A stretch of 64,000 bases of DNA, taken from the IMG/VR virus record IMGVR_UViG_3300031867_000020, positions 43,885 through 107,884 of that record; one strand, given 5' to 3'. This document shows positions 1 through 64,000 of this stretch, piece by piece (position 1 is the first letter of the stretch; the number at the start of each line of letters is the position of its first letter). Both the position numbers and the translations under genes were made by a program. The notes beneath the pieces are model-generated. The model searched no databases. It had not been told where the DNA came from and saw only the letters and a program-made list of their open reading frames with translations. This DNA comes from a virus. Lineage: Duplodnaviria; Caudoviricetes.

Positions 1-2
1 GT

Positions 3-3000
3 CTATTTGAACGAACAGTCGCAGTAGATAAAAAAGATGAAAATGGTAAGATTATCGGTTCAGAAGCGAAATCTATTATCAAAGGACCGTTATCTGATTA
101 TATGACAAATGAACAAAAGGCGGATTTATTTGATATTGAAAATGAAAATGAAGAAATACGAAAAGATGCAAAAGAGAGTCGAGATCAGTTTTTAGCGTCA
201 ATAGAAGCTGAAAAGAAAACGGCAGAAACGATTAAAAAGCATTTGCCAACATTGTTCAATGCTGATAAAACACAAGATGCGCAAGAGTGGGCTAATATCA
301 CAGGAGAAATTCAAGATCCATCTACAGTCTTAGAGCAATCCTTTGAAGCAAAGAAAGCAGAAATAACAAAAAGGATTCTTTCATGGAATAAATCAGTTGC
401 AGAAATGCAAAAAGATATAGATGATAATAATGCCACTCCTGCTTTAGTTCCTTTCTACAAAGAATTAATTAATGAATATAGCAATCGTGCCCAAAGAGAA
501 CAAAGTTATCTTGATAGCAAAGGATATAAAGAAAAAATAGTTAACGATGAAATGCAGCGTCTTGGTTTGTCTGGCGCAGAAAACGCGCAAGATAGAGCAG
601 CAAAATGGGCGGATGAACGACAAGCGGCGATCGATAAAGCGTTAGAAGTTAATTCTGAAGAATTCGCAAGGATTTCACGAGAGACAAGAAATCCATCCAA
701 CGAAAACGAACGTGAAGCAAGATTCGCCAAGCTGAGAGAAATTAATGAAAGGGCTCAAGGCTTATACAGACAAAGAGCGCAAAACAGAGAGCAGAGAACT
801 GCTTTTGAACAAACATGGCAAGAAGAACAGGATGATAGATTAACTAATTTTGATAATATGATTAACAGAAAGAGACTTTCTGATGAGGACAGAATTGAAA
901 CTAATGTAAAACAAGCAAGAAGACAAGCTCTGTATAATTCAATTGATCCTAAAAAGACAAAACAAGAAAGAGAAGAATGGTATAAAAGATATAAAGATGA
1001 AGACTACTGGAAGTCGTACAGGGGCAACCTTCAGCAAGAAACAAATAATGATAACCAACTTCGTGATCTTAGAAGAATAAATAGTGAAGAACAAAATCTT
1101 GCGGATATTCAGATGCGTGAGAAGCAAACGCAATGGGCGAGGGATGACTTCTATCGCAACCTGCAAAATCGAAATGGCCTTGGCTATACGATGTTTGGCC
1201 GCAACTATCTTACTTATCAAAACCGTAGGATTCAACTTGAGAGAGATAATACACGGAGAACAAGTCAAAATGAGAGCATTGATAGGCAAGTAAAAGATCT
1301 TGATCAACAAATCAAAAATGCAAAAGCGCAAGGTAAAACAGAAGACGCAAAAGACCTTGAAACCAAAAAAGCGAACCTTTTAGCTAACAAGCAATCCAAT
1401 CTGGATGAGATCAAGAGAACACAACAGGAACTGAATGGTTTAAGTGGCGCTGGGAATGCCGTCAATGCAACCTTTGATACAATAGGTCAAACGATCACAA
1501 GGTTCACACAACGCATAGGAAGACAAATGTTCCAAAAAGCTCTTCAGGAGACAAAACGGTTTATCAAAGAATTTGATTCTTCGATGAATGAAATTCAAGC
1601 TATTACGCTGAAGGGCGATCAGGCGATGGCGAGTGTTCGTAGCAATACGATCAACAAAGCCTTGAACCTCAGAACTTCTGTTTCCAATGTTGCATCTACA
1701 GAAGCCGCGCTTTACAGGCAGGGTTTAAGTGACTCAGAGGTTTCTCAAAGAACAGATGCGATCGTAAAGTTTGCAACTGTTGCAAAGCTGAAAACCACAG
1801 AAGCAACGAAGATCATCACAACAGCTCTTCAAAATAACCTCGTTACCTCTGCGGAGCAAGCGATGGACGCGCTTGTCGCTCTTGGCGACAGCGCTGCGAC
1901 TACCGCTGCGGAGATCGGCAAAGGTATGCAAAAGGCTGCCGCGTCCGCCAAGGTTGCCGGTGTGTCTTATGCTGAACTTACTTCTTTGTTAACCTTTGGT
2001 ACAAGCGATACGCAGCTGAGCGGTTCTCAGGTTGGTACAGCCTTACAGACTGTGTTTACACGTATGAGAAGGCTTACGGCTGACAACTGGGTTGCTGATC
2101 AGAACGGCGAAAAGACCACGGCAAACGACGCAGAAAAGGCTTTGAATACGATTGGTGTTTCTCTGTGGAGCGACAAAGCAAATGGTCAGATGCGTGGAGC
2201 TTATGATATTCTTATTGATATTGCCAAGGTATGGAATAGCATCAGCGATGCCCAGAAGAGCATTGTCACCAGCGCTTTGGCTGGAACACGTCAAACGAAC
2301 ATTTTCTCTACGCTTATGGAAGGTCTCGGAGAAGACGGCGGCAAGAGAGCTGAGGAATATCTCGGGCTCGCTGAAAGCAGTCAAGGCATTACTCAGACCA
2401 AGTATGAAATTGCCATGGAAAGCCTGAATGCTTCTCTCGAGACAGTGAAATCTTCGTGGGATGCTATTGTAGAAAGCTTTACAAACAGTGGTACTATCAC
2501 CGGTGTTCTTGATGGTGTCTCTGGCTTTATGCAGATGATAGCTAACTTGGCAAGCACAGGTCCTGGTCAGTTTACAACGGTGTTTGCCGCGATTGCCGGA
2601 GGCATCGCTGCTGTTGCTGCTGCTTCTGCTCTGTTGACGACAAGCAATCCTGTGTTAAAGACTTTGAGCACGTTGTTAACAGTTGTAGCTGGTGTTGGAA
2701 CGTTTGGTATATTAACATCCATTGCCGGGTTATTCGCAGGAGAAGATATAAACACACAAAAAGAAAAAAGCTTGACTAAAATGCATGAAGAAGCAGTAAA
2801 ACGAGAAGGCAAAAGAGCAGAAAGAACAAAAGCAATTAGCGATGTAGAAGAACTTGGTGCTGCTTATGATGAATTAGCAGAAGCAGAAAATAGTGCAGCT
2901 TTAAGTACAGCATCAAATAATTTAAAATCTGCTTTGCTTAATCTTGCTGATGTATTTCCTAATTTAACAGCACAAATTATGGATTCTACAAGTTCGCTTA

Positions 3001-6000
3001 AGGACTGGAGAGACATCGTAGATAAAGCGAAAAAAGAAAATGAAGATATAACAGCAGGTGAAATGGATGTCATAATAGCAAAATCCAGAGAACATAATGA
3101 TAAATTTGATGATTATATGGGTAATATTGAAGATCCGTCATCTATTGAATCAGATTCTGTACGAGCCTTATACACTATACTCCATGCAGCCAATGCGTCT
3201 GGACTGGTTTCAAATAAGGATGTTGAAGATGGAATTAGTGCATATGAATTATATACCTTAGGAAACAAAACAATGAATGGATATTTTAAAGATTACACAG
3301 ATAAGGTTGGAGGAATTAATTTTACAGATGATTTTAGTTCAGACAACGAAGCATATATCGATAAACCACAAACGGACTTTTTAAAAGAATTAATTGAATC
3401 AGACAATCCGCACATAAATCGAAGTTTAAGAAAATACTATGATGAAAATAAAAAAGCTTTTGGATGGGTTGATAATAATGGCGAAGAAATATATACCTAT
3501 GATGACTTTATTTCTGCATTAAAGGGAAACGAAACTGATAATGTTTATCATATGGCAAACGCAGCTGGTACAGCAAGAGGATGGATTTCTGAAGATGCTA
3601 CCAGTCATTATGGAAGCAATTTTTTAGCAGGTATGTCTTTAAATCCGATGAGAGCAGAAGTGATTCAGTCGATCTTTGATGGTTTTGACAACAATAGAAC
3701 TATATCTGTTGCAAAAGGCGTTTTAAAAGGTGGAGTTATTGATCAAGCGAAAGAATACTTAGATGCGTTCGAAACAAATGGATTAATGACACTTTTATCT
3801 GAAGCAACAGGTGGTGAGTATAGTGCTGATTTCATAAAAGAGGTAATGGAAAGACAAATCTATGATATCTTATTTGATGAAAACGGCGAAATGAAAAAAG
3901 GTGTAACAATAGAAAATGTTAACACTGGATTAAATAATTTCTTAGATGGATACATGACAGCAAAGGATAAAAGAAAATACTTGCAAGAATATATTGATCA
4001 GTATGCATCTCCTGATATGTATGAGTATTTTCTTCCTGATGAAAATGGAGGAATTGAATACAAAGGGTATACAACTATTGAAGCGGCAACAAAAGCTGCA
4101 AAAGAAAAAGGAATCGGTACGGAAAACATCATGGTATCCGACGGAAAGGGTTGGTATAGGGCTTATTACTCTACTCCTGAAGAAGTGATGACTGCAAGAG
4201 TTATGGCTGGAAAGTCGGGAGGTATAGGATATAACGAGAAAAGAGATTTCTTAAAAGATATGAATAAGTTTGATAATATTGGTGCTTTAAAAAAGGAATA
4301 TAGTGGTGATAAATCCGAAACCTTTGGTTCGCTTCTTTCAGGTGATGTCAGTACCGCTGCTTATTATATGGCGGAAAATGGTCTTATCAGCTATAATAAA
4401 TTTAAAGATATATATGGAAGGAATGTGAACGGACAAAACACGGACTTTGATCTGATAGAACCTTTCCTGAACGAGAATGGTACGATTAAAAATATAGATC
4501 TTCTGAGAACAGACGAGTTCAAAGGAGCAAGACAGGCTTTTGAAAATGTATTTGGCTCTACTACTTTCGCTGAAATGCTTGATAAAACGGATGAAATTAC
4601 TCGCGCCGAATTTGATAAAATTAAAGAAAAGGGTTTATGGACAGGTGATTTTGAGTCACTAATGACAGATTATATGCCTGAAAAAGATGATACTGTTTCG
4701 GTAGCTACACGTTTCTTACAAAAGGAGCTTCGGGAACTAATAGCAAATGCTGTTGGTGCTTATGAGTTTGATGAAGATCTTGCAAGAACCGTAAAGCAAG
4801 CACAGGCATCCAAAGAAATAGAGAGAAAGTTCCAGTTCGATGAAAACTATGATACGATCAAAAACTATGGTTTAGCTTTTGGATATGGAACAGAGACGCA
4901 GAAGAATGCATCGCGTGCTCAAGTCAGAAGCACAACGACAAACCTCGGCAATTTCAACGCAGCTGTTGACAGATATACAAATGGCAAGGCTCGCGATGAA
5001 GATTATCGTGTTATTGCCGGAGTAACAGGAATGTCTGAAAGCTATCTGAGAAATAATGCCAACAGCAAAACCACAAAAAATGTTGTAGGTGCAAGAAGAG
5101 ATCTTGACATTCAATCTCAAATCGATCTGTACGGAAAAGTCCGTGAAGCCTCTGGTATAAAAGAAAACTCTAAGCAAGACAAAGAGTTGCTGAATCTGTT
5201 TGGATTAGAAAGAGACAAAGATGGAATCATTCGTTTTGTCGCACAAGAAGACGTTGTCTCAAATAATGTTACACGACAAAACCAGATCAACAACTATGAT
5301 AGAGCTTCTCTTCGTGATGCGTTTGGATATGCTATCACAGACGAAGGTAAAATTTATGGCAGTGACAAATTGGTTCAAAGAGCACTTGCCGGCAACGAGG
5401 AAGCATACGGAAGACTTACTCAAGACGAGCTTTATCAGGCATATGCAAACGCGGGCATTGAAGGTAATGATTTCCGTAACATGATCGGACGCAGAGCGAA
5501 AGGTGTAACCGGAACTTATGCTCAAAACTGGTCTCCTGTTATGGCAAAATTGATGGGATCAAGCAATGTAGATGAATGGGATTGGAAAAAGATCAGAGAG
5601 AATTATCAAAATGGTACATCTGAAACCAAGGCAGCATACGAAGCTTTGTTTGGGGCGACTACCAACGGACAGCAGGCTCTTGATTATCTTACCGGTGCGA
5701 GCAATAATATGCCGTCGGCTTCTTTTGCCGCCGGAGTAAAAACTCAGATGTCCGGAGTTGAAGGTGTTAATTATTCCGAGCAGTTTACTTCTTCTGATAT
5801 TTCTCGTCTTTCTGGCCGACTGCTTACTGATGGCAGAAGCTGGAACGATCTTAAAGCGGCGAATCTATTTAGTGATGAAGAATGGGCCGCTATTGAACAA
5901 GGAAATGCTGATCTTGTTTCGTATCTGAAGCTTGAAGACAAAACAACTCCTTATGCCAAGAGGCTCAGAGAAAGTGCTCAGCTCAAGATGCTTGAAGGCA

Positions 6001-9000
6001 AAAGATATGATTCTTCCTCCGACGCGGCGGCGTATGCCAGAGCTTTATTTAACTATCAAAACAAGCCAGCTCTTGCTGCACAAACAGCATATGATAACAG
6101 GAAGAATTATTCTGATATCAGCGAATTTATTAAAGCGCAAGAAAGCTTAAATGGTTGGACTGATCTTGTTGCTACACAGGAATACCAGGACTGGTATAAA
6201 GAGTATGTCGAAGGCGGAAAGAGTTATGATGAAGCGATTGAAGCATTCTCCGACCTGACCATGTACAACAGAGGAGCAAACTACAAAACATCTGCCGAAA
6301 CAGCGGATATTGTGGAACGAGCTCTTCAATCTACAGATCGCCGTAATAATACTGCTGAATACAAAGCCATTCAGTCTGTTCTCGGCAACAAAGCTGCTGC
6401 AGACTGGCTAAATGGAGAAGATCTCACCAACAATGCGACATATCAAAATATGATCAATAATTATAGATATGGACTCTCTGGATATACTGGGGCTCAGATT
6501 AGGCAAGGTCAAAGAAATATTGCCAGAATGACTCAGGAACAACTCGGAAAAAGGTTGTTAAGTGAAGAGTATAGAACTGAAGCTTCTCAATACATGTCTG
6601 GTTTCAGCGAATGGAATGAATACGCAGCTTTGCTTCAAGCTAAGGCGAGTGGAGAAAAGTATGATGAAGCTGAATTAGATAGACTTCAAACCAAGTTTGA
6701 TCGGTTTAATGAGCAGGCTCAAATACAATTTGAGGTTGATGGTATTAGTGATCTTGAACAGGCTGGAGAAGTTGTCAGCGGTTTAAGTGATACCATTTCG
6801 AAGATCAAGCAGGGCGGAAATATTGCGATCAAAGCATCTGTTGAATTCGAGAACAATGAGCATCAAACGCTTCAATATGGAGCGATGTTGGACAGCGCGT
6901 CTCGATCTGATCAGTATACGGCTGTAAAAGCCTTAACTGGTTGGAGCGACGCCCGAATCCAAAGCGACTGGGCAGGAGCGATGTCTGCTGCCAGAGCTAT
7001 TCACGGTGTTAATGTGTCCCAGTACGGCAACTCTGACGAAGAAATCGTTGCTGAGTTAAATAGGAGATATGCGAAAAATCCTGAAGATGCACTGGAACTT
7101 GCAAATCTTTTAGGGTTTGAGCTTACAACTGATAACGAAGGAAATATATCTCATCTTTCATTTAAACGCATCGGAAACGGATCAATTGATCGTGAGAATC
7201 GTTTCCATGAAACAACCCGCCAATACACAGCGCAAGAAATTAACGACGCAAGAAGACGGATGTTAAATGGAGAGAACTTAAGCCAAGAAGATAATGACTT
7301 ATATAATGCAGCTTCGGATAACGCTGGAAAGTATTTAACGGCATATCTGAAGATGATGAACAATCCAAGCGCTTATACCGACCAGGAAATTGCAGAAGCA
7401 AGACGGCGTGCAGAACAAGAGCTTAATCTTGAAGGGAAAGATGCGCGCAGAAAACCGCTGGAGGATTATGCTCTCTACGAAGAGAACGAAGCCAAGGTTA
7501 AAATGGCAACAGACATATATGACGCATATAGCAACGTTGATCAGACAAAGCGTCGTTCCATGATGTCTACAATTAGCGGTGAATTCGAAGGGATTCAGAA
7601 TGCGCAATGGGCATTAAATCAAGGTGCGACAACAAGCACATCGAGGAACTACATTGCATCCGTTCTCGGTTTAAGTGAAAAAGATGTTCAGAAAGCTATG
7701 AGAACCGATGAAGGTAAAAAACAACTCCAGGAAGATTTGCAATCCAAGAGCAAAGACTTATTCAAATCTGTTCTTGATGGATATGGTAAGGCTTTTAAAA
7801 TTGAATTCGATACATCTGATACTGGGGTTGAGAATGCAGTTAGTCAAATTCTGGAGAATGCCAGCACGCTCGGAACAGAAGTGACGAATTATCTTCTGCA
7901 TCTTGCGGGACTTATGACGAGCGATGGTCTTCTTGGAGAAAATGATGACTACGATTTTGTAACAGCCATGATGAACGCTTCTGATAATTACGCTGAAACC
8001 AAAACTTCTGAACGTGGTTATTTATGGTTATCTGAACATCCAGAAGAAGCAAGAGAGCTTTTGTCCAATCCTACGATACTTCCTGAAGGATACACATATG
8101 TTGAAGGCAAGGGAATATATGATAGCACTGGCCTTCTTGGGTACGATACGAACAGTGATTTGTATCAAAGATATCAAGCGCAAAGACAAATTTCTCAAAG
8201 CTCCGGTGTTAACTGGACCAAATTCACAGAACAAGAACCTATAATAACAGCAGCTATCTTGAATCACGGTGAAGGCGGCGTTGGAGATGAGTTATACGAC
8301 GCAATAATGACAGCAGGCGTTACAGGAGTTAAAGGTTCTGATTATTATGGAGCTATTGGCTCGAATTATCTCGGTCGGTTTGCTGGCATTAATGGCGGTA
8401 TTACCGGTATTAATTCCATGGAAGACGCAGAAGAATTTATGGGGCTTGTTCAAAAATGGCAAACTGATGAAACCGGAAATGGTGCTATCTTTGATGAATG
8501 GTATAATAGCGTTGAGGGCATGTCTGATCTTATGGGCGCTATAGATAGCAAAAACTTTGATAAAGTGGGCGAGGCTATAGGTAAGATTAATGATCAAGTA
8601 AGCGACCGGAAAGCAGCCGAAATAACGAAATACGGAAATGCTTCGGATAAAGCACTTAAAAAGATCGGTGGATATTATAACAAGATGAACAGTCTTTCAT
8701 ACAAGAATGAAAAGCTCAATGGCATTATTGGTAAAGCCAGCGCTGGAAAAGGCGGAGCTTCTCTTTCTTCGAAAGAACTTGAAGTCCTAAGCGAAGCTAC
8801 AAACATGTCTACCGATGCTCTTAAAGCTACTGGAGCAAATGCGATAAAGTCTTTGGCTGAAGGCGCAAAAGATGCAATTGATACAGAGTGGGGACAAGAA
8901 ATTGCTGAACCTCTCATTAATAGCATTAATGAGGGTATACAACACCTGAATTTGAATGATAATGAAAAATTACAGCTTACGAGGGCTATTGATTTGTCTG

Positions 9001-12000
9001 TTGATGCAAATACAGGACAGGTAGATATTTCCGCTTTGGCTGATGCCGTTGCTACTTTTGATAGCAGTCTCGCAGAAACACTCCGTGCCTACGATGGACA
9101 CGGAGGAACGCTTATGGCTGAGTGGAAAGAAGGCCAGAGTTCTCTTGGATATATTTTAAAATACCTCGGATCCGGAACGGGCACTACCGGCGGTAAAGGC
9201 GGCGGAGGAGGCGGAGGTGGCGGAGGCAAGTCCGAAGTCGACAAACTTCTCGAAAAGCAAAAGCATGCCGTCACCGAGGCCGAGCATAACGTCAAGATGA
9301 CCCAGATCGAGGGCGAGCATTATCAGAAAACTGGTGACTACGCCGCTTATCTGAAGATGCTCGATCAAGAAATCGCCGCGCAGGAAAAGCTTGGGCAGGT
9401 ATATCAAAAGAATATTAAAGAAATGAAAGCGCAGAGAGATCAGGTTGCGTATGGTTCGGATGACTGGTATAAGCTGACGGAGTCCATCTTCTCTACAGAA
9501 GAAGCTTTGGCTCAACTGAAACTTACAATTAACGAGATCAATGGCAAGAGAATTGACGCGCTGATCAACAGACAGGAAGTAAGCCTCAGTCCGTATCAGC
9601 ACGCAGGAAAATTGATGTCCACAGCAGCCAACAAGGCGTTGACACTTAAAAACTATTCTGATTATTATTATCTTGGAAAAAGACAAAATACCAACGATCA
9701 GATGACGATCAATGCAAATAATAAGTCTATCGATCAACTGAAAGAAGAACTTAAAAAGGAAAAGTATATGAGTGAAAACTGGATTAAGGTTCGTCAGCAG
9801 ATCTGGTCTCTTCAAGAAGAGAATGCTGAGCTTGAGCTTAGCATTGTTGAACGAACCAATGAGATGAACCATCAGAGAGTTGCTCAGATCGCAGAAGAAC
9901 TTGAGCGGAATAGGCTCGCTGATCCTACGCATGGAATGAATATGGAAAATGCTGCGGCTCAGTATTATCAGAGGAACAGGCTTTATGATGAGTATCGTGG
10001 ATCGTTGACCACATCAAACACCTTTGCTCAGTCTCAGGTTTCGGAATACAGAAAGGCAATTGCTGCGCTGAAGGTTCGCATGAACGGCTTTGAGCCGGAT
10101 TCCGATGCCTGGTATGAAGCCAGAGATATGGTTTACAAGTACGAGGAAGCCATTGCTTCGCTTACTAATACTATTGATGAAAACAAACATGCGATTCAGG
10201 AGTCGTATATCACCGAACTGGATGAAGAATTCCAGAGAGGAGACAGCATTTACAGTCTTGAAAAGAGCATGCTTCAGGCAATGGAAACCAAGTATGATAA
10301 GGATAATGACTTTGTGAATTATCTGAATATTATTGGAATCGAAGCAAATCAGGCAAAGGATCGAATGAATGAACTTAGCGATCAGCTTGTTCAATGGGAA
10401 GATCTTCTTGCAAGCGGCCTGATTGATGAAGGATCTGCTGAATGGGATGAGCTTATTCAGAAGATCATGAGCGTTAGGGAAGAAATGATTAATGTTGGCG
10501 TTGAATATGATGACTTTGTCCGGAAACTTCAACAAAGTCGGTTTGCGCATGATAAGGAAGTGTTCGGACGTGAGGACGAATACAACCAGCATCGAATCAA
10601 ACTGATTCAGTATGAGGAGTCCAGGTATCAGAACCTTGGTGAACTGACCAACTATGGCACTATGCTTGAATATGATAACGTTGAACAGCAAAGACGCGCT
10701 GAATCCATCGCAAAGTATATCGAAGTTCTGAAGCAAGATCTTGCTGAGACGGAAGAAGGCACTGATGTCTATCATGAGATCACATCTGAAATCATGAAGA
10801 TGGAAGAGAACCTTGCGACCGTAAACAACACAATCGAAAAGAATAACAAACTGCTTGAGCAGAACAGGCTGAACATCCTGAAAGTGCATAAAGCGCTGGA
10901 CGATGTGATCAACACAGAGATCAAGCGCAGAGTACAAGAACAGCGAGACATGCTCAATGCTGAAGTAACGCTTCAGGATTCCATTGTGGATCAGATCAGA
11001 AAGCGGTATCAGGACGAATGGGCGCTTGTAAAGAAAGATATCGAAGAGAAGAAGAAGGCTCTGAGTGAAGAGAAGAATCTTCTCAACGAACGTCTCAATG
11101 CCAGAAAGAATGCTGTTGATCAGGAGTCCAAGTATGAGAAGCTGGCTGAGCTTCAGAAACAGCTTGCGCTGATTGAAACAGATCCGACAAAAACCAAAGA
11201 AGCCAAGTTGATCGGAAAGCAAATTAAGGATCTTCGACAGGAGATCTCGTTGAGTATCGCGGATCAGGAAGTGCTTGCGGAATCCGAACGTATTGATCAG
11301 CAAACGCAGGCTCTGACAGATTATGCGACAGATTATGAAACCAAACTCAATGAAGCTCTTGCGGATGCTAATAACAAACTGATCGCTGATGAGCTTGATC
11401 AGGTGATGAGCGGTAATTTTGAAAGCTATATTGAATGGATGAAGACTTACAACAAAGCTTATCAGAATGCCACAGAGGAAGCAAGAAAACAGATGGAGCT
11501 TGGATGGAGAGACACCTGGAACAAGATGATCGCTTATATCGATACTTATTGGGACGAGGTCGAGGCTATTCATAATATGACCGAAGACGAGTATGTGAAC
11601 TGGCTGAAACAGGGAACCAATTATAAGTTTGCTTCTGATACAGAAAAGCAGATCATGGAGTACGAGTGGCGCGAACGGTATCAGAATGAGATCGCCGCGC
11701 ACAGAACAGGTGCGAGCTTCGAAGATTATCACAGCATCACAGAAAAGCTGAATGAACTTCAGGACTATACATACAGTGTAGACTTCTCTGAAGCAACAAT
11801 GAGCTTTATTAATGGCCTGTTTGATTACACACTGTTTAATCATCCGCATGGATCCTATTGGGATACCGGCGTAAGTGACGAAGTGTTAGGTGCGGATTAC
11901 TATGGGAGAATGAGCGACCTGCATAAGACAGAAACAAAACCGACAAACACTGGCGGCAGTAGTTCTACAACTCCTACTTCCGGTGGCGGTTCTGGTTCGA

Positions 12001-12542
12001 GCAGCAGCACTTCTGTTCAGCGGTATACAATAGCGCTTGAAAACGGAAGATATGTTGTAAAACTCTATGAAGGCGGTCAATATACAAGCTATACGGACGC
12101 TAAGAATCAAGCTGATCTTTTGAACAGAATGCTGAATCAAAGCGGAACCCCTGCTGCAGACAGTGGGATCACAACTCCTTATTCTGGCTTCACCATAGGT
12201 GAACCTCAGAAGTTTGCCTCGGGTGGCCTTGTTGATTACACAGGTCCTGCGTGGGTGGACGGTACTCCTACACGTCCCGAAGCGTTCCTGGATCCTGAAG
12301 ACACAGAGTTGATCAGAGCAATGGTTGATTCGTTAAGCTATGTCCATCTGAAGACGCCGACGATTATGCCTGATACATCTGATTATGGAAACAACAATAC
12401 GATCGGAGATATCAATATTACAATTAATCAGGCTGAACTTAGCAGCGATGCTGATATTGATCAGCTTGCGCGTAGGGTTGGCAGTGCTTTCACAAGAGAG
12501 CTTTCTCATCAGGGTCTTAACCTTGCGAACTACAGTTTTTAA
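3..12542 (+). CDS. Giant phage tail tape measure protein (5' end lies outside the window)
   Basis: The frame is open from base 3, upstream of the ATG at 102. A TP901-like tape measure core (FIKEFDSSMNEIQAIT...ALYRQGL...SAATTAAEIGKGMQK...GTRQTNIF) lies at ~1560-2480. Long coiled-coil regions, a C-terminal FASGGLVDYTGPAWVDGTPTRPE motif, and position directly before the Dit-like gene also fit. Confidence 0.93.
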   Translation, partial: LFERTVAVDKKDENGKIIGSEAKSIIKGPLSDYMTNEQKADLFDIENENEEIRKDAKESRDQFLASIEAEKKTAETIKKHLPTLFNADKTQDAQEWANITGEIQDPSTVLEQSFEAKKAEITKRILSWNKSVAEMQKDIDDNNATPALVPFYKELINEYSNRAQREQSYLDSKGYKEKIVNDEMQRLGLSGAENAQDRAAKWADERQAAIDKALEVNSEEFARISRETRNPSNENEREARFAKLREINERAQGLYRQRAQNREQRTAFEQTWQEEQDDRLTNFDNMINRKRLSDEDRIETNVKQARRQALYNSIDPKKTKQEREEWYKRYKDEDYWKSYRGNLQQETNNDNQLRDLRRINSEEQNLADIQMREKQTQWARDDFYRNLQNRNGLGYTMFGRNYLTYQNRRIQLERDNTRRTSQNESIDRQVKDLDQQIKNAKAQGKTEDAKDLETKKANLLANKQSNLDEIKRTQQELNGLSGAGNAVNATFDTIGQTITRFTQRIGRQMFQKALQETKRFIKEFDSSMNEIQAITLKGDQAMASVRSNTINKALNLRTSVSNVASTEAALYRQGLSDSEVSQRTDAIVKFATVAKLKTTEATKIITTALQNNLVTSAEQAMDALVALGDSAATTAAEIGKGMQKAAASAKVAGVSYAELTSLLTFGTSDTQLSGSQVGTALQTVFTRMRRLTADNWVADQNGEKTTANDAEKALNTIGVSLWSDKANGQMRGAYDILIDIAKVWNSISDAQKSIVTSALAGTRQTNIFSTLMEGLGEDGGKRAEEYLGLAESSQGITQTKYEIAMESLNASLETVKSSWDAIVESFTNSGTITGVLDGVSGFMQMIANLASTGPGQFTTVFAAIAGGIAAVAAASALLTTSNPVLKTLSTLLTVVAGVGTFGILTSIAGLFAGEDINTQKEKSLTKMHEEAVKREGKRAERTKAISDVEELGAAYDELAEAENSAALSTASNNLKSALLNLADVFPNLTAQIMDSTSSLKDWRDIVDKAKKENEDITAGEMDVIIAKSREHNDKFDDYMGNIEDPSSIESDSVRALYTILHAANASGLVSNKDVEDGISAYELYTLGNKTMNGYFKDYTDKVGGINFTDDFSSDNEAYIDKPQTDFLKELIESDNPHINRSLRKYYDENKKAFGWVDNNGEEIYTYDDFISALKGNETDNVYHMANAAGTARGWISEDATSHYGSNFLAGMSLNPMRAEVIQSIFDGFDNNRTISVAKGVLKGGVIDQAKEYLDAFETNGLMTLLSEATGGEYSADFIKEVMERQIYDILFDENGEMKKGVTIENVNTGLNNFLDGYMTAKDKRKYLQEYIDQYASPDMYEYFLPDENGGIEYKGYTTIEAATKAAKEKGIGTENIMVSDGKGWYRAYYSTPEEVMTARVMAGKSGGIGYNEKRDFLKDMNKFDNIGALKKEYSGDKSETFGSLLSGDVSTAAYYMAENGLISYNKFKDIYGRNVNGQNTDFDLIEPFLNENGTIKNIDLLRTDEFKGARQAFENVFGSTTFAEMLDKTDEITRAEFDKIKEKGLWTGDFESLMTDYMPEKDDTVSVATRFLQKELRELIANAVGAYEFDEDLARTVKQAQASKEIERKFQFDENYDTIKNYGLAFGYGTETQKNASRAQVRSTTTNLGNFNAAVDRYTNGKARDEDYRVIAGVTGMSESYLRNNANSKTTKNVVGARRDLDIQSQIDLYGKVREASGIKENSKQDKELLNLFGLERDKDGIIRFVAQEDVVSNNVTRQNQINNYDRASLRDAFGYAITDEGKIYGSDKLVQRALAGNEEAYGRLTQDELYQAYANAGIEGNDFRNMIGRRAKGVTGTYAQNWSPVMAKLMGSSNVDEWDWKKIRENYQNGTSETKAAYEALFGATTNGQQALDYLTGASNNMPSASFAAGVKTQMSGVEGVNYSEQFTSSDISRLSGRLLTDGRSWNDLKAANLFSDEEWAAIEQGNADLVSYLKLEDKTTPYAKRLRESAQLKMLEGKRYDSSSDAAAYARALFNYQNKPALAAQTAYDNRKNYSDISEFIKAQESLNGWTDLVATQEYQDWYKEYVEGGKSYDEAIEAFSDLTMYNRGANYKTSAETADIVERALQSTDRRNNTAEYKAIQSVLGNKAAADWLNGEDLTNNATYQNMINNYRYGLSGYTGAQIRQGQRNIARMTQEQLGKRLLSEEYRTEASQYMSGFSEWNEYAALLQAKASGEKYDEAELDRLQTKFDRFNEQAQIQFEVDGISDLEQAGEVVSGLSDTISKIKQGGNIAIKASVEFENNEHQTLQYGAMLDSASRSDQYTAVKALTGWSDARIQSDWAGAMSAARAIHGVNVSQYGNSDEEIVAELNRRYAKNPEDALELANLLGFELTTDNEGNISHLSFKRIGNGSIDRENRFHETTRQYTAQEINDARRRMLNGENLSQEDNDLYNAASDNAGKYLTAYLKMMNNPSAYTDQEIAEARRRAEQELNLEGKDARRKPLEDYALYEENEAKVKMATDIYDAYSNVDQTKRRSMMSTISGEFEGIQNAQWALNQGATTSTSRNYIASVLGLSEKDVQKAMRTDEGKKQLQEDLQSKSKDLFKSVLDGYGKAFKIEFDTSDTGVENAVSQILENASTLGTEVTNYLLHLAGLMTSDGLLGENDDYDFVTAMMNASDNYAETKTSERGYLWLSEHPEEARELLSNPTILPEGYTYVEGKGIYDSTGLLGYDTNSDLYQRYQAQRQISQSSGVNWTKFTEQEPIITAAILNHGEGGVGDELYDAIMTAGVTGVKGSDYYGAIGSNYLGRFAGINGGITGINSMEDAEEFMGLVQKWQTDETGNGAIFDEWYNSVEGMSDLMGAIDSKNFDKVGEAIGKINDQVSDRKAAEITKYGNASDKALKKIGGYYNKMNSLSYKNEKLNGIIGKASAGKGGASLSSKELEVLSEATNMSTDALKATGANAIKSLAEGAKDAIDTEWGQEIAEPLINSINEGIQHLNLNDNEKLQLTRAIDLSVDANTGQVDISALADAVATFDSSLAETLRAYDGHGGTLMAEWKEGQSSLGYILKYLGSGTGTTGGKGGGGGGGGGGKSEVDKLLEKQKHAVTEAEHNVKMTQIEGEHYQKTGDYAAYLKMLDQEIAAQEKLGQVYQKNIKEMKAQRDQVAYGSDDWYKLTESIFSTEEALAQLKLTINEINGKRIDALINRQEVSLSPYQHAGKLMSTAANKALTLKNYSDYYYLGKRQNTNDQMTINANNKSIDQLKEELKKEKYMSENWIKVRQQIWSLQEENAELELSIVERTNEMNHQRVAQIAEELERNRLADPTHGMNMENAAAQYYQRNRLYDEYRGSLTTSNTFAQSQVSEYRKAIAALKVRMNGFEPDSDAWYEARDMVYKYEEAIASLTNTIDENKHAIQESYITELDEEFQRGDSIYSLEKSMLQAMETKYDKDNDFVNYLNIIGIEANQAKDRMNELSDQLVQWEDLLASGLIDEGSAEWDELIQKIMSVREEMINVGVEYDDFVRKLQQSRFAHDKEVFGREDEYNQHRIKLIQYEESRYQNLGELTNYGTMLEYDNVEQQRRAESIAKYIEVLKQDLAETEEGTDVYHEITSEIMKMEENLATVNNTIEKNNKLLEQNRLNILKVHKALDDVINTEIKRRVQEQRDMLNAEVTLQDSIVDQIRKRYQDEWALVKKDIEEKKKALSEEKNLLNERLNARKNAVDQESKYEKLAELQKQLALIETDPTKTKEAKLIGKQIKDLRQEISLSIADQEVLAESERIDQQTQALTDYATDYETKLNEALADANNKLIADELDQVMSGNFESYIEWMKTYNKAYQNATEEARKQMELGWRDTWNKMIAYIDTYWDEVEAIHNMTEDEYVNWLKQGTNYKFASDTEKQIMEYEWRERYQNEIAAHRTGASFEDYHSITEKLNELQDYTYSVDFSEATMSFINGLFDYTLFNHPHGSYWDTGVSDEVLGADYYGRMSDLHKTETKPTNTGGSSSTTPTSGGGSGSSSSTSVQRYTIALENGRYVVKLYEGGQYTSYTDAKNQADLLNRMLNQSGTPAADSGITTPYSGFTIGEPQKFASGGLVDYTGPAWVDGTPTRPEAFLDPEDTELIRAMVDSLSYVHLKTPTIMPDTSDYGNNNTIGDINITINQAELSSDADIDQLARRVGSAFTRELSHQGLNLANYSF

Positions 12543-12549
12543 CCTAATC

Positions 12550-12585
12550 GAAGGAGAGAGGCTATTGCGCCTCTCTCCTTCTCTT
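12550..12585 (+). terminator. Stem-loop after the tape measure gene (possible terminator/attenuator or processing site)
   Basis: 13-bp perfect inverted repeat GAAGGAGAGAGGC/GCCTCTCTCCTTC with a weak U-tail. Confidence 0.55.
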
Positions 12586-12606
12586 AAAGAAAAGAGGTGA
12601 AAGGAA

Positions 12607-13713
12607 ATGGTTGGAGAGTTTACATTCAACGGAATAGACATAGCCGCACTTGGGCTGCATTATGTTCCTGAGCTTGAAGATACTTTTGTTTATAAGCCGG
12701 CAAAAACAAATATCTACGATGAGACCTTTGATGGTCACAACGGAGGATATTTCTATGGCGCAGCCAGAGAACCAAAAGAGTTTATTCTCAGGTGCTATTA
12801 TGAGCACAAGCATATCAATCGCGGTATTATGTCCAAGGTCTATCAAACATTTAAAATCGGAACGTCTGGTAAGCTCATTTTTCAAAAGCGTCCATGGTGT
12901 TATTACTACGCTACTGTGACTGATATTGATTCCACGGAATCTTTTAACTATGAGAACGGTCTGATTAAAATTACGATGAAGGCATACTATCCTTTTGCCC
13001 GATCTGAGATGTTTTATATCGATCCCAATGATGAGGATTATAAAGTCATAGAAAGGAACAGTGCGTTCCTGCCAGCAGTAGTGGAAAATCCGAGCCAAAT
13101 TGTGGCCTGTCCCATCGAGAATGAATGTCAGGTTATTCTTCTCAATCAAGGCACAGAAAGGGCTCAAATTCGCCTGGAAATCGCAGGTGATGTTGGAACC
13201 GGTGTTACGATCCGAAACGAAACAAATGGAACAGAGTGCAAGTATGTAGCAATGGGCGCACAGAAATTCAACGGGAACAGCTATGTTTACACAGATGGTA
13301 TTAGTGGAAAGACCATTTCTGTGATCGAAGGGAAGAAGGCTTTGGCTTTCCTGTACCACGATCATGGCTTCATTGAACTCGATCCGGCCTATCCTTGTAA
13401 ACGGGATGTCCAGATCGTTGGAGATGAAGAAGGTATTTACACTGAAGATCTCTATGATAAGTTTCTTGGAGAAGCTTCAGCAGATCAATATATTGGGCAT
13501 TATGTTTATATTGATAATATGTGGCGTGAAATCGTTGAAGCGACTACGGATATCACCGGAACACCTCTGACAACGCTGATCATCGATCCTCCGGTTGATA
13601 CTACCGTGGAAGAAACGACATACGTTGTGAAAATGAACAAGATCTCTATTATACCGGAAACAACGATGAATTTAAAAAGGCTCAACTTCATTTCTCAACC
13701 AACATTTGCATAA
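12607..13713 (+). CDS. Distal tail protein (Dit)
   Basis: N-terminus GEFTFNGID..., KLIF...YYYATV, ITMKAYYPFARS motifs; directly follows the TMP. Confidence 0.8.
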   Translation: MVGEFTFNGIDIAALGLHYVPELEDTFVYKPAKTNIYDETFDGHNGGYFYGAAREPKEFILRCYYEHKHINRGIMSKVYQTFKIGTSGKLIFQKRPWCYYYATVTDIDSTESFNYENGLIKITMKAYYPFARSEMFYIDPNDEDYKVIERNSAFLPAVVENPSQIVACPIENECQVILLNQGTERAQIRLEIAGDVGTGVTIRNETNGTECKYVAMGAQKFNGNSYVYTDGISGKTISVIEGKKALAFLYHDHGFIELDPAYPCKRDVQIVGDEEGIYTEDLYDKFLGEASADQYIGHYVYIDNMWREIVEATTDITGTPLTTLIIDPPVDTTVEETTYVVKMNKISIIPETTMNLKRLNFISQPTFA

Positions 13714-13725
13714 GGAGGGGTAAAG

Positions 13726-16700
13726 TTGAAACATAAACCAACATTGCGCTTGGATGTATGTGACTATCATAATACTCCTCTGTGCAATTTATATGACAAC
13801 GAATATGATATATCCGGTCAAGCCAAGGATGTGTTTGTAAAAACAGAGCGAAACGGATGGAAAGAATTAAGGTTTCAAATTCCTTCTGTACTTATCAGCG
13901 AAGATGGGGAGGAACCGAACTTTCGCCTTGATTACCTGATTGCGGATTATCGGCTTCGCCTGGTTGATGATAATGAGACAGACTGGTTCTTAATATCAGA
14001 ACCGAAGATTACGCACAACCAGTTTTCGAAGAAAGTTGAAGTCAGGGCAGGTCATATCTCTCAGCTCTTAAAAACAAAGAACCTGAGTCTGGAATTCTCT
14101 GATGAAGATGGGAACAATGTGGGAACGGCTGAACAGCTTTTGACAACAATCCTCGAAGGAACAGGATGGCATGTCGGCCACGTTGATACATTCTACGAAG
14201 ATGATTCGGACAAAGTTAAAGTACGATCTCTTCAGGCTGCGGCTAAAACCGGAGCATTCAAGCTTATTCAGGATATGTGTGAGCTATTCGACGCAAAGCC
14301 TGTTTTCCATGGGGATAACAGGACTGTTGATATTATTCCTATGAATCCTTTCTCCGAAGTAAAGGAGGGAGAAATTCCAAAAGAAGTTATCAGCGGGATG
14401 CGCAATGCCGTAGAACTGCATTATGACCGGAGTTTAAAAACAATTTCCCGAACGTTGAATACTGAAAATATAGTAACGAAGCTTCACGCGGAAGGCGCTT
14501 CTTCTGGAGACACCGATCTCGGTTATGTGAACATGAAAACCTGCTGGCACGACGAATATCGATTCTCATTAAGCAGCAGCTACACAAGCGGACAGGAATT
14601 TGCCTTCAAAGATAAGAACGACGCAAATTATTATTTCACAATTGATGAAGATATTGAAGCTTCGGATATTCTAATTTGGTCTAAGATGGATCCTGCGTCA
14701 GCTTCGTATGTGTGGAACGAAGGAACTCAAAGAGCTTATCATGTTTATAAAGAACCCCATAATTACAGTCAAATGATCCATCTTGAATCTACAATAGAAA
14801 GCAAACAAAACTGGTTTGAATATCTGATGGATTTTGACTACTACGAGAAAGTGGGTTTGTTAACCGAAGAGTCTTTTCAGGCATTGGCTGGGTTTCAACG
14901 GGACTGCGCTTTGTATAAAGAGGCTGCTTATAATGCTTCTATTATCAGAGCAAAAGCCTTGAGTGAGTTCAGTGAGCTTGGTGATCCTCAAAATGGGTTC
15001 CTGAAACTGAATGTCACAGGCTACACGTCCGATCAGGAAACTGACGCTGTTGTTTTGAATGTTGACGGCGTTCTTTATCGCAGTGACTACGACGAAGCAG
15101 AGCGCAATTATTTCCAATGGCACGTAGCCAAGAAGCTGAAACCCAATGGCGATCCTGTTTCAGGAGCTCCTTCGGTTGTGTTTATCATTCACAACACCGA
15201 TCCTGTTTCCTGGGAGATGTGTTATCTGAAAGCTGTCGGTGATGAAAACGGTATTTATCTTGACAGTCAGAATGAGCCTGCCGACTATGATTATCAGATC
15301 ACAGGCAAGCCTGAACCTACAAGAGTTTGGTTATGGAATGCACTAAGAACAGATGGAGGCAGCATTCCTGCTTTCAGTAGTGATGACCGTTTCTATCTTC
15401 TTTGCACAAAGTCTATATCAGGGCAGCTTGGTTCTTATCAGGTGCAGGATGAAGCGATCACAACAAAGCATATTCAAACAGCCGTTTATGACACCATGGT
15501 CGAAAGACCTGTTTATTATAAAAACTACTACAGTTCTGAAATACCTCCGCTGGATGTTGTCTCTGTTCAAGGTGCTTACGGATGGTATTATTCATATCAT
15601 TATGACACACCGGAATATGGCGAGTTGTATTTCTGCGGGCCTACAGACACGGAATGGCAGCCGGTTTATGTTTCCGAAACGCAGCCTGAATTTGATATAA
15701 GCACTGATCTTGGAGCTTATTTCTTTGATACGAAAAAGAGGCTGTTGTATATCGGACTTACTGATGGTTGGACAAATCAGGACAAAGAGGAATGGCATCA
15801 GCTTGAAAACAAATTCACAAAAGTTCTTTTGTATTCTTATCAGCGGGACAGATACTACAAAGGTATATATGAGTATTACAACTACACGCCTGATGAGGAT
15901 CTGCCAGCGGGAAGATATGCTTTTGACAGTGGATATGATTTTTACTGGACATTTGTGACAGATCGAACTGTTGAAGCTGGGAATACTTTGTCGCTTGATA
16001 CGCTAAATAACTTCGTAAAGCAGGATGAGTCTGTAGAGCATATCGTTGGAACATTCTCTCAGCCGAAAGATGTCACAACCTTCCTTTCTGAGAATGAACT
16101 TGACTTCGACAGTTTTGTCAGCGGCGGGCTGGACAGCCAGACCGGCATTGACACAGAAAGCTCTTCTACTTACAGAAGTCAATATATTGATGTGTATCCG
16201 GGAGAAACATATGAATACAATCTTTCGGCAAATACGCTTGTTGTCTTCTATGATTCTGCCAGATATTATCGTGACAGCATTTATGCATCAGGCTCCGGAA
16301 CATTCGTTGTTCCGGATCAAACCAACCACGACTATGAGTCTGACAGCTACAAACCTGCTGCGACAAAGATGCGGATCATGACAAGAGCGCTGACTGGTTA
16401 TATCAGAGTGTCTGGTTATGAGAACAAGATGTATCTCAACAATCAGTCTGATCTGTTGTATACGATCCTGCCTGTGACTGAAACACTCGGAGAATTAAAA
16501 GGCATTAACAATCTGACAAAGAAGTTTGCCGATCTTGCGGATCTTATTTATGGGCCTTATACGGATGCCTACAACACCGCAAATAATCTCGTTATTCAAA
16601 GTGAGAATCAGCTCGTTGAAGATCTTGGCGATATTCTAAGGGAAGGTTTCTGGCAGGAGAACAGGTATGTTGGTGGAGACGAAGACAAGCTCTACAAAGA

Positions 16701-18456
16701 TGCTATTGAGAATCTGGAAAAGATCGCAAAGCCGGAAGCAACATATGATATCAGTTATCTTGATCTGTTTGGATCCAATAGGGATATGGGATACACCGTT
16801 GACGAAGACAACGATGAAATTGAATGGCCTGATATTCAGGTTGTTGATGCTGTTCATCTTGTTGACCCTGAGATAGATCTGAACATCTGGGCTTTCTTTG
16901 ACACAATCGATAAATGCTACGATCAAAGAAATAAGACAACGGTTGAAATCAACACAAACTTATCTTTGATTGGTCAACACAGCTTTACAGATGTAATGTC
17001 CAAGATCGCTGAAGTATCCAGTGAAACCAAATACAAGCAGACCATCTACGAAAGAGCTTCTGCGATCAACACAGACGGCAGTTTAAACACTGATCAATTG
17101 AAAGGCGAAATTGCCGCCAATAAAGTCATGATCAATGGTGGAGCTTCTAATTGGGAAACAACAGATCAAGGTCATATGGTGTTCTATTCTGCCGATGGTT
17201 TGTCAGCACTGATGATCACAGGATCCGGTGTGTTTGTGTCAAGCCAGAAGGATGCCTATGGCGAATGGGTCTGGAGAACTGGTATCACCGGATATGGTTT
17301 AAATGCTGATATCATCACAGCCGGTACAATCAAAGCAGGACTGATCGAAGCTGGAAGTATCACAACGGACAAGCTCAACTCCAATGTCGGTCAGGAACTG
17401 GAGATCAGCAGCAACAAAGCGTTGTCTTTATTCGCAACAGTAGATGGACAAAGACCATCTGGCGCACTGAAGACAACCGATGCAATGATAGAAATCAAGG
17501 CAGGCGATGGGAGCACACCTGCTCAGATCAACATCGGATCAGGCGGCGAGTTAAATCTGAATGCCGGAACGATGACTGTGAACTCTCAGGGCTCTCTTGA
17601 TATAGCTTCGGGCGGCAAGTTCACCATTGACTCACCGAACTTCAGCGTTGATGAAAACGGGGATGTATCAATTCAAGGTGATGTCAAAGCTGAAACAGGC
17701 TCTATAGCAGGTTTCACCATAGAAAACAGTAAGCTGTACACACAGGGCGATCAGTCTTATGTGGCAATCGACGGAAACAAAAACGATGCTTATGCCATAT
17801 GGGCTGGCGATAATCAGCCTCAGGATGCCAAATTCTCCGTGAAAAAGAACGGCGAGCTTCATGCTGAGTCAGGAACCATTGCCGGATATACTATTAATGA
17901 AGATAAGCTTTCGTCCGGTTCCGGCACAACCTATGTTGCGATGGACGGAGATCAGAACAACGACTATGCGTTCTGGGCGGGAGCAGAAGCACCTGCCAAT
18001 GCGCCGTTCTCTGTGAAGAAAGACGGAACAATCGTTGCGAAAAGCATCGGGTCTTTTGATGGTTCTGCGATCGATCTGACCGGCAATACAACAATCACCC
18101 TGGCTGTCAACAGCGCTGTGGATACCGCACTGGAAACTGTTGTTCCTCAAGCTGTTGAAGAAGCCATCACTGAAAGTATAGGATACAGAATGGAAATTAT
18201 TTCAACATCTGATATTCTCAGCACAGAGATTAAAACAACCACTTTGTCCGCAAGAGTATGGAGCGGAAAGAACAATATGACTGATACACTACCGGCAAGC
18301 AGGTTCCAATGGACTCGTGTATCAAGTGACGCATTTGCTGATGCTATATGGAATGAAAATCATAAGGGCGTAAAGTCTATCACGCTCACAACACTCGATG
18401 TAAAGTATTCGGCCACTTACAGCTGTGAGCTGGCAGACGAAGAAGGGGGAAACTAA
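13726..18456 (+). CDS. Tail hub/spike protein (Tal-like, prophage tail endopeptidase-type N-terminus)
   Basis: TTG start with SD. N-terminal prophage-tail domain (LEGTGWHVG, LKTISRTLNTENIVTKL); GLNADIITAGTI beta-helix region; two ~58-aa GxIAGxTI...WAG...FSVKKxG repeats at ~17690-18030. Confidence 0.78.
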   Translation: MKHKPTLRLDVCDYHNTPLCNLYDNEYDISGQAKDVFVKTERNGWKELRFQIPSVLISEDGEEPNFRLDYLIADYRLRLVDDNETDWFLISEPKITHNQFSKKVEVRAGHISQLLKTKNLSLEFSDEDGNNVGTAEQLLTTILEGTGWHVGHVDTFYEDDSDKVKVRSLQAAAKTGAFKLIQDMCELFDAKPVFHGDNRTVDIIPMNPFSEVKEGEIPKEVISGMRNAVELHYDRSLKTISRTLNTENIVTKLHAEGASSGDTDLGYVNMKTCWHDEYRFSLSSSYTSGQEFAFKDKNDANYYFTIDEDIEASDILIWSKMDPASASYVWNEGTQRAYHVYKEPHNYSQMIHLESTIESKQNWFEYLMDFDYYEKVGLLTEESFQALAGFQRDCALYKEAAYNASIIRAKALSEFSELGDPQNGFLKLNVTGYTSDQETDAVVLNVDGVLYRSDYDEAERNYFQWHVAKKLKPNGDPVSGAPSVVFIIHNTDPVSWEMCYLKAVGDENGIYLDSQNEPADYDYQITGKPEPTRVWLWNALRTDGGSIPAFSSDDRFYLLCTKSISGQLGSYQVQDEAITTKHIQTAVYDTMVERPVYYKNYYSSEIPPLDVVSVQGAYGWYYSYHYDTPEYGELYFCGPTDTEWQPVYVSETQPEFDISTDLGAYFFDTKKRLLYIGLTDGWTNQDKEEWHQLENKFTKVLLYSYQRDRYYKGIYEYYNYTPDEDLPAGRYAFDSGYDFYWTFVTDRTVEAGNTLSLDTLNNFVKQDESVEHIVGTFSQPKDVTTFLSENELDFDSFVSGGLDSQTGIDTESSSTYRSQYIDVYPGETYEYNLSANTLVVFYDSARYYRDSIYASGSGTFVVPDQTNHDYESDSYKPAATKMRIMTRALTGYIRVSGYENKMYLNNQSDLLYTILPVTETLGELKGINNLTKKFADLADLIYGPYTDAYNTANNLVIQSENQLVEDLGDILREGFWQENRYVGGDEDKLYKDAIENLEKIAKPEATYDISYLDLFGSNRDMGYTVDEDNDEIEWPDIQVVDAVHLVDPEIDLNIWAFFDTIDKCYDQRNKTTVEINTNLSLIGQHSFTDVMSKIAEVSSETKYKQTIYERASAINTDGSLNTDQLKGEIAANKVMINGGASNWETTDQGHMVFYSADGLSALMITGSGVFVSSQKDAYGEWVWRTGITGYGLNADIITAGTIKAGLIEAGSITTDKLNSNVGQELEISSNKALSLFATVDGQRPSGALKTTDAMIEIKAGDGSTPAQINIGSGGELNLNAGTMTVNSQGSLDIASGGKFTIDSPNFSVDENGDVSIQGDVKAETGSIAGFTIENSKLYTQGDQSYVAIDGNKNDAYAIWAGDNQPQDAKFSVKKNGELHAESGTIAGYTINEDKLSSGSGTTYVAMDGDQNNDYAFWAGAEAPANAPFSVKKDGTIVAKSIGSFDGSAIDLTGNTTITLAVNSAVDTALETVVPQAVEEAITESIGYRMEIISTSDILSTEIKTTTLSARVWSGKNNMTDTLPASRFQWTRVSSDAFADAIWNENHKGVKSITLTTLDVKYSATYSCELADEEGGN

Positions 18457-18459
18457 CCA

Positions 18460-20268
18460 ATGGCCATTATTGCAACTGGATCAAAAACAATTATTGACCT
18501 TTCAGATGGCAAATCTTTGTCCTGTTATCTCGGAGCTAATCATCCGAGATATCAGATTTATGATCAGAACACTGGAACTTATAATCCTAACTGGCAGACA
18601 ACCAATCTGGTTGTTACTCCGGTGGTATATGCTAACCAGACAGCAATTCAGCTTAGTGATAGCCATTTGGCGATTACATGGAAGAGAAAAGAAGGATCTG
18701 GAACTGAAGAGAATCTTGACTCTACAACAGAAACAGTTAGCGGGAAAGCCCTGACTGTCAGTGCGAACAAGATGTCTTCTTCTGTGAGTATGTTAACGTA
18801 CATTGCTCATGTTGTTTATACAGACCCTGATACAACTTTGCCGATTAACGCAACGGCTGAAATCACTTTTGCTTTTGTCACAACTGGTCAGAATGCTAAG
18901 ACAGCATGGATCAGCGGCGAACAGGCTTTCAAATACGAAACAGCATCCGGCACTCCTACTCCTGCTCAGATTGAATTAACCGCTCATCTTCAGAATGTAA
19001 CTATGACCAAATGGCAGTACAAAAATTCGTCCGATGACTGGACGGATTATCCTACGACTGCTGATAATCCCAGTATTACAGGTACTACGTTAATTGTTAA
19101 GCCTTCTCATACGGGGGTATTTAATGATAGCGTGGCAACTATCCGTATTGTGACGAGCGATCAGAATCTTACTGATATCATTAGTCTCTATAAAATAGTA
19201 GACGGATCTGAGGGCGTTGCTTCTTGTATTGCTTTCCTGACTAATGAGAATATCACCTTTGCTGGAAACAAGAGCGGCAAGGTTGCGGCTGTAACTAAAA
19301 CATGTAATGTTGTGGCTTATCGCGGTACAACAAAAGAGACGCCAACCGTAGGAACTATAAGTGGTGAAATCGCTAATCAATTGACTGTCACTAAGGGGTC
19401 TGCATCAAACAACGAAATCCCACTTACTATTGCAGTTACGGCGAATTCAAATCTCGGTGGTTCTGGTGAGCGAAGCGGCGTTATTTCTGTTCCTATTACC
19501 TCTCCTGTAACCACTACTCTCCAAATTCAATGGAGCAAAGTAAATACAGGAGCGACAGGAGCTGCTGGTGCTAATGCCATTGTCTTCTCACTTTACGCTC
19601 CCAATGGCAATACATTCTTAAATCATGAAGGTAGTTTGGTTATTCAGTCTCAGGCTTATGATGGCTCTACTCCTATTACCTCTGATGCGACTTATGCGTG
19701 GTATAAATTTGAAAATGGTAGTTGGGGTAATCCTATCTCTGGCGCTACTTCAGATTCGTATACTGTTAATGGTTCTGATGTTGCTTCTTCGGCGTCGTTT
19801 AAGTGTGTGATGACTTATGGCGGCAATACATACTCTGATGTCATTGATTTGATTGACAAGACTGATAACTTCCAGCTTGATGTGGACAGTACAGCAGGAG
19901 ATGTGTTTAAGAACACTGTTGGCACGACTCATCTTATTGCCAGACTTTGGCAGTCTGGTGCTGAGGTTGATACTCCGAAAAGTACGGTTTATGCTACTAC
20001 TGCTCCTTCTAATCCCAATGAAGGAGATTGTTATTGGTTGTATTCCACATCTTCCCCGACATGCACTCTGATGCGGTATAATGGCTCTTCTTGGGGCGAT
20101 GTTACTTCTGATGCTACTTATGGACAGAAATATACATATACATGGTATCGTAGAGATCAAAATGGAGACGCTATGGATTCCGGGAGTGCTTTTGCTACAG
20201 GTAAAGTAATTTATGTAGATGGGGATGACGTGACGAATAAAACCACCTTTGTTTGCGAGGTGGAGTAA
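18460..20268 (+). CDS. Tail fibre/baseplate protein with Ig-like repeats
   Basis: Thr/Ser-rich beta protein with repeated (Y)xWY/K...T(L/Y)TV...F/YxC units; lies in the tail module. Confidence 0.7.
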   Translation: MAIIATGSKTIIDLSDGKSLSCYLGANHPRYQIYDQNTGTYNPNWQTTNLVVTPVVYANQTAIQLSDSHLAITWKRKEGSGTEENLDSTTETVSGKALTVSANKMSSSVSMLTYIAHVVYTDPDTTLPINATAEITFAFVTTGQNAKTAWISGEQAFKYETASGTPTPAQIELTAHLQNVTMTKWQYKNSSDDWTDYPTTADNPSITGTTLIVKPSHTGVFNDSVATIRIVTSDQNLTDIISLYKIVDGSEGVASCIAFLTNENITFAGNKSGKVAAVTKTCNVVAYRGTTKETPTVGTISGEIANQLTVTKGSASNNEIPLTIAVTANSNLGGSGERSGVISVPITSPVTTTLQIQWSKVNTGATGAAGANAIVFSLYAPNGNTFLNHEGSLVIQSQAYDGSTPITSDATYAWYKFENGSWGNPISGATSDSYTVNGSDVASSASFKCVMTYGGNTYSDVIDLIDKTDNFQLDVDSTAGDVFKNTVGTTHLIARLWQSGAEVDTPKSTVYATTAPSNPNEGDCYWLYSTSSPTCTLMRYNGSSWGDVTSDATYGQKYTYTWYRRDQNGDAMDSGSAFATGKVIYVDGDDVTNKTTFVCEVE

Positions 20269-22479
20269 ATGATTGCAACAGGGCAGATTACAATAACGGA
20301 TTTAAATGATGCAAATTCGATATGGACAACAACTGTCGCACCCACAACAACGACACCGAATTATACGTTTAGGATCGCGGATTTAATTGGTGATAATAAT
20401 GTTGAGCCAAAGCGCGGAGACGTTATTTTTTATAATATATACCGCTATGTGATCACCGAAGTGAATGCAACCACAGTTCAGGCCGGAAGCAGGCAGAGTC
20501 TGCGCGGCGCAACCGGTGCGGCTGGAAGCAAGTGGTATACAGGCACAGCAATCACAGGAGAAAGCACAACACCTGCAGCGTATCCAACAGGTATTGCGAG
20601 CGCAGCTGTTAACGATATGTATTTGAACATACAAACAAACAATACATATCAATGCACAACAGCGGGAAACGCAAGCACGGCTTTGTGGGTTTATGTTGGT
20701 AACATCGAAGGAGCTGAAGGTGTAAGCGTCAGTACGGTGAAGAGGTACTATATTCTCGCTTCTGTTAAGCCCAATCAGCCAGAGGATAATAAAGATCTTT
20801 CTTCGGCATGGACGGATGTTGAACCTGCTTATGAGTTGCATGAAGTTCGCACATTGTATATGACAGAACAAACGACATTTTCGGACCGCACAAAGCGATA
20901 TTCACCTGTTAGTATTGTGACTGCTTTTGAGGCAGCAAAAGAAGCAATGAAAATGGTTGATGAAGCTGCGATCAAAGGAAGGAACCTTCTGCTTGAAACA
21001 GAAGAAGGCCGAACAACCATAATCACGTCAGGAGAATATGTTTATACAGTTCCAGATTATGTTACATCAGCGGTAGGCAATGCGTTGCTTCATGCTAATA
21101 CAACGGATAGTTTTACAATTTCGTTTAACTATAAGATCGGTGAAGCTACCGGAACTGATCCTACGATTGGTATATATGTTCGACAAGCCGGAGATGAAAA
21201 CAAATCCTTTGTGTCTGGAAGCACGCAGACAGTCAGCTATAACACCAGTGGTACCTATGTTTATACATTCGCCTTATCTCAAAGTCAGGCTGAGTATACC
21301 GAATTTGGTTTCAGCGTAAGGTTTGGAGGATCAGCTGATACACAGGTTGAACTGTCCCACGCTAAGCTTGAAAAGGGAACGGTAGCTACAAAGTACAACT
21401 TTGCTCCTGAGGAAGGAAGCGATGTCGTTCAGTCTCGCATTGATATTACAGAAGGTGCTATTCGTGCGTATGTATCCGAAGAAATCACAAGAATCGATAA
21501 TGAAGCGCAAGCAACAACGGAAGATCTGCAATCGAAAATAAATGTTAACAAAAATGAGATCCAACAAAAAGTCTCCTTGTCCCAATACGGTGATGATCAA
21601 AATATCATCTCTGAAAAATTTACAGATGTAATAACAGATATCAATGGTGTAACGACTAAAGTTCAAGATCTTTCCGAGAAGCAGTCAAGATGGTTCAGCA
21701 TGGATGCAGACGGACTTGAAATCGGTAAACGAATATACAATGAAGATACAGATGAATGGGAGTCCGGCGAATTCACAACACATCTTGACGAAACAAAGCT
21801 TGCCTTTAAACAAAATGATGAAGAGGTTGCGTATATAAGCAATTCGTCTTTGTTAATCACGCAGGCTGTTATTAAGAATACCATGACGCTTGGTGGTTTA
21901 AGCGCAATCCTCGATGGATATGCTGTCAACTGGATCTTTGAAGATGATACGCCATTGATCAGAAGAAATTATATTGCTAAAACAGCTACGCCGACTACTG
22001 TTGCGATGTCTCGTACACAAAATTATAGGTATTCCAGTTATATTGCATTCAGTAATGATGGCGTCAATCCCGCGCCGCTCACTGCGCTGATGAGCAATAA
22101 CACAGAGGATATCTTTACTGTGTCTTTTGACTATAGCATCACAGGATTACCGGGAAATAATGAAAAGTTCCGACTTGCGGTGATGATGTATGAAGCTAAT
22201 GTCAATACTGCAGGATATACCTATCCGATAGAAGGCGGCGATTGGTATCGGTTAATCGATCCCGGCGAGCTGACCTCTGTCAACGGGCGATTTGAGCTTT
22301 CCTTCCGACTGACGGCTGGAGAGGCAGCAATGACGCTGGCGAGGATCAGAGTTTATATTCGATCTCATAGTGGTGAAGTTGGTTATACTCCAATTATGAC
22401 GGTGACTCACCTTAAGCTGGAGAAGAACGATAAAGCCACAACCTGGGTGAAAGCTCTTGAGGATCCGTTTGACGATTAA
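20269..22479 (+). CDS. Tail fibre protein with two carbohydrate-binding-like modules
   Basis: Two RN(L/Y)...FT(I/V)SF(N/D)Y...H(A/L)KLEKxxxAT modules (~20980-21405 and ~21960-22450) flank a coiled-coil and a LAFKQN..EVAYISNSSL segment. Confidence 0.7.
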   Translation: MIATGQITITDLNDANSIWTTTVAPTTTTPNYTFRIADLIGDNNVEPKRGDVIFYNIYRYVITEVNATTVQAGSRQSLRGATGAAGSKWYTGTAITGESTTPAAYPTGIASAAVNDMYLNIQTNNTYQCTTAGNASTALWVYVGNIEGAEGVSVSTVKRYYILASVKPNQPEDNKDLSSAWTDVEPAYELHEVRTLYMTEQTTFSDRTKRYSPVSIVTAFEAAKEAMKMVDEAAIKGRNLLLETEEGRTTIITSGEYVYTVPDYVTSAVGNALLHANTTDSFTISFNYKIGEATGTDPTIGIYVRQAGDENKSFVSGSTQTVSYNTSGTYVYTFALSQSQAEYTEFGFSVRFGGSADTQVELSHAKLEKGTVATKYNFAPEEGSDVVQSRIDITEGAIRAYVSEEITRIDNEAQATTEDLQSKINVNKNEIQQKVSLSQYGDDQNIISEKFTDVITDINGVTTKVQDLSEKQSRWFSMDADGLEIGKRIYNEDTDEWESGEFTTHLDETKLAFKQNDEEVAYISNSSLLITQAVIKNTMTLGGLSAILDGYAVNWIFEDDTPLIRRNYIAKTATPTTVAMSRTQNYRYSSYIAFSNDGVNPAPLTALMSNNTEDIFTVSFDYSITGLPGNNEKFRLAVMMYEANVNTAGYTYPIEGGDWYRLIDPGELTSVNGRFELSFRLTAGEAAMTLARIRVYIRSHSGEVGYTPIMTVTHLKLEKNDKATTWVKALEDPFDD

Positions 22480-22491
22480 GGAGGTGGGCGT

Positions 22492-24315
22492 ATGGCCACA
22501 ACAGGAACTGTTACTTATTCAGCAACAATTATAGGCAATCAACCAATTACGATACCTGGTTATCAGCTTTCGTTATCAAAATCAGGAAGCTTTCCATCGT
22601 CCACAGATTATACGATCAGTACAGTGGTTGTACAGAGAAGCTTTCGGAACGCAAGCACTTATGGTTTTCAAATCTGGACAGGAGCAAACAAAACCGGCGT
22701 GCAATTATCACAGACCATTGATGCACAGACTGGCGGAGGCAAAGCATCTACCACAAATATCAACAGCACTTATTTAAACAATATCAAAGCTCAACTAAAA
22801 AGCGGAACAGAAACTGTCTATCTATGCGCTATCAACGGTCAATCTGGTGAATTGAAGTCCGGAGAAATATTCAAGATTACAATCACATGGAAGGAGTCTG
22901 CATCTGCTGCGACGTTCGCTTGCGCGTCATCTGTTACGTGCGGCAGCAATCTGAGTTATACGTGCTCCGGAATGTCTTCTTCTTACAGTTACAGTTTGGT
23001 TATGACACTCGGCAATGGAGAATGGACGTATACACCAACTGCTTCTGGATCTATAGCGATAGGAACTGCGCAGGCTGCGGAAATTCCAAATGCCAAAAGC
23101 GCTACTGCTACCCTCGTTCTGACTACAAAGAATGGCAGTAAAATAATTGGAACAAGCTCAAAATCTGTAAAGATTACCGTTCCAGAGGACTCACCATATC
23201 TTCCGTCTGTGAGTAGCGTAACGATAACGCCTCAAAAAACCGTAACTGTAGATAATGTAACTTACATTTTGCAGAACCATTCCTACGCAAATATAAACGT
23301 AACAGCTTCAGCTGGATCCGGAGCTTCTGTAAAGACAATAAAAGTAGAAGGACAAAATTTGAGTGCATCTGTTTCTGGATCGTCTTTTGATAAGAATACA
23401 AAGACATTTACTGCAAACGGTTCGTTTACTTACACAATCACAGTGACGGACTCTCGAGACAGAACGTATACTCAAACCACTTCTGCGATCAACGTAACTG
23501 AATATACAAAGCCGACATGCAGAAACCTGACCGCAAGAAGGTGTACTTCTGATGGAGATATTGTTGCTACAGGTACGAACGTTGTTGTTCAGGGAACTCC
23601 TGTTTTTACTGATCTTGCTTCCAATTATTTGAAAGTAAAAGTGGAAGTAAAACAGGATAACGAAACCTACGAAGAATTCTATGATGATAAGTTTGTTAGT
23701 GGATGGATTGTTAAGAATGGCGCTTCTGCTTTTACTTTTGATGCTGGGAACCGCTATATGATAAAGTTTACTTTCTATGATAAGTTCACATCAAGCACAC
23801 CCATAGAGATTGTTATATCTACAGCTTACGTACTGATGAGATGGGATCCGGCCAACAATGCATTCAGTTATGGCGGATATCCTACTGGCAAAAACAGAGT
23901 AGAAATTGCTGATACTTGGGGTTTATACCATGGCGGTCTTGATGTTTTTTGGACTGGAGCTCCTGCACCTGTCTTATGGACAATGGAAGTTGATAACAGC
24001 AACGTGATGTGGTCCAGCGGACAGGCATCAACAAGATACAACTTTGCCGATTGGCTCGTTATTGGCGTGATGCTTGATACCACTTTTGCTACTGGCACGC
24101 TGATGAAAACAGGCACAAATATTTTCAAAGGTATTTGCTGGGATGTTGTCAATGGTGATGGACTAAGAGCTTTCGGCTTAGCAATTACGGTTAACACTGC
24201 AAATAAAGCGACAATATCCGCATTCGAAAAAATGAACATCAAAGTGTCTGGCGTTACCGATTATGGCACTACACCACGCGGAATTATCAAAATTTATGGC
24301 ATCAAACATATTTAA
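22492..24315 (+). CDS. Minor tail protein, DUF859-like
   Basis: AAEIPNAKSATATL..TT, TITVTDSR and YTKP...ARRCTSDG motifs typical of siphovirus DUF859 proteins. Confidence 0.65.
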   Translation: MATTGTVTYSATIIGNQPITIPGYQLSLSKSGSFPSSTDYTISTVVVQRSFRNASTYGFQIWTGANKTGVQLSQTIDAQTGGGKASTTNINSTYLNNIKAQLKSGTETVYLCAINGQSGELKSGEIFKITITWKESASAATFACASSVTCGSNLSYTCSGMSSSYSYSLVMTLGNGEWTYTPTASGSIAIGTAQAAEIPNAKSATATLVLTTKNGSKIIGTSSKSVKITVPEDSPYLPSVSSVTITPQKTVTVDNVTYILQNHSYANINVTASAGSGASVKTIKVEGQNLSASVSGSSFDKNTKTFTANGSFTYTITVTDSRDRTYTQTTSAINVTEYTKPTCRNLTARRCTSDGDIVATGTNVVVQGTPVFTDLASNYLKVKVEVKQDNETYEEFYDDKFVSGWIVKNGASAFTFDAGNRYMIKFTFYDKFTSSTPIEIVISTAYVLMRWDPANNAFSYGGYPTGKNRVEIADTWGLYHGGLDVFWTGAPAPVLWTMEVDNSNVMWSSGQASTRYNFADWLVIGVMLDTTFATGTLMKTGTNIFKGICWDVVNGDGLRAFGLAITVNTANKATISAFEKMNIKVSGVTDYGTTPRGIIKIYGIKHI

Positions 24316-24332
24316 GAAGGGAGGGAACTGCT

Positions 24333-24677
24333 TTGAGCCAGGATATTCCGAACCTTGGACAAGGAACAACTTCAACTATTGCAATGACTGTGGATAATTA
24401 TGATCTGACACAAGCAAAGGAAATACGGGTGACTATCGATCAGAACGGAAGAAAACTGAATTTCACTGGCGATCGTGTTATGACCATTGATAACGAGGGT
24501 GGAACTATTCTTATGGTTCATTTAACTCAAAGTGAGACTTTGAGTTTGAGACCTACCCTTGCTGACGTTCAAGTTCGTTGGTTGGATATCAACAATGAAG
24601 CCTATAAAACAGAAATTGAAACAATCAATATTAAAAAGGCGCTTTACAAAGGCGTTCTTGGGGAGGTGAGCACATGA
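24333..24677 (+). CDS. Small baseplate adaptor (BppU N-terminal-like)
   Basis: QGTT...DLT...VTIDQ...LTQSETLSL...VQVRW pattern; TTG start with SD; ATGA overlap with the next gene. Confidence 0.55.
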   Translation: MSQDIPNLGQGTTSTIAMTVDNYDLTQAKEIRVTIDQNGRKLNFTGDRVMTIDNEGGTILMVHLTQSETLSLRPTLADVQVRWLDINNEAYKTEIETINIKKALYKGVLGEVST

Positions 24678-27064
24678 GCGAAATCATTCATTTACAAGCG
24701 GATAGCAATCGGACAGATATCCCAATGCACATATCGGTGGAACGTGTCATTGAAGGCATCAGCCCGACAGTAGAATTCAACGATGTGGACAATGGCACAG
24801 AAATGGTTGTGACCGATATCCATGGCGAGCACTCTACGGTCATTCCTGACGGATATACGCCTGTAAAGGGCGTAGACTACTGGACAGAGGAAGACCAGGC
24901 TGACGTGCAATCCGCTATCGATAACGCGACAAATGCCGCGCAGAGAGCTACAAACGCCGCAACAGGAGCTACAAATGCAGCTCAAGACGCTTACAGCGCG
25001 ACAACCAAAGCAACAAATGCAGCGAGCTCTGCCAATGGAGCAGCAAGTAGCGCTAACACAGCGGCAACAATGGCGAACAGTGCCGCGCAAAGAGCACAAG
25101 CTTCTGCTACCGCAGCAGACAACGCAACTGCTAATGCCAACACGGCCACGTCCAGAGCCAACGCAGCCACAGCGAGAGCCAACAGCGCGGCATCTGAACT
25201 GGAGAACCTGAGCGCAAGCGCTACAACACTTGAGCCTGATCAACAGGCAACTGTCAACTATAGTAATAGTAAGCTAACGCTTGGCGTCCCAAGAGGAAAA
25301 GACGGAGAGAAAGGTTATTCTCCGACGGCTACTGTTACCAAATCCGGCAAAACAGCGACGATCACTATTACAGATGAAAACGGCACAACAACGGCTGTTG
25401 TCAATGATGGGCAGGACGGTTATACACCCGTTAAAGGCGTTGACTATTTCGATGGTGCCAAGGGCGACCCCGGCAAAGACGGTGAAGACTACGTTCTGAC
25501 TGAGCAGGACAAGGCTGAGATCGCACAGATGACTATCGATGATACCGCTGCTGCTGGCACGACTGACAAGACATGGAGCGCAGATAAAATCGCTGCTGAG
25601 ATCGCTGCTGGGACAGGAGTGCTTGTTGAGCTGAATATTGCTCGCGCTGGAACGGTTACAACTGAGGCTTCTATCGCGGATATTCTTGCTGATATCGAAG
25701 CTGGGAAGCATGTTTACGGACTTGCACATCTCGAAGGAAATCTCGGAACTACAGCAAACGCTTACGCGCCGATGCTTGCCATCAGTCTTAGTGGCGTAAT
25801 GGCGGCGGTTGCTTGCACTTTCAATATCATGGAAGGTGAAATTCAGGTACTGGGCGTATCTACGAGAAGCGGGGATGCATGGCAGATGCAATCGCAGATA
25901 CACATGAAGGCTGTTGCTGCCTCTATGGAAGATCGGCCTGAATCCTTCAACGCAATGAACTTGCCTATCTCTGGCCTCGGAGCGCCTGTTAACGCTACAG
26001 ATGCTGCCACCAAACAGTATGTGGATGAACACGCTGGCAGTGGAACTGTTACCGACGTTCAAGTCAACGGAACGAGTGTGGTCACGAATGGTGTGGCGAA
26101 TGTGCCGATTGCTGATGTCTCGCAGCCCGGCGTGGTCCAACCTTCTAATATATATGGGATTGGTGTGTTCAGCAATGGCGTTATTTATCTAAAAACTCCA
26201 TCCGATGCGAATATTAAGGCGGGATATGGATATAGCGCATTACAACCGCCGCAACAACATTTAGCAACCTTCTACGGCCTTGCTAAAGCTTCAGGCGACA
26301 CTACGCAGTCTCAGTCCTCCAATGCAATTGGAACATACACCGACAGCGCGAAGGCTTCAATCCAGTCTATGCTGGGTGTCAGCTCTATGCTTGCGCCGAG
26401 TGAAACAGAGGGAAGCGGAGCCAGTCGTAACTATGTTGTCGGTGAGACGTTCACGATGAACGGCAAGTTGTATAAAGCCACTATTGCGATCACAGAGAAC
26501 GATGTTGTTACAAGCGGTGTCAACTGCGCTGAGACAAACGTTGCGGATATTATTTCTTCACTCAGTAACAATAGTGGTGTAGAGGTGTTTGATTTCAACC
26601 TTGACCAACAAGATACAGTTACAACTACCGCCACTGTTGTTAATATTATTGCCGCCATAGACTCTGGAAAGACAGCTTTGGGCCATTTGATTATGGCTGG
26701 CGTAGGTGGTAACTTAGACAGTTATACACCTCTGGCAGTTACCACAATGGGATCTGTCATGGCGCTTGTGTTGGGCAGGTTTGATATGGGTGATATTGAA
26801 ATCTGGATAAACGGACAAAGCAGAAATGGTACAGATACATGGGGCGCAAATTTTGTACAGACATTGAAAGCAACAGGGGATAACAGCGGAGGACTTCCTC
26901 AAGTTTATAATGCCGCTTCTATGCGCATCAAGAATCTTGGCGCTCCGATTGCCAACGCCGATGCCGCAACCAAGCAATACGTCGATGATTCCGTTCTTTC
27001 TCAGACTGGCTTGTCCGTTGTTAACGGTCAGCTTTGCATATCCTACGAGGAGGAAAATGCATGA
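24674..27064 (+). CDS. Side tail fibre protein (Ala-rich coiled coil, collagen-like stubs, duplicated head domains)
   Basis: GYTPVKGVDY x2, Ala/Asn/Thr heptads, GxKGDPG, and two LGAP...DAATKQYVD trimer neck motifs. Confidence 0.7.
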   Translation: MSEIIHLQADSNRTDIPMHISVERVIEGISPTVEFNDVDNGTEMVVTDIHGEHSTVIPDGYTPVKGVDYWTEEDQADVQSAIDNATNAAQRATNAATGATNAAQDAYSATTKATNAASSANGAASSANTAATMANSAAQRAQASATAADNATANANTATSRANAATARANSAASELENLSASATTLEPDQQATVNYSNSKLTLGVPRGKDGEKGYSPTATVTKSGKTATITITDENGTTTAVVNDGQDGYTPVKGVDYFDGAKGDPGKDGEDYVLTEQDKAEIAQMTIDDTAAAGTTDKTWSADKIAAEIAAGTGVLVELNIARAGTVTTEASIADILADIEAGKHVYGLAHLEGNLGTTANAYAPMLAISLSGVMAAVACTFNIMEGEIQVLGVSTRSGDAWQMQSQIHMKAVAASMEDRPESFNAMNLPISGLGAPVNATDAATKQYVDEHAGSGTVTDVQVNGTSVVTNGVANVPIADVSQPGVVQPSNIYGIGVFSNGVIYLKTPSDANIKAGYGYSALQPPQQHLATFYGLAKASGDTTQSQSSNAIGTYTDSAKASIQSMLGVSSMLAPSETEGSGASRNYVVGETFTMNGKLYKATIAITENDVVTSGVNCAETNVADIISSLSNNSGVEVFDFNLDQQDTVTTTATVVNIIAAIDSGKTALGHLIMAGVGGNLDSYTPLAVTTMGSVMALVLGRFDMGDIEIWINGQSRNGTDTWGANFVQTLKATGDNSGGLPQVYNAASMRIKNLGAPIANADAATKQYVDDSVLSQTGLSVVNGQLCISYEEENA
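24925..25195 (+). repeat. Degenerate 21-bp (7-aa) Ala-rich tandem repeat
   Basis: ATNAAQR ATNAATG ATNAAQD ... ANTAATM ANSAAQR ... ANTATSR ANAATAR ANSAASE. Confidence 0.8.
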
Positions 27065-27092
27065 TTTGCATATTTATTAAGGAGGTGAGTGC

Positions 27093-27287
27093 ATGAGCAC
27101 AGTCACAAAACCTATTATGTTAGATGAAACAGGTCAGGCGATTGTAACACAATTACAACGAGCAAGCGCATTGCAGGGCCCTAAAGGAGACCCCGGTGAC
27201 GATTATGTGCTGACCGCACAGGATAAAGAAGACATCGCTGAAATTGTTTTGACTCTGCTTCCCTCTGCAACGGGGGTGAGCTTCTGA
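27093..27287 (+). CDS. Small fibre adaptor protein (KPxxLDETG / DYVLT motif)
   Basis: Strong SD AAGGAGGTGA; paralogous to the N-terminus of 29531-30313. Confidence 0.7.
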   Translation: MSTVTKPIMLDETGQAIVTQLQRASALQGPKGDPGDDYVLTAQDKEDIAEIVLTLLPSATGVSF

Positions 27288-28885
27288 TGTCTAATTATGT
27301 TGTAAGCGATACGACACTGACTTCAATTGCCAATGCTATCAGGACAAAAGGTGGCACAAGCGCAAGCTTAACTTTCCCGCAAGGGTTTGTGGATGCCATC
27401 GGGGAGATCAGCGGGGGCGGGGGCGGTATCACCGTTCCAGCCTACAATCCGCACGTGGATGCTGATGGTGTATGGCATCGACCGAGCGCATGGCCTGTTC
27501 TGGATGATTTACCCGCTGTGTCAGATACTGATTACTTCTATTTGCTCTTTGACAATGCGAAAGAAGATGCGTTTCTATCTATTGGATGTAGGACTGTCAG
27601 CGGCCAATGGACGATCGAACGTGGAAATGTTGTAAATGGCGTTTTCATAGTAGCCGACGCGCATACTTACAATTCAAGTGGCAATGGAAACGCCTATAAG
27701 GCCGCAACTGATGGATGGGGCGATTATCCAGTTTTTCGTATAAGTGCCACAGGAGGAATCAATTATATTTATTTCGGCAATTCGCCTACGGCTAATGGCA
27801 CAACTTTGGCGAAAAACTGGAACAGAATGACCGAAGCCGTACTTCATATTAAAACAGGGTGCAATATCGACCAATTCAGTGCCTTATGGAGTTTGGAGCG
27901 GTTTTCGTGGATTGACGGCGTGCCAGTAGGGTCGATCAACTTTGATGGGTGCTATAATCTTGCGGTTATTGACGGGCTTGAAGACTGGGATACAAGTGGC
28001 GTAACGAGCCTGAACGCAGCCTTCCGCAATTGCTGGTCAATGCTGGCGTTTGATCTCCACAAGTGGGATGTAAGCAACGTGAAATCTATCGGCAACCAAG
28101 GCGGTGCAGCAGGACTTTTCTGCTACTGCTATGCGCTAAAAGAGATCAACATCTGCGGGTGGAAACTTTCGAAGTGCACGCAATCAGGAAATGTTTTTCA
28201 AGAAGACTATAGCTTGATAAAGCTTGAAATGGCAGGGATAGAAATGCCACTGATCACATTTTGCGGAAGGTGGTTTTTAAACTGCCGATCACTGAAGGAA
28301 ATAGATGTTTCCACGCTTGACACGTCGAATATCACAACTATGAACGAAATGTTTAGCTCGTGCTATAACCTCGAAAAAATCATTGGTATAGAAGATTGGG
28401 ATGTAAGTGCATGTACAAACTTTGTTAGTATGTTTCAAAACTGCGCAGCTTTGGAGCGGCTTGATTTAAGCAAATGGCGACCAACGTCCGTGACGAGTAT
28501 GAGCAGTTTACCGGGCGTATCGGGATGCAAAAATTTGAAATACTATAACGTATCTGGGTGGGATACTTCCGGCATGACAGGCGGGCATATCTTCACGAAA
28601 CCTGATGCACCAACCTATCATAATATGACAGGCTGGACGATCCCGGATGACAATCTCAACTGCTTGCCAAACAACGCTTTTATGGTGGATTATTATCCTC
28701 CCACTGTGCGAGTCAGTCATTCTTACAATGGCTCGTATAATTTGAGTCACGCTTCCTTGATGCGCATCCTTAACAGCTTGCCGACAGTGACCACGGCGCA
28801 AACGCTCACACTTGGCGTAGTAAAGGCACGACTCACCGCTGAAGAAATTGCGATTGCAACAGCAAAGGGGTGGACAGTAGCATGA
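27287..28885 (+). CDS. BspA/DUF285-type leucine-rich-repeat protein (putative receptor-binding/adhesin)
   Basis: Repeated WDTSxVTxxxxxFxxCxxLxxLD units; N-terminal LTSIANAIRTKGGTS fibre-anchoring motif; C-terminal IAIATAKGWTV. Confidence 0.8.
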   Translation: MSNYVVSDTTLTSIANAIRTKGGTSASLTFPQGFVDAIGEISGGGGGITVPAYNPHVDADGVWHRPSAWPVLDDLPAVSDTDYFYLLFDNAKEDAFLSIGCRTVSGQWTIERGNVVNGVFIVADAHTYNSSGNGNAYKAATDGWGDYPVFRISATGGINYIYFGNSPTANGTTLAKNWNRMTEAVLHIKTGCNIDQFSALWSLERFSWIDGVPVGSINFDGCYNLAVIDGLEDWDTSGVTSLNAAFRNCWSMLAFDLHKWDVSNVKSIGNQGGAAGLFCYCYALKEINICGWKLSKCTQSGNVFQEDYSLIKLEMAGIEMPLITFCGRWFLNCRSLKEIDVSTLDTSNITTMNEMFSSCYNLEKIIGIEDWDVSACTNFVSMFQNCAALERLDLSKWRPTSVTSMSSLPGVSGCKNLKYYNVSGWDTSGMTGGHIFTKPDAPTYHNMTGWTIPDDNLNCLPNNAFMVDYYPPTVRVSHSYNGSYNLSHASLMRILNSLPTVTTAQTLTLGVVKARLTAEEIAIATAKGWTVA

Positions 28886-29094
28886 TTATTGAAGGAAATG
28901 TATTAACCGCCGACGAGGGCAAAATACTCACTAATGGCGAGACATATTCCGAACAAGTATATCTCGGCATCCACGACAGCCCGGACAACTGGCGCGAAGT
29001 GGACGCAGCGGACGGGATCACCGAAACCTCGCCGACCGATGACGAAGCCGACCTTGCCGAGGCGGCGCGCATCCTGCTGGGGGTGAGCGAATGA
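28882..29094 (+). CDS. Small tail-associated protein
   Basis: LTADEGKILTNGETY...YLG...NWRE motif common after fibre genes; ATGA coupling on both sides. Confidence 0.6.
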   Translation: MIIEGNVLTADEGKILTNGETYSEQVYLGIHDSPDNWREVDAADGITETSPTDDEADLAEAARILLGVSE

Positions 29095-29507
29095 GCTATG
29101 TCGAGCTGGCGCGAAAGCTTCGCCCTTATATTGAAAAAGCTGCGCAGAGTCTTGATGACACCGATGCTTTAGAAGCAGTTTACCTTTATCCTGAATGGTC
29201 TGGAGAAAGTGTTGAGTATAAAACTGATATCCGTCTGCGTTATGGTGATAAACTTTATAAGGTGCTTCAGCCTCATATGAGCCAAAAGACTTGGAGTCCT
29301 GATGTTACTCCAAGTCTTTATGCTCTTGTTCTTATTCCTGATCCTAAAGTCGTTCCAGATTGGGTTCAGCCCGATTCTACCAATCCTTACATGAAAGGTG
29401 ATAAGGTCAAACATAACGGTAAGACTTGGGAGAGTTTGATTGATAACAATGTTTGGGAGCCCGGTGCTGTCGGAACAGAAGCCCTTTGGGCAGAAATCAA
29501 TTCTTAA
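29091..29507 (+). CDS. Carbohydrate-binding protein (CBM5/12-like)
   Basis: YPEW...Y....R.RY..KLYKVLQPH and WVQP..TNPYMKGDKVKHNGKTWESLIDNNVWEPG motifs. Confidence 0.75.
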   Translation: MSYVELARKLRPYIEKAAQSLDDTDALEAVYLYPEWSGESVEYKTDIRLRYGDKLYKVLQPHMSQKTWSPDVTPSLYALVLIPDPKVVPDWVQPDSTNPYMKGDKVKHNGKTWESLIDNNVWEPGAVGTEALWAEINS

Positions 29508-29530
29508 TAAATTGAAAAGGATGGATGTAC

Positions 29531-30313
29531 ATGGCTTCAATTAGTAAGCCTCCTATTTTAGACGAAACAGGCAAGGCAATTCTAAATGAACTTGAACGGC
29601 TGACAGCTATTGCTGGACCTCCGGGAGAAGATTATGTTTTAACTTCGGCAGACAAAGCAGAAATTGCCGGGATGGTGGACGCGCCTGTCACCGACGTGCA
29701 GGTCAACAGGACGAGCATTTTGCAGGACGGCGTAGCAAATGTGCCTGTAGCAGGTGCAAATCGCCTTGGCGCGGCAATGGTCAAGAACCCTGATCTGTAT
29801 GGGATTGGTTTAGACAGTGACGGCAACATCAGGACAAGTCCGCCCAGCGTAGCAAATTATAAAGCAGGGATTGCTACTTACAAACCCGTTTGCGTTGCAA
29901 ATCAGCACGCCGCCGCTTTCTACGGTCTTGCCAAAGCCGCCGGAGATACCACGCAGAGCCAGAGCAGCAACGCAGTCGGTGCGTACACCGAATCCGCGAA
30001 GTCCGCGATCAGCGAAATGCTTGGCGGTGCGGTGGAGATCAGCGACACGACGCCGAGCATCACCGGCATGGCCGGGGTGCGCTATGTGTGCGGAGAGTGT
30101 GCGACACTGGACGTTATCGCCCCGGCGACGGGCTGCATCGACGTGACATTCACCAGCGGCAGCACGCCGACCGCGCTGACCGTCACAAGCGCGAAGGCAA
30201 ACACGACGATCAGGTGGGCGAATGGGTTTGATCCGAGTGCGCTTGACGCCGATACCGTCTACGAAATCAACGTGTTGGACGGCGAGCTGGGGGTGGCGGC
30301 AGCATGGACTTAA
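29531..30313 (+). CDS. Second fibre adaptor protein
   Basis: KPPILDETG and DYVLTSADKAEIA motifs, then a VTDVQVN...FYGLAKAAGDTTQSQSSNA block shared with 24674-27064; ends in FTSGSTPT...YEINVLDG. Confidence 0.7.
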   Translation: MASISKPPILDETGKAILNELERLTAIAGPPGEDYVLTSADKAEIAGMVDAPVTDVQVNRTSILQDGVANVPVAGANRLGAAMVKNPDLYGIGLDSDGNIRTSPPSVANYKAGIATYKPVCVANQHAAAFYGLAKAAGDTTQSQSSNAVGAYTESAKSAISEMLGGAVEISDTTPSITGMAGVRYVCGECATLDVIAPATGCIDVTFTSGSTPTALTVTSAKANTTIRWANGFDPSALDADTVYEINVLDGELGVAAAWT

Positions 30314-30903
30314 TGATTCGGAGAGGGGTGCTTAGCACTATGGGCGCGAAATCATCTGGCACGGCGGTTGTCAATGACAGCACTAAATCCCTCGAAATGA
30401 ATTGGAGTGCCTCAAACAGAAGCGGAACCCTGTCCAGATTGTTTGACCGGTGCCCGCTCAGGGTGATATATCTGGCTGGCATAAAATCATTAGATGGGCC
30501 TGGTTATTTCTTCCAACATATGTACGACCTGAAGGCGGCTATCTTTCCTGATGCGACGACTGTTAGCGCAAATTATTTGCTCTGGGCTGCAGAATCAAAC
30601 AACATTCAGGAGCACGGTACTTATACCGCCGTAGATTTTCATAAGGCGGTGTCGATAAATGTCACATGCCCGTTCCGACTGGATGGCGGAGGGGACATGA
30701 TTCTTCGTGCAGACGAATTGTCAACGTCGAGGATGACAGCCACAACGTGGGGCGTGAACAAAAATATGCAGTTCTATGTTCCGCAAGCCTTGCTAACCGC
30801 ATACAGAGAAGCGGAAAACTGGAACACATTTGAAGCGACGAATTTTCATGCGATAGAGGGCAGTAAATACGAGAACGTCAACTGGTGGAAGTCGATCACC
30901 TGA
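30304..30903 (+). CDS. Degenerate BspA-like LRR protein
   Basis: MDLMIRR N-terminus; YVPQALLTAYREAENW C-cap typical of BspA-type LRR proteins. Confidence 0.55.
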   Translation: MDLMIRRGVLSTMGAKSSGTAVVNDSTKSLEMNWSASNRSGTLSRLFDRCPLRVIYLAGIKSLDGPGYFFQHMYDLKAAIFPDATTVSANYLLWAAESNNIQEHGTYTAVDFHKAVSINVTCPFRLDGGGDMILRADELSTSRMTATTWGVNKNMQFYVPQALLTAYREAENWNTFEATNFHAIEGSKYENVNWWKSIT

Positions 30904-30920
30904 CAGAAAGGAGCATCACC

Positions 30921-31277
30921 ATGCGTCAAATCTACGAAGTCAACGCGACCCATGTGGTCATCAGCGACTCACACCCGGAAGGCGTTTACAGCGTCCTGCC
31001 GGACTACCCGAAGCGGTTTGACAGCCGCAACTACAACGCGACCGAGCAGAACCCCAACGGCGACGAAGCCCGTGCCCTTGAGGTCGCACAGGCCGAGTTT
31101 TACAGCCGTGTCAGCGCGAACCTGACCGCCGCCAACCGCGCAATGTGGGCGGTGACACTGACCCGTGCGGACGGGAAACAGATCATGCGCGAGAGCCGGG
31201 GAGTTTTCCCGGACATGACGCCGGAGCCGGAACCGGAGACGGAGCCGAAGAACGAGATTCCTCTGGAAGACAACTGA
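30921..31277 (+). CDS. Hypothetical protein with a PEPE acidic tail
   Basis: SD AAGGAG precedes the ATG at 30921; paralogue of 31317-31598. Confidence 0.65.
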   Translation: MRQIYEVNATHVVISDSHPEGVYSVLPDYPKRFDSRNYNATEQNPNGDEARALEVAQAEFYSRVSANLTAANRAMWAVTLTRADGKQIMRESRGVFPDMTPEPEPETEPKNEIPLEDN

Positions 31278-31316
31278 ATAACAACTGAATATACTAACAA
31301 CTAAGGGGGAGTTGCA

Positions 31317-31598
31317 ATGGATCTTCATTTCTATGCACAGAAGAAGTTTGTCAAGAGCGGGACGCCTCAGACGCCTCAGAACTATCCTTATGCTACACGA
31401 GCTGAAGCCGAGCGGCAGTTCTATCTGCTCTGCGCTGCGGCTATCGCCAACACCAATGGTGACGATATCGTCTCCGTGGAGTATGGCACAATCGAACAGG
31501 GTGTGCTTGAGCGCAGGTTCTGGAACCATATACCGGAACCGGAACCCGAACCGGAAGTGGAAGAAACACCCGAAGACGAGGAACCCACTGAGGAGTGA
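31317..31598 (+). CDS. Hypothetical protein with a PEPE acidic tail
   Basis: AEAERQFY...AI.N motif and PEPEPEPE tail. Confidence 0.65.
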   Translation: MDLHFYAQKKFVKSGTPQTPQNYPYATRAEAERQFYLLCAAAIANTNGDDIVSVEYGTIEQGVLERRFWNHIPEPEPEPEVEETPEDEEPTEE

Positions 31599-31603
31599 GG
31601 TAA

Positions 31604-31708
31604 ATGAGTGGCATACTGCTTTTCGGAGCTGTGTTTATCATTCTGGTCGGTGTGATGTGCTGCCTGAAGATGGGGAGCGATGAGGATAACCGGGGCGGAT
31701 ACGCATGA
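31604..31708 (+). CDS. 34-aa single-pass membrane peptide (not in ORF track)
   Basis: MSGILLFGAVFIILVGVMCCLKMGSDEDNRGGYA; SD GAGGT; ATGA overlap with the endolysin start. Confidence 0.55.
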   Translation: MSGILLFGAVFIILVGVMCCLKMGSDEDNRGGYA

Positions 31709-32463
31709 AAACAGTCACCGTAGCTCAGCTGGAAGCCATCTTCAAAAAGATGTGGAAGGAAGACTGGGAATACATATGGGGAAAACATAAGGAAGGAACT
31801 GTTGATTGCAGCGGTTCTTTCGTCTATGCGTTCTCTTTGTATGGTATAAATTATCCTAATGGTTCCAATACTATCGCAAGAAAATATACCATCGGTGGCA
31901 TGAAACCAATCTCCGAAGCAAAACCCGGAATGGCAGCTTTTAAAATCAGGAAACCAGGCGAACAATATTACAACCTCCCGGCTAAGTACAAGCCGGGAGG
32001 TTCGTCTTACAATGGCGATGTTGCGGACTATTATCACATCGGCCTGGTGGATTATGACACGAATTACGTCCTGAATGCTCAAGGAACTAAGAACGACTTC
32101 GAAAGAAACAGGATTAACTCATGGGACTTCGTAGCCTACTTAAAATATGTAGACTACGAAACAAAATATCAACCACATGACGAGGTGAGTCCAATGACCT
32201 ACTATGTCAAAGGCGGCACGCTGAACCTTCGCGCGGCTGCCAGCACATCCAGTCTCCGTCTCGCCCAGATTCCTGAAGGCACAGCTGTCAAGGTTCTGGA
32301 GCAGAAATTGGACGACTGGTGGCTTATCGAATACGAAGGTAAGTCAGGATATGTTAAGCGCGAATATCTTGAAGAAAGGGCTTCTGGCGGCAGCACGATC
32401 ACTATATCGAGAGATCAGGCGACCGCACTCTATCAAGCATTGAAGGCTGCGCTGAATCTTTAA
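31705..32463 (+). CDS. Endolysin: NlpC/P60 peptidase plus SH3b cell-wall-binding domain
   Basis: YIWG...DCSG catalytic Cys, YYHIGL His, LNLRAAAST...GYVKREYL SH3b domain. Confidence 0.88.
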   Translation: MKTVTVAQLEAIFKKMWKEDWEYIWGKHKEGTVDCSGSFVYAFSLYGINYPNGSNTIARKYTIGGMKPISEAKPGMAAFKIRKPGEQYYNLPAKYKPGGSSYNGDVADYYHIGLVDYDTNYVLNAQGTKNDFERNRINSWDFVAYLKYVDYETKYQPHDEVSPMTYYVKGGTLNLRAAASTSSLRLAQIPEGTAVKVLEQKLDDWWLIEYEGKSGYVKREYLEERASGGSTITISRDQATALYQALKAALNL

Positions 32464-32469
32464 TAGGGG

Positions 32470-32952
32470 ATGATCCTTATGGAGGAAGCAATATTAAAAG
32501 CCCTTCAATGGTTGGAGGGACACTGGGGCTGGGTCGTCGGTGTGTTCTGCGTATTCTTCGAGGTTGCGCCGATCAAGATCCATCCCATTACGTCGATGCT
32601 CAGTTGGCTCGGCAGGAAACTGACGGATGAAATCCGCAAGGATATCGCTGAGCTGAAGAAAGATACGGACGCGAACTATGTCGCGCTGGAGAAGAGGCTT
32701 GCAGACAACGAGAAAGCCCTTGATATGCAGCGCATGGCCAACATTAAGACGCTTGTGCTGGACTTTGCCAATACGTGCAGGAATGGACACAGGCACACGA
32801 AGGAAGAGTTCGACTACGTGCTGTCAGAAAACGGCGTATACGAAACTCTTGTTGAGAAGTACAACATTAAGAACGACGTATATAAGGAAGATTATAAATA
32901 CGTCAAGAAGATCTATCAAGAATGTCTTGATCAGAACAAATTTCTGGCATAA
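32470..32952 (+). CDS. Lysis-region membrane protein (holin-associated family)
   Basis: N-terminal hydrophobic helix, EVAPIKIHP..WLG, VLDFAN.C..G..HTKEEFD motifs. Confidence 0.6.
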   Translation: MILMEEAILKALQWLEGHWGWVVGVFCVFFEVAPIKIHPITSMLSWLGRKLTDEIRKDIAELKKDTDANYVALEKRLADNEKALDMQRMANIKTLVLDFANTCRNGHRHTKEEFDYVLSENGVYETLVEKYNIKNDVYKEDYKYVKKIYQECLDQNKFLA

Positions 32953-32964
32953 GGAGTGACGAAA

Positions 32965-33234
32965 ATGGCACAAAGAACCCAGAAGTATATCCAATATTCC
33001 AAGAAGCTTGTGACCGCCATCATGATCGTATGGTGCGTGATCCGTGTGTTCTCTGTGCTTGCGTCTTTTCTGAAGCCGGAGATCGATCTGACAGGCATTG
33101 TCAGGGGAGTAGACGAAATAGCAATGGTAAATGTGCTCGCTTATACAGGTAACTCTGTCAGCGAGAAAATTGCCATTCAGTATTTCAACTCCAGGAAAGA
33201 AACAACCGAAGAGGACGAGGAGTCCAATGGATAA
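32965..33234 (+). CDS. Two-TM membrane protein, holin-like
   Basis: QYSKKLV plus hydrophobic segments and an acidic C-tail; start may be 32956 or 32965. Confidence 0.55.
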   Translation: MAQRTQKYIQYSKKLVTAIMIVWCVIRVFSVLASFLKPEIDLTGIVRGVDEIAMVNVLAYTGNSVSEKIAIQYFNSRKETTEEDEESNG

Positions 33235-33246
33235 GGAGTGTTTGCA

Positions 33247-33576
33247 ATGAACGAATTCATTATGGCGCTGGACTGGACCAAGATCATCATTTCTGCTTTA
33301 GGTATTTTTGTTGCTGTTTGTGCTGGTCTTATTACGAAGTATATCCTGCCGTGGCTCAAGGAAAAGAACCTTGTTGCTGCTGCGCAGGTTGCTGTTAACG
33401 CCGCTGAGGCTGTTATTGGCCGCTACAACGGGACGGAAAAGCTTCAGTACGCGCTTGACGTGATGAAGGAGCGCGGCTACAATATCAAAAGCAACGCTGT
33501 GATCAATGCCATTAAGGCTGCTTGGAAGGAACTTGACCTGTATATGCTGGCTTCCGGTATCAAGCAGGCAAGCTAA
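33247..33576 (+). CDS. Holin, LL-H family-like
   Basis: One TM followed by YILPWLK...AVNAAE...GTEKLQYA...IKAA. Confidence 0.75.
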   Translation: MNEFIMALDWTKIIISALGIFVAVCAGLITKYILPWLKEKNLVAAAQVAVNAAEAVIGRYNGTEKLQYALDVMKERGYNIKSNAVINAIKAAWKELDLYMLASGIKQAS

Positions 33577-33596
33577 GGTATCATGTGAGAAGAGAT

Positions 33597-33636
33597 AAAA
33601 AATGGGATGCCCTTTTTGTGGGGCATCCCATTTTTA
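33597..33636. terminator. Bidirectional rho-independent terminator
   Basis: 15-bp perfect inverted repeat AAAAATGGGATGCCC/GGGCATCCCATTTTT between the convergent gene blocks. Confidence 0.85.
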
Positions 33637-33751
33637 TTCGATCGTTGGTTAAAAAGACGATCTGAACCTTACCTGAAAGTAGGCTTGTTGCCATCTGATT
33701 CAATGGCAGCGAACATGTATAGCGAATGCTCGTATTATGCATTTACGTTGA

Positions 33752-33794
33752 TTGGTAAGGATGAGGTCGCCAGTTCGAATCTGGCTATCAGCTC
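33752..33794 (+). other. attP core: 3' half of tRNA-Thr(GGU)
   Basis: TTGGTAA GGATG AGGTC GCCAG TTCGAAT CTGGC TATCAGC T gives the anticodon loop, variable loop, T-arm and 3' acceptor strand. No 5' half is present upstream, and the site lies ~180 bp from the integrase 3' end. Confidence 0.88.
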
Positions 33795-33796
33795 GC

Positions 33797-33824
33797 AAAA
33801 CCAGTCAGAAATGGCTGGTTTTTT
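33797..33824 (+). terminator. Terminator immediately after the tRNA fragment
   Basis: AAAACCAGTCA GAAA TGGCTGGTTTTTT. Confidence 0.7.
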
Positions 33825-33891
33825 CGTTGCTTTGAGGCTAAAAATGCAGGAAATTGGTGGCTGACTTGCAAGTGACCATCCGATGCACATG

Positions 33892-33980
33892 TTTTAGTCA
33901 CATAGTTAGTCAACAGGCAATCCCCGAAGGCGTTGATTTACAAGGGTTTCAAGAACATTTTTAGTCACAAAGTTAGTCAC
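33892..33980 (+). repeat. Putative integrase arm-type sites
   Basis: TTTTAGTCACATAGTTAGTCA (33892) and TTTTAGTCACAAAGTTAGTCA (33959): two pairs of TTAGTCA direct repeats. Confidence 0.7.
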
Positions 33981-35034
33981 GTAACCTATCAAATTGGTAA
34001 CATTTGGAAATTGCTTCGGTGGCATCTGTCGAAGTGTTTCTTCCTTTATCATAATATTTTAAAGTCATCTGAGGGGTGGTATGACCGAGCATTTTTTGAA
34101 CAAGCTTCAAGTCATGGGTTATTGCGGAGATATCTGTGGCTACCGTGGTGCGAAATCTGCGCGGGGTAATTGGTTCGCTGAAGCCTGTGTCTCTTTTAAT
34201 TCTTTTGCGCATAGAGCGCAATTGAGTATAGGAAAGCGGCTTTTCTCCTCCGACAACAAATTCATCTGCTCTGCCTTTCAACGGAAGATACTGAATCATT
34301 TCCTGAGATATCCTCAGATCTCTTTTACTTGAAGAAGTTTTTGTACCTTCACAGAAGTATGGTTCGTTTCTTGTCGGGTGAGAGACAGTTGTTCTGATAT
34401 GAATGATATTGTTTTTTAAATCTACGTTCTTCCATTGTAAACCAAGAACTTCTTCCGGTCTGAGCGGTAAACAGATAGATAAAGCAAGCCAAGCTTTATC
34501 GTACTTGTCTTTTACTTTATTTAAATTTGTAGCAAGATAACGCATTTGCTCGACTGAATATGGTTTGGTTGCATCGGAGTCCTGACCTTTAATTTTCAAC
34601 GAAGGAGAATCCATAGGGTTTCGGTCGATAAGTTTATCTTCATATGCTGCTTTAAAAATTTGATTTAGAACATTTTTTGTTTTGTTTTTTGTGCTCTGTT
34701 TGGTATCGGACGACATACTGTTAAAAACTTCTTGAATGTCGGCAACTGTTATTTCTTCCATAATTTTGTTGCCTATCACAGGATAGATATGCAAATGCAA
34801 TTGTCGCTTATAAGAAATAGCCGTAACTTTGCTGATGTTTGGTTCTGAAAAAGTATGAAACCAATTATCTGCGTAGAATTGAAATTCGGTTTTACTGCAA
34901 GACTTACTCAACGTTTGACCGCTTAACAGTCTGCCAACATTTTCTGCGTACTCTTGTTCAGAGTTAGCACACACCCACATGTCAACATTATTTACTTTGA
35001 TGTGTCTTCTTATCTTTGAGCTATTGTTTGGCAC
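33973..35034 (-). CDS. int: Tyrosine recombinase/integrase
   Basis: LRPEEVLGL (R), TKT (K), TPRRFR, LGHTTPQMTLKYY (H, Y). The GTG start at 35034 has SD AAGGAG; an alternative ATG lies at 35142. Confidence 0.93.
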   Translation of the reverse strand: MPNNSSKIRRHIKVNNVDMWVCANSEQEYAENVGRLLSGQTLSKSCSKTEFQFYADNWFHTFSEPNISKVTAISYKRQLHLHIYPVIGNKIMEEITVADIQEVFNSMSSDTKQSTKNKTKNVLNQIFKAAYEDKLIDRNPMDSPSLKIKGQDSDATKPYSVEQMRYLATNLNKVKDKYDKAWLALSICLPLRPEEVLGLQWKNVDLKNNIIHIRTTVSHPTRNEPYFCEGTKTSSSKRDLRISQEMIQYLPLKGRADEFVVGGEKPLSYTQLRSMRKRIKRDTGFSEPITPRRFRTTVATDISAITHDLKLVQKMLGHTTPQMTLKYYDKGRNTSTDATEAISKCYQFDRLRD

Positions 35035-35140
35035 GGTAAAATCTCCTTCTTCTGGAGCATTCACTATACAGTTGCCAAGGTTCAAAGACAGAAGATCGCA
35101 AAGCTTGTCCAGCCTTGTGAGGATCTCCTGCTGTTGTTTC

Positions 35141-35168
35141 ATTATAGCATCACTTCCCAAAAACACAA
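35141..35168 (-). promoter_or_regulatory. Putative sigma-A promoter of the integrase
   Basis: TTGTGT-16 nt-TATAAT with an extended -10 TGn, just downstream of a hairpin. Confidence 0.5.
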
Positions 35169-35173
35169 GAATA

Positions 35174-35198
35174 GGGCGGCGTTTTGGTAACGCCACCC
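35174..35198 (-). terminator. Hairpin separating the early/middle operon from the integrase
   Basis: GGGTGGCGTT ACCAA AACGCCGCCC followed by TATTCTT on the minus strand. Confidence 0.55.
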
Positions 35199-35217
35199 AG
35201 CTCAACACGGTTAAAAA

Positions 35218-35781
35218 TTATGTATGGTATTCATATTTAATAAGCCACTCGACCTTGCCATTCTTGCACATCAGATCTCTGTATTCGTCGGTTGTCTTCG
35301 TGTACTTTTCTTTCGCGCTGCTAATCTTTTTCAGCAGATACTCCGGCCTGAGATCAGCCCTGCAAACTGGACAGAAATTATTCTTCAAATAGCTTTTTGC
35401 CAGCTTACTGCCACAGTTCTTGCAGGTAAGCATGGCGCTGGTCAGCTTCTCGGGATAAAGGAAGTTCGCCGCTTCATCAAATGCAAGCTTTTGTTTCCGA
35501 AGCTTGTTATACAAATTCTTTTCTTTTGCGGTTTCCGGAGCTATCTTCTCGGCATGATACCGTACAGCAAGGTTGTCGTACCAACCGCGATCCTTGCGCT
35601 TGATGACATCTTCTGCTTCCTGCTCATTCTTGCATACAGGAACATCTTCCAGCCAACGGATTTTGTCAATACCGTCACCACCTTCGCCGGCAGTTTGCCT
35701 TTGCACGTAAGAATTAATTTCTTTGAAAACAGCCTGTCGGTTACAATTTTCATCAAAACTCATATACTCAATGTTATGCAT
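35218..35781 (-). CDS. Hypothetical protein with a C-terminal zinc ribbon
   Basis: CKNCGS...CPVCRADLRP motif. Confidence 0.7.
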   Translation of the reverse strand: MHNIEYMSFDENCNRQAVFKEINSYVQRQTAGEGGDGIDKIRWLEDVPVCKNEQEAEDVIKRKDRGWYDNLAVRYHAEKIAPETAKEKNLYNKLRKQKLAFDEAANFLYPEKLTSAMLTCKNCGSKLAKSYLKNNFCPVCRADLRPEYLLKKISSAKEKYTKTTDEYRDLMCKNGKVEWLIKYEYHT

Positions 35782-36025
35782 TTTCTACCTCTTTATAATC
35801 ATCTGTATTTCCAATAGCTTCCATAAGACTTTCAAATATTTGTGCGAAAGCATCTTCTTTTGATTTTATGTCAGATGGAATACATGTACTATCTCACCAT
35901 AGATCAATGTCTGTTATTGCTAATAGTTTCTTAGTTGCCATTGTTAAGAAAACCAATTCCTAAAATTATCCTCACAGACTTGTTCATCATAATTATGAAA
36001 GAGAATTTGTTTAGCTATCTTTTCT

Positions 36026-36568
36026 TTATTCCTCGTCAAAATGAATTTCGTCTTTTGCTCTAATCATATTATCAGAAACGCCTTCTTTAAACCAAATGAT
36101 AAGTCGGTCCTTTTCGAAAATTGGCTTTCTCAAATCAGACCATTTCCAGTATTCCATGAGAAGATAATATGATTTACCTAAAAAGTCTTCCCTACGAATT
36201 ACTTTTCCATTTTCTGCATCAATAACATCTCCGTTTTCAATTCGAATGCCGTAATGAAGTTTGTTTTCAGGTCTATCTCTATAAACAATTTGACAAACAT
36301 TGTATTTTATTTTTTCAGGTTTGGATATTTCAGGCTCATCTGTCTCGAAATCAGGATTTTCAGACGCGGCATCGATCATCCAGCCGAGATAAACCTGAGC
36401 TTTCTTCAGATCTTCAACGCCGCCCTTCTTTCGCCAACGTGAAACATACTTTAACACATTGCCGCCGCAGTATTCAATGAATCCTTCATGCGTCAATGTG
36501 TCACGAATATAATCAATGACTTCTATCCTTTTGTCTGCATAGTGAACAGGACTGTTGACCATATCCAT
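36026..36568 (-). CDS. DUF3310 family protein (T7 gp1.7-like) with a C-terminal extension
   Basis: DMVNSPVHY...IEVID...GNVLKYVSRWRKKGGVEDLKKA..YL. Confidence 0.85.
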   Translation of the reverse strand: MDMVNSPVHYADKRIEVIDYIRDTLTHEGFIEYCGGNVLKYVSRWRKKGGVEDLKKAQVYLGWMIDAASENPDFETDEPEISKPEKIKYNVCQIVYRDRPENKLHYGIRIENGDVIDAENGKVIRREDFLGKSYYLLMEYWKWSDLRKPIFEKDRLIIWFKEGVSDNMIRAKDEIHFDEE

Positions 36569-36580
36569 ATAGAAATCCTC

Positions 36581-36859
36581 CTACAGATAGTTTTTTCCGA
36601 ATACTTCCATCCATTTTTCATGACTGTATTTTTCTTCAAAAGCTTTCTGGGCATCTCGTTTAAGTTGCAGGTTAAGATCTATTTCATATTGGGCTCCATG
36701 ATCGCCCGTGTGAAGATCATGGTTTAGCCAGACCCACAAACCATATTTTTCTGAAAGCTTTCTGTTTGCTGTGCCAGCCATGATGTGATGTTTTTCAAGG
36801 TTGATCCTGCTTCCTGAGATATAGCACTCTTTTTTCGTCTGAAGAATAGAATCACTCAT
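36581..36859 (-). CDS. Small HNH/Ref-like nuclease family protein
   Basis: CYISG...LEKHHI..G.ANRKLSEKYGLWVWL...H...FGKNYL. Confidence 0.65.
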   Translation of the reverse strand: MSDSILQTKKECYISGSRINLEKHHIMAGTANRKLSEKYGLWVWLNHDLHTGDHGAQYEIDLNLQLKRDAQKAFEEKYSHEKWMEVFGKNYL

Positions 36860-37223
36860 GTATCTCACCAATTGAAATGAACTTGCCTTCCTGGCTGTTG
36901 GCAAGTGCGAGCTTTATAGCTCTTTTAAGACCTCTGGCAACTCCGTAATGCCTTTGCTTTCGTTCACTCTCGGCTTCTGTTTTCAGCGCTTGAAGCAGAT
37001 CCATAGTGTCATTGAAGGTTCTAATTTTTGGCTTGTCTCTTTTACCAAGCGGACAGTCTTCGGTGTTGTAAAAATCCGCAAAGCTATGTAGCCCTTGTGT
37101 TTTTATATTTGAGCGGTGACGAAAACACGATGTATCGTTGCATTTGTCGCTCATACAGAACGTGATGTCATCACAGATCCAATCAATGAAATTCTTGGCT
37201 TTCTGTCTTTCCACTCTGCTCAA
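36852..37223 (-). CDS. Hypothetical protein (Cys-rich N-terminus)
   Basis: DITFC...C....CFRH motif; TTG start with SD. Confidence 0.6.
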   Translation of the reverse strand: MSRVERQKAKNFIDWICDDITFCMSDKCNDTSCFRHRSNIKTQGLHSFADFYNTEDCPLGKRDKPKIRTFNDTMDLLQALKTEAESERKQRHYGVARGLKRAIKLALANSQEGKFISIGEIHE

Positions 37224-37387
37224 GCGTTTTCCTCCTTCGTTTTAATTAGCTTTTTGACTTCAGTGATTGTATCGAGATACTGACTATACATTTCTTGCAT
37301 TTTTCCACCAGGTATAGCATTCATATAACATCGGGTGAAGTATGCATCTATCTCGTTCAGTGTTTCAAAAAGTGTCTTCTCCTCCAT
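37220..37387 (-). CDS. 55-aa hypothetical protein (not in ORF track)
   Basis: MEEKTLFETLNEIDAYFTRCY...KEENA; fills the gap and overlaps its neighbours. Confidence 0.5.
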   Translation of the reverse strand: MEEKTLFETLNEIDAYFTRCYMNAIPGGKMQEMYSQYLDTITEVKKLIKTKEENA

Positions 37388-37556
37388 CTTCAGTCTCTCT
37401 CTTCCATTCGTTATAAGTAGTAGTCTGCAAAAGCTTCATGATATCTCCAGAAATATCCTGAAGTGCCTAATCCGGGTCGACGCCGCAATCAATAGCAAAG
37501 TTGCAGATTTCGCTTATGATATGTACCAGAAACTCTATGTAATCGTATGTCTTCAT
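37365..37556 (-). pseudogene. 63-codon ORF interrupted by an in-frame TAG at 37467-37469
   Basis: SD AAGGA, then MKTYDYIEFLVHIISEICNFAIDCGVDPD*ALQDISGDIMKLLQTTTYNEWKRETEDGGEDTF. Confidence 0.5.
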
Positions 37557-37567
37557 GTTTTGTCCTT

Positions 37568-38275
37568 TCAGTAGTATACAGCTTCCTCCCGGTTGATGAA
37601 AAAGTGAATGCCACTCGCGCACTCGTTCCAGCGGTCTTCGTCAAACGGGCTTTCCGGCTCGACGGTTTCACCAACTCTGTATGCGAAGTGATTATCGTAG
37701 GTGGAGTGGGCTGTATCAATATCCGCTTTCGTGCCGTCGATGTTCTGAATCTCCAACACCAGAGCCTTGTCACAGCGACACTTTCTGCCCGTGGCACTAC
37801 AGCGCTTCGCGTCCTCTGGTATCTGTAACTTAACAATTAAATTTTTTGAGCACTTTTTCCAGCCGATGAATGAGCCTGTATCTGGGCACATCATCGCAAC
37901 AATTGGAGTGTTTTTTGCTCCACGCAGGTTTGCTACAAATATGTTTACTCCGTGCAAGTTGGTTCTGTACAAATTGGTTTCGTGCAAGTCGGCTCCGTAC
38001 AGGTCGGCTCCAAACAGGTCGGTTTCGTATAACTTGGCTCCGTGCAGGTCGGCTCTGTACAGGTTAGCTTCACACAGTTTGGCTTCGCGCAAGTCGGCTC
38101 CGGATAAGTTGGCTTTGTACAGATTAGCTCCGGACAGATCGACTCTAAACAGGTTGGCTCCGTGCAGGTCGGCTTCGGACAGATCGGCTCTATCGTATTC
38201 ATCCGGATCACTACTTGACACCCACCGTTTGTGCGCTTCCAGAACCTCTTTAAGATTTTTCCCATCATATTTCAT
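37568..38275 (-). CDS. Pentapeptide repeat protein with a DUF5758-like C-terminal domain
   Basis: About 18 A(D/N/K)Lxx repeats, then GSFIGWKK...KLQIPEDAKR.SATGRKCRC...ECASGIHFF. Confidence 0.9.
   Translation of the reverse strand: MKYDGKNLKEVLEAHKRWVSSSDPDEYDRADLSEADLHGANLFRVDLSGANLYKANLSGADLREAKLCEANLYRADLHGAKLYETDLFGADLYGADLHETNLYRTNLHGVNIFVANLRGAKNTPIVAMMCPDTGSFIGWKKCSKNLIVKLQIPEDAKRCSATGRKCRCDKALVLEIQNIDGTKADIDTAHSTYDNHFAYRVGETVEPESPFDEDRWNECASGIHFFINREEAVYY
37915..38190 (-). repeat. 15-bp degenerate tandem repeat (pentapeptide coding)
   Basis: Repeated GCC(G/A)AC(C/T)TG units. Confidence 0.85.
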
Positions 38276-38303
38276 ATTGCTGTTCTCCTTTTGTAAAGCG
38301 ATT

Positions 38304-38510
38304 CTACACTATAACCGCTTCTGCATAACTGCGGCTTTTCCCTAAATGTTTCAGATATTGTTCCCAACACGCGACGCCAACAGGATTAGGACAACAAGTG
38401 TCACGAAAGTCGCAATACTGTGGTAGCCATTCATCTATGTTGTTGAAATTACAGGCGCAATCATCACCCAATAAATCCGCAATGATGATGGCTATTTCAT
38501 GGTTATTCAT
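38304..38510 (-). CDS. Small Cys-rich hypothetical protein
   Basis: CAC...C....CC......CW; part of a coupled gene chain. Confidence 0.55.
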   Translation of the reverse strand: MNNHEIAIIIADLLGDDCACNFNNIDEWLPQYCDFRDTCCPNPVGVACWEQYLKHLGKSRSYAEAVIV

Positions 38511-38884
38511 ACTTCTTCCTCCGGCGGCTCCGGCAACGGCATATAGTGCGTTACTGTTACACCAGCGGCAGTCGCGAGGCAGTTCTCAGTTTCAATGTAC
38601 CATTCGTGCCGTGATGTAAGCCATTCGGCATTTACCGGGACTTTCCATCTGCGTCCTGTCTTATTGGTGACGCAGGATACAAGGTAATGTCCTGATATTT
38701 TTGGTAGCTTGTCCTTGACACTAATCCAGCCGCAGACGGTCGGGGCATCATCCAGCATCGAGCAAATGTCCATCAACGTGTAGCCATAGACGTATCGGCA
38801 ATCTCGTGAATTTCTCTCGCAATCTTCACAACGGTCAGCCATACGATGCTCTTTTTTGAGTGCGTCAACGTCAATCAGTCTCAT
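38507..38884 (-). CDS. DUF551 family protein
   Basis: MRLID.DAL...APTV..WISVKDKLP...VTHYMPLPEPP. Confidence 0.8.
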   Translation of the reverse strand: MRLIDVDALKKEHRMADRCEDCERNSRDCRYVYGYTLMDICSMLDDAPTVCGWISVKDKLPKISGHYLVSCVTNKTGRRWKVPVNAEWLTSRHEWYIETENCLATAAGVTVTHYMPLPEPPEEEV

Positions 38885-39123
38885 ACACGTTTTCCTCGCA
38901 AGTGTCTCTTTACCGACTGAATAAATTCATCTGCTTCGCTCTCAGACTTAAAATAGTGACCGTTCCCGCGATATTGAACAGACCAAGGGTATTCGTCGCC
39001 CTCGGCATAGAACAACACAACAGGATCACTACCAACAAATCCGGCACGTACTGGTTTAAAGCGCGGATCGTTTTTGTAATGAAGTTTCCAATTTTGAAAA
39101 GCAACAGTAGATTCTGCTTCCAT
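38881..39123 (-). CDS. Hypothetical protein
   Basis: ORF with SD, coupled to the next gene. Confidence 0.55.
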   Translation of the reverse strand: MEAESTVAFQNWKLHYKNDPRFKPVRAGFVGSDPVVLFYAEGDEYPWSVQYRGNGHYFKSESEADEFIQSVKRHLRGKRV

Positions 39124-39241
39124 TTTTTCTTTTCTCCCTTCTTACAGATAGCTCTTTTAAAGCAATTCAACAAATTTCTGATACCTGTATAGGACTTCAA
39201 GCCTTTGCTTTATTGCTTTTTAATTATTAAAATACAAGAAT

Positions 39242-39433
39242 TCAAGCATCCTCGCTCACCTTTGGCGATTCGTAAGCTACAGGGTGCACCATACTTGCCC
39301 AAAGAGAAACTCCGCAAACAGGACAAGTAATATAACAATATGAGACTTCACATGCTTTGTACCTAATAACAGATTTACATTCTTCACAAGTGACTTCATA
39401 TATTGGAACACCATTTGCTTTAACAATTTTCAT
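39242..39433 (-). CDS. Small zinc-ribbon protein
   Basis: CEEC...CPVC; likely start MKIVKANG at 39433. Confidence 0.6.
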   Translation of the reverse strand: MKIVKANGVPIYEVTCEECKSVIRYKACEVSYCYITCPVCGVSLWASMVHPVAYESPKVSEDA

Positions 39434-39800
39434 CTCTAATCGCCTCCTTCGGTGCTTGAGGGAGTGACATCCAGTGGGTGACAGGAGTACCGACGCCTTG
39501 CCATCTATCCTCATCAAATTCATATGAAAGCATAAGTACGGCTCCGCTCTCAAGTGCGACCAGATACCACTGTCGCCTGACAGGAAGGCCACAAACATCA
39601 GGTGGCCGTACAGGTAATCTGTCCTCGACGCTGATCCAGCCGGACGGTTCCTGCTCTCTCAGCAGCTCCAACGCATCACTCATCAGATCGGCTTTGCACT
39701 CTACCCTGTAGACGAGATTCTTGTACTCATACGGGCATCCATCTTCGCAACCATTGGCGCAGATTTTAAGCCATTGCATTACCTTCTCCTTGTCGATCAT
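39420..39800 (-). CDS. DUF551 family protein
   Basis: WISVEDRLP...VTHWMSLPQAP. Confidence 0.8.
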   Translation of the reverse strand: MIDKEKVMQWLKICANGCEDGCPYEYKNLVYRVECKADLMSDALELLREQEPSGWISVEDRLPVRPPDVCGLPVRRQWYLVALESGAVLMLSYEFDEDRWQGVGTPVTHWMSLPQAPKEAIRDENC

Positions 39801-40104
39801 TCCAATCCACCTTCCTGCCGCAGTTTCTGCAATACTGATCGTCTCTTCTGATGTCTATGCCGCACCAGCCGCAATAATATAAGTAGGTATTCTCCTTAGC
39901 GCTAATGAACTCAGACGCGGGGCTGGTATACTTCAGAACCTTGGGAATCATTGTTTTTTCGCGCTGTCCGGATAAAAGATCAATTTCCTTGCGCTGTGAC
40001 TCGATCAGGCTGATGGCATCATAGAAAACAGATTTTACAAGGGAGTCTTCTGTGGTATTGGCATAATACAGAAGACGTTTGATTGTTTTTTCGTAATCAG
40101 TCAT
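39766..40104 (-). CDS. Zinc-ribbon hypothetical protein
   Basis: CGWCG...YCRNCGRKVDW; likely start 40104. Confidence 0.6.
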   Translation of the reverse strand: MTDYEKTIKRLLYYANTTEDSLVKSVFYDAISLIESQRKEIDLLSGQREKTMIPKVLKYTSPASEFISAKENTYLYYCGWCGIDIRRDDQYCRNCGRKVDWNDRQGEGNAMA

Positions 40105-40282
40105 TTGATGTCTCTCCTTCAATAAGCTTTTTGGCATCAAGTAAAAGTTGTGTAAGACATTCGCCCCTGGATGTTTGCCGATATGGACAATTGTCACACA
40201 TACCGATTACGCTGCTTTTAAATCGAGAGCAAGCATCAATGCCCTGAAGCGCTTTTTCACGAAGATCTGTCTGGTTTACCAT
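40097..40282 (-). CDS. Small Cys-containing hypothetical protein
   Basis: C...CDNCPY...C...L..DA motif shared with the N-terminus of 39420-39800. Confidence 0.55.
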   Translation of the reverse strand: MVNQTDLREKALQGIDACSRFKSSVIGMCDNCPYRQTSRGECLTQLLLDAKKLIEGETSND

Positions 40283-40577
40283 TCAATTTCCACCTCAACA
40301 TTTGCCCGCAATAAGGACAATAGGTAATAGTCCCATGGATAAGTCTTGTTCCTACCAGCTTTCCGCAAGTAGGACAAGTGCCAAAAAAGTTGTCATATAC
40401 TCTTTCAGACGGATGCTCGTCTTCAACGTCCTTTTGTTTGTGCCGCTTTAATAATTCCAGCATATTCTTTGCGTCCTGATACAACATCGGAACAATATCG
40501 CATCCTTCGCAAGCTTCAACAGAGGCTTCGATGTTATCGTACAGATCTTCAAAATGATTCACAGCTTCTCCTCCCAA
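40257..40577 (-). CDS. Zinc-ribbon hypothetical protein
   Basis: CPTCG...YCPYCGQMLRW. Confidence 0.6.
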   Translation of the reverse strand: MGGEAVNHFEDLYDNIEASVEACEGCDIVPMLYQDAKNMLELLKRHKQKDVEDEHPSERVYDNFFGTCPTCGKLVGTRLIHGTITYCPYCGQMLRWKLNGKPDRSS

Positions 40578-40762
40578 TCAACAAGTCTGCCACACAACGG
40601 ACAAAACTTTTCCTGCAGCTTCTTATTCATAAGGGCGCAATACAAATTAGGAACCTTCTCAATATATACAATTCCTTCTTTACAGCTGCCACAAACAACA
40701 GATCCGTCACGAAGAACACGAGGTTTCACAGGTTTGTCTTCCATGTCATACATTTTTTTCAT
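40559..40762 (-). CDS. Zinc-ribbon hypothetical protein
   Basis: CGSC...FCPLCGRLVDW. Confidence 0.6.
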   Translation of the reverse strand: MKKMYDMEDKPVKPRVLRDGSVVCGSCKEGIVYIEKVPNLYCALMNKKLQEKFCPLCGRLVDWEEKL

Positions 40763-41045
40763 CCTCCCTTATATTATATTTCTTACGTCTTCCTTTAAAT
40801 AACGGAGCGAGCTCTTCGCATTTTCTTTGAAGAGCCGCCCCGTCGTAAGATGTCAGAACTGTATACCATTTGCTTTTAAAGAATCTTTGACATTCGGGAA
40901 TGATTTCTGCCGGTGTGTAAAGACGACTGTTTCCATTCACTCTGTAACTGTATCCATTTAGAGCATTAATATAATCTGTCGCGGCAACATCCACTATGGC
41001 ATTGGCAAGTTCTTCGTAACAATAGTCTGTTGCATCATGGTACAT
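40746..41045 (-). CDS. Hypothetical phage protein
   Basis: YEELANAIV..A..DY..AL...C.RFF.S.WY..LT motif; start uncertain. Confidence 0.6.
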   Translation of the reverse strand: MYHDATDYCYEELANAIVDVAATDYINALNGYSYRVNGNSRLYTPAEIIPECQRFFKSKWYTVLTSYDGAALQRKCEELAPLFKGRRKKYNIREDEKNV

Positions 41046-41343
41046 TAACATCATGCCAGTGCTCATATATTCTTGGAGAACCATCGTCGTTTACCATTAC
41101 AATCCATGTTCCGCTCTTCTTTGATACAGCATACATCACGCCATTGTGGTTATCCATCATAATGTAGTATGTATTGTTGTTGCCGTTATAGATCTCAGTA
41201 AATGGTTTTTGGTCGTTGGCGTAAGCCGTGCTGGTGATATAGAAACCATTTATCTTCATTAGTTCGATGGTACCGATCACCGTTACTACAACCAGCACAA
41301 TACACAGAACCGTGATAAATAAGACCCTAAACCTTTGTCTCAT
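41035..41343 (-). CDS. Membrane-anchored hypothetical protein
   Basis: N-terminal TM followed by D...GVMY...MVN.DG.P.IY. Confidence 0.6.
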   Translation of the reverse strand: MRQRFRVLFITVLCIVLVVVTVIGTIELMKINGFYITSTAYANDQKPFTEIYNGNNNTYYIMMDNHNGVMYAVSKKSGTWIVMVNDDGSPRIYEHWHDVNVP

Positions 41344-41344
41344 T

Positions 41345-41701
41345 TTATATCCTTTCCAAATAAAACTGGTGATCCATGAACTGATTATATCTATCGATTA
41401 CTTTTTCGAGGATAGGAAAGTCATGAATCTCCTGTCCATAATTTTCACCATAAAACGGCATATATGGTTGTGCGTAATCGTCGTCAAGCACAAGAACAGA
41501 ATCAAAGTCATTCCATTCTGACAGGTCTTCATTTACAAAAGCAATGTTGATAGAAAAATTCAATTTGTCAGGAAGATCTTTTGCAACAAAAGACTTTCCA
41601 AGAAACCAATTGGCATCTTTACGAATCCATTTTCCGCCTTTTAAGACATGGTTTGGCATATGAAAACCAGGTCTTATCCGGTAATGGTTGATCTGAGCCA
41701 T
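41345..41701 (-). CDS. Hypothetical protein
   Basis: ORF with SD AAGGAG in the coupled chain. Confidence 0.6.
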   Translation of the reverse strand: MAQINHYRIRPGFHMPNHVLKGGKWIRKDANWFLGKSFVAKDLPDKLNFSINIAFVNEDLSEWNDFDSVLVLDDDYAQPYMPFYGENYGQEIHDFPILEKVIDRYNQFMDHQFYLERI

Positions 41702-41742
41702 CGCAGTTTTCTCCTTTATTCAGTGACATTTTCCATTCTCTT

Positions 41743-42171
41743 TTACCATAGATCGTAGGTCGATCCGAAATGATACCCACGACGGAAAGTAGGAGTTTCA
41801 AGTTCCTCAAGGTCTTCTTCCTTCTGAACCTGCTTCAGCTGATCTCTCCAGTAGTTACGCTCTTTCCGGTTGCACTCTCTTTGCCACCAGTCTTTGTAGC
41901 TGCCCTTACCACCAGATTCGTTCCACCAATGTTCAAAGTTCTGGTGTTTCCAGTAAGCCTCGATGTCACGAAGATCCTGCTCCAATCTGCGAAGAAGATA
42001 TTTATACATGAAGTCATCGGCGCAATCGAGCGCATTCAGCAGACTGCAGCGCCTGTGAGTAACATAATCCTCCCAGCTCGACGACCAATAAGCGCGTGCA
42101 CGATCTTTCATTTTGCGCTTATGCTTCATTTTTGCTTTATGCCGATTGATTTGTTCGCCGTTCTCATACAT
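41743..42171 (-). CDS. Basic, Trp-rich hypothetical protein
   Basis: ORF with SD GAGGTG. Confidence 0.6.
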   Translation of the reverse strand: MYENGEQINRHKAKMKHKRKMKDRARAYWSSSWEDYVTHRRCSLLNALDCADDFMYKYLLRRLEQDLRDIEAYWKHQNFEHWWNESGGKGSYKDWWQRECNRKERNYWRDQLKQVQKEEDLEELETPTFRRGYHFGSTYDLW

Positions 42172-42204
42172 AGAAACACCTCTTTACAGAATAATTTGCA
42201 AGAG

Positions 42205-42453
42205 TCAGTCTTCGTCGTCTCTTTTTAAGGCGATTTTCCAGAAGCAGTTGTCGACAGTTTCAATAGACTTTACGATAAGCTCTTCCTGCTTCATGCACCA
42301 CTCAGCAACATCCTGATTCTTTGTCAGGAATTTACGTCCATGCAGCAGCTCTTCCATGCCATAGCGGATAATGTTGTAGTCCCTGACAGACATTGTCCAT
42401 GTGTCGATAGCTCTGGTAATGATCTCAGCCACCTGATCAAGTCTTGTTCCCAT
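42205..42453 (-). CDS. Hypothetical protein
   Basis: Likely start MGTRLDQ at 42453, after GGAGG. Confidence 0.5.
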   Translation of the reverse strand: MGTRLDQVAEIITRAIDTWTMSVRDYNIIRYGMEELLHGRKFLTKNQDVAEWCMKQEELIVKSIETVDNCFWKIALKRDDED

Positions 42454-42850
42454 GCCAGACCTCCATTTCATCAGACGGTTCCATTGTGTCGCCCATGTAG
42501 AAGCGAATCGCCTTATCCGATCCCACCCAATCCGCAAAACAGTTATACGCCCATCGTTCGTTAGGATGCCCCATTGGGTAGGCGATAATGCACGGCACTT
42601 TTCGGGCTTTCATCTCGTCTTTACAAAATCTGGAATTGCCACTATATTCGCCGTCTTTTGGTTCCAGAACTGCGTAATTGAACGGGAAAGCAATGTCACA
42701 ACAGCCGGAAACATATTCGTCATATACTTTTCCAGCGTTGTGTTCATATGGCGCGTCGTCCCAATCGTCGCCATGCCAGTCTTCCAGGCTGTCGGAACCA
42801 AGATAGAAACGCACAGTATTTCCTACATGATAGAAATCAATGATTTTCAT
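42437..42850 (-). CDS. Conserved phage hypothetical protein
   Basis: MKIIDF...GN.VRFYLG...GDDWDDAPYEHNAG motif. Confidence 0.65.
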   Translation of the reverse strand: MKIIDFYHVGNTVRFYLGSDSLEDWHGDDWDDAPYEHNAGKVYDEYVSGCCDIAFPFNYAVLEPKDGEYSGNSRFCKDEMKARKVPCIIAYPMGHPNERWAYNCFADWVGSDKAIRFYMGDTMEPSDEMEVWHGNKT

Positions 42851-42881
42851 TCATTATCTCTCCTGCAATTTTTACAAAAAA

Positions 42882-43952
42882 TCAACAATACTTCAGAAGG
42901 AATTCAGGGTCAACGGCCTTAAAAGACTTCTTTCCATCCCTGCTGCGAACAACAAGTCCTTCGCGCAACCCTCTCGGCCGAATTTCTCCATCCGGCGGAA
43001 TCATGGTTTGCCCATGAGCCATGGCTAACATTTCTTCAACTGTGTCAGGAAGTCTTTGATCAATTGAAATGATCGGAACAAACTCAACTTCAAACACAGA
43101 AAGTATGCCTTTTGCCTTAATGCTGCCAAATCGACCTTCAGGTGTGATTAAATTGAAAGCATAGAAACGCGGAGAAGTAATTTTATATTTATTACCCTGA
43201 ACCTTCGGAGCAATACACTCACCCTGAATAGCAATCCAGTCATATCTGCCGATCATATTTCGCAGCTTGGCTGCAAGGTTGTATTTCTCTGCGACCTGCC
43301 AATAAACCGAACCATCGTTAACAGGCAGACGACGGTTCCGGGAGCAGACAATGAATTCATATCTGGACCAGAAAAGAAATTTATGACGAACGAGAGCAAA
43401 GGACCCAGAGCAGCCGTCCACTTTTTCCGTGAGGATATAAGGCTCCTTATCCTCCAGCATCCATGGAGCATTTTGGATTCGAATTTCATCGGTCTTGCTA
43501 AGAAAAGAAGGAAAGGCAGAGTTTCCTGCTTTCTTCTTCCAATTGCGATACCATTTGAAACGCATGAGCCAGCTTTTCTTCTTCGGCTCATCTACTTTCA
43601 CCGGATCGTCCATTTCCGGCTCATACTGTGTTACGCCGATGACATCTGTCACATCATCGCCTTCTTCATATTCACTCCCGGGAAGAATAGAAAGCGGGAA
43701 ACAGATACCTTGGCTGATCACACCAGCCATTTTCATGGTTCTGATGCGAAACTTTTTCGACCGAAGGAATTCAAACTCTTCCTTTTCCGGCAGGACTGAA
43801 TCGATCTCAATATACACACAGAGATCGCCAATTTTAAACTCGTCCTTTTTCACAATGACTCGCCATCCAAGGACAGAGGCGAGCTCAATTCTGTCACGAC
43901 CTTCAATTGGTTGAAGATCTGCTATCTTCTGAATGGTGGCCAATGTTCTCAT
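42882..43952 (-). CDS. RNA ligase (DRB0094-like family, N-terminal OB/tRNA-binding-like domain)
   Basis: MRTLATIQKI...DRIE..; KTDE.RIQN; TEKVDG (motif I); IQGECI; REGLVVR; SFKA. Confidence 0.88.
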   Translation of the reverse strand: MRTLATIQKIADLQPIEGRDRIELASVLGWRVIVKKDEFKIGDLCVYIEIDSVLPEKEEFEFLRSKKFRIRTMKMAGVISQGICFPLSILPGSEYEEGDDVTDVIGVTQYEPEMDDPVKVDEPKKKSWLMRFKWYRNWKKKAGNSAFPSFLSKTDEIRIQNAPWMLEDKEPYILTEKVDGCSGSFALVRHKFLFWSRYEFIVCSRNRRLPVNDGSVYWQVAEKYNLAAKLRNMIGRYDWIAIQGECIAPKVQGNKYKITSPRFYAFNLITPEGRFGSIKAKGILSVFEVEFVPIISIDQRLPDTVEEMLAMAHGQTMIPPDGEIRPRGLREGLVVRSRDGKKSFKAVDPEFLLKYC

Positions 43953-43983
43953 ATGTTTATACTCCTCCCGTAGATACACTATC

Positions 43984-44259
43984 TTAGTTCCATTTCAAAG
44001 CTTGCCCGCATACATAACAATAAAACACAGGATAAACACCTGTGTAGGGATATCTCGTTACAATCTTATTGCACGACGGGCATTTTCCTTGTTCATAACC
44101 ATTGAAAGTATGTAGATTAACAACCCGAGCCGGGAGATACCGCATCACGGCATCTGCCGTGGCCTTAAGCACTTCCTTCATGTCTTTGTTCTCTTCACTG
44201 TCCGCTTCCTCACGAAAGATCAGTTCAATTTCCTTCATTTCCTGTTCGAAGCTTTTCAT
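43984..44259 (-). CDS. Zinc-ribbon hypothetical protein
   Basis: CPSC...YCYVCGQALKW. Confidence 0.6.
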   Translation of the reverse strand: MKSFEQEMKEIELIFREEADSEENKDMKEVLKATADAVMRYLPARVVNLHTFNGYEQGKCPSCNKIVTRYPYTGVYPVFYCYVCGQALKWN

Positions 44260-44485
44260 TCTGCTCCTCCTCAAACGTTTTTAGCAGTTTTTCAATCTTA
44301 TAGTCAGCGTCACGCTCACACAGGAGAGAGTCGCATTCGTCACAATAAATGCCGGCATAAACAAGTTCCCTTGTTGTGCCGTCTATCATGTCAATGGATG
44401 TAATGATGTCCTTACAATGCGTATGACATATTTTTTTACAGGAAGGACAGAACCGGCGAGGTGTGTAATAGTCAGGTTCAACCAT
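44225..44485 (-). CDS. Zinc-finger protein (YgiT-type-like)
   Basis: FCPSC...YCDEC. Confidence 0.55.
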   Translation of the reverse strand: MVEPDYYTPRRFCPSCKKICHTHCKDIITSIDMIDGTTRELVYAGIYCDECDSLLCERDADYKIEKLLKTFEEEQNEKLRTGNEGN

Positions 44486-44700
44486 TATTCTTCACCCAGT
44501 TCTTCCAGTTTTTTGTCAGCGTCCTCCCTGCAGAGCACATCTCCGCATACATCACACACATCCACCTCATATTCCAGCGAGTATTTCTCACCGGTTTTTA
44601 AAATAATCTCTGTTTTTTCTTCAAGTTTGTGGGTAGGCTGCATTTTTCCACAGCGATCACAGTATTTCATGCATGGGCCTCCTCGTACTTTTGTTTCCAT
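44485..44700 (-). CDS. Zinc-finger protein (YgiT-type-like)
   Basis: YCDRC...VCDVCG; paralogue of its neighbour. Confidence 0.55.
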   Translation of the reverse strand: METKVRGGPCMKYCDRCGKMQPTHKLEEKTEIILKTGEKYSLEYEVDVCDVCGDVLCREDADKKLEELGEE

Positions 44701-45209
44701 TGTTCGATCAGCTTGTTACGTTCTTCTTCATTCAGCGTGGGAATACCAAGATCTTCCGCATCCTGAATCAAGCTGTCGATCAGCGATCCCATCTGAGACG
44801 AATTGTAAACAGAAGACCCATACCATAAGATCACATTGGTACAGTTCTCAATTTTGCTTGGCATGGTTTCATATTGCCATCCGATACCATGATCCTGCCA
44901 GCCGTAGCAAAGGGAATTCACAGCTTCGTCTTTTACGCAGATGATAGTCGAAACGCCACCAATATCCCTGATGGCGTTCCGATAAACCTCTGTCTTTTTG
45001 ATTTTTAGTTTTTCTGCTATCTTATCAATCAACACCCAGGCGTATGCGTTAGCGTCGAGGCTTCTTTTCTTTGTATGCTTTTTGATTTCAATATCAACAT
45101 CTTTTTCTTTCAATTCGTCGAAGGCGTCCCGGAAATCAGAAGTTACAGTTACCGTGATGTTTTGAGTACCGTCACGGTTTATCGTAAGATCTTTTAATTT
45201 GCCAGTCAT
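44667..45209 (-). CDS. NinB-like recombination protein
   Basis: KKRSLDANAYAWVLIDKIAEKL...YGSSVYN..QM..LID..IQDA..LGIPTL. Confidence 0.75.
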   Translation of the reverse strand: MTGKLKDLTINRDGTQNITVTVTSDFRDAFDELKEKDVDIEIKKHTKKRSLDANAYAWVLIDKIAEKLKIKKTEVYRNAIRDIGGVSTIICVKDEAVNSLCYGWQDHGIGWQYETMPSKIENCTNVILWYGSSVYNSSQMGSLIDSLIQDAEDLGIPTLNEEERNKLIEQWKQKYEEAHA

Positions 45210-45421
45210 TTGAGCACCAGAGAAGCGTTCTTATTAGAATCGCTTTCATGCAGAAGAAAATCTGTGATCTCCGGGCACTTATTTCCAGGACACTTGGCAT
45301 AACCTCCGGCTGCGTGAATAACAGTTTTGTCAAAGTTTTCTTCGTAGTGGTATTCCCAGATCTTGTCGGCACAAATGAATCGGACAAGGTTGTTTTCGTC
45401 AGTCATCTTGATCAGTCTCAT
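45206..45421 (-). CDS. Hypothetical protein
   Basis: SD GGAGG; coupled to its neighbour. Confidence 0.55.
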   Translation of the reverse strand: MRLIKMTDENNLVRFICADKIWEYHYEENFDKTVIHAAGGYAKCPGNKCPEITDFLLHESDSNKNASLVLK

Positions 45422-45740
45422 AATTATCCTCCGTATCTGTTTCGTTCTGAATAAACTGCTGGCGTTTTAGACGCAAATTTCGCAGTCTCTCCGTTCGGAC
45501 GGCTCGTTCTTCATCCGAAAGATAAGACCGTTTTTTGGGTGAAATTTTAAACCAATTTACAGGCAACTTGGCATAGATCGTATCGTCGTTGTTTTCAGGG
45601 TAAGCAAGGATCTGCACTTCGTCAGGATGTTCATCCTTCCATTTCAGAATCCTGTTGCACCATTTGACTTCATTGGAGCTGAAAAACATTGCGTCTTTAC
45701 TCGTGTATGAAGCGTAGGTTTCGATGTGTTGTCTTCCCAT
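45399..45740 (-). CDS. Conserved phage hypothetical protein
   Basis: FFSSNE.KW..RI...HPDEV.I...PE.N...IYAKLP..W.KISP; likely start 45740. Confidence 0.65.
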   Translation of the reverse strand: MGRQHIETYASYTSKDAMFFSSNEVKWCNRILKWKDEHPDEVQILAYPENNDDTIYAKLPVNWFKISPKKRSYLSDEERAVRTERLRNLRLKRQQFIQNETDTEDNYETDQDD

Positions 45741-45757
45741 TCTGTCTCCTTTAAACG

Positions 45758-45790
45758 GGAGCGGGGAAGCTTTTGCGCTTCCCCGTCCCT
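45758..45790 (-). terminator. Intergenic GC-rich hairpin
   Basis: GGGACGGGGAAGC GCAAAA GCTTCCCCGCTCCC on the minus strand. Confidence 0.55.
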
Positions 45791-45793
45791 TTA

Positions 45794-46393
45794 TCACTCA
45801 AACAACATCCAGCTTTCCGGTAGCGTATGAACCCAATCGATGAACTGGTGCCACTCATTGAGCTTATGGTTTTCGCGCTGATGAATAATATTCCTGAGCG
45901 CGGCGTAAGACATCATCACTGTCCGTCTCTGAATATAAGACTGCGGCAGGAACTGGATGATTTTTCTCCACACCTTCTTCTTAGCGTCAGGCTCTGTTTC
46001 AAGTGTGTATTGCGTGATCCATCCGTTAAGAATGTCCACGACAGGCTCAATCTCTTCCGGTTCAAGGCCATTTTCTGTCTCAAAATCCTCGAAGGTCAAA
46101 GCTCTGGATGTGAGCTTGTGCATAGTGGAACAAGAAAGCTTTTCCACACCGGCTCTGTAGGTGTCAAATTCATTCCACCAGAACCTCGGAGCCCATATTT
46201 CTGCCCACACCATGATCATTCGGAGATGCTTGGCATGTTCCGATCCGGCGTTGGCGAGTTTTACGGAAAGTTCCTTGTCCTTCTGACCGATCTTTCCAAC
46301 GATGGTATCGCTTCTGTCCCATGAATCCATCGGATTTCGCATGGCATGAAGAGCTGGCCCTATGCCATCCACTTCAAGTGTCTTTATTCGCAT
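45794..46393 (-). CDS. ThyX-like (flavin-dependent thymidylate synthase fold) protein, divergent
   Basis: H.K.LR...APRFWWNEFDTY...SCSTMH...LPQSY...R....SY..LRNI..QR..HKL.EW; the canonical RHRxxS motif is absent. Confidence 0.6.
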   Translation of the reverse strand: MRIKTLEVDGIGPALHAMRNPMDSWDRSDTIVGKIGQKDKELSVKLANAGSEHAKHLRMIMVWAEIWAPRFWWNEFDTYRAGVEKLSCSTMHKLTSRALTFEDFETENGLEPEEIEPVVDILNGWITQYTLETEPDAKKKVWRKIIQFLPQSYIQRRTVMMSYAALRNIIHQRENHKLNEWHQFIDWVHTLPESWMLFE

Positions 46394-46658
46394 GTTCTTC
46401 CTCCATTGCTCTGATGGCAAGCATCATCAGATTGATTGTCGGCTTCCATTCCGAGGCAGCAATTTCCCAACATTTGATCTCCTGTCGCAGCAACTTATTG
46501 CTTTTAATGATATCAAGCGTTTTGTTGATAAGATCTTCATAACTTGCGTTGCATTTATCAAGAAGATCGAGAAGGGCACCCATCGTATCGATGATTTTAT
46601 GATACAAAATATAGTCAGCTTTGCTTAGCTGATCATCCAAAAGGCGAGAAGATATCAT
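46374..46658 (-). CDS. Hypothetical protein (start uncertain)
   Basis: Helical ORF between dUTPase and the ThyX-like gene. Confidence 0.45.
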   Translation of the reverse strand: MISSRLLDDQLSKADYILYHKIIDTMGALLDLLDKCNASYEDLINKTLDIIKSNKLLRQEIKCWEIAASEWKPTINLMMLAIRAMEEEHANKDT

Positions 46659-46759
46659 CGAAAGTATGTCTGAGGAATCTTTTATACACTCGTTGCCTGT
46701 TTGAGACCCCGTGGAGCCCATGTGTTTGCACCCTCTTTCCGTGGTCGTTGAGACCACTG

Positions 46760-47266
46760 TTATAGTGATCCGGTAGAACCAAATCCGCCGATCCTATGCT
46801 GATCTGTCTGGTCATCGTCTGTCAAACAGAACGGAATAATGACGCCCTGCATGAAACGATCTCCTTTTTCCATATGGAAAGAAAAATCGGAGGATATGCT
46901 TGCGAGAATATGTCCATAGTTGTTGGCGTTGTAATAATCTTCGTCAACAATTCCTATGGTATTGCGCAGCTTCATGCCGTACTTTGCGCCAAGACCAGAC
47001 CTCGGAGCAAGCATTAGGAACATACCGGAATCCAGATGCACTCTGATACCTGTGGGAACAGTAACGCGTGTTTTGCTGTCCATGCAAAAAGGAAGGGGAA
47101 GGAAAAAGTCATAACCGGCTGAACCTTCTGTCGCACGCTTCGGAAGAATGATGTCATCATAATGCAACGAAAGCAGTTCTTTTGATGAATCGCCTTCTCC
47201 CACCCAGCCTAATTTTACACAGTCTGTATAGAATTGCTCAAAAGGAACTTTCTCAAACTGAATCAC
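46760..47266 (-). CDS. dut: Trimeric dUTPase
   Basis: AGYDF, PRSG, GIVDEDY, DRFMQG and R.GGFGSTG (motifs I-V); GTG start at 47266 with SD GGAGGT. Confidence 0.93.
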   Translation of the reverse strand: MIQFEKVPFEQFYTDCVKLGWVGEGDSSKELLSLHYDDIILPKRATEGSAGYDFFLPLPFCMDSKTRVTVPTGIRVHLDSGMFLMLAPRSGLGAKYGMKLRNTIGIVDEDYYNANNYGHILASISSDFSFHMEKGDRFMQGVIIPFCLTDDDQTDQHRIGGFGSTGSL

Positions 47267-47444
47267 TGTTGTCACCTCCAACATAAAGTCCACAAATACA
47301 GTGTCCAGTTTCCCTGAACTCTCTGCATGGGCAAATGGTATCGTTGGTCTTTTCAAATCTGCAGGGACAGTAACCATCGTTTTGTCGGATCCGTTCCTCA
47401 ATTTTCTTTCGGATCGCATCGTTCGGATTGAGTCTTATTTTCAT
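47253..47444 (-). CDS. Ferredoxin:thioredoxin reductase catalytic-subunit-like Fe-S protein
   Basis: YCPCR...ICPCR...CICGLY matches the CPC/CPC/CHC signature of FTR-c. Confidence 0.8.
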   Translation of the reverse strand: MKIRLNPNDAIRKKIEERIRQNDGYCPCRFEKTNDTICPCREFRETGHCICGLYVGGDNSDSV

Positions 47445-47794
47445 AGTTCTTCCCTCCAGATCTGCCAGGAGTCTATGTGATGAACCAATACATATTGTTC
47501 AATCTGTTCTTTCTCAGAAGGCAGACTTTCCGTATGATCCATCAGATGGAGACCTTTGCGGTCGAGTTTTTTTATAAGATATTTGCCTCTCGGTGTGCAC
47601 TTTTCCTCATCGAAGTTCCAGTCACTGGTCCAGCTGCCATATAAGACAAGCTGTGTCCCCGGTGCGCTTTGCTTCAGATCATCCCTTAACTGTCCGACAA
47701 GGCTGTCCACAACACCGATAGAACCATCCGGCGCTCTGGCTTCCGTTTCCGGAAAATTCAGCCTGTCTTCCACCTTGAAAAACAGGACGTTCAT
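47441..47794 (-). CDS. Hypothetical protein
   Basis: Coupled by ATGA overlaps on both sides. Confidence 0.6.
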   Translation of the reverse strand: MNVLFFKVEDRLNFPETEARAPDGSIGVVDSLVGQLRDDLKQSAPGTQLVLYGSWTSDWNFDEEKCTPRGKYLIKKLDRKGLHLMDHTESLPSEKEQIEQYVLVHHIDSWQIWREEL

Positions 47795-48417
47795 GGAAGC
47801 ACCTCGCTAAGATGATCGAAGACTACATCGCATACCTTATGCTCAAGGCAATAGTCAGCATCCAGCGTCCAGTCATTATTGCGCTTCTTAATGATAACAG
47901 AGTGCGGTACTTCCGTCCGCTTCTCAATGAATTCCTTCATCTGCTTCAGATCGCGCTTGTAATTATCGGCGGCATCCATAACCTTTACGGCATCGCCTGC
48001 CATTTCCGCCTGTCCTTCATGGATAAGCACCTTTGCGTTGCGGCTCATGTAACGCATGTCGCCGGACATAAAGATCAGCGCGGCGGCGGAATGAGCAACG
48101 CCGATATTGATGGTATAGACAGGCGTATCAGAAGCCAGGATCGCATCAATCAGCATCCACATATAATACATATCACCACCGAAGGACATAACAAACAGCC
48201 TGATAGGCTTCCTTTTTTCGGGTGGAATGCCCGTGTCTTCCAAATTCCAGCGAACAATCAGCCTGTGAATAGTAGTGAGCGTAGGATCCACATCGTAGTC
48301 GAGATATATAATACGCTCCTTTTCAAGAGCATAATAACTGAGGAGATCCGGGTCAGGAAGGGTTGTATCCTGAAGACGCGCAACCAGTTCCTGCGCAGGA
48401 GGCATTAAAATTTCCAT
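47791..48417 (-). CDS. clpP: ClpP-family serine protease
   Basis: ERIIYL, SFGGD, AHSAAA (Ser), LIHEG (His), NDW (Asp region). Confidence 0.85.
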   Translation of the reverse strand: MEILMPPAQELVARLQDTTLPDPDLLSYYALEKERIIYLDYDVDPTLTTIHRLIVRWNLEDTGIPPEKRKPIRLFVMSFGGDMYYMWMLIDAILASDTPVYTINIGVAHSAAALIFMSGDMRYMSRNAKVLIHEGQAEMAGDAVKVMDAADNYKRDLKQMKEFIEKRTEVPHSVIIKKRNNDWTLDADYCLEHKVCDVVFDHLSEVLP

Positions 48418-48423
48418 AAAGCA

Positions 48424-49266
48424 TCACTCCTTGTCGAGTAAGTCTGCGAGTTTTGCCGTTTCGCTCCGAACGGACTCATCGAGATGAACATAAGAAAAGA
48501 GATGATGGCCTTTCAGCCTTGTGATCACAGCTTCAAGACCGTTGTCGGCTTCGAAAGCTTTGGCATCTATCTGCCTTGTGTCACCTTCGAGGATCAGAAT
48601 GGATCCTTCCGCGATACGGCCAAGCAGGAGCTGAACATGCTGTCTTGTTAAATGTTCTGCTTCCGTGCAAAAGACGACACTGTTCTTAAAGCTTCTGCCG
48701 CGAAGGAAACCAAGATGCTCAATTTCGATCTGGTTTCTTTCGATATAGGCTTCCATCTCTTCCATTCCGCCGAGGAAATCAATCAAAGGCCCTGCCCAAA
48801 CAGCCATTTTATCCATATAAGAACCCTTTAAGTAGCCGATCGGGTTGGAGTCTTTGACCTCGATGTTGTTACGAATCCATACCAGCTTGTCAAACCTTCC
48901 GTTCTTAATCATTTCAAAGGCCGCGACAAGGCCAAGAAAGGTTTTGCCGCTGCCGTACTGACCGGTGATAGTTTTCACCGTAGACAGCGGATCAAACAAA
49001 GCGTCCATCAGACATTTCTGCTGTACGTTTTTCGGCTTGATGATGCCATGAATGTCGCTGCGAACAGACTTGGCGTGAACGTTTATGCACTCGCCATTCT
49101 GCCATTTCATTACATCCTTGGGCTTGCCATCATCCGTGACGATCAGATACTGATTGTCCAGCAGGTTATACGGATTGGCTTTGGCATTCTGGTATATCTC
49201 CGGAAGCATCGGATCCATCGCCGGAATGGTCTTGTACCCCCGATAATTCCATTTCACGTTCTGCAT
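48424..49266 (-). CDS. phoH: PhoH-family ATPase
   Basis: GQYGSGKT, IGYLKG, FLRGRSF, EAEHLT, LEGD..QID, VRSETA. Confidence 0.9.
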   Translation of the reverse strand: MQNVKWNYRGYKTIPAMDPMLPEIYQNAKANPYNLLDNQYLIVTDDGKPKDVMKWQNGECINVHAKSVRSDIHGIIKPKNVQQKCLMDALFDPLSTVKTITGQYGSGKTFLGLVAAFEMIKNGRFDKLVWIRNNIEVKDSNPIGYLKGSYMDKMAVWAGPLIDFLGGMEEMEAYIERNQIEIEHLGFLRGRSFKNSVVFCTEAEHLTRQHVQLLLGRIAEGSILILEGDTRQIDAKAFEADNGLEAVITRLKGHHLFSYVHLDESVRSETAKLADLLDKE

Positions 49267-49519
49267 ATGCGTCAGCTCCTACTGCATTTGTTTTGCGTAT
49301 CCGTTCATTTTCATCTTTGGTGAAGATAGATGTCTCCCTCAGTTCGTTGGAGGCACCTACTTTAATGGCATGAAAATGATCGTATTTTTTGTCCTTGTAT
49401 ATAGTTTTGCAGTAATCGACAGCTATGCCGGCATTTCTCGCATAGATAAATATAGTCTCTTCGATCTGGTCCTGATGCCCCATTTCGAGACGATAGATAT
49501 AAGTCTTCTTAACTGCCAT
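49166..49519 (-). CDS. Hypothetical protein
   Basis: SD AAGGAG; 3' end overlaps phoH. Confidence 0.5.
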   Translation of the reverse strand: MAVKKTYIYRLEMGHQDQIEETIFIYARNAGIAVDYCKTIYKDKKYDHFHAIKVGASNELRETSIFTKDENERIRKTNAVGADAYAEREMELSGVQDHSGDGSDASGDIPECQSQSV

Positions 49520-50081
49520 GTACAACTCCTTTGATCTGCTTGTTCTGAATTAGCCACGCAAGCGCGACAGCAACAGCGTCCGACTCATCGTCGTTCTTGT
49601 ATTCAAGATCGCCAACGTAATCAGAAAGCGCTGCTGCGACCTGCTGCTTGTCTGCCCGACCGGAACCGGCTATAAGTTTTTTGATCGTGGATGGATAGAT
49701 TTCATACCAGTCATCATCCGTCCAGTCCCACACAAGCCAGTCCATCATGCCTATCACTTTGGACAAGTCCCTTTCGGATGGTATTTTCTGATGCATGATT
49801 GCCTTTTCACGAACAAAAAAGAAGTGCGAATCATTGCGAATAAAAGATTCAAAGCTGTTCATAATTTCATTTAACAGCTGACCATGTTTTTTTTTACGGT
49901 CATTCTTGTTATCCACACTCATCAGATCAACATGGTCAATAATAATCTGATCGTTCTTTTTTTTTATATACAGCTTTGAAAAACCGGGCCTTTTCAGCGA
50001 TAAGTCAGCGCCGACAACAACATATTCATCTGTAAAGCAAGGGCCTGTTTCGGGCTTTTTGTCCAGTGTTTTTCTTTTCAT
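49509..50081 (-). CDS. RuvC-like Holliday junction resolvase
   Basis: VGADLS (D), FVRE (E), YPSTIKK...KQQV, DESDAVAVA (DxxD). Confidence 0.8.
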   Translation of the reverse strand: MKRKTLDKKPETGPCFTDEYVVVGADLSLKRPGFSKLYIKKKNDQIIIDHVDLMSVDNKNDRKKKHGQLLNEIMNSFESFIRNDSHFFFVREKAIMHQKIPSERDLSKVIGMMDWLVWDWTDDDWYEIYPSTIKKLIAGSGRADKQQVAAALSDYVGDLEYKNDDESDAVAVALAWLIQNKQIKGVVHGS

Positions 50082-50090
50082 ATGAACACC

Positions 50091-50564
50091 TCACAAAAGA
50101 TCTTCCTTTGGCCAGAAAGATGAAGTAATGTCTGTCCAGTCACCATTAACTTTTTTGTACATTCTTTGATTTGTTGTTTCACTTGAAAGCGGGCCTTTTT
50201 GTTTGTCAAACCTTCCAATTTTGAGATAGTCAAGCTCTTCGAGAAGAGCCGGTATGATCTGATCCATGCGATCATAACCTGTGTACAAACAGGTTTTCTT
50301 TTTCTTTTCATGAACCATTTTGCACACCTTGATCAGTTCGCGCTGATCCTGATCTCCACCCATCATGCAAAAGCAAGTGATGTATGGGCTGTAAGTCTTC
50401 AGCATAATTGGAAGATGTTCAAGCAACGGCCTTCCTTCGTCTGCCCATGTGTATTTGGAATGGCAATCCGGACAACGGTGGATACAGCCTGCAATTGTTA
50501 CCGCAAGGGAAACCTCATCAGGCACTTCCTGCATGACAATCGCACCGCCTAAATAGTGAAGCAT
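50091..50564 (-). CDS. nrdG: Anaerobic ribonucleotide reductase activase (radical SAM)
   Basis: QEVPDEVSL...GCIHRCPDCHS (CxxxCxxC), YLKIGR, TTNQR. Confidence 0.92.
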   Translation of the reverse strand: MLHYLGGAIVMQEVPDEVSLAVTIAGCIHRCPDCHSKYTWADEGRPLLEHLPIMLKTYSPYITCFCMMGGDQDQRELIKVCKMVHEKKKKTCLYTGYDRMDQIIPALLEELDYLKIGRFDKQKGPLSSETTNQRMYKKVNGDWTDITSSFWPKEDLL

Positions 50565-51019
50565 CAGATCACCTCTGCGTAATAGCGTTCATGCTCTTCT
50601 TTCTGTCTGGCCTCGGAGAAAGAGGAGACGAGCTTCAAGTAACCGATGACTCTTGTCGCCCAGTCGAGATTTTCAGAACCACACTTGGGGCATTTCTTCA
50701 GCCGCATCTTTGAAATATGACCACAGTCTTTGCAAACCGTATTGGGGATATTAAAAGTGAAATACGGACAACCGGTTCTGATTGCAAGATCCATCAGGAA
50801 CTTATACTGCTCCTTTGTGAGATGCTCATTCAGATTCGCATGAAGCGCAGAACCGCCGTCAAGATATTGGGTGAATTGTTTTCCGTGAAGAATAAACTTA
50901 TCGATAATTGTTGTTTTGGGATCTTCAGAAAGATAGAAATAGCTATTGTAGCAGTCACGCGGGACAACGAAACCATCGCGCTTGTCCCACTTTGCATGCT
51001 TTACACCAAGATTTTCCGC
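50564..51019 (-). CDS. nrdD: Class III ribonucleotide reductase, exon 2
   Basis: AENLGVK..., LDGGSALH, CKDC..CPKC, and the RVIGY glycyl-radical motif. Confidence 0.92.
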   Translation of the reverse strand, partial: AENLGVKHAKWDKRDGFVVPRDCYNSYFYLSEDPKTTIIDKFILHGKQFTQYLDGGSALHANLNEHLTKEQYKFLMDLAIRTGCPYFTFNIPNTVCKDCGHISKMRLKKCPKCGSENLDWATRVIGYLKLVSSFSEARQKEEHERYYAEVI

Positions 51020-51882
51020 CACTCTGTTGCTTTTATGACCAGTTTGTTTTTATACTGCTCTGTTGTATTCTTTGTTGAATTCTTTCAAAAACGCTTCTTT
51101 AGCTTGAATTGCTTCATTTTTCGTTTCATATACCTTATCAAACACAAACTTATTATATCTATATATTTTAAGTCTCCATTTATTACTTTTTGTCAGGTAA
51201 ATACATTTTTCTTTAGATTTCTTTGTGTTTACCCTATTTTCTGATCTTGTAACTATGCGTAAATTGCTTTTTCTGTTATCGAGTGGATTAATATTGATAT
51301 GGTCAATATCTTTATTTCCGCAATATTCCAATATATATCTATGTAATGATATGTTTTTTTTGCCTATACTACAACAAACATATTTCAACTTATCTTTTAG
51401 ATGCCATTTATGCAATTTACATTTTTCAACATCATCAAGATCAATTAATGCCGAAGCGATATGTTTATTTTTTTTGTTTCTCAGTAAAATTTCTGCATAA
51501 TCCTCGTGAATAATATAATCATTTGGTGAATATATGCTTGTTTCTGAAAAATGTCCTTTCGTTCTGAATTGATGATGATGTTTACAACATAATGGTATGC
51601 CGTGTGTTTGAACTATATGGGTTTGGTCTTCTATTCTTCCGCAAATTAGACATTTCATTTAAATGCTCCTTTTCGAAAACAAACTGGCGGAAACGGTTCT
51701 TCTATGAATGTCTTTACATTCGACCGTCTCTCTGCATGTTGCCATGCAGTTCAGACTGTTGCATCACGCATTCGCGTGCCCGATCATTCAGTCGTTCAGG
51801 CTGCCATAACGCTTGCCCCTCGTTGTCCCATAGGGAGTTCCGAGTCAATTAGATCAGGTTTAACGTGTCCACTTAGATGGTT
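51020..51882 (-). mobile_element. Group I self-splicing intron in nrdD (863 nt)
   Basis: The 5' exon ends in U (GTGCCT) and the intron ends in G; splicing restores EFVP|AENLG. Visible pairings: P3 CCTGATC/GATCGGG, P7 GACTG/CAGTC, P8 CACGC/GCGTG, P9 CTGCATG-GCAA-CATGCAG. Confidence 0.9.
51050..51658 (-). CDS. Intron-encoded HNH homing endonuclease
   Basis: LHRYIL...DHIN.NPLDNRKSNLR.VT.SEN and an AP2-like C-terminus; very AT-rich. Confidence 0.9.
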   Translation of the reverse strand: MKCLICGRIEDQTHIVQTHGIPLCCKHHHQFRTKGHFSETSIYSPNDYIIHEDYAEILLRNKKNKHIASALIDLDDVEKCKLHKWHLKDKLKYVCCSIGKKNISLHRYILEYCGNKDIDHININPLDNRKSNLRIVTRSENRVNTKKSKEKCIYLTKSNKWRLKIYRYNKFVFDKVYETKNEAIQAKEAFLKEFNKEYNRAV

Positions 51883-53304
51883 AGGCACGAATTCGGTGTT
51901 AAACATAAGCTTTTCTGTTCGATCCCTTTTGTTTGCATTATAGATGGTTTTCAGAATATGATTCATAAAATACTTATAGTTATCTTCCACGGGGCCGATT
52001 TCACAGCCAAGGAATTCAGCGGCCTCAACGCCGCCGTTAATGCCGACCGTCAGATACTGTCTTTCAGGCGCAACAAACCCGGCGTCATACAGCGGCAGCA
52101 GTCCGGCCTTCTGCCTGTCTTCTATAATTGTGTTAAACGCTGTGAGATACTGATGAATACGAGTGACCTGACGATTAAGCTCTTCACAGATATGATTAAC
52201 AAGCTCCACAAAGTCTTCGCCCGGATGATCCCTCGCGACCAACTGAACAATGCGGTTCAGGTTCATGGTCATTACGCACTTGGATCCTGTGGAAACACCG
52301 CCTGCTCCAAGAGTATAGGAGAACTGGTTTTCCTGAATTTCGTTGCGGAGACGACAGCACGAAGCGAGGCTATCCACATTATCTGAATGATAAAGGAAGA
52401 AAGAATGACCTTTGCTCCACATTTCCGCAGCAAAATCAGCCCATTCCTCGTCAAGGAACTTGTCACCATCGTCAAGGAGGTTCAAAGTTTCGACAGGGAA
52501 GGTGAGGATATTCCGCCTTCTTTCATCGTTGAGCCAGTTCATAAACCGCTTTTGCAGCCATGAGACAGAGTCCCATGTCATCGGTTCACCGTCCGGGAAG
52601 ACAAAGTCTTCAAACATGCCTTCGAAATAATACTTGTCAAAATAGGCAATATTCCAGAAGATTGACTGATAGTTTCTTGCTCCGGCAGGCTGATTTAGAC
52701 AATAAACCACCTGCTCGAACGCATCCGTGATCGTCTTATCAATCGTCCGGTGGTTCTTGGAGAGATCAACAATTTCATCAGCGCGGAGATAATAGTCGTC
52801 ACCGTATTCCTTGCGGATAAAATAATCCATATAAGGAATAAATTCCGGGGTGGCGACAGCTCCGGCAAGCTGTGTTGCCGCCGCATAAGCAAGGTTTACA
52901 AAGGAGCCGAGAAAGCTTTTCAGATTATGCGGAGCCGTAGAGGAACCACCCATCTGTCTTAAGCCATGCAAAAGGAACGGATACATGGTGATCGAGGCAC
53001 AGTAAGGCTTACCGACAATGGCAGTCTCATCGTGCCTGTAGATCCTGTGCGTATCCAGATCCTGAATGTATTGATCCGCAAGCTCTCTGCTGAATAGTTT
53101 TTCGATGCGCTGCTGCATTGCAAGACGGTTGATGGCTATGGCTTCCTTCTTGTAGATCTCGCCTTCCAGCGTGGCGATAGACTTCTTTTCCACGTTGGCG
53201 TTGGAGTCTACTTCCGAACCAGTCGCTGCGTTGGAAGCATTGGAATACTTCTCAATAAAATCAAGATAGTGCTGCTTATCAGCATAGACATAAGGTTCAC
53301 TCAA
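51883..53304 (-). CDS. nrdD: Class III ribonucleotide reductase, exon 1
   Basis: YRHDE...PYC, LAGAVATP, LTFPVET, SCCRL, LTVGING; no ATP cone. The spliced product is ~625 aa. Confidence 0.92.
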
Positions 53305-53515
53305 ATTGACCTTCTCCTTTGCAGATTGATAGTATTTCCTTCAATCCGTATTGGCGGCCTGAGTCGGTCACTAAACACGGAGCAACCTTAATACCCAAAG
53401 AAATCGCCTGCTCAGGGTCGCAGACGATTTCATAGGTATACTTGGATTCAAACAATTTGTCTTGCGCTAATTCGCATTTGGGACAATGAGGAAGAGTGTA
53501 AAGCTTCATGTGCAA
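53297..53515 (-). CDS. Glutaredoxin/NrdH-like redoxin
   Basis: LYTLPHCPKC...GIKVAPCL (CxxC plus cis-Pro loop); overlaps the nrdD start. Confidence 0.8.
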   Translation of the reverse strand: MHMKLYTLPHCPKCELAQDKLFESKYTYEIVCDPEQAISLGIKVAPCLVTDSGRQYGLKEILSICKGEGQFE

Positions 53516-54180
53516 TCCTCCTGTGAAAGTATTTTATCGATTTCCTGAAGTTCGGAAATCATGGCTCGAAGGGTGCTGTGATCCAATTGGCCATGCACAA
53601 GAGAGATGGTGTCACCGCAGTCTTTTAATTCAACGGATCCGTCGCCGGTATTGATGTGATAGCAACATGCCTCACCTGTCATATCCAGAATTTTGATTTC
53701 CTTGCAAAGTGTAAGAACATTGCTTTTCTTTGGTTCAAGCTTCGTCTGAGGCACTTCCAGATGGAAGATAGCGTTTGCCTGTTCCGGAGTGATGTCTTCC
53801 GGCTTCAGGCGTGGCTGCGGCTTAAACGGAGCATGCCTTTCATACGCTGTGTAGTGGGGCTTTTCGTCTGTGTCTTGCCGTCTGGACATCATGAGCTTAA
53901 ACGTTTCGTCTTTCATCAGATTGTCCCAATACTCCTGTTCGTCTTTGAAAACAGGTTTCAACATCGCAGGTGTGATATCAAGAACACGAACACAGGTCTT
54001 CAGATTGCCGGGAGTCGGAAAGTTTACGCCGGTTTCCCAGTTAACGATAGAAGATATGCCGACGTTCAATGTTTTCCCAAGAGCTTCCTGAGAATAAGCA
54101 AACTTTTTCCTCTGCTGCCGAAGCAAATCGCCAAAGCGCTTCTTTGTTTCAGGTTTCCTGCTTAGTTTTTCAGCCATCAT
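53506..54180 (-). CDS. Cro/CI-type HTH transcriptional regulator
   Basis: LRQQRKK..YSQEALG..LNV..SSIVNWETG..FP. Confidence 0.8.
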   Translation of the reverse strand: MMAEKLSRKPETKKRFGDLLRQQRKKFAYSQEALGKTLNVGISSIVNWETGVNFPTPGNLKTCVRVLDITPAMLKPVFKDEQEYWDNLMKDETFKLMMSRRQDTDEKPHYTAYERHAPFKPQPRLKPEDITPEQANAIFHLEVPQTKLEPKKSNVLTLCKEIKILDMTGEACCYHINTGDGSVELKDCGDTISLVHGQLDHSTLRAMISELQEIDKILSQEDCT

Positions 54181-54421
54181 TCAGTCTCACTTTCTTGAAT
54201 TTATTCAACGTTTTCATAAAAGCAGCACATTCCAGATCGGATGTGATGTACTTTTTTCGATAATCAATAAACTCTCTGATGAATTCCACATTATTTCCGG
54301 CGTGCATGTAAATGTCAAACCTCTCTGCAAGCTTATGCCAGTCATCTTTTGTGGCATGCTTCCAGAGATCCTCGTAGTTACGGTTAAAAGTAATCAGGAA
54401 TTGTTTCCAGTCCACATTCAC
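54170..54421 (-). CDS. Hypothetical protein
   Basis: GTG start with SD AAGGAG. Confidence 0.55.
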   Translation of the reverse strand: MNVDWKQFLITFNRNYEDLWKHATKDDWHKLAERFDIYMHAGNNVEFIREFIDYRKKYITSDLECAAFMKTLNKFKKVRLNDG

Positions 54422-54430
54422 ACAAGCTCC

Positions 54431-54733
54431 TTATGCGTCGTCATAAACTATATGACCGTTTTGTTCGATCCAATTTCCGTCGCGAAGGATGAATCGCCAA
54501 TGAGTATCATCTTCGCCGTCATAGCAGACTTCGCCTTCGGTGATATACGGCAGCAAGCTGTCCAGTGTTTTGATGACATCATCTTCGTGATACTTGTCGC
54601 TCGTATAGAATTCGATACAATTATCGTTCTGAAACAATTCTCCATACAAATAATCCAACAGATCCATGACAACATCCGGATCCACATCAGGTTTGAGTGT
54701 CACTTCTCCGGAAGCAGTTGCGTAATAGCCCAT
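54431..54733 (-). CDS. Acidic hypothetical protein
   Basis: MGYY...GEV...GEDD.HWRF motif; likely start 54733. Confidence 0.6.
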   Translation of the reverse strand: MGYYATASGEVTLKPDVDPDVVMDLLDYLYGELFQNDNCIEFYTSDKYHEDDVIKTLDSLLPYITEGEVCYDGEDDTHWRFILRDGNWIEQNGHIVYDDA

Positions 54734-54735
54734 AT

Positions 54736-55044
54736 TCAATCTCCTTTCGCATGCGTCAGCCAGTCTCTGCTTGCGGCATAATGGATAGCATCGTGTATAA
54801 TAGACCAATCACCATCTGTACAATTATTAAGATCATCAAGATAATGAGTATTCATAACCTCGTTTACGTTATGATCACTTGGTTCAAACCCGTTGATCTG
54901 AAGACAGTCTTTTATGTCGTCGATACACCAGAGTTTTGCTGCCACAAAATCTGTCTCAACTACAATTTCTTCGTCTGAAAAATGAAGAAGTTTGCAATTG
55001 ATCTCATGGTACGAACCGTCTTTCAAAATAAGATTAAGAAGCAT
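54736..55044 (-). CDS. Acidic hypothetical protein
   Basis: SD AAGGAGGT precedes the ATG at 55044. Confidence 0.6.
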   Translation of the reverse strand: MLLNLILKDGSYHEINCKLLHFSDEEIVVETDFVAAKLWCIDDIKDCLQINGFEPSDHNVNEVMNTHYLDDLNNCTDGDWSIIHDAIHYAASRDWLTHAKGD

Positions 55045-55058
55045 TACAACCTCCTTGT

Positions 55059-55095
55059 AAAAAAATACGAGAGGGCTGTCATCGACAACCCTCTC
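55059..55095 (-). terminator. Terminator downstream of tRNA-Leu
   Basis: GAGAGGGTTGTC GAT GACAGCCCTCTC followed by a T-run. Confidence 0.7.
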
Positions 55096-55097
55096 AG

Positions 55098-55178
55098 TGC
55101 TGGTAGTGGGACTTGAACCCACACGCACAAGGCTGCAGATTTTAAGTCTGTTTCGTCTGCCAGTTCCGACATACCAGC
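55098..55178 (-). tRNA. tRNA-Leu (anticodon UAA), no encoded CCA
   Basis: GCTGGTA TG TCGGAACTGGCAGACGA A ACAGA CTTAAAA TCTGC [variable arm] GTGGG TTCAAGT CCCAC TACCAGC A. Confidence 0.9.
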
Positions 55179-55206
55179 ATACAGGGCCTAATGGCCCTGT
55201 GGTTGG

Positions 55207-55344
55207 TTACTCGGTGTAATACTCATCGAGTTCGTCGTCCAGCTCTCTTTCAGCGGCAGCAAGAGCGCTTGTCGCATCCTCGACCGCTGCCTTGTAAGCT
55301 TCGATGTCCTTGTAGAGCTGTGTGATCTTACTGGCTTGATCCAT
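55207..55344 (-). CDS. 45-aa acidic coiled-coil peptide (not in ORF track)
   Basis: SD AAGGAG; MDQASKITQLYKDIEAYKAAVEDATSALAAAERELDDELDEYYTE. Confidence 0.65.
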   Translation of the reverse strand: MDQASKITQLYKDIEAYKAAVEDATSALAAAERELDDELDEYYTE

Positions 55345-55347
55345 TGA

Positions 55348-55407
55348 TTAATCTCCTTCATCGACGGCGTTGTTGCCGTAATTATCATCTCCGTAGACAA
55401 CCAACAA
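55348..55407 (-). CDS. Possible 19-aa acidic micro-ORF
   Basis: Perfect SD AAGGAGGTGA, then TTG; MLVVYGDDNYGNNAVDEGD. Confidence 0.4.
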   Translation of the reverse strand: MLVVYGDDNYGNNAVDEGD

Positions 55408-55455
55408 GTATTTCACCTCCTTGCAGAATTTATGAAAACAGCTGGAGATACGCTG

Positions 55456-55881
55456 TCATTCATCAGGATCATAAACGAAGTCGTCGTCCTCGATCGCGTC
55501 GGCTTCGGCCTCCTCGATCTCGTCCTCGTCCTTTTCGTATACATCGTACACTTTATATTTGGATATGTTTCCCCTCGGTTCTCCTTTTGTGGCCGATCTT
55601 TCGATAGACCTCAGGATGACCCCGACAGACAGGGGCGAAGCGACGACGGCTCCGTTGTCCAGGATGACAACACTTTTTGCAGCCGCAAGGCTGCAGGCGT
55701 TGATCAGGGTTCCCGCTTTTTTCTCATTGGCTATTGCTTTTTTTGCCTGGTTGATCTCGGCAGACATGATCGCAACGATTCTTGTAGCGCAGATTGCCAC
55801 ATCGAAATTCTTTGCGCGACCGTCTGCCTGTTTTCTTTTGGTTGAGACCTTGATGAATTTTAATGGTAATGAATAACCCAC
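55456..55881 (-). CDS. RemA/DUF370-like protein with an acidic C-terminal tail
   Basis: Ungapped match by eye to the RemA core: ICATRIVAIMSAE...KKAI...AGTLINA...KSVVILDNGAVVAS. Confidence 0.72.
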   Translation of the reverse strand: MGYSLPLKFIKVSTKRKQADGRAKNFDVAICATRIVAIMSAEINQAKKAIANEKKAGTLINACSLAAAKSVVILDNGAVVASPLSVGVILRSIERSATKGEPRGNISKYKVYDVYEKDEDEIEEAEADAIEDDDFVYDPDE

Positions 55882-55917
55882 AGTCCAGTCCTCCTTGTTC
55901 AGCAGGACTCCCTTCTG

Positions 55918-56214
55918 TCAGTCGCCAAAGGAATAATCATTACCGCCAAAAGCGCTGGGAACAGAATAGCCTGTTCCGGCATCCGTGAAAATATCCTGAC
56001 CGCAGATCGGATCAGGAGCCGAGTATCCGTTGACATCTCCTGCGATATCCACACCGCCGAAAGGAGATTTGAAAGTGGAAATAGTCATGTTGTCGGATGT
56101 GTAAATATCCTCTCCGCCGAATGCGCTTTTGACAGAGTATGCCACGGCATTTCCGCTTTCATCAAAATAGTCAGAGCCTCCGAAAACGCTTGGAATACTA
56201 TAATAGTTGTTCAT
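55918..56214 (-). CDS. Small repeat protein (five SxxSxFGGxD repeats)
   Basis: SIPSVFGGSD, SVKSAFGGED, TFKSPFGGVD, SAPDPICGQD, SVPSAFGGND; SD GGAGG. Confidence 0.65.
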   Translation of the reverse strand: MNNYYSIPSVFGGSDYFDESGNAVAYSVKSAFGGEDIYTSDNMTISTFKSPFGGVDIAGDVNGYSAPDPICGQDIFTDAGTGYSVPSAFGGNDYSFGD

Positions 56215-56241
56215 TATATCCTCCGTTTTTCAAGGGAGCCG

Positions 56242-59200
56242 TCAGGCTGTTTGTTTGTATACTTCGTATTTCTTAACCCAGTATTCTTTCTCTCCGGGGA
56301 TTTCGATTCGTTTTCCGTTACGAAAGGTGAACCTCGGTCTCTTTTCACCATCCAGAAGTCGGATACAGCTGTCAATGCCAAACGGCTGCTTGGCAAAGGC
56401 GTCCTTGGAAAACCGAACAGTGCCAGTCGTGCCTCTTTGAACGCTGTAAAGTTTGATCCTGATGCCGAATTTATCATCGACATCCTGCACAAAATACATC
56501 GAAGAGGGCGCTTTCATGTATGTCGAGAAGCAAAGACCGATGTTATCATTTTCGGCTGTCAGCCGCTCGACGATCGGCATTTCGAAATCCTGAAGGGTTT
56601 GTTCATATTCCCGGAGCTTCTCGAGGCGCTCCGGGAAAGACTTGATGGTTTTGGTAAGCTTGTTTGAACCTTCGAAGAACTCGTGATAAACCTGCATCAG
56701 CTTGCCGGTTTGACCAAACCTTTTGAAATACCCTATAGATATAAGCACTTCTATCTGCCTTGTATTAAGAGACGTATTCATCTGAATAGCTCTCAACACA
56801 TTGGTGAAGCAGTCAAGTTTGGCTTTGTGAACGATCTCTTCCGCTTTGGATTCAAGATACTTATCGTCCAGATACAGAAGATCTTTTTCGTTCGACAGCG
56901 CGGATGCTTTCTCTCCGGCTTCAACGGAATCAATCAGCTTGTATTCCCAGTCGTATTCCACCTGCTTGATTTCCTGATTGATCCGCTTCAGTTCCGCTTT
57001 GCCTTCTTTGTTCAGCTTGGCTGGAACAATTTGTGTTCCCATCTCTGCTTCATCTGACAAGCCGAGCTCATACAGGTCTTCAGCAGCCTGCTTGGACATG
57101 AACTTCACAGCGGAAATAGACTGTGAAATAGTGTTGTTTTCCTTGTCCATCCGCCAGTCTCTGTTGTCCTGACCAAACTCACCATTGGTCATGAGAATGT
57201 GCCGGTAAGCCTTCATCTCCGTAATGATAGAGGCAAGCTTATCCTTGTTTTTCTTCTCGTCATACAGCTTCAGCATAGTCGTATAAAGCTCAAATGGATA
57301 ATGAACCTTCAGCCACGCGACATACAGAGAGTCGCAGGCCATGGATAAACTGTGAGCTGCGCAGAACATATAGCTTGCGGCATTTTCGATGATCGTCCAG
57401 ATCCTTTCAACTACATCGTTCGCCTTTTCTTCCGACGCGCCTTCTGTCTTTTGCAGATATTTCGCAAAGCCTTCACGGAACCGTTCCTTATAAGCCATAA
57501 CTTTCTCATGCTTTTTCTTCTTTATTGCTTTCGTGCAGGCGTAAGCATCAGGCCCAGGAATGCCTGCGGCTTTGAGGATCTGAAGGATCTGTTCATCATA
57601 CATCAGGAAAGAATCCGGAATAGCTTTTGTCTGAAGCAGCTTATCCAAAGAAGGAATACCATATTCAAAATGCTGCCTTGTGATAAAAGTGTTCAGCATG
57701 GACTTAAAGCCGGGACGGATAGCTGCCACAAAAGCACCGAGCTCTTCGATGCTTTTCGGCTTATACTGCATGCATCTCTGGGCAGACTTGGGCTGTTCAC
57801 ACTGGTTCAGTCCCTGCGTGAAACCCTTCCAGTACAGATCCCATACCTGCTCATCGTTCTTTACCGCTTCAAGCAACTCATCCACAGTCATGATCTCAAG
57901 ACCGGCCGCATGGAAAGCTTCGGAGATGATCTTGACCACATCTACCCGGAGAAAGTCGGCCTTCACATAATTTTGAGCATCGGCAGTACGCCCGTCGATA
58001 TAAGCAGCGTAAACGGGCTCTTTTGATCCGGCCTTGGACTTGACACGGATCACGCCAATTTCCCTGCGGAGATCCTTATCTAAGAGAATATGAGCGCACG
58101 GATGAGGAGATATGCTCGTAATAATACCATTGTACTGTTTCGAGTCTTCGATCAAAGGAAGATACTGAGCTTCAATATAATTCTCGATCTTTACATCATC
58201 AGTGACATCATAGTCCGGATCATCCGCATTGTTTTCCAGCGCATGTTTGACATCCAGCTCATAGTTTGATATCTGCTTGGAGACTTCATTCGCGGTTTCA
58301 AAATCCAGATCTCTTGCTCTGGCAAGAAGCTTAAACGCAGACAGTGTTTTCAGCGTACCGAAAGCGATCATCGGCAGACATCCGTACTCTCCGAGAATTT
58401 CCTTTCCTGCCTTCTCGAAAGCTGGAACGTTAGCCATGTTTAAATCCAAATCGGGTAGGCCATTGGCCAACCTGTCAGCTGAAATAAACCGCTCAGGATA
58501 CATCTTGATAGGGGAATGAAGCCTATTAATGGACGAGAAACCCAAAGCATAGTTGGTGCAGAAGGAAGCACCCGAACCTCTGCCGGTCATCGTCAGCACG
58601 CCGCCATATTCTTTGCCTTTGTCGACAATGTCTTTCAGTGCAAGGAAATAATCGGCTGTGTCGGTGTTGGCGATGGTGTCCATTTCTTCATGAATTTGTT
58701 TCGCTTCATCGTCATTTGGCATTCCCGCTTTGTCTATATAGCTGTAACAGCAGAGCTTTTTGTACATATGGTTACGCTGAGCAAGAGACAATTCGGGATG
58801 TGTGACGGGAATTTTCTTATCATTGGTGAAATGAACGCCTTCAAACTCCCGCAGTTGAAGCGTGTTTTCCATCGCTTCTTCAATTCTTGCTTTACTCAGC
58901 ACGCCTTGCTGAAACAGCAGCTGATAAGCTTCCTGTGCGGTAGGAAGGTGCAGACAGAACTCATCCTCATTTCCATAGGTAATCTTGGCGGAGAGAAGCA
59001 GTTCTTTTCTTAAAGCCGCGTCTTCCTTGTTGACGTAATGCGAATCTGTCCCATAGATCAGAGGCCAGTGGTACTTCTGATAAAGCCTCAGAACCTTCAT
59101 GTTGGTTTCGCATTGAATCTGCTGAGGATGATGCTGCACTTCGAGATAGAAATTTTCCTTGAAGATCTCATGCAGTTGCAAGGCAAGCCTTTCAGCCTCC

Positions 59201-59667
59201 GGATCCTTCATAATACCGCCAACACAGGCTGTTGTGCAAAGAAAGTTTTTGTAATTGAGCCTTGAAAGAATATCCAGATCGACCCTGGCATAACGATAGA
59301 AGCCTGTCAGATTCGCTTCGGAGATGGCCTCGTTGAGATCGTGGAAACCTTCCATGTTTTTGGCTACCAGAATCAAATGGAAGTGCCTGTCGTCCTTCTT
59401 GCTGTCTATTTCTTTCAGTCTGTCCGGTACGAAATACACTTCAGCCGCCGCAAGCGGCGTCATGGTAAAGGTATCGTCCGAATACTTCTTTGCAAGATCA
59501 AATTGCTCCCAAACATTGGAACGATTTCCATGTTCAGACAGGCACAACACATGATGCCCTCTTTCTTTGAAGACTTTTGCATAATCTTCAATGAACATAG
59601 TGGAATCCGGTTGGGTAAGACAGTTTGAATAACACGAATGCACATGATAAGGTTCGAACTCAATCAA
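56242..59667 (-). CDS. dnaE: DNA polymerase III alpha subunit (family C)
   Basis: PHP domain (HVHS, EHG, HLIL, TDSHY), GRGSG, ERFIS..R...LPDLDL, HPCA, KADFL, FCAAHS. Confidence 0.95.
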   Translation of the reverse strand: MIEFEPYHVHSCYSNCLTQPDSTMFIEDYAKVFKERGHHVLCLSEHGNRSNVWEQFDLAKKYSDDTFTMTPLAAAEVYFVPDRLKEIDSKKDDRHFHLILVAKNMEGFHDLNEAISEANLTGFYRYARVDLDILSRLNYKNFLCTTACVGGIMKDPEAERLALQLHEIFKENFYLEVQHHPQQIQCETNMKVLRLYQKYHWPLIYGTDSHYVNKEDAALRKELLLSAKITYGNEDEFCLHLPTAQEAYQLLFQQGVLSKARIEEAMENTLQLREFEGVHFTNDKKIPVTHPELSLAQRNHMYKKLCCYSYIDKAGMPNDDEAKQIHEEMDTIANTDTADYFLALKDIVDKGKEYGGVLTMTGRGSGASFCTNYALGFSSINRLHSPIKMYPERFISADRLANGLPDLDLNMANVPAFEKAGKEILGEYGCLPMIAFGTLKTLSAFKLLARARDLDFETANEVSKQISNYELDVKHALENNADDPDYDVTDDVKIENYIEAQYLPLIEDSKQYNGIITSISPHPCAHILLDKDLRREIGVIRVKSKAGSKEPVYAAYIDGRTADAQNYVKADFLRVDVVKIISEAFHAAGLEIMTVDELLEAVKNDEQVWDLYWKGFTQGLNQCEQPKSAQRCMQYKPKSIEELGAFVAAIRPGFKSMLNTFITRQHFEYGIPSLDKLLQTKAIPDSFLMYDEQILQILKAAGIPGPDAYACTKAIKKKKHEKVMAYKERFREGFAKYLQKTEGASEEKANDVVERIWTIIENAASYMFCAAHSLSMACDSLYVAWLKVHYPFELYTTMLKLYDEKKNKDKLASIITEMKAYRHILMTNGEFGQDNRDWRMDKENNTISQSISAVKFMSKQAAEDLYELGLSDEAEMGTQIVPAKLNKEGKAELKRINQEIKQVEYDWEYKLIDSVEAGEKASALSNEKDLLYLDDKYLESKAEEIVHKAKLDCFTNVLRAIQMNTSLNTRQIEVLISIGYFKRFGQTGKLMQVYHEFFEGSNKLTKTIKSFPERLEKLREYEQTLQDFEMPIVERLTAENDNIGLCFSTYMKAPSSMYFVQDVDDKFGIRIKLYSVQRGTTGTVRFSKDAFAKQPFGIDSCIRLLDGEKRPRFTFRNGKRIEIPGEKEYWVKKYEVYKQTA

Positions 59668-59682
59668 TACAGCTCACCTCCT

Positions 59683-60450
59683 TTATTTGGTCTGAAAACA
59701 TTCCTGCCGAACAGAGCACAGGTTGTCACAGAAGAAGTCATGCTCCTTGGTCTGCATCCAATCAAGGATGGTATTGTCCTCAATATGTCGGATGCAGTCC
59801 ATAGCCCAGAGCATTGTCTGATCATACTGTTCTTTTGAAAACGGTTTTTCCCGCTTGACGTTTTCATTGAACAGGTTGAACATCAGACGATCTGGCCATT
59901 GATGATATTTTTCAAAAATAAAAAGAGAGTACATGAGCTGCTGCCGATACATACTCTCTTCGCTTTTCCTGAACGAAGCAAGAGATTTTGATTTGTGATC
60001 GCAGATAATGAGTTCGTTTGTTTTCTTATCTTTCAGCACTAAGTCAACGATGCCAACGAAACCTCTTTCGGTTTCGTCCGGCATCGGAAGGGTGGTTGTG
60101 AATTTTTCCTCTGCGGAAAGAACCTCAAAGCCTTCGAACTCATCGAACTCTTCAAGATATTTGAGACCTTGTTGATAGGCTTTTTCGGTATAACCCTTGG
60201 AAGTGAGCATTCTCGGAAACGCTGTGACAACGGCGTCAGCGTATCTCTGTTGATACGCTTCCGCCATATTAGCCTTGGTAAGAAGTCCCTTTGCCCACTC
60301 GTCAAGGATCTCATGAATCAGCGTCCCCTTTTCCGCGAACCCGTTGGAAACCGTCGGAACCTTTTCAATCCTTTCGAGATAGAATCCAAACGGACACTCA
60401 GAAAAAGAGGACAGCTGACTGTAAGAATAGATATGTGTCTGATCGATCAT
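59683..60450 (-). CDS. PD-(D/E)XK exonuclease, AddB/Cas4-like with Fe-S cysteines
   Basis: SYSQL..F.ECP, GTLIH, GIVDL...DHKS, Q.LMY, C...C.....C. Confidence 0.85.
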   Translation of the reverse strand: MIDQTHIYSYSQLSSFSECPFGFYLERIEKVPTVSNGFAEKGTLIHEILDEWAKGLLTKANMAEAYQQRYADAVVTAFPRMLTSKGYTEKAYQQGLKYLEEFDEFEGFEVLSAEEKFTTTLPMPDETERGFVGIVDLVLKDKKTNELIICDHKSKSLASFRKSEESMYRQQLMYSLFIFEKYHQWPDRLMFNLFNENVKREKPFSKEQYDQTMLWAMDCIRHIEDNTILDWMQTKEHDFFCDNLCSVRQECFQTK

Positions 60451-60468
60451 ACTGATGACCGCCTTTGT

Positions 60469-62337
60469 TTAGAATGGGTTGCGATCCGACTGCGCATCAC
60501 GAAGCTGGAATTCGGGGAGCTGATCGGCTCGCGCTTCCGGCTCTTTGATGCCGGTATGATCCCAGCCATACACCACGCGGTCGCCAACGTCTTCCTGGAA
60601 GATCCGTCTGTTGACAGGATCATAATTGCACACGATGTAACCGGTGTCGCCGAAGTCTCTGTTCTTTGTGACACGGATATCCGGCTTCTCGATAGAGAAC
60701 ACACTGTCGGCAAGATTGGTGATCACGCTGGAGCCGCTGACGGAATCAGAAGTGAAGGTCTGATCTGCCTTTTCTTTCCTGGGATGCGCGATCACGATCA
60801 CATGCACCTTATACTTTGCGGCAAACGCCTTAACCTTCGCCATGAACTTTGCCTGAGCGCGGTTCTCTTCATCCGCTGTTGTGAGAAGAGACATGATGTT
60901 ATCGATCACAAACAGCTTGCAGTCGTACCGTCTGGCGCACATTTCGAAACAGGAAAGAACAGCGGTCTGCTGATCCTCTTCGAAAATATAGCTGTTGTCG
61001 AAAAGAAAGAGCTTACCGGCAAGCCAGTCGCGAATGCGCTGCTGGATCTCTTCCGGAACCTTGCAGATATTCTTTCCGGAACGAGGATCCGTCACATAAG
61101 TGATGTAACGGCTTTCCGTAGCAGGAAGGAACGTCCAGTCCAGGAACTTATAAGAAGAGAGCTCACCGGAATAAGCGCAGACCTTGTAGTCCTGCTGGAT
61201 AGCCTGAAGAATAAACCTGGCCGTGATCGTGGACTTGCCTTCACCACGCTTGCCGGAGATAATCGTCACGCCACCTTCGCCGAAACCGCCGATCATGTTA
61301 TCCAGCTTCGGAATGCCAGTCATAATGCGGGGCGTTTTGGTAGGATCCTCATAGGGGATGGAAGCAACTTCCAGAATACCCTTAATCGGAGCGGGCTCAC
61401 AGGACTCAACAATCTCTTTCAGGTTTTCCGGGCCGTAGCAGATAAGAATTTCGTTGGCATCCTTGCACTGACGATTATAATCCTTGTCATTATAAATCAG
61501 TTCAGGATAATCCTTCGGAATCATGCAACGGTCTTCGCCAAGCCTGCGCTTAAGCGTGGAGATCATTTTGAGACCCGGCTCGTCGTTGTCGCCAAAGAGA
61601 ATGATCTCATTGAACTTTTCCAGCCAAGACCAGCAATTCTCACACCAGGTGAGATCTTCGCAGCCGCTGGGAACGGAAACGACGTTGGTCACGCCAGCTT
61701 CGTACAGAGACATCGCATCGATTTCACCTTCAGTGATCACCAGAGGACGGTTGAAGGACACCATGTCCATACCAAACAGGATGGGTTCTGTGTTGCTCAT
61801 CCGCCATTCCTTGGGTTTGCTACTTTCCTTGGTGTACTTCTGAGGAATACGATACTTCACAAAAGTCAGTTCGTTGTCGCGATAGAACGGGAACACAATG
61901 TTCCCGTCCTTATCGGACAGAATGCCGAAATCCTTGATGGTCTGCTCGGAAATGTGCCGACCAACAAGATAAGCGAGAATTTCCTCCGTGTACGGCTTGA
62001 ATTCATTGGGGTTTGGTTTGACGTATTTCTTCGCCTTCGAAGCAAACTGAATGTTTCTGGGAAGATCCTGGAATTTAAACTCGGTTGATCCAAAGTAGTT
62101 GGCGAGCGCACGGAAGTCGCCCTCTCTGACCTTCCCATCTCCGTTGATACCGGGACAGCTTCCACGGCGGCAGTTCCAGGCTCCGTTATACAGACCGATA
62201 GCAAAGCTTTCATAGTCCTGATGATCTCCGCCCTTGCAGAAAGGGCAAAGCTTCGGGACGATTTGACCATTGCGAACCTTATAGTCTCCAAGATATTTGG
62301 TAGCCAGTTCAACTACCGCCGAAGAAATCTGTTCCAT
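60469..62337 (-). CDS. Primase-helicase (T7 gp4/Twinkle-like)
   Basis: Zn finger CPFC..C...C; TOPRIM ITEGEIDAMS and DNDEPG; Walker A GKRGEGKST; VIAHPRK. Confidence 0.93.
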   Translation of the reverse strand: MEQISSAVVELATKYLGDYKVRNGQIVPKLCPFCKGGDHQDYESFAIGLYNGAWNCRRGSCPGINGDGKVREGDFRALANYFGSTEFKFQDLPRNIQFASKAKKYVKPNPNEFKPYTEEILAYLVGRHISEQTIKDFGILSDKDGNIVFPFYRDNELTFVKYRIPQKYTKESSKPKEWRMSNTEPILFGMDMVSFNRPLVITEGEIDAMSLYEAGVTNVVSVPSGCEDLTWCENCWSWLEKFNEIILFGDNDEPGLKMISTLKRRLGEDRCMIPKDYPELIYNDKDYNRQCKDANEILICYGPENLKEIVESCEPAPIKGILEVASIPYEDPTKTPRIMTGIPKLDNMIGGFGEGGVTIISGKRGEGKSTITARFILQAIQQDYKVCAYSGELSSYKFLDWTFLPATESRYITYVTDPRSGKNICKVPEEIQQRIRDWLAGKLFLFDNSYIFEEDQQTAVLSCFEMCARRYDCKLFVIDNIMSLLTTADEENRAQAKFMAKVKAFAAKYKVHVIVIAHPRKEKADQTFTSDSVSGSSVITNLADSVFSIEKPDIRVTKNRDFGDTGYIVCNYDPVNRRIFQEDVGDRVVYGWDHTGIKEPEARADQLPEFQLRDAQSDRNPF

Positions 62338-62355
62338 TATTTACTCCTTTATTTT

Positions 62356-62745
62356 TCAGAACGGAATGTAAGATCCGTTCGATTCTTGGCTATTATTATT
62401 CTTATTCTTGTTTCCGTCGCTCTTGCGATCAAGAAGCTGTGTGCTGTAGGAGCTGACACGAAGAGTGGGGTGCTTGACGCCTTCGCGATCCGTGTATTCG
62501 TCAAGCTTCAGGCTGCCAACGACCATGACGCGGCTGAGCTTCTTCAGACCATTCTGAATCAGAATATCACCGGCACGACCCCAGACGGACACATCATAGA
62601 AATCAGATTCAAAATACTTGGAATCTTCCTTCTTCTTATCCGTCTGAACGGCAACGCGGAAGTTTGTCACAGAATTGTTATTAACTTGACGGGTCACAGG
62701 ATCGGCAACGAGAGTACCCGGAAAAGAAACAGTAGCGCTATTCAT
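62356..62745 (-). CDS. ssb: Single-stranded DNA-binding protein
   Basis: G.LVADP..R, NFRVAV, FYDVSVWG, Y.DREG, C-terminal IPF. Confidence 0.9.
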   Translation of the reverse strand: MNSATVSFPGTLVADPVTRQVNNNSVTNFRVAVQTDKKKEDSKYFESDFYDVSVWGRAGDILIQNGLKKLSRVMVVGSLKLDEYTDREGVKHPTLRVSSYSTQLLDRKSDGNKNKNNNSQESNGSYIPF

Positions 62746-62758
62746 GTGTTATTCTCCT

Positions 62759-63436
62759 TTACGCAACAAGCTTGTTATAAAGTTCGTTCAGTGCATTGAT
62801 ATCCTTGCACTCATTGTAATTCATGGTATTGATGACAGGCTCGATGAATTTCTTACCGAATTCGATCTTCGCGTCTCTGTCCATGTCTTTAGTCATCTTC
62901 TTAACCTGTGCATCAACCTTCTTGATGACCTTTGCGAGATCTTCCTTGTTACCGGAAGGCCCGTCGGCAGAAATGTTATCGCTGGTATACTTGGTTCTGT
63001 CGTTCTGATAATAGATATCAGCGGAGAAACCAAGCGCCTTGCAGGCAATGGACAGAGCGTCCGTATAGGCCATCTTGTACGCTTCATCCGAGCACTGAGG
63101 GCCATTTTTGCGCTGGGAAACGAAGCTGTTTCCACCCACACCGAAGACAGGCTTGGAGACCTCGCCCGTATCCGGATTCACATAAACCAGTTCCAACGTG
63201 CACATGATCATGTCCTCGTTGGTCTGATCAGAATGAAGCCGTTCGAACTGAACGTTCTGCGTCCACCAGCCCACACCGGAGGGGCCGAAGATTTCGGTAA
63301 GCTTCTTGATACGCCACATCGGATTGATATCCGTGCCGGAGAAGCGACCGTTATTAAACGACTTCTGCGCTTCAATCGGCGTTGTGGACACCTGCGTGTA
63401 AATTTTCATTGTTTCAGGAGTCTTTTGTCCTGCCAT
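62759..63436 (-). CDS. Rad52/Sak-like single-strand annealing protein
   Basis: INPMWRIKKLTEIFGP.G.GW...GVGG...DEAYKMAYTDAL..A.KALG..ADIY. Confidence 0.8.
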   Translation of the reverse strand: MAGQKTPETMKIYTQVSTTPIEAQKSFNNGRFSGTDINPMWRIKKLTEIFGPSGVGWWTQNVQFERLHSDQTNEDMIMCTLELVYVNPDTGEVSKPVFGVGGNSFVSQRKNGPQCSDEAYKMAYTDALSIACKALGFSADIYYQNDRTKYTSDNISADGPSGNKEDLAKVIKKVDAQVKKMTKDMDRDAKIEFGKKFIEPVINTMNYNECKDINALNELYNKLVA

Positions 63437-63470
63437 TCTTTATTTCCTCATTTCCTTTTTCTATAAATAT

Positions 63471-63950
63471 CTACGGCAGTTTTGCTTTCACGCTGGATGT
63501 TTTCAGCTCATCAAACTGCGGCTCGTTAGCAAGGATTCTGTTGAGCATTATATTCTGCTCTTTGTTCCGTTTCATTTGCTGCCAGCCGCGATGAGCAAAA
63601 TCAAACCACCAACGGAATTCCGGAACACGCTTGATCCAGACTACGCTGCCAGTCTCTCTGCCATATGCGTCGCATTCAAACCAGCACAAACCACCTCTCG
63701 GATGATAGTGAACCATGTTTTTGTCTACGGTCTGGTAAGACGACATGAATTCAATCATATCATCATGCCCGTAGAGCTCGGTCACAAGCAGTCTCGGACG
63801 CTTCGACGAAGGCACACCCGATGTCTGATTGACCACCACAAGGTTTGAATGCCTGGTACTTGTTGTAAAGCTTTTGCAAAGCACATAGGAAGGATAAAAA
63901 TTCCCTTCGGCAATATCATCCTTCAACACAATCGCAAGAAAATAATACAT
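63471..63950 (-). CDS. Hypothetical protein
   Basis: SD AGGAG; 159-aa ORF co-oriented with the replication genes. Confidence 0.55.
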   Translation of the reverse strand: MYYFLAIVLKDDIAEGNFYPSYVLCKSFTTSTRHSNLVVVNQTSGVPSSKRPRLLVTELYGHDDMIEFMSSYQTVDKNMVHYHPRGGLCWFECDAYGRETGSVVWIKRVPEFRWWFDFAHRGWQQMKRNKEQNIMLNRILANEPQFDELKTSSVKAKLP

Positions 63951-64000
63951 GCTATTCTCCTCTCATCTTTCTTAAAAATGCTTTCACTTTTTCTTGCTGT

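Follow-up and report, generated by a model that had tools for sequence, protein, structure and literature searches.

A dnaE-linked RemA-like protein of ruminant gut phages, more likely a servant of phage DNA than a decoy of host RemA

Background

Is a phage protein that resembles the biofilm regulator RemA, and in which the DNA-binding arginines of RemA are replaced, a decoy of the host regulator or a protein that works on the phage's own DNA? To our knowledge, RemA (YlzA, DUF370/PF04025), with its unusual DNA-wrapping ring, has been described solely as a protein of bacterial chromosomes that activates genes for matrix and osmoprotection. The gene considered here lies in a stretch of viral DNA of 64,000 nucleotides (the window) that makes up the right-hand part of a viral record of 107,884 bp; the record is complete, and its ends overlap by 127 bp. 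The initial annotation, made from the letters of the window, described the gene product as a RemA homologue with an altered DNA-binding loop and an acidic tail and proposed that it might poison the rings of host RemA.

Several properties of RemA bear directly on this proposal. In the RemA ring R18 bridges to D59 of the adjacent subunit and thereby sets the ring stoichiometry, an octamer, and the single substitutions R50A and R51A each abolish DNA binding and function (PMC8481266). R18 sits at the central pore (PMC13740483), lining a hole of approximately 20 Å. The fold is not confined to DNA binding, as SwrD forms a hexameric ring of the RemA fold without the DNA-binding motif (PMC13740483). 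One LytTR domain superimposes on two neighbouring RemA subunits, with its DNA-contacting loops corresponding to the R50-R53 loop of RemA (PMC8481266).

Results

Fold and equivalent residues of the RemA-like protein

The RemA-like gene occupies positions 55456..55881 on the minus strand and encodes a protein of 141 amino acids, with a GTG start codon at 55881 and a stop codon at 55456-55458. A Shine-Dalgarno sequence (AGGAGG, 55890..55895, minus strand) can be read from the sequence at a spacing of 8 nt from the GTG, and the N-terminus M-G-Y-x-L-P-L is conserved across homologues. Residues 26-88 match the Pfam RemA-like family PF04025 with an E-value of 9e-11 and a score of 42.2 bits, above the gathering cut-off of 26, and a six-frame search of the genome with the same model gave 43 bits for this gene. 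A phmmer search of the PDB aligned Geobacillus RemA (7BM2/7P1W) to phage residues 29-86 without gaps. An AlphaFold2 model built from 120 homologues has a core of high confidence (pLDDT of approximately 90, residues 30-100) with strands at residues 9-11, 29-31, 35-40, 59-61, 70-74 and 79-82 and helices at residues 44-56 and 86-97; the model thus reproduces the wedge fold of RemA, a beta-beta-alpha arrangement of six strands with two helices. When the model was compared with the PDB using Foldseek, RemA chains were the only matches at E<1e-3, with TM scores of 0.79-0.87 (normalized to target length) and rmsd values of 2.2-2.4 Å. The homology to RemA asserted in the initial annotation is therefore real. 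The protein is nevertheless a new phage variant of the RemA-like family and not a RemA equivalog: identity to RemA is approximately 20% in the Foldseek alignments, and the scores against the RemA equivalog model NF046064 of NCBIfam (29.8 bits, cut-off 140) and against PRK04323 (34.4 bits, cut-off 87) are both below threshold.

The alignments place R34 at the position of RemA R18 and D75 at the position of D59. Residues 63-69 (C-S-L-A-A-A-K; 55675..55695, minus strand) are the counterpart of the outer DNA-binding loop H-G-R-R-T-R in both the phmmer and the homologue alignments, and the phmmer alignment pairs HGRRTR with SLAAAK. R50, R51, T52 and R53 of RemA thus correspond to A66, A67, A68 and K69; none of the three loop arginines is present in the window's copy, as the initial annotation had noticed, and K69 is the sole basic residue of the loop. 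Helix alpha1 is changed as well: Q45, K48, N52 and K55 replace P29, R32, D36 and E39, through which RemA rings associate back-to-back into a 16-mer. Alignment with canonical RemA from two metagenome-assembled genomes (MAGs) was used to define an insert between beta1 and beta2, which comprises residues 14-27 (55801..55842, minus strand) and includes 5 Lys/Arg. Its 14 residues (STKRKQADGRAKNF) occupy the place of the two-residue G-F of the GFG turn, with the Phe retained as F26, which bears out the basic insert described earlier. The acidic tail is likewise evident: a V-Y-D-V-Y motif opens a disordered acidic-aromatic tail (residues 111-141; 55459..55551, minus strand; pLDDT of approximately 50), and the 31 residues from V111 to E141 hold 17 Asp/Glu and a net charge of -16. 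Because canonical RemA proteins also end in an acidic run, although a short one, this tail is best described as an extension of an existing feature rather than as something wholly new.

The RemA-like proteins form a phage-only family

A word-indexed search returned at least 352 homologues of 130-160 amino acids, all of which belong to PF04025 and many of which are encoded on contigs of 100-180 kb. An exhaustive profile search (E<=1e-10) yielded 58 clusters at 50% identity, from which cellular RemA was clearly set apart by core-only matches of 35-50 bits. These genes form a large phage-only family. With tblastn the protein had no match among 50,697 deposited phage records, PHROGs holds no family for the protein, and full-text literature searches returned no description of a phage RemA. 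Distant relatives gave weak matches to records named "Bacteriophage sp.", which were rejected as bacterial yicC-remA-gmk-priA fragments. Two of these records, MT835604.1 and MT835883.1 (both labelled "UNVERIFIED: Bacteriophage sp." and derived from human faeces), carry the chromosomal yicC-remA-gmk-priA context and look like pieces of bacterial genomes rather than phage.

The positions that hold the RemA ring together are the most strongly retained. R34 and D75 are invariant among 121 close homologues; among family representatives, the R18 equivalent is Arg in 45 of the 46 that cover the position and the D59 equivalent is Asp in 57/59. This near-invariance supports a RemA-type ring, and at the sequence level the Arg-Asp ring latch and the elements of beta2-beta3 augmentation are both in place. 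Helix alpha1 is fixed differently from RemA, with Gln at the P29 position in 121/121 close homologues and Lys at the E39 position in 120/121, while the R32 position is kept as Lys or Arg and the D36 position is mostly Asp. At the start of the tail an R-x-x-V-Y-D-V motif is nearly invariant, and 106 of the 121 homologues have an aromatic residue within their last 8 positions.

The outer loop behaves in another manner. Its family consensus, G-[RK]-x-[KA]-x-[KRQ], is variable and mostly basic, with Lys or Arg at the equivalents of G49, R50, R51 and R53 in 40/58, 11/58, 24/58 and 39/58 representatives, respectively. At least two loop Lys/Arg are found in 33 of the 46 full-length representatives (72% keep 2-4 Lys/Arg), and the S-L-A-A-A-K of the window's copy is the least basic loop among the representatives. 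The arginine-to-alanine change, for which the initial annotation had looked to conservation among phage homologues, is accordingly not conserved family-wide, and these alignments show no general loss of loop arginines in the family. The basic insert is not general either; it occurs in 10/46 full-length representatives, all of them in or near the sub-clade of the window's protein. Loops average 1.6 Lys/Arg in proteins with a basic insert versus 2.06 in those without, a weak trend with counter-examples. Compensation by the insert is not general, since the proteins of loci L016 and L026 lack the insert and do not have a very basic loop. The tail does not track the loss of DNA binding either, because P0190 and P0192 have a long acidic tail although their GFG turn and RRxR loop are intact; forms of this type were not found in scans of viral contigs or metagenome contigs.

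The distribution of charge separates the phage proteins from RemA. The core of the phage proteins carries a net charge of +8 to +12 per subunit (median +10; +12 in the window's copy) and the tail a charge of -14 to -29 (median -18). The cores of the two canonical MAG RemA proteins, which come from candidate hosts, are at -2 and -4, and this difference suggests that the phage proteins bind nucleic acid in their own right.

Linkage of the RemA-like gene to dnaE

The gene belongs to a minus-strand replication block that runs in the order YonO-like polymerase (across the genome ends), orf159, exonuclease, SSB, primase-helicase, PD-(D/E)XK exonuclease and DnaE, and continues after DnaE with orf98, the RemA-like gene, orf45, tRNA-Leu(UAA) and a strong terminator-like hairpin. 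Small ORFs, an HTH protein, a redoxin and NrdD/NrdG follow beyond the terminator. The DnaE-type DNA polymerase III alpha gene (56242..59667, minus strand; PHP, NTPase and finger domains) is the invariant upstream neighbour. In the window it is separated from the RemA-like gene by orf98 (55918..56214, minus strand), which encodes approximately five 19-residue S-x-F-G-G-x-D repeats, was located by tblastn between dnaE and the RemA-like gene in 17/33 related loci, and has no Pfam or PHROG match; locus L021 apparently has two copies. A gap of 27 bp separates dnaE from orf98, and one of 36 bp separates orf98 from the RemA-like gene. With such short gaps and no promoter-like site found between dnaE and the RemA-like gene, the latter is probably co-transcribed with the polymerase gene.

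On the other side, orf45 (55207..55344, minus strand) encodes a small protein of the coiled-coil type, with the motif I-x-x-L-x-x-[DE]-I-E-x-Y-K-x-A-[IV]-x-D-A and an acidic end. In 13 of 27 related loci the RemA-like gene is followed by an orf45 homologue; in others its place is taken by thyX, which overlaps the stop codon. The tRNA-Leu(UAA) gene (55097..55178, minus strand), the sole tRNA called in the window, is followed directly on its 3' side by a hairpin of 13 pairs and a T-run (55068..55096, minus strand) that likely ends the unit. DnaE, orf98, the RemA-like gene, orf45, tRNA-Leu and the terminator thus appear to form a single co-transcribed unit. Depth spikes at 55136-55171, inside the tRNA, where loose ends of other organisms are seen as well. 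With the tRNA and hairpin at 55068-55178, the 130-aa ORF at 54736-55128 probably starts downstream of its first listed GTG. No repeats, iterons or repeated candidate binding motif were found near the RemA-like gene. A bovine metatranscriptome contains identical short contigs at 55205-55452, 56732-56917 and 59478-59635, which may include DNA carry-over and cannot show the level, strand or timing of expression.

The gene order was then considered across related genomes. Loci found through the RemA-like protein all show the order primase/helicase, exonuclease, dnaE, (orf98), RemA-like gene (31/31 viral loci plus two MAG contigs). To avoid circularity, a second sample was drawn through an alignment of DnaE homologues, a scan with a single DnaE sequence having returned no matches. 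This gave 36 loci, 33 of them with a DnaE at least 48% identical and with downstream DNA, and included loci that the first search had missed. In 33/33 such loci the RemA-like gene follows dnaE in the same orientation at a distance of 30-1400 bp, and two loci with a distant DnaE (22-24% identity) are without it. Within the sampled lineage the RemA-like gene belongs to the core and keeps its place behind dnaE, a behaviour not expected of an accessory gene for tuning the host biofilm. The synteny is that of one viral lineage and could partly reflect inheritance rather than functional coupling. In several loci (L002, L003, L010, L015 and others) dnaE itself is interrupted by insertions and broken into at least two ORFs, as in L002, where an ORF of 387 aa lies between dnaE parts of 582 and 589 aa, and this suggests introns, inteins or homing-endonuclease insertions.

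Polymerases, hosts and source of the phages

A 931-aa protein encoded ahead of the replication block, across the genome ends (G000:C1:79-2874(-), equal to L041:79-2874(-)) matches the Pfam RdRP family PF05183 (E 4.9e-10) and phrog_8308 and is a candidate YonO-like single-subunit RNA polymerase. A YonO-like polymerase is present in 18/18 large related virus records, 11 of which have a second match at 24-29% identity, and phages of this lineage may transcribe largely on their own. A 953-aa ORF (G000:C1:17153-20014(-)) may be a second YonO-like copy.

Public sequencing runs with the window's DNA derive from bovine, sheep, goat and unspecified gut metagenomes, and the phages with the RemA-like gene, of 93-151 kb, come from ruminant gut (rumen/gut) metagenomes. 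The gene also occurs on two MAG contigs of phage-genome size, assigned to Ruminococcus sp. and Acutalibacteraceae, and in 1/151 genomes of the order of the candidate-host MAGs; the host link comes from the binning of these phage-sized contigs alone. Both MAGs encode a canonical RemA in the yicC-remA-gmk context.

Discussion

Alternative roles of the RemA-like protein

The proposal of the initial annotation was that phage subunits enter mixed rings with host RemA, which would then be without the arginine loop, and that acidic tails repel or mimic DNA so that RemA-dependent genes fall silent. Some features are compatible with such a dominant-negative role. Alanines stand at both R50 and R51 positions, either of which is indispensable for DNA binding in RemA, and of all that the protein shares with canonical RemA, the latch residues and the beta2/beta3 interface strands are conserved best. 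With these elements retained and a RemA present in the candidate hosts, mixed rings are physically conceivable. That RemA-controlled surfaces may matter to phages is suggested by Paenibacillus larvae, of which one phage-resistant isolate carries an Arg-to-Pro change in ylzA (remA) together with two other mutations (PMC11257554). The homology, the replaced arginines and the acidic tail on which the proposal was built all stand, but the decoy drawn from them fits poorly with the remaining results, and we consider it quite improbable. Arginine loss is not conserved and most family members retain a basic loop, the acidic-tailed P0190 and P0192 keep both the GFG turn and the RRxR loop, and the gene is strictly core and bound to dnaE rather than accessory. 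The low identity to RemA and the score of 29.8 bits against an equivalog cut-off of 140 argue against a decoy, as do the altered 16-mer residues of alpha1. A core with approximately 10 positive charges more than RemA would not be expected of a passive poison subunit, and the host assignment behind the proposal derives from binned phage-sized contigs, with the gene in one of 151 genomes of the order. The acidic tail might instead serve a different attack on the host, with the eight tails of a ring titrating restriction enzymes, nucleoid proteins or other DNA-binding proteins of the host in the manner of Ocr and ArdA. The tail is long, strongly acidic and equipped with conserved aromatics, and the gene appears to be expressed within an early/replication block. 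Known mimics, however, present folded acidic surfaces, unlike the phage tail with its predicted disorder; genes for counter-defence tend to be variable, in contrast to this core gene with its conserved surroundings; and the basic body of the ring would be left without a role. Counter-defence or host takeover through DNA mimicry is thus highly improbable.

A role within the phage replication apparatus accords better with the position of the gene, and the ring could be a scaffold that does not bind DNA on its rim. It would then act as an accessory of the DnaE replicase, in processivity or loading, or as a factor of the YonO-like polymerase, with the tails as docking sites. The invariant position directly after dnaE and the presence of a YonO-like polymerase in every large related record, with a second distant match in 11, point in this direction; PF00712 (the N-terminal one of the three beta-clamp domain models, and the one searched) was not found in the complete 107,884-bp genome; and SwrD demonstrates that a RemA-fold ring can work without a DNA-binding motif. 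The R18-lined central hole of RemA rings also counts in its favour, but with approximately 20 Å a clamp of this kind could not accommodate duplex DNA. The very basic body favours contact with nucleic acid, and phages ordinarily make do with the clamp of the host; a pure scaffold appears unlikely to us. A DnaN-like sliding clamp in the strict sense is unlikely given the RemA-like fold found by Foldseek and the width of the pore. A role as single-stranded DNA-binding protein was rejected; the phage encodes a separate OB-fold SSB at 62356-62745 (phrog_44), and the RemA-like protein matched no SSB family among the Pfam, PHROGs and NCBIfam-type profiles.

A ring on phage DNA

Service to the phage's own DNA handling is more likely than a decoy of the host regulator. 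The reading that we favour, and hold tentatively as one that could well be right, is that the protein is a ring-forming, DNA-binding architectural or replisome-associated protein on phage DNA, with an acidic-aromatic tail that gates binding or recruits a partner. It would be a core, lineage-specific protein of the RemA fold in phages that also possess a DnaE-type replicase, a primase-helicase, an SSB and YonO-like RNA polymerases. Its subunits would assemble into RemA-type rings through an Arg34-Asp75 latch at the pore, and the strongly basic body of the ring would bind or wrap DNA on its rim. In the window's copy the Lys/Arg-rich insert is predicted to lie beside the loop that has K69 as its only basic residue, and may replace the lost arginines. 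Because R18 is located at the pore, eight residues into beta2, the beta1-beta2 turn should be found beside the loop on the outer rim; we infer this placement of the insert from strand geometry, not from coordinates. By analogy, the disordered tail probably either turns back onto the basic body, so gating its binding to DNA, or docks on a polymerase, a helicase or an RNA polymerase. The target would be phage DNA, in the organization of origins or promoters, rather than host RemA. What speaks against a DNA-binding ring is the pair of alanines at the R50 and R51 positions and the low frequency of Lys or Arg at the R50 equivalent (just 11/58 representatives).

A stronger version of this reading makes the RemA-fold ring an obligatory accessory of the phage DNA machinery, as a new partner of the DnaE replicase or as a DNA-wrapping factor for the YonO-like polymerases. 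We know of no described transcription factor for YonO-like single-subunit RNA polymerases, and we regard the stronger version as unlikely.

Comparison with known proteins

The phage protein shares with RemA of Bacillus subtilis and Geobacillus thermodenitrificans (PDB 7BM2) the fold, the Arg-Asp latch, the beta2/beta3 strands and an acidic C-terminus. It differs in having Ala at R50/R51, a 14-residue basic insert, a core charge of +12 versus approximately -2 and a 31-residue tail. The setting differs as well: remA encodes approximately 85-95 aa in a yicC-remA-gmk-rpoZ context, in contrast to a gene for 141 aa behind dnaE in a replication module. SwrD provides a precedent for other uses of a RemA-fold ring when the outer-loop motif is missing; unlike the phage protein, it is a flagellar swarming factor without the beta3-beta4 helical insertion and without an acidic tail. 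LytTR, as the C-terminal domain of AgrA, resembles RemA in that one domain superimposes on two adjacent subunits (PMC8481266), but it is a duplicated unit in a single chain carried on a receiver domain, and Foldseek returned no LytTR match for the model of the phage protein at E<1e-3.

A functional analogy may come from unrelated folds. In SSB, T7 gp2.5, T4 gp32 and HMGB1, acidic tails gate DNA binding and recruit partners. The phage protein would resemble them in its basic nucleic-acid-binding body, its disordered acidic-aromatic tail and its place in a replication module. Their OB folds or HMG box bear no relation to RemA, and the likeness is functional only.

Within the RemA fold there is now a large phage-only branch, linked to the dnaE gene and distinguished by a recharged surface and a long acidic-aromatic tail. 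If its members do form rings on phage DNA or at the replisome, they would constitute a new type of architectural or accessory protein in phage replication or transcription and a tractable system for the study of how RemA-type rings engage DNA. Were the decoy reading true, no phage antagonist of RemA would have been known before this one. The present results caution against the name "regulator of extracellular matrix RemA", which one source applies to these genes.

Other features of the related genomes

In-frame TAG codons occur inside well-conserved RemA-like genes at loci L023/L063, L049/L050, L054, L055 and L067, one at the near-invariant Gln25 and the others at K69 or L74. This suggests that some relatives may read TAG as an amino acid in an early/replication gene; the window's own phage reads well with the standard code. 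Between the YonO-like polymerase gene and the remainder of the minus-strand block, a reverse transcriptase (RVT_1, E 1.1e-23; L041:4212-5372(-)) lies beside a ThiF-family protein (L041:5377-6045(-)). The structural region of the 108-kb phage contains a single ORF of 6,363 codons (G000:C1:37335-56426), which corresponds to positions 3-12542 on the plus strand of the window.
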